Positions 1 through 20,000 of a DNA stretch of 20,000 nt are shown here, in pieces. The notes under the pieces were generated by a model. It ran no database searches and was not told where the DNA came from. It was given only the letters and a program-made list of their open reading frames with translations. Each line of letters opens with the position of its first letter. Position 1 is the stretch's first letter. The DNA is taken from NCBI GenBank assembly GCA_040437565.1, contig JBDOQK010000041.1, forward strand, positions 299,974 to 319,973. Direction: 5' to 3'. Source of the DNA: Albugo candida. Its lineage: Eukaryota. The position numbers and the translations under genes were made by a program.

Positions 1-3000
1 AGAGCCTCTGAAACGCATTCAGCTCAATCTCTAGTGTTCCTGGCAATCTCTCCTTTTGTGGGTCGAGCGAATCAAAGATATTTTTCCAGGAACTTGTGTT
101 CAATCGTATACTCTCGGCAACTTGTGAGAATGCTGGAAGACTGGATAGTGCGCAAATCTCACGCCACATACGATTATCGATTATCGAGGGATTGGGATTT
201 GACTCGTCTTTCAAAGATCCAGGGCAGGTTCCCGAGATGAGAAATCTCCATTCCAGAGGATCAATGTCTTTGCTGGTACCTTGTAACAACTTGATGACCA
301 TCAGAAAAGATAGCAGTAGCTTGTGCTCTTCGAACAAGGATCGACATATATTTCGATAAACGATATATGTGACGGAATCATTTAAAAAACGAAGTCTCTC
401 TTCAAGCTGATCGCTTTGTGCTGCGGCTCGAATACTTTTCACAAATATCGAAAAGAACCAAGGAAGTGAATATTGATACATGGGATTCACAAGTGCCAGA
501 TCAGCTATGCAAAAAAACAGTAAGGATGCCTGGAAAGCGACCGGACGATACTGATCACGCGAATCATCAATGCTTCGCTCCGTTATTTCAGCTTCACACA
601 TTTTATCATTGATATCCTCAGATGTGACTTTGGCCGTGCCAAGTGTTTGGAGCAGCTCTTTATCATCAAGAATATTACCCTCAGAGATGTTGAGCATTGT
701 CAGTATTTTATTCTCCAGTTCTAGCAGCTCAGCTTTCATCCGGGCATTTGACATGACGAGAGAGTTCTTTTTTTCAGCAAGCGCTGGCATTTCTTCCTGT
801 ACGACAGCATCCAGTGCTTGGTCTTCTAATCCCTTGGGTGTAATCGTAAAATTCAGCAGAGTTACCTTCACGGATACCTCCGGGGGATAGTGGGGATTTG
901 GAAGTTTTGTCGTCATAAGAAAACGAAAACACGGATGGTATGGGACGGTTGTGTCGCCAATCTTGATCATCGTTTGTCCACCTTGTTTGACTTTGATTTG
1001 TGCCAATATAGGCTCCAAGGTCGCGTCCAAGGACTCACCGACATTTTCAAGCAATACCCATCGTCCAAAACGAATGGCATTCTCCAGTGTCCTATTAAGC
1101 TGCTTGTCACCTGAATCCGTTATTTCTATTCCATTTTCAGATGTATCCTTTCCGAGATTCTTAATAAATCGATTTGCTTGTCCTTGCGGATCAATTAACA
1201 GCGGCCAACGACGTGCACGTGCCATGATGATTCCATTTTGCAATGAAAGAGTGTCAGAAGGAAGACCAGCAAGCTGCCAGGACCGCACTTTGACAGGATC
1301 AGCCAGCGTCGAGATAATACCGCAGCCTTTAGTAAATGGGACGTCAAGTGCTTGCAATGATTTATACCATTCCTGTAGACATCTCTCTCGTAATTCCATA
1401 GTGAATGGACCAAGATAACATATTGTTCCAGCTGATATTGCAACATCCCCAATCAAATTCTCCTCCGCTTGTCTTAATTGAGCAATGGTTGCAGCCCATC
1501 TACTTTCTTCACCATGAAGCAGGCCGATCAGCTTCAGCGCTGACTCGAGTCTACTTTCGCATTGTTGAACGTCCAAAATAAGCTGTTCCTTTTTTTCCAT
1601 AGCAGCATTGTAACTTTGTTCAAGCTCACTGAGCCGATCGACAACACCTTGAAGCTGTGACTTTGCATTCGCCAAAGCAGTTAATGTACTATCTAGCTCT
1701 GCTTGTGCTGTGGCGAGTGCTAACTTTTTGGGCTCCACCAGCTTGGACACATTATGGTACGTGTGCATTGCTCTCACCCACATACATATTGCTTCACAAG
1801 CAACGCTAGCTTTGCGTACAGCAGTGGGCGAGAAGTCTTCCATATCGATAAAAGGATCGATTTGTTGTATGATTTTCTCATTGATATTGTCTTTATCGAA
1901 CCTCAGCATATCGTCCAAAAGCTTCTTGGCATTACCAAGAATAGTCTTTTGTGCGCTTTCCCAATAATCTTTGATTTTTTGCCCCGGATGCTCTGGATCC
2001 ACCTTAGTGGCGGGTTTGACCCCAAATATGATACAAGCTGCTTCCATTGTCAGTTTAACGCCATGTGGAGGGTTCTTTAGTGCTTTTACTTCATCAATAT
2101 CAGACTTTCGAAGCTTGTTGAGGCATTGAGTGGCGGCATCCAAAGCAGGAAGTGCTTCATCCAAATCTTGCTGGGCATCACTCGCGATTTCGGCTGTGTC
2201 TGCTGCTTTTTTGTTGGCAATTTGCTCGTCCTTTTCGATGATGCTTTTGGTTTTATCAGCATCTTTTTTGTCAAGTGTAATTTGATTCATTAGAGCTTCT
2301 ACATCAATTTTTGTGATTTCCAATTGAGGCTTTAACGCCACAAGCTGTTGCTGCATCCGGGCAACCTGCTCTTTTGTCGTGATAATCTTGTCGACACCAT
2401 TTTGAAGCCGTGTCTTTTTCGAGGAAACCTCTTCTCTCAAGAGGGTTAAAAGAGATCTAAATGTGTTCAACAGCTCCAAGTAGCTAGCAGGTGTCACATA
2501 ATTTTTCCTTCGAAGTAAGTGAAAAAAGTCCTGGGAAGCGTGTTCGACACTTTGATGCATAGTGGAGAATACAATCTTCAGTGCCTCTCGAGACAATGCA
2601 TCAACAAGGAGTGATTCCTCCGATTCCGTATCATCTGTGTCAGAATTCGAGCTGAGTGATGAAGCAGCAACAGATTCCAATGCTTCAGCTGGCCATTCAG
2701 TAAACCAATCGATCGTGCAGCAGTTCACAAGAGAGGGGAACATGCGAAGTCGCTCTCGGAACATACTACCTAGAGGGCTCATACAGAGCACGACATGCAG
2801 ATTTTGTCGCACAAGGATAAGATACTGTGCAAACATATTGATTTTCGTCGCAGGAAGATTCTTCTTTGCACAAATCGATCTGCAATGTGCGTTTATCTGA
2901 TCCAGGTCTTCAGGCGTATACAAATTGGGAATATCACCACTATTGAGAACATTATTGATGTCTTCCAGCATGGTTTCATAAATGATCTGGGCATCTGAGA

Positions 3001-6000
3001 ATAAAAATACAATAGATTTTCCTGTGAGTCCAGATTTTAGCAAGACTTTCTTCAGGTCATCTCGCCATTCGGTGACGCCGTATCCTTTTGAGACTTCTAT
3101 TTGTACAGTGGTGTAGTCGGCCATGAAAGCTGCTAGGCGTGTCAGCGATTGTCTTCCGCTTCCTCCAACTCCAAGAAGCAAAGCGTTTCCACAAGGTTGA
3201 CGGATGATACGTGAGATACGTGACACATGCTCAATAGCATTTTTGAACATTACAAGGTACATGGGTGTCATGCTATCTGTGTTGTAGTCAAGAAGAGTCT
3301 CTTGTAGTTGATATTGCACTCTTCCCAAATCAGAAATCTCTTCGTAGCATTTTGCCTCTTCACCTTGGCTCAAATAATCTCCAAACAGCAATGATTCATG
3401 TGGGTGCACAATGTCCCAAATCTTTTGCTTACGATGTTCGAGGTCAGTTTCCTCACCATCTTGGATAAGTTGAGGCTCAAAATTATTGAGTACCTGCAGC
3501 TTGATGACATCTTGAAACCACATGTGATCTTCGTTCGTAGTAAAACGATCTTCAAATACGCGCATGAGTTCATGGACCCATAATCGTACAAGCTGCTCAG
3601 GTCGAACGATTCTCCCAGGATCCGCCATACGAACTCCTTGAAAAACTTTAGCCAAATCACGCAAATTGAATGTGTAATGAGACTTTGCCGGTGTGGGAAG
3701 TAACTCAGTGCTGACGATGTTGTATATATCTATCGACGAGTCGACTAGTTTTGAGATTATTTCTGGAGCTCTGAGACTTTCAGAGCCAAGTTTTTGACAA
3801 AAGTCACTTAATATCGTCTCAAATATGATTTTTTTGCTATCGGCAGCTATTTCTGTGGTTCCGATGATATTGAAATGCCGCAAAAGTCTTCGGCTTAGTG
3901 TGTTTCTACCTCCACCGGGTGGACCCATAGAACTGACAAAGACAATATCCACTATAGATCGAAAAGCCAACGTCTTGCGATCGTACCATCCACCTTGATC
4001 AAACCATTGTCGTAGTATCTCAATGGCTGGCTGAGCAAAGTACTCTTCGGGCTTTGGCATGTTTAGATCGTCAACGTAAACAAAAGCTGTCTTTCCGGCT
4101 GATGGACCATACACATTTTTCCTCCGTTTTTCCAGTTTAGAATCGATGTAATCTTGCGTCTGGTTTGCGCTTGTTTGTGCTGAGAACGACATTTTTATCC
4201 CTGTAAACTTTTCAGGGTCACATCGTTCAAGGAACTGATTGATATTTACAGTCTTTCCTGTACCAGTTGGTCCGACGAAGAGCATGTGGATATTATTACA
4301 TAGACCCAAATTCATCAAAAAAGCACACCGAATTGAATCCGATGTGGGAACAACGATTTCCGAAATCGAAGTGCCCATATTGCTGCTATAATTCGACACC
4401 ATATCAATCCAAGGAACCCATTCAGCCGCAGCTGTGTCATACGAGTAATCATACACAGAACGTTTTGCAGGAATTAAGGGTTTTATGCCATCAGAAGCCA
4501 TTTCTTCCCGAATGAAGGTGTCAAAGCGAGAACGCCCTGATTCAGTTGTTCCAGCTCCAAGAGACCAAATTAGTGAAAACATGAATAAACTCTCAAGGTG
4601 GAGCTTGTAGGATGTAATGAGCTCAATTTTCCGGTCTTTCTTCTCCGTAGGGTTACGTATTGGCATTAGAAAGCATCCCAATAGGCGGAAGAGACTTTGC
4701 ACAACATTGGATTTGATTTGAGGAATCCATTCTTTAACAAACTTTGCAATGAATTCTAATGATGGATTGATGTACCGATCGCTTAGTTTGATGATTGCTT
4801 CTAGAAATTCAGTCAAAGAGTCCTGAAAAGCTTGCAACTGCGCAGGAAGAGATTTCAGTGGTGGGCTTTTGAAGAGCGCATCAGTACTGATAATAGCTCC
4901 TTCTGAGCACTCAACGATCTCTGAAAATAAATTCTCTAACCAGCTCTGGATAAGTGGGTCCAGACCAAGAGAACTGGGTTCCATGTATACCATTCCTGTA
5001 CGACTGACTGTTGCCGGCGAAGCTACGCTTAGATCTTCGACCTCAAACATCATCGTCATCTCATTTGACATTTGTATAATCTCTCCACTGGAGAGGCATA
5101 GCTTCTTGTTGTCATCTAGAACAGTGTTCATATTTTCAATCCACAAAGCATCAACCGGTCCGTCAAAAATTATCCATTTTCGATCAGATTTTGTATCATT
5201 TGCTGCTTGTCGATATAATGTTGATAGAATTCCGTCTTGCCACTCATGAGTATTTGCGTCAAACTCTCCATATAATTGACCCATCGTGATCGCTTTCGGA
5301 TTGAGTTGATACCGACGTACGTACTCATATCCTTGACCCGATTCTCCAATGGATTTAAGCTCACTCAGAGCCTCCGCTAACACATCGATGTTGCAGCTTT
5401 TCCCTCCTCCCGTTCCCCCAACAACCATCAGCCCGTGTCGAACACGAATTGTTTCGTACAACTGCATAATTTTAAGCAGAAAAAATTGATGGGCTTGTAA
5501 TTTTTTCCTTTGAATCACTCGTTTGATCATACAATCCAAAGATGTTATATTCGACGTAGCTTGATCCACGTCGGGAAACAAATCGCTTATAAGTCCGTTG
5601 AATAAAGGTATGTCATGGGCGAGGAATTTAGGCATATTGACGTGCTGCAAAGCTTTAAGCAACAAAACTTCTTCATCCAATTCTGGAAATTGCTGCTTAT
5701 AATTACCTGCAGCAGTTATCACAGTCTTTACTGCTCGCATACCATAATCGTAGTGAGACTGAGAAGACAATTGTTCTGAGCAAAGTTTAAACGTTGTCAC
5801 CATTTTTGCCCCACACTGTTTCGCCTTTTCGTAACCATACGCAAAAAACATAATTTCTCCGATCATTGCATAATCAGGAACCATCATAGCAACTGGGCGA
5901 AATAATGCAGCCAGTGAGTCAGGCAGATCGGATCGTCCTGCGTATCCAGGGTTCATAGTAATGAACACACCAAATTGTGGGCTCACAAGAATTTCCGAAC

Positions 6001-9000
6001 CTTCAAAGAAAATACGCTTCTCATTAGCACGGATCGCAAGCTGCAAGGTCGTGATTTGCTGACCAATGACCGAAAGCACTTCGATATTGATTCGATTGAA
6101 TTCATCAAAGCAAGCCCAAGCTCCACAAGCAGCTAGGCCTTTGAAAAACTTGCCCATTGCTAAGTAATCTAATCCATCAGAGCAGTTGAACACAACACAT
6201 TGTTTAGCAAGTGCTTTGGCAAGATCTTTCGTGGTCTCCGTTTTTCCTGTCCCGGCTGGACCAGCTGGAGCACCACCGAGAATCATTTGTAGTGCCGCCA
6301 TCAATGTCATGTAGCATTTATCAGTCAGGGGAGTGATGACAAGCCGAAATGAATTTCCCAGATATTCATACCCGTAAGGCCTCTTTGCACTCACCATTTC
6401 AGCGAGAAGATCATCTTCCCAATAATAGCGCAATTGGCTCGACCACATAAAGTCATCTTTACTTTCGACTTTGCTTTGTGTTAGTTTCCATGTCACATCG
6501 CGTGCGTGGACATCGATGACGGTCAAGGCACCCACAGTTATCCTTGCAAGTTGGTTTAATGGCCCACGAACCATTTTGATCATATCGGCTAATTGTGACA
6601 ATTGCTTCGTCATCATCTTTTTGACGCCGTCTTGACCGAATTGCTGCATCGACTCCTCCATTTCCCTCGTCCAATGGAGTTGAGATGCGTTGAGCACACA
6701 CATTCCAGGCCACTTTTGTATCCATTTGACTCGGTCACATGTAACGTAATCTTGTATTGCCGCGTGCATGACGTCCCGAATGGTGGTTCGCATCATTACT
6801 TCGACTTCGGTCATCCAGTGCTCCAAACTCTTTCCTTTTGGGTTAACTGTTTGACTCAAAGCAACACTCTCTCCTTCCGCAGATATCATAGCATGGATGG
6901 TCGAATCAGCCCCAAAGTCAACAGCTACAATTCCTTCAAAGCATTTCTTCAAGTGAGGTTGGACTAGTTTCACGTCTTTTGATTCAGAAAGTATGGACAG
7001 TAGCTCTTCGTTTGAAAGAAAATAAAACCGACTGAACGCTGCTCGTTTTGTTTCCAGGAAATCTTTCAAACCTTTCTGTACTTGGTCCAGAAATCGATTA
7101 CTTTCAATCAATCTATCGAGAAACTTATCGTTGTTGCAGAATGCCAGAACACCAGGCTTCTGATTTGCATTTGCAAGTGTCTGCCGCCAGAATTTGTCAA
7201 CAGTGGCGAAGCGCTTTCCTTCAGTAGGTAGCTGCTTCGTAATATCTGGTGAATCAAAGATTGGCTGCAGATAGATCCAGCTGCGTTGTAAGTGCATCCA
7301 CTCGTCCATAACGTCCGAAACGACAGAAAGCGTTCTACCCCATCGGTTGATACGATCTTCAAAGGGTTTCTTGAAGGCCGAAAACTGCACCGCCTGGATC
7401 GTAGTTATCTGCTCATCCAAAATGGCTTGTATCTCATCGACTCCTTTCAAGACAAATGTGCCCGTTTCTCTGTACCCAACCACTTGTAGCTGGACAGCCC
7501 TCCACTGCTCTTCCAAGGTGCTCAATGTTTTTTCAATATTGAATTCTTTTCCGGACGTCTCACATATCCGAGTGATGCTGTCCAAATGTCGTTCGAGCCC
7601 AATGTCCAAAACATAACTTAGTCTCATCCCTCGATCCGGACGAAAATTCATCTTATTCTCTTGATTCATCTGTGTCCAATGTCGATCTTTCATTCCTGGG
7701 TTGCGAAGTGCCAAAATCAGAGGTACGTGAGGTCGAAAAGCGGCAATCTGAGTTCGAATCGTATTAGCAACCTCCATGCATCCTTTCAGTTCAGCTTTTT
7801 CAAAATGCTTGACAGCCTTTTGTATCATACCCCAACTACTTTCGACAAAACTCTCAATTTCCTCGCCATTCAAGTCCATAAACGGACTATCCATCCACTT
7901 TTTATGTTCCTTGATCCAGTTATTCGCAGTTCTCCATAGCAACGCATATGGATCGAAATGACGTCGGATTTTTTGAATATCATCGTAACTGGTGGTTTCT
8001 TGTCCAAAAAGTTGCTCTCTTGTTTTGAAGACTCTTGCATCCTCATCAACCTTAGCGATCTTCTGCTCGATGGCTACCGCGGATTTGTAAACGAATTCCA
8101 GACGACCAAGATCCGTGTATTGTCTAAATGTGTCTACTTCAGCGTGTAAGTGCCGTAATGTCTCAGTGAATTCAGCCTGTTGATCTTTCATTTCGGAGAA
8201 GAATTGTGTCTTTTGTGCTTCCAACAAGATGTTCATCTGCTTTACTTTTTCATTTACTTGGATGGGAGAAATTCGAACGCGCCATATAGTCATGAAATCG
8301 TCTCTATCGTACGAAAACCGAAAGTGATCTAGCACTACTCGATACTTTATCAGTAGTTGACTCTGCAACAATAGCGGAGCTATCTGAGCGGATACAGTAT
8401 TCAAGTACGAGCTCATTTCACTCAGCTCTTCGATATTAGATGGTGTCTTTTGTAGCTGACGCAAGATGAGTTCAAAGTTATCTGTAATATTCCGGGCGAG
8501 TGTCAGACAATTTTCCAATTGCCAATCTAGCAATTTCCTTGCAAGAGAACGATACTTTTCAGCAATCAGTTGTCGAACTGACGAACAATTAACCGAAAAC
8601 ATGCCCAGCTCAATATTTCTTGTCGGGAGGGTTTCCTCAACTTTCTTGGCATCATCAAGATGTTGTTGAATAGTTTCTTGCAATAAAGAAATATTTATCG
8701 GTCCTTTTTGAGGTTGGAATGTCTTTGTGTACTCATCTTCGTCCATATTGATTAGATTCACGTACGGCTGGTAATGCATAAGGTATTCGCGAAGTGGAGG
8801 CTCGGCTTCTTTGATCGAGACCTCGATCTGTTCACGAATATGTTCCACCCAGTCTTCTGTACTGGAGATAATCGGAATACATGGGTGAGAGCTCCAAAAC
8901 AGTTTATTCATCACCTTTTGCTCAATCTGCTTGATATTTCTAAGATTATCAAAACTTCTCATGAATATCGTCAAAATGCACTGACGAAATCTCGATATGG

Positions 9001-12000
9001 TGGTGCTGTATCCGAATAAGTGGCCATATTTAGGTGCAATTGGTTTGATAGGACACGTGCGCACTTCCTTTTCTGAGATCAGATTGCTTGCTGATCCTTC
9101 TTTTGGTTTAAGGTTTTCAGTCTCCCATAATGTAATTTTGCCTGCAGCTTCATCTACCTCAGATTGATTCATTACAACGACCTCAGGTAATTTGACCATA
9201 TGAACGCTAAACAATGCTGTAGGGAAGACAAATTGGCGCTCTTGACACATGTACTGCCACTGATGTTCATTTCCTATCACGTCACGGTTTAGGTCAGGGA
9301 ACGCGACAAAAGCGACTTTAGCGCTAATGATATGAACAGGTCCTATGTTTCCATGCTTTATATAGTCACAAAATGAGTGCAACGAATGATACATTAGATA
9401 TCGCAATGTATCACGCATTAGGAAGTGAATTCGGCGTAATAAGGATCGAAGTTTGCTGAATTCATATGTATCTTGCTGAGACTCTTGGAGATAATACCAT
9501 CCTTTACCAATACTCGCAAATGAGCTTTTGATCACTGTAACGATTTTCTGAGGCCAATCATCCGTGATGATCTTCATTACCGAATTCTCAAGGGCTTGTT
9601 GCTGCTGCTGAAACTCTTCCAGTTTATAACATCGTGCAGCTTTGATATTGAATAGCTCGAGTTGGAGTATTTTCTGACACTCTTCGCTGACTTTGGTCAA
9701 AGCATATAGAGCTTCAGGCGAGGTAAAAATTGAATGGAAAGAGAAACGCAGAAATTCATCCGAGTAGTCGACTGGAAGGGCACGAGTTTTCCGAAAGGGT
9801 AGGTTGTATTTGCTTTGAATCGAACAAGCTTTTGACACCTCTTNNNNNNNNNNNNNNNNNNNNNNNNNNNNNNNNNNNNNNNNNNNNNNNNNNNNNNNNN
9901 NNNNNNNNNNNNNNNNNNNNNNNNNNNNNNNNNNNNNNNNNNNAAGACAAATGTGCCCGTTTCTCTGTACCCAACCACTTGTAGCTGGACAGCCCTCCAC
10001 TGCTCTTCCAAGGTGCTCAATGTTTTTTCAATATTGAATTCTTTTCCGGACGTCTCACATATCCGAGTGATGCTGTCCAAATGTCGTTCGAGCCCAATGT
10101 CCAAAACATAACTTAGTCTCATCCCTCGATCCGGACGAAAATTCATCTTATTCTCTTGATTCATCTGTGTCCAATGTCGATCTTTCATTCCTGGGTTGCG
10201 AAGTGCCAAAATCAGAGGTACGTGAGGTCGAAAAGCGGCAATCTGAGTTCGAATCGTATTAGCAACCTCCATGCATCCTTTCAGTTCAGCTTTTTCAAAA
10301 TGCTTGACAGCCTTTTGTATCATACCCCAACTACTTTCGACAAAACTCTCAATTTCCTCGCCATTCAAGTCCATAAACGGACTATCCATCCACTTTTTAT
10401 GTTCCTTGATCCAGTTATTCGCAGTTCTCCATAGCAACGCATATGGATCGAAATGACGTCGGATTTTTTGAATATCATCGTAACTGGTGGTTTCTTGTCC
10501 AAAAAGTTGCTCTCTTGTTTTGAAGACTCTTGCATCCTCATCAACCTTAGCGATCTTCTGCTCGATGGCTACCGCGGATTTGTAAACGAATTCCAGACGA
10601 CCAAGATCCGTGTATTGTCTAAATGTGTCTACTTCAGCGTGTAAGTGCCGTAATGTCTCAGTGAATTCAGCCTGTTGATCTTTCATTTCGGAGAAGAATT
10701 GTGTCTTTTGTGCTTCCAACAAGATGTTCATCTGCTTTACTTTTTCATTTACTTGGATGGGAGAAATTCGAACGCGCCATATAGTCATGAAATCGTCTCT
10801 ATCGTACGAAAACCGAAAGTGATCTAGCACTACTCGATACTTTATCAGTAGTTGACTCTGCAACAATAGCGGAGCTATCTGAGCGGATACAGTATTCAAG
10901 TACGAGCTCATTTCACTCAGCTCTTCGATATTAGATGGTGTCTTTTGTAGCTGACGCAAGATGAGTTCAAAGTTATCTGTAATATTCCGGGCGAGTGTCA
11001 GACAATTTTCCAATTGCCAATCTAGCAATTTCCTTGCAAGAGAACGATACTTTTCAGCAATCAGTTGTCGAACTGACGAACAATTAACCGAAAACATGCC
11101 CAGCTCAATATTTCTTGTCGGGAGGGTTTCCTCAACTTTCTTGGCATCATCAAGATGTTGTTGAATAGTTTCTTGCAATAAAGAAATATTTATCGGTCCT
11201 TTTTGAGGTTGGAATGTCTTTGTGTACTCATCTTCGTCCATATTGATTAGATTCACGTACGGCTGGTAATGCATAAGGTATTCGCGAAGTGGAGGCTCGG
11301 CTTCTTTGATCGAGACCTCGATCTGTTCACGAATATGTTCCACCCAGTCTTCTGTACTGGAGATAATCGGAATACATGGGTGAGAGCTCCAAAACAGTTT
11401 ATTCATCACCTTTTGCTCAATCTGCTTGATATTTCTAAGATTATCAAAACTTCTCATGAATATCGTCAAAATGCACTGACGAAATCTCGATATGGTGGTG
11501 CTGTATCCGAATAAGTGGCCATATTTAGGTGCAATTGGTTTGATAGGACACGTGCGCACTTCCTTTTCTGAGATCAGATTGCTTGCTGATCCTTCTTTTG
11601 GTTTAAGGTTTTCAGTCTCCCATAATGTAATTTTGCCTGCAGCTTCATCTACCTCAGATTGATTCATTACAACGACCTCAGGTAATTTGACCATATGAAC
11701 GCTAAACAATGCTGTAGGGAAGACAAATTGGCGCTCTTGACACATGTACTGCCACTGATGTTCATTTCCTATCACGTCACGGTTTAGGTCAGGGAACGCG
11801 ACAAAAGCGACTTTAGCGCTAATGATATGAACAGGTCCTATGTTTCCATGCTTTATATAGTCACAAAATGAGTGCAACGAATGATACATTAGATATCGCA
11901 ATGTATCACGCATTAGGAAGTGAATTCGGCGTAATAAGGATCGAAGTTTGCTGAATTCATATGTATCTTGCTGAGACTCTTGGAGATAATACCATCCTTT

Positions 12001-13379
12001 ACCAATACTCGCAAATGAGCTTTTGATCACTGTAACGATTTTCTGAGGCCAATCATCCGTGATGATCTTCATTACCGAATTCTCAAGGGCTTGTTGCTGC
12101 TGCTGAAACTCTTCCAGTTTATAACATCGTGCAGCTTTGATATTGAATAGCTCGAGTTGGAGTATTTTCTGACACTCTTCGCTGACTTTGGTCAAAGCAT
12201 ATAGAGCTTCAGGCGAGGTAAAAATTGAATGGAAAGAGAAACGCAGAAATTCATCCGAGTAGTCGACTGGAAGGGCACGAGTTTTCCGAAAGGGTAGGTT
12301 GTATTTGCTTTGAATCGAACAAGCTTTTGACACCTCTTCATGCAAGAGAAAGCTTCGGAACACGCAATCGTCTTCGTCTCTTCGATGATGAAATTCAAAG
12401 ATCGTTTTGCATGTTGATCGCAAAAACTCAATCTGAACTTCATGGATGAGGGTGGTTGTGCCTGGAGTCTGCTGATTTTTCGCACGAAAAGAAGTTGTCG
12501 CAAGCTGAAACATGCGATTCAAGGTTTCCGTGCCAAGTTTGTGTAGCTCTTCGACCGGCATGCAGTCGACATAGAGCGCTTTTCTCATCATATCTTGCGC
12601 TTGTAATCGAGCAAAGTGTGCTTTCTTGACACGATCTGCAAAATTGAAAGGATCTTCGGCCTTGAAACATATACACAGCCGAGGTAAATGCATGATCTCG
12701 TCCACTTGGTCTTGCAAAAAGCGAACTTTGAACAAAGATTGTGCTGAATCGAAAGATAAGACCTCTGCATTCCACCAAACAAGCTGCCTTGTGACAGGGT
12801 CCATGATCGATGCACTCACAGGAATGGAAACAGATCCGTCCGTGTTAGTTCCTAATTGTATCCAATCGTTTGGTGCATGTTCTTCGAAAGTGTCGTCATC
12901 GAAAGCAGCTATATCAAGCTCATTTAAAAGCTTCAAAGCATTACCACTCGCATCTTTGAGCACTTTATGATAGATAGAGGATGATTGAAATTGAGATATT
13001 TTTTCGCGCATCAATTCCTGTAAGTTCACGGAAGCGTACAAGCGCTTTTTACGTTCTACTTCAATCTCTCGCGGTGCGCTCTCATTCGTACGTCTATGAT
13101 GAGGAACAAAAACTTTAGGGTCAATGGAACCGGATTTCTTTCTCGATATATCTTTATTTTTTCCAGTTGGTTCAATATAATTGATAGGCAAGTGAGCGCC
13201 ACTTTGGCTTTTCAATCCGAAATTTGTGATTCCGACCGGTACTCTGGCTGCATGTTTAGAAGGACTTGTTGATGGTGCCACGGCTCTTACATTATTAGCT
13301 GTCTAACAAAATAATTTCAATTGGGAGTAGTGTCATACTTGCGCAAACGTACATCATGACTGAGCTTTCCACGTTCCAT
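1..13379 (-). CDS. DNAH1: Axonemal inner-arm dynein heavy chain, DNAH1-like (3' end outside window; internal artefactual duplication/gap)
   Basis: Inferred exon 1 13379-13353 (MERGKLSHD), 50-nt phase-0 intron 13352-13303 (GTACGT...TTAG), then one open frame once the 2,495-nt duplication+gap is removed. The N-terminus has DNAH1-type motifs (IEVERKKRLY, FDDDTFEEHAPNDWI, LPRLCICFKAEDP, YVDCMP). P-loops read in one frame: AAA1 GPAGTGKT (6262-6239), AAA2 GGTGGGKS (~5420-5395), AAA3 GPTGTGKT (~4273-4250), AAA4 GVGGSGRQ (~3173-3150). Stalk/microtubule-binding region KNPPHGVKLTMEAAC (~2080-2035); AAA5 RRWPLLIDPQGQAN (~1215-1170). The frame is still open at position 1; about 3,600 aa lie in the window. 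Confidence 0.95.
7449..9843. repeat. Copy 1 of a 2,395-bp direct duplication (left of gap)
   Basis: Begins AAGACAAATGTGCCCG and ends TTTGACACCTCTT, the same as 9944-12338. The ORF track shows identical peptides at an offset of exactly 2,495 nt. Confidence 0.97.
9844..9943. other. Scaffold gap (100 N)
   Basis: Run of 100 N between the two duplicated copies. Confidence 0.99.
9944..12338. repeat. Copy 2 of the 2,395-bp direct duplication (right of gap); probably unmerged contig overlap
   Basis: Matches 7449-9843 in all spot checks; both inner ends abut the N run. Confidence 0.97.
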
Positions 13380-13460
13380 TTTACTAATCGACAACACGCC
13401 GAATCAATTGACCTTCAAAGGACGCATAATGCAATCAAGTCACGGAGAAACTTAAGTGAA

Positions 13461-13475
13461 AGATTTGAGAAATGC
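13461..13475 (-). promoter_or_regulatory. Possible oomycete INR+FPR-like core promoter of the dynein gene
   Basis: Minus strand reads GCATTTCTCAAATCT, about 95 nt upstream of the dynein ATG. It resembles the CAYTYBNNNWTTY consensus with a mismatch in the FPR part. Confidence 0.3.
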
Positions 13476-13486
13476 TATTACAGTAA

Positions 13487-15237
13487 TTAGGCATGTAAGT
13501 TCTCTGATAGACGATACAGACTATCGACGACAACGCCGACATTTTTTATGACTCCAAGTCCTGCCGTATACGTTTTCTGATCAACAAGAACCGCAGTGTC
13601 AATTTCATCCGGTGAAGAGCAATCCCGCACTCACATCTTCCACAGGATCATCGTAAACAATTAGCTGTCCTTTTCCTTGGTCCAAAATGCCGTGAAATTT
13701 ATGGTCGAGAATCATTTGGGACAATCTAAAACAATCGAATAAAGTGAAGTCGTCCGCTATCAGGCTTCAATGAATGTATTACTTGATTTCGATTTGCTTC
13801 GATGGAAGATTGATGAGTTTTGCCACATGCTCAATTTCCACGCACGAGAATGGTTGGATAATCTTGATCAAATTGCTTTCCAACAAGCGCTCATAAAGCT
13901 TCCCTAAATGATTTTTGATGAGTGGATCGTGCACAAGTTCTACATATTTCCAAGTATGGTTAATGTGAGACGCTGCTTCAGATTGCATGAAAAATCGCTG
14001 TACGGGCGGCATATTTCGAGGTCGTCTCCTGGAACAATTCCAGCGACCGTTTCTCGTGAGCTTTAGCTACAGCTTGTAATGCCTCGATATCGATTCCACT
14101 GTATTTGGCTGCTTGTTTTCCGTTGATGACTGAGTTTACTTCATGTGCATCTCCGCAGGCAATTTTGCACAATAGCATGTACTTCAAACACAATAACGCA
14201 GAAGGCTCATTGAGCTGTGCTAGAGCTTCAAATGACTCGAAAAAGTAAGAGTAGGAGGTTTTGTAGTCGTATTCTTCGGCATGAAGTATTCCAGACATCA
14301 TGTCAATCTGAGCTTGTGTTTTCGGAACAACGTAAATAGCGTTAGAGATACTTCTTGAAGCCGTCAACGCTGCTTTTGCTTTGGCAATGTTGCGCAATGC
14401 ATGATAGAGTTTGCTTTCGATGAGGTGGATTTCCACGAGCAACTGCTTATCATCCAATTTCTTGATTTCTCGAAGCAATCCGCTGATGAGATCCAGTGCC
14501 TCCTGATACTTTCCCTGTTGAAAAAGTCTACAACGAAGATAAGAATTTAATGATTTTCGCATTTTCGCTCAAGTGTTTACAAACATTGAAGCAAGTCGAC
14601 TTTCGACACGTTGACGTAAAAAGGTATGCTTCTCTTTTTTGCACCAGTCGATGCTATCGTAGCACAAGTCAGCTTGCAGCTTGAGAGCTTTATCTTGATC
14701 CAAAGCTTCGACTTTAGATATCATGTCAATGACAGTTCGGACTACAACATTTATCCCTTTTTCAGCAATGTGTCCGAATAGATTTTTTTGTACGATGGCA
14801 CACCAATTTTTCCTGTTTTTGCTTTTGGAATTATTAAGAAGAAAGCTCCAAGTGATTGCAAAAGATTCCCCAGTTCCTTTTCCCGTCTGTTTACGACAGT
14901 CATGCTTACAAATGGCAAACATTAGTATCAAAATCGAATAGAATTTACCCAAATTGGATGTATAATTGCGACAATTTGTAAATTGCCTTCTCTTTGACTC
15001 GAAGAACAATTTCTATCATCGGCTTCTCCTCTAACATGATTGATAATTATCGGCGTGCACATTGCAAGAAATTACAATGATACCGTGAGATATAATCTCA
15101 TGTAGTGAGCGGATAGCATGATCAGGAGATGATTTTTTTGTAAGACCCGTGATGAGCTCTTCAGTTTCCTCCAGTTTCACGCATAGAGGATGAATCTCTT
15201 CAGCAGCTTTCATTTCGACATCGGAAGTATCTGGCAT
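13487..15237 (-). CDS. RPN6: 26S proteasome regulatory lid subunit RPN6/PSMD11 (PCI domain), 8 exons, ~445 aa
   Basis: Exons 15237-15084, 15030-14949, 14886-14804, 14741-14585, 14527-14004, 13939-13783, 13725-13635, 13576-13487 join in frame through GT-AG introns of 53-64 nt (1,338 nt total). Motifs: [100 protein letters not shown]. Confidence 0.96.
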
Positions 15238-15306
15238 GATCTGTGACCCTGATCAAACTTTACAAATATGATGTCCCTTGATTATGCATGAGCCTTCGGT
15301 ATTTAA

Positions 15307-15406
15307 NNNNNNNNNNNNNNNNNNNNNNNNNNNNNNNNNNNNNNNNNNNNNNNNNNNNNNNNNNNNNNNNNNNNNNNNNNNNNNNNNNNNNNNNNNNNNN
15401 NNNNNN
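15307..15406. other. Scaffold gap (100 N)
   Basis: Run of 100 N in the RPN6/SPT3-like intergenic region. Confidence 0.99.
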
Positions 15407-15442
15407 TTTAATAATACATTTATTGTAAATTACAGCGAGTGT

Positions 15443-17225
15443 TCAACGAAGCCGTTTCAATCGGATTCCCGAATCCGTTGATTGCTGCGCTCCTTTGCGC
15501 AGCTCGTCAGCTCTACTGTCTTGATTTAGATTGCAAGACATATCACTGTCTTTCCCCTTTGCCATCTTTTTCGCTTTTCGTTTCTTTTGCTTGAGTGGTA
15601 CATCACGCTTTGGTGGAATAGCAGCAGTAGACTTGTCAAAAGTTTCAATAACGGCGCTAAACATGAACACTCAGAGCTCCGTCCATACCAAGTATTTACA
15701 GCATACCTTATATCACTTGTCAATAATGAATCACGCTGCTCTAACAAGATACCACCGGCACGATACTTGATCGCAAGCTCCACGAGCCGTCCGATGCTAG
15801 CAAAATAAAGTCAATATGAGACTTGTAATATCGCCAAGCATTTGTGGTACTTACTTGTAGTAAACAACAAAATTTAAAAACTCCAATGACGCCTGTGAGC
15901 AATCGCCGATCTTCAACCATTCTTTGAATGGAACTCCTTTCTTCACCATGAAATTTTTTCGCCTGTCTCTATGGTGCGTGGACATAACTGAGCGGAAGCC
16001 TTATAGTACAAAGAGATAGAGCTTCTTTACTGCGAGAAAGAGTCGTAGATAACCCAGTCCATTTTCTGTGTGCGCTCGTCTGCAAACTTTATTCGTGTCT
16101 GACGTAACATCGTGAGCTTATCGTACATTCTCGTTATAGTAGTTGTGACGCATACCAAAAACTCCTCACTAAGCCCACCATTCGCCTCGGATACTGCGAA
16201 AAAATTGAGTTCTTCTGCCAGTTCCTCTTCTTTGATTGTTTCCAGATCGTTCTCTTGCTTCGTCTCGGTTTTGAACTCACGCCAGCGACCATAGTACATG
16301 GCTTCCTCCTGAAATAAGTCTACTAGTGTCTACGAGAATTCAGCGTCAGATTCGATGTACCTTCAACTGATTTCAGTCTCACTCTGAGGCAAGGATCCCC
16401 CGAAGTAGACTCTTCTTCCATCGCTTTCAGCCGATTGCGTGTGAATTCACCAACTATGTACGAGCTATCAAAGATATGGCGATAAATTATCTGATGCTAA
16501 AAATGTCACCAGTATGACGAATAAACTCCACAGTGCTCACGCATGGTTCTGCGGCGTCACCAAACGTTATCATGATTGACCTAATTGTTGTATCAATGAC
16601 TTTCATTTCGGATTTTGCATTCTTCTTTTCCACAATAGCATGTGTCTTTCCACAAAAACACGGTTTTGTTCCATAAAATTCCTCATCCACTACCTTCCAT
16701 CTGTGCCTGCTACTCCCTTTTAGCTTGGAAGATCTTGTAGCATCCTGCAGTTCGTGAGCACACTCCGTTATAAAATGATCTCTTGTCTCGATTCTTGTAT
16801 CTTTGAGCTTTGAACCACTTATATTTCTGATATTGCGTTTTCGAATCATTTCCAGATATGGATCTGGACGCATCGCTTCCTTCTTTTCAGTATCCACTCG
16901 CGTAATTATCTCCTCGTACGCACTAGTCTTTTCCTTTCTCTCTTGCTGCTCGTTAGTGGTTACTTTTCCAATCTGCTTGTACTTTATGTACTCGAGCATT
17001 TCTCGTTTCTGCTTAACCGTAAGAGACTTCCAGCCTTTCGTCTAGGTCAAACATCAGCGAATCATGTGTAATTTAGAAAGACATTTCTGTGTGATCTACC
17101 TCTTTGTATGGATAGTCATTTTGGATTGCATGAAGCAAGCGGTGTATCTGTTCCAAAAGCGGTAAATGCCCAAGATTTTCTAGTCCAAACTCATTTCCAT
17201 CGCACTCCACTGACGTGTTTTCCAT
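15443..17225 (-). CDS. SPT3: SPT3/SUPT3H-like SAGA subunit (TFIID-18kDa/TAF13-like histone-fold family), 7 exons, ~485 aa
   Basis: Exons 17225-17100, 17041-16510, 16453-16361, 16319-16031, 15968-15855, 15796-15707, 15656-15443 splice in frame (1,458 nt). Motifs recalled from Spt3: IRSIMITFGDAAEPCVSTVEFI (TAF13-like fold), RIKFADERTQKMD..YDSFSQDRRKNF.VKKG..FKEWL, and LEFLNFVVYYNIGRLVELAI...LLTSDI (TAF11-like fold). Confidence 0.75.
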
Positions 17226-17309
17226 CAGGAAAGTGAACCAATCATACCTGATGAAAATATTGTGATTGAAGAGTTTCAGTTATCGACCAATCATCACCAC
17301 CACCTTAGC
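17226..17309. promoter_or_regulatory. 84-bp divergent (bidirectional) promoter with two CCAAT boxes
   Basis: Lies between ATGs at 17225 (-) and 17310 (+). ACCAATCAT occurs twice (CCAAT at 17238-17242 and 17287-17291). Confidence 0.55.
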
Positions 17310-18165
17310 ATGAATGCCAAAACTTCTGAAGCGTTAAACAATATCAATGACCTCATATGCGATCTCGAAGCTGATCTCATCATTTCTGAAGGTCAGAGCA
17401 CTGATGCTGCAAAAACTTTGATTGCTACACCCAGACTTTCACCATCTGAAGCGAGTCCACAGCCGAAACAGGTGATAAAGGCCGTCAAGAAGGAGAAGCA
17501 ACCGAAAAGAAGCGCCCCAGTAGATCCTGTAACAGAAAATCAATCTGATATCTCCAAGCTTGATTTGCGCGTTGGCAAAATCACGAAAGCATGGACACAT
17601 GAAAAGGCGGATAAGTAAGATGACTCATTATTGCCTACTTTCTTGTGTGTGCGTGCATCGACTCAAATTGCTGGGTAGACTTTACTGTGAAGAAATAGAT
17701 GTTGGGGAGGAAAATGCTCGCCTGGTTGCCAGTGGTTTGCGAAGTCACTACAAGTTGGAAGAGATGCAGAATCGTTTAGTTGTCGTACTTTGTAATCTGA
17801 AGCCGCGCAATATGTTGGGATTCAGAAGCCACGGAATGGTCATGTGTGCAGCAACAACATTGGACAATGGAGAAGAAAAAGTTCGTTTTGTGGAACCCCC
17901 TCTGAACGCTAAGGTGCGCTAGGAAATATGTTTGCAATCTTGTTTTATTGCAACGTGCAAATAGATTGGAGAACGAGTTGCATTCGAAGGATTGAGCGGG
18001 GAGCCGTGGACCCCTGCTCAAATCGAAAAGAAAAAAGTATTAGACAAGATTGGGTCAGATATGCACACTGGAAGTGATGGTGTAGCCAAATACAAAGATT
18101 GCCTCTTTTCAACTTCAGCTGGCCCATGCACTGCCCCAGAGATCGTAAACGGTGTGATTCGCTGA
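17310..18165 (+). CDS. EMAP-II/Arc1p/AIMP1-like tRNA-binding (OB-fold) protein, 3 exons, ~246 aa
   Basis: Exons 17310-17614, 17679-17913, 17965-18165 in frame (741 nt). Motifs: DISKLDLRVGKI...HEKADKLYCEEIDVGE..RLVASGL...NLKPRNMLGFRSHGMVMCA...VEPP..AKIGERV. Preceded by a Lys/Pro-rich linker. Confidence 0.92.
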
Positions 18166-18351
18166 GACGCTAATTTGGAATAATATAACCGGAACGTTCT
18201 GCAGTTAGAGCATTCTATTATACGATTACTACTAAATGCATGACTCTCGAACATAACCAATGTGTAATACCTGATAAAAGCCCGTTGCGTGGGTATACTC
18301 TATTGCTGGGTATGTTGTGGAAGAACACCTCAGTTGTATGTCTTCAAAGAA

Positions 18352-18928
18352 TCATAACAAATTGTTAGAGTCGTCTGGCACTCTGACCGTTGCGCCTTCG
18401 AGTAGTTTAGAGACTTTAATTTGGCAGCCTAGACGCGATCTAACACAGAAAGAAAGTATTGAGAAGTCATAATCAGAACTATTTTTTTTTTTTTTTTTAC
18501 GTTTCAGTCAAACCCCATGCCAGATCAAGCATATCTTCTTCTTCTTCGGAGACTTCTGGCAATGCGTCATAAACCTCCTTTTCAAATATCAAATGGCATG
18601 TCGAGCATGCTAGCTCGCCACCGCAAGCCCCTTTCAAAGAAGAAGAAGAGGAGTCAGGGTTGAAAACCTTCAAAAAGATTGTCAGGGAAGAAGAAGAACC
18701 TTCGAGTTCGATGTCATTATCATGAGCAACATCGAGCAATGTTTCTCCGATTGCGGCGGATATGCAATTGCGCTGACCTTCATTATCGATGAAACAGAAC
18801 GAGACCTTTTTTTGAGTAGACAGAAATTTATGAAGGGTAACTGGTCCTGAATATCTGCTCGTATGATTCAGTAGCAACCGAATGCTATTTGATCCAAGTT
18901 TCGTGGACCAAAGCAGTGAAGCCAACAT
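18352..18928 (-). CDS. Mitochondrial adrenodoxin-type 2Fe-2S ferredoxin (Yah1/FDX-like), 3 exons, ~148 aa
   Basis: Exons 18928-18700, 18630-18501, 18439-18352. Motifs: GETLLDVAHDNDIELEGACGGELACSTCH...[22 protein letters not shown] (four cluster Cys). The N-terminus is rich in S/L/R/K, consistent with a mitochondrial presequence. Confidence 0.95.
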
Positions 18929-18978
18929 TCTAGTTAGTGTGGCTGGATCGATGGTACACACTATCATACCAAACAAGT

Positions 18979-18983
18979 AAAAA
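18979..18983 (-). terminator. Pol III terminator (T5) of tRNA-Lys
   Basis: TTTTT on the minus strand, 2 nt after the discriminator base. Confidence 0.75.
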
Positions 18984-18985
18984 TG

Positions 18986-19058
18986 TGCCCTCCGTGGGGC
19001 TCGAACCCACGACCACTGGCTTAAAAGGCCAGCGCTCTACCGACTGAGCTAGAAAGGC
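18986..19058 (-). tRNA. tRNA-Lys(TTT): tRNA-Lys (anticodon UUU), intronless, no encoded CCA
   Basis: GCCTTTCTAGCTCAGTCGGTAGAGCGCTGGCCTTTTAAGCCAGTGGTCGTGGGTTCGAGCCCCACGGAGGGCA. Acceptor stem GCCTTTC/GGAGGGC, A box TAGCTCAGTCGG, anticodon arm CTGGC-CTTTTAA-GCCAG, T arm GTGGG-TTCGAGC-CCCAC. Confidence 0.97.
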
Positions 19059-19072
19059 ACTTCTCAATTTGC
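19058..19072 (+). promoter_or_regulatory. Oomycete INR+FPR-like core promoter abutting the tRNA 5' end, pointing into the downstream ORF
   Basis: CACTTCTCAATTTGC fits CAYTYB-NNN-WTTY(NC), about 100 nt upstream of the ATG at 19159. Confidence 0.5.
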
Positions 19073-20000
19073 CAGCTGCTACGCACCTCGCAAACTGGAT
19101 ACACAACAACCAACTTTCAACCACACCACCCTTATTGACTACTATTCTCTCCAACAGAATGGTTTCTATCGACATTTCGCGTTTACCCATCGTTACGTCG
19201 TCCGACGATGTCACAACTCGTGCACCAGTTCCAACGGAAAATGTTTCTTTGGATGCGGCCACCTGCCACTCAGAATCCACGGAATCTGAAACGGTCCAAT
19301 CAGATGTGACCATGACTGTCGAGCCAGCTCGTATTCTACCCAAGGAGATTCCATCGATCCCTATGGACATCGATGACGCGACCGCGTCATTACCTCCTGT
19401 ATCGGTAAAAAAACCGGTTAAACAAGAAAACCGCGCTACCTTGGCGGATATCCTGAAGGGCAACGAGGAAATCCGCAAGGATAAAGCGGCTAAAAAAGCA
19501 ACATGGAAGGTTGAAATGCCTAAGCCATTAGCTGCGGATCTTCGCGCTATTGAAAAGCTTTTCGAAAATGGCCGCCCAAGTTGGGAGATTTTGTCTGCAC
19601 ACTTGACTGCAGCAAAACCCTTCGCTCTACCCAGTGCAAAATTCTCGGTAGTGCTGGAAACTGGTCAGGCGCTGGTTCGAATCCCACCAGCGCATATTTT
19701 GCAATCCTTCGTTCGAGATCACGGTAATGTGATTGTCGACGAGCTTTTCGAAGCAGGGAAAATTGGCCAATTGGCTAAATTGCCAGGTGGTAATTTGAGA
19801 CTCCTCGTTACCGAAGAGGAAGTTTGCCATAAATTGGCCCACGAAACTGTTACGATTCTTGGGAACAAATACTCATTCCGTGAATTCGATATTCTTGGTT
19901 CGAGATTTTTCTTGGATATTTTCGGAATTGGACCGGAAATGCCCACACTCAACATTGCGTCGGCTTTGCATCGTCTTGGGTGCGATGTTCTGTATGAGAA
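19059..20000 (+). mobile_element. Putative 5' end of a non-LTR retrotransposon adjacent to tRNA-Lys
   Basis: INR-like start, C/A-rich ~100-nt leader (CAACAACCAAC, CAACCACACCACCC), then the ORF1-like frame. The boundary and identity are inferred; ORF2, the 3' tail and a target-site duplication would lie outside the window. Confidence 0.5.
19159..20000 (+). CDS. Intronless ORF (at least 280 aa, open to window end) resembling ORF1 (RRM-type gag-like protein) of an L1/Tx1-like non-LTR retrotransposon
   Basis: Translated by hand with no stop from 19159 to 20000: MVSIDISRLP...(S/T/P/E-rich disordered region)...RATLADILKG...KLPGGNLRLLVTEEEVCHKLAHETVTILGNKYSFREFDILGSRFFLDIFGIGPEMPTLNIASALHRLGCDVLYE. 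This matches the ORF1p layout of disordered N-terminus, SYA..V-like helix and tandem RRM-like segments. It looks more GC-rich than the neighbouring genes and has no introns. No RT or endonuclease is visible in the window. Confidence 0.65.
   Translation, partial: MVSIDISRLPIVTSSDDVTTRAPVPTENVSLDAATCHSESTESETVQSDVTMTVEPARILPKEIPSIPMDIDDATASLPPVSVKKPVKQENRATLADILKGNEEIRKDKAAKKATWKVEMPKPLAADLRAIEKLFENGRPSWEILSAHLTAAKPFALPSAKFSVVLETGQALVRIPPAHILQSFVRDHGNVIVDELFEAGKIGQLAKLPGGNLRLLVTEEEVCHKLAHETVTILGNKYSFREFDILGSRFFLDIFGIGPEMPTLNIASALHRLGCDVLYE

Follow-up and report, generated by a model that had tools for sequence, protein, structure and literature searches.

Positions 19059-20000 of the window, the 20,000-nt stretch of Albugo candida DNA analysed here, very probably represent the 5' end of a young, multi-copy LINE with two open reading frames (ORFs) that integrates directly upstream of tRNA genes, in head-to-head orientation and at a distance of 0-2 nt. 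The features on which this reading is based are listed in Table 1.

Table 1. Coordinates of features in the window and, where indicated, in the metagenome loci L002 and L003 (locus numbering)
Feature	Position	Strand	Remarks
Five-T run on the tRNA strand	18979-18983 (plus-strand A run)	minus	2 nt past the tRNA 3' end; read from the sequence
tRNA-Lys(UUU)	18986-19058	minus	Rfam RF00005, 71.3 bits (gathering score 29), model positions 1-71
Element first bases, ACTTCTCAATTTGC	19059-19072	plus	Matches oomycete INR (from its A), 2-nt spacer and FPR
Element 5' UTR	19059-19158	plus	100 nt, C/A-rich
ORF1, 5' part, 280 codons	19159-19998	plus	ATG start, no stop; cut by the window end at 20000
N-terminal region of ORF1p	19159-19440	plus	Variable, gapped in alignment A1; equivalent P0006 residues 1-112 have pLDDT <50
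Short conserved helix (TLADILKG)	19441-19470	plus	P0006 model helix 118-127; block pLDDT 54-57 (modest)
First RRM-like fold (contains GNLRLLV)	19633-19896 (residues ~159-246)	plus	RRM matches at P0006 residues 182-275
Second RRM-like fold, start (FFLDIFGI, IASALHRLG)	19888-20000	plus	Cut by the window end; P0006 residues 267-362
L002 truncated Met-CAU-like tRNA	1-46	minus	Runs off the contig; Rfam 29.3 bits over model positions 1-45; element start at 47
L003 tRNA-Cys(GCA)	145-216	minus	ARAGORN; Rfam 60.4 bits; element start at 219

A multi-copy two-ORF LINE of oomycetes

A plus-strand ORF of at least 280 amino acids lying 100 nt from a tRNA gene, as described in an earlier sequence-only reading of the window, was confirmed in both respects, with exactly 100 nt between the tRNA 5' end (19058) and the ATG (19159) and the frame open to the window end. 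A search restricted to longer proteins identified 11 homologues at E <= 1e-3 among 5378 candidates, the best of which is from Albugo candida (E 2.4e-112), and a profile search of 1.84 billion representatives identified 455 proteins at E <= 1e-3. Because homologues were found in both protein searches, the ORF is more than a chance reading frame. Named family members belong to Albugo candida, A. laibachii, Globisporangium, Lagenidium and Aphanomyces, and relatives of the second ORF were also found in Plasmopara and Peronospora. Three metagenome loci (L001-L003) were retrieved with an alignment of the ORF1 C-terminus (A4), on protein similarity only and blind to tRNAs. The window ORF1 shares 40% identity with that of L003 (224 aa, E 5e-51) and 38% with that of L002 (212 aa, E 5e-48), and the L002 and L003 proteins are 67% identical to each other. 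A metagenome scan with an N-terminal alignment (A1) yielded 171 pattern matches, none of which was confirmed, and scans of viral contigs and of prokaryote genomes with A1 and A4 revealed no confirmed copy.

The window ends inside ORF1, and the APE endonuclease and RT of the element are known from its relatives. The ORF2 that had been suggested as a diagnostic for the element is present after ORF1 in these proteins: PF03372 (APE endonuclease) was identified downstream in P0011, P0012, P0016, P0051 and the L003 ORF2 (E 2.4e-7), and RVT_1 (PF00078) in P0012 and P0051, with the start of an RVT_1 domain in the L003 ORF2 (24 bits; the contig stops within the domain), which follows an ORF1 at 340-2850. 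ORF2 overlaps the end of ORF1 and is in the +1 frame. Residues 802-1528 of the Globisporangium protein P0012 are colinear with residues 8-732 of human L1 ORF2p, which is the best solved relative (E 3.8e-50), R2 being far weaker. Distant ORF2 relatives carry zf-RVT, and one of them is named LIN1.

The element is multi-copy in four sequencing runs. Contigs identical or near-identical to the window element have a depth of 41.3 in X1, 82.5 in X2 and 1415.5 in X5, compared with 4.77, 8.93 and 132.3, respectively, for the contig of single-copy flank in each run, which places the window variant at ~9-11 times single-copy depth in these three public runs, the ratios being rough estimates rather than copy counts. 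Many more contigs are 80-95% alike to the window element. The retrotransposon claim of the earlier reading is therefore upheld by the order ORF1, APE and RT in relatives and by the multi-copy state of the sequence, and the family is an oomycete-wide, multi-copy, young LINE with two ORFs. That the ORF is a single-copy host gene merely resembling a retroelement protein is hardly credible; such a gene would fit an ORF lacking a Pfam family and a window in which ORF2 is not visible, but it is contradicted by the multi-copy state of the sequence in four runs and by the linkage of ORF1, APE and RT on several independent proteins and on L003.

The element start and its tRNA neighbours

The tRNA-Lys gene had been read as intact, on the minus strand and with its 5' end at 19058, and this is borne out by Rfam (RF00005), by ARAGORN, which calls a tRNA-Lys with anticodon UUU at 18985-19058 on the minus strand, and by a predicted cloverleaf fold. 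A T run past the tRNA 3' end is the expected terminator of Pol III, and the five-T run downstream of tRNA-Lys is likely such a terminator. The intact gene, whose first nucleotide is 19058, represents a putative integration landmark. On the side opposite the ORF, a ferredoxin gene starts 18 nt from tRNA-Lys in this dense genome, and a dynein gene also neighbours the locus; its best named match, in a search whose length limits left out full-length dyneins, is from Aphanomyces (48% identity).

The first base of the repeat is 19059, immediately next to the first nucleotide of the tRNA. Read-contig depth steps up in the bin 19048-19101, four contigs of run X2 diverge leftwards of 19059, and the alignment of a diverged copy with 46 differences (X2 record 18) starts precisely there. 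A contig of run X1 that departs from the window sequence beyond 19059 is a candidate for an empty site. In alignment A5, the first 15 nt of the element are identical in the window, L002 and L003, and the first ~31 nt of the 5' UTR are conserved in these distant family members, with 28/31 positions identical between the window and L003 and 24/31 between the window and L002 (hand count on A5). The 5' UTR lengths of the window, L002 and L003 copies are 100, 101 and 121 nt, respectively. Between the tRNA 5' end and the conserved element start, ACTTCTCAATTTGCC, there are 0-2 nt, and the 19-nt start motif occurs once in the window versus 0 occurrences expected.

The 5' flank could be read at the window locus, L002 and L003 (L001 lacks one and was left out of the count), and at each of the three a different tRNA gene stands head-to-head with the element 5' end. 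The tRNA is always on the opposite strand, and 0, 0 and 2 nt separate its first base from the element start. The anticodon CAT of the truncated L002 tRNA was read by hand from the Rfam alignment. Only two of the junctions are unbiased, since the window locus was picked for its tRNA. The tRNA association claimed earlier thus recurs in 3/3 readable junctions, two of them fetched blind to tRNAs, and the idea of tRNA targeting is supported because both blind-fetched contigs repeat the geometry with other tRNAs. Since the head-to-head arrangement with tRNA genes is also found in relatives, such genes seem to serve the family as safe landing sites. Furthermore, in the Globisporangium gene model P0184 the peptide specified by the start motif is immediately preceded by 12 residues that are the same as those obtained by translating the L002 tRNA in antisense. 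A second Globisporangium model, P0213, contains the start-motif peptide with no recognizable antisense-tRNA peptide upstream (hand reading, no canonical tRNA fit), and may represent a counter-example or a spliced gene model.

The consensus of the four X2 upstream flanks (agreement 0.59) contains no obvious tRNA signature. In run X5, depth over the tRNA body is only ~4 times single copy, and most copies therefore do not lie beside a Lys-like tRNA. These flank data are compatible with copies beside other tRNAs, without showing such copies. The L003 tRNA-Cys is followed by no run of at least four T within 44 nt downstream, and this target may therefore not be a working gene.

An untargeted L1-like element, with tRNA neighbours acquired by chance or left over after purging from a compact genome, is an improbable explanation. 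It would agree with the density of the genome, in which the ferredoxin gene lies so close to tRNA-Lys, and with the lack of a clear tRNA signature in P0213. It is opposed by the same orientation and distance (0-2 nt) in 3/3 junctions, at three different tRNAs and among elements whose ORF1 is only 38-40% identical to that of the window copy. A. laibachii has been reported to contain 153 tRNA genes (PMC3130010). A rough estimate of the chance of finding a right-strand tRNA start within 3 nt is ~1e-5 per locus, assuming a genome size of a few tens of Mb, and purging of harmful insertions would not result in single-nucleotide precision.

Even less probable is a tRNA that forms part of the mobile unit, as antisense cargo or through 5' transduction, rather than its target. 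The tRNA abuts the conserved start in every case, and X5 depth is already high (3772) at 19057, as this reading would predict. Against it, X5 depth over the tRNA body is only ~4 times single copy, whereas the element reaches 13-52 times. In addition, one unbroken X1 contig of single-copy flank covers the ferredoxin gene and the tRNA up to 19059, the sequence left of 19059 is a different one in four X2 copies, and the adjoining tRNA varies among family members. Two further origins of the junction were rejected: template switching onto a tRNA, which would give the wrong orientation and is at odds with a tRNA that has its own terminator and flanks, and a primer-binding site, as the element matches the 5' end of the tRNA and not its 3' end.

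The first bases of the element also resemble a promoter. The oomycete core promoter is described in PMC3599244 as an INR (YCAYTYY), a 2-nt spacer and an FPR (MWTTTNC), located 50-100 nt from the start codon. Positions 19057-19072 of the window match 6/7 INR and 7/7 FPR positions, 100 nt from the ATG. The pattern CAYTYYNNMWTTTNC matches the window at 19058-19072 and, without its first C, L002 at 47-60 and L003 at 219-232. Position -1 of the INR+FPR block is completed by the complement of the first G of the tRNA in 2/3 cases. Because the first bases match this block, 19059 is a putative transcription start, which would be driven by an INR+FPR-like core promoter at 19059-19072. Contigs of run X17 are identical to the element and were left out as evidence of expression, the RNA nature of this run being only a guess.

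Architecture of the ORF1 protein

Full-length ORF1 proteins of relatives comprise ~730-930 aa. A LINE ORF1p-like architecture had been proposed from the window sequence, with a disordered N-terminus, a TLADILKG helix and RRM-like segments around GNLRLLV and FFLDIFGI...IASALHRLG, and the AF2 model of the relative P0006 agrees with all of these elements, without sequence match to L1 ORF1p. The region encoded at 19159-19440 is probably disordered, judging from the model. The helix was placed on the window by an ungapped 23-residue offset in A1, which pairs window residue 280 with P0006 residue 303, and only short helices are predicted ahead of the RRMs. The model has a pLDDT >90 over residues 140-380. 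Its best Foldseek matches are tandem-RRM proteins (E 4.7e-4 to 7e-3, ~190-200 columns), and a VIA search gave a best Z of 7.6 for both folds together (rmsd 8.5, 156 aligned) and a Z of 6.9 for the second fold (rmsd 3.1, 79 aligned). Among the VIA matches listed, the titles are those of RRM domains or RRM-bearing chains, so that the rows agree at middling Z scores. The two modelled RRM-like folds presumably bind the RNA of the element.

The Pfam search proposed for the ORF assigned no family: the window ORF (P0001) has a sub-threshold DNA_pol_phi match only, and among 10 relatives 7 are without a family and none falls into an ORF1p family. P0008 has a sub-threshold HAD/Hydrolase match only, and P0011 and P0012 carry ORF2 domains (P0012 with an additional sub-threshold Questin_oxidase match). 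The ORF1 profile found nothing meaningful among PDB sequences, including no match to L1 ORF1p; a match to phage gp11 (E 0.0028) falls in a low-complexity linker and was judged to be noise.

Beyond the RRM-like folds, the protein continues through a disordered linker into a large C-terminal domain (~310 residues), which is confidently modelled in P0022 (pLDDT 93.2, pTM 0.92). Searches with this domain gave a best E of 0.6 against the PDB (Foldseek), a best Z of 3.2 in VIA (0/48161 chains reaching Z 5), a best E of 0.53 against BFVD, a best score of 0.79, below the useful range, in the ESM Atlas, and no match in Pfam; a missing structural match does not prove a new fold.

Target recognition and comparison with known systems

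In the preferred reading, the target class would be tRNA genes in general, of which Lys, Met and Cys genes have been seen. An element protein, possibly through the C-terminal domain of ORF1p or through ORF2p, would recognize either the Pol III transcription complex or the conserved 5' portion of the gene and thereby position the endonuclease nick for target-primed reverse transcription. Pol II would then transcribe the element from its own INR+FPR-like first 14 bases, and since every full-length copy carries these bases, each copy would bring its own core promoter.

The same element and tRNA association could also result from recognition of the target as DNA, with the endonuclease or another part of ORF2p reading the A-box/D-arm sequence as in Tx1/R1 groups and without Pol III tethering. 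We regard this as possible but not probable. Several observations favour it: an identical D-arm stretch is common to all three tRNAs (A5), the junction is precise to 0-2 nt, target-specific lineages of the APE type are described (PMC4640811, PMC4494074), and contigs in all four runs contain only the first 16 nt of the tRNA before the element start, which could be interpreted as a target-site duplication reaching the A box. D-arm sequence is nevertheless common among tRNAs, which makes the 3/3 identity weak. Furthermore, the acceptor stems of the three tRNAs are completely different, no nick site or duplication was seen at the junctions, and TRE5-A and Ty3 are described as using TFIIIB contacts (PMC5911963).

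A more far-reaching hypothesis, which we put forward tentatively and consider rather doubtful as a whole, is that of an ancient, oomycete-wide LINE that acquired single-nucleotide docking at the first base of tRNA genes separately from the TRE and NLTR elements of amoebozoans, with a start that serves both Pol II and Pol III, an ORF1p C-terminal domain that reads the Pol III complex, and 16-nt duplications that mark tandem integrations. Taken separately, the first ~31 nt may double as a downstream Pol II promoter of the INR+FPR type and as a substitute for the upstream region of the tRNA gene, through which its transcription by Pol III would continue, the ~310-residue domain may be the module reading the Pol III complex, and a duplication of tRNA positions 1-16 would mark repeated tandem integrations at one tRNA gene.

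Targeting of tRNA genes is covered in the reviews consulted only for yeasts and social amoebae, and the review text cited here (including PMC5911963) does not mention oomycetes or stramenopiles. Full-text literature searches likewise yielded no tRNA-targeted family of oomycetes; Repbase reports and paper supplements lay outside this scope, and an earlier annotation is possible. If a genome census confirms the association, the family would add a third eukaryotic supergroup to the convergent targeting of such safe sites, with an extreme geometry that abuts the mature tRNA start. It would also provide a clean 15-nt diagnostic for full-length copies, account for odd gene models annotated in Albugo and Globisporangium, represent a natural LINE whose first bases hold a core promoter of the oomycete INR+FPR type, and offer, as a candidate module for targeting, a confidently folded domain without structural match.

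The nearest match in integration geometry is Dp_NLTR-A of Dictyostelium purpureum (Spaller et al., 2016, PMC5006619; PMC5911963), which is described in these sources as a two-ORF element of ~7.4 kb with APE and RT and overlapping ORF1 and ORF2. It differs in its amoebozoan host and is described as carrying an RNase H after the RT; the oomycete family lies 0-2 nt from the tRNA. The likeness is one of described features. TRE5 elements of Dictyostelium discoideum, including TRE5-A, are likewise reported to be L1-type, to integrate upstream of tRNA genes such that their 5' end points towards the tRNA and to need a frameshift between ORF1 and ORF2, and the TRE5 ORF1p is reported to contact TFIIIB (PMC5911963). 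The sequence-only reading had likened the window to TRE5, and the orientation of the 5' end towards the tRNA stood whereas the spacing did not: TRE5 is described at ~40-54 bp from the tRNA, and the oomycete element abuts it at 0-2 nt. In addition, TRE5 is described as requiring a -1 frameshift, in contrast to an ORF2 in the +1 frame, and as having a modular 5' UTR (A and B modules), in contrast to the 100-nt UTR with an INR+FPR-like start in the window.

Ty3 of Saccharomyces cerevisiae shares near-nucleotide precision at the starts of Pol III genes according to PMC5911963, but it is an LTR element that uses an integrase and not target-primed reverse transcription. Human L1 (8uw3, 8sxt) is alike in an ORF2 colinear in APE and RT and in an RRM-type ORF1 that precedes it; the oomycete ORF1p is 2-3 times longer and has a pair of RRM-like folds and, in addition, a large C-terminal domain, the two ORF1 proteins share no Pfam or PDB sequence match, and L1 is not tRNA-targeted. 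Among sequence-specific APE-type elements, the Tx1/R1 clades share defined targets with the oomycete family, but Tx1 is described as an animal clade that usually inserts within its target sequence (PMC4640811, PMC4494074). Utopia, a U2 snRNA gene-specific element of oomycetes, is also a target-specific non-LTR retrotransposon with a multicopy small-RNA gene as its landing site, and the host list in the cited part of PMC4640811 does not include Albugo. As described in the same source, Utopia has a restriction-like endonuclease and inserts inside U2 genes, whereas the tRNA-associated family is of the APE type and leaves the tRNA gene intact.

The tRNA-Lys locus and the LINE family

The window contains a single tRNA in 20 kb, an intact minus-strand tRNA-Lys(UUU), and the plus-strand ORF of at least 280 aa that the sequence-only reading had placed 100 nt from it was recovered exactly to the base. 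Five T lie 2 nt past the tRNA 3' end on the tRNA strand, as read from the sequence. On the 3' side of the tRNA, 18 nt away, is the first ATG of a 2Fe-2S ferredoxin ORF, so that the tRNA and the 5' end of the element occupy the upstream region of the ferredoxin gene.

Features of the tRNA-Lys locus in the window
Feature	Coordinates	Strand	Evidence
tRNA-Lys(UUU)	18986-19058 (ARAGORN 18985-19058)	minus	ARAGORN, Rfam (71.3 bits), cloverleaf fold
2Fe-2S ferredoxin ORF	18497-18967	minus	Pfam Fer2, 22.3 bits vs cut-off 21
Element ORF1, 5' part	ATG 19159, still open at 19998 (280 aa)	plus	ORF search
First RRM-like fold, complete	19633-19896	plus	P0006 model mapped to window

Elsewhere in the window, positions 7449-9843 are repeated exactly at 9944-12338 (2395 nt) on either side of a 100-N scaffold gap (9844-9943), within a dynein heavy chain gene (minus-strand ORFs 2..9577 and 9697..13011). 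This looks like an assembly artefact of overlapping contig ends left unmerged, and no real duplication. A further 100-N gap is present at 15307-15406.

A Pfam scan assigned the window ORF to no family. A search among longer proteins identified 11 homologues, including a 602-aa Albugo candida protein with 67% identity across the entire query, three A. laibachii proteins, unnamed proteins of 730-843 aa and two Globisporangium splendens models. In both G. splendens models an APE endonuclease domain comes after the ORF1-homologous region, and one of them (P0012) also contains an RT domain; the same ORF1-like/APE order recurs in two more long members, one of which (P0051) likewise includes RT. A profile of the window-ORF homologues retrieved 455 cluster representatives at E <= 1e-3 among 1.84 billion, with named members from Lagenidium, Globisporangium and Aphanomyces. 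Human L1 ORF2p aligns colinearly with the APE and RT part of P0012 (E 3.8e-50), whereas R2 proteins match the P0012 RT only and far more weakly. ORF2 relatives of ~1340-1390 aa comprise 895 proteins at E <= 1e-10, among them proteins of Plasmopara, Peronospora and Aphanomyces. Because APE and RT follow the ORF1-like region in homologues and ORF2 is colinear with L1, the window ORF is, by homology, the opening third of the ORF1 that belongs to an L1-like LINE family found across oomycetes. Judged by the best hits, the host is most likely an Albugo species. The proposal of a retrotransposon is thus supported in relatives of the element, where APE and RT lie downstream of the ORF1-like region (P0012, P0051 and the metagenome contig L003).

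In L003 and a second metagenome contig, L002, the ORF2 frame opens in the +1 frame 32 nt (from 2819) and 26 nt (2909-2934), respectively, ahead of the ORF1 stop, and the endonuclease domain starts upstream of any ATG in that frame; ORF2 expression would therefore probably require a frameshift or reinitiation. This +1 overlap also accounts for the G. splendens 'Pollike' gene models, in which ORF1 and ORF2 are fused. P0008 of A. laibachii joins an ORF1 fragment to a seeming HAD-type hydrolase (sub-threshold Pfam match). The public gene models P0008, P0011, P0012, P0184 and P0213 are annotation artefacts caused by the element.

Copy number and 5' boundary

Window 18400-20000 was compared, at 80% likeness, with Logan contigs from four public sequencing runs. 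In runs X1, X2 and X5, the flank contigs had depths of 4.77, 8.93 and 132.3, and the contigs identical or near-identical to the element (0-1 differences across 333-460 nt) had depths of 41.3, 82.5 and 1415.5, respectively. The window's variant is thus present at roughly 9-11x single-copy depth, a rough figure that compares contig with contig only, summed depth not being a copy number. Together with many additional contigs 80-95% alike to the element, these values bear out the multi-copy state expected of a retroelement.

Depth rises stepwise in the bin 19048-19101, four X2 contigs are unlike the window to the left of 19059, and the alignment of a diverged single-copy contig (46 differences) begins exactly at 19059. 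This places the repeat start at 19059, one base from the first nucleotide of tRNA-Lys, and assigns the 100 nt ahead of the ATG to the element's 5' UTR rather than to an intergenic spacer. A 30-nt consensus of the upstream flanks of other copies in contigs of the same species showed no obvious resemblance to a tRNA, the individual flanks being unreadable.

Some contigs from each of the four runs have just the first 16 nt of tRNA-Lys (19043-19058) ahead of the element start, and further left all of them run into a single unrelated sequence (agreement 0.98-1.0). They could represent the 3' end of another copy, a 16-nt target duplication (tRNA positions 1-16) and a second copy, in a tandem insertion. 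In addition, a single-copy X1 contig matches the ferredoxin-tRNA flank (18510-19059) without difference and continues with 25 letters that do not fit the window; it could come from an empty-site allele of the insertion or from a variant one.

Junctions with tRNA genes and the start motif

Earlier collection scans for further copies returned no loci. A metagenome scan was then run with A4, an alignment that covers the C-terminal domain of ORF1 and takes no account of tRNAs or of the element 5' end. It returned three contigs, one of which (L001) begins within ORF1 and has no 5' junction to read. L003 (4638 nt) carries a minus-strand tRNA-Cys(GCA) at 145-216 (ARAGORN; Rfam 60.4 bits), followed by ORF1 at 340-2850 (836 aa) and, from 2951, ORF2, which includes APE and the beginning of RT. 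L002 (3392 nt) starts inside a minus-strand tRNA, its positions 1-46 corresponding to tRNA model positions 1-45 before the contig end (Rfam 29.3 bits vs gathering score 29; CAT at the anticodon position), and its ORF1 starts at 148. The same head-to-head abutment, on opposite strands and at three different tRNAs, is thus found at 3/3 readable junctions, including 2/2 unbiased ones, in agreement with the proposed tRNA association; this evidence consists of three loci (window, L002 and L003). In contrast to the window tRNA-Lys, the L003 tRNA-Cys lacks any run of at least four T in the 44 nt that follow it on its own strand (101-144); the gene may terminate weakly or be inactive.

An identical 15-nt start, ACTTCTCAATTTGCC, lies at 0, 0 and 2 nt from the tRNA first base in the three aligned junctions. 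In a manual count on the alignment, identity to the window in the first 31 bases is 28/31 for L003 and 24/31 for L002; beyond the conserved start the 5' UTRs are unalignable, and the window ORF1 protein is only 38-40% identical to those of L002 and L003, which share 67%. Among 287 proteins compared, two Globisporangium gene models (the 'Pollike' models P0184 and P0213) extend across the 5' UTR into the flanking sequence. Directly before the start-motif peptide, P0184 contains 12 residues identical to the antisense-tRNA translation of L002 (BLASTP 12/13); P0213, read by hand, has the start-motif peptide and no recognisable tRNA peptide upstream.

The start resembles the oomycete core promoter, which Roy et al. 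(2013, PMC3599244) define as an INR (YCAYTYY; its A is the usual initiation site), a 2-nt spacer and an FPR (MWTTTNC), typically situated 50-100 nt from the start codon. Window 19057-19072 matches 6/7 INR and 7/7 FPR positions, L002 and L003 match from the INR's A onwards, and the repeat in the window opens with this A. Most simply, the element RNA, presumably a Pol II transcript, would start at this base. If so, the promoter parts downstream of +1 would be carried along by each full-length copy, and conservation of the start at the nucleotide level, at 40% protein identity, would be accounted for.

ORF1 domains, proposed targeting and known systems

In an AlphaFold model of the full-length ORF1 relative P0006 (843 aa, 50-row alignment; mean pLDDT 75.7), a disordered N-terminus and a disordered linker alternate with confident regions at ~140-380 and ~520-840. 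The best Foldseek matches of the first region are tandem-RRM proteins, namely NONO/SFPQ (4.7e-4), then IMP3 RRM12, hnRNP A1 UP1 and HuR. An independent VIA search listed RRM domains for sub-ranges 182-275 and 267-362, with a best Z of 7.6 for both folds jointly (rmsd 8.5, 156 aligned) and 6.9 for the second (rmsd 3.1, 79 aligned). Mapped with an ungapped offset of 23 residues, the window encodes the first fold and the first 36 residues of the second, and the RRM-like segments named in the sequence-only reading coincide with strands and helices of these folds. The ORF1 C-terminal domain, which lies outside the window and corresponds to P0006 residues ~520-840, was modelled alone from P0022 (pLDDT 93.2, pTM 0.92) as a roughly 310-residue alpha/beta domain without a PDB match by Foldseek (best E 0.6), a BFVD match or a Pfam family; a wide VIA search gave a best Z of 3.2, with 0/48161 chains at Z >= 5, which is no proof of a new fold. 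We regard this modelled domain as a candidate for the targeting function.

The element is very probably a tRNA-gene-associated LINE. It would integrate by target-primed reverse transcription directed to the 5' edge of tRNA genes. Targeting may rely on binding to the Pol III complex, the route taken by TRE5-A ORF1p and Ty3 (PMC5911963), which we consider moderately probable; alternatively, and less probably, the element would recognise the conserved 5' part of the tRNA gene directly as DNA.

Oomycetes are unmentioned in reviews of tRNA-targeting retrotransposons, including PMC5911963, and a search of full-text literature, excluding Repbase and supplements, found no such tRNA-associated non-LTR family in oomycetes or Albugo. 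The only relevant items it brought up were a paper on RNase H-bearing L1 elements, which lists none in Albugo, and the Utopia elements, which are of the restriction type and target U2, whereas the present family is of the APE type and lies beside tRNA genes. The TRE5-like geometry proposed from the sequence holds in that the element 5' end faces an opposite-strand tRNA, but not in distance, since TRE5 lies 40-54 bp upstream of tRNA genes and the element here abuts the tRNA first base at 0-2 nt. In its geometry the family comes closest to Dp_NLTR-A of Dictyostelium purpureum.
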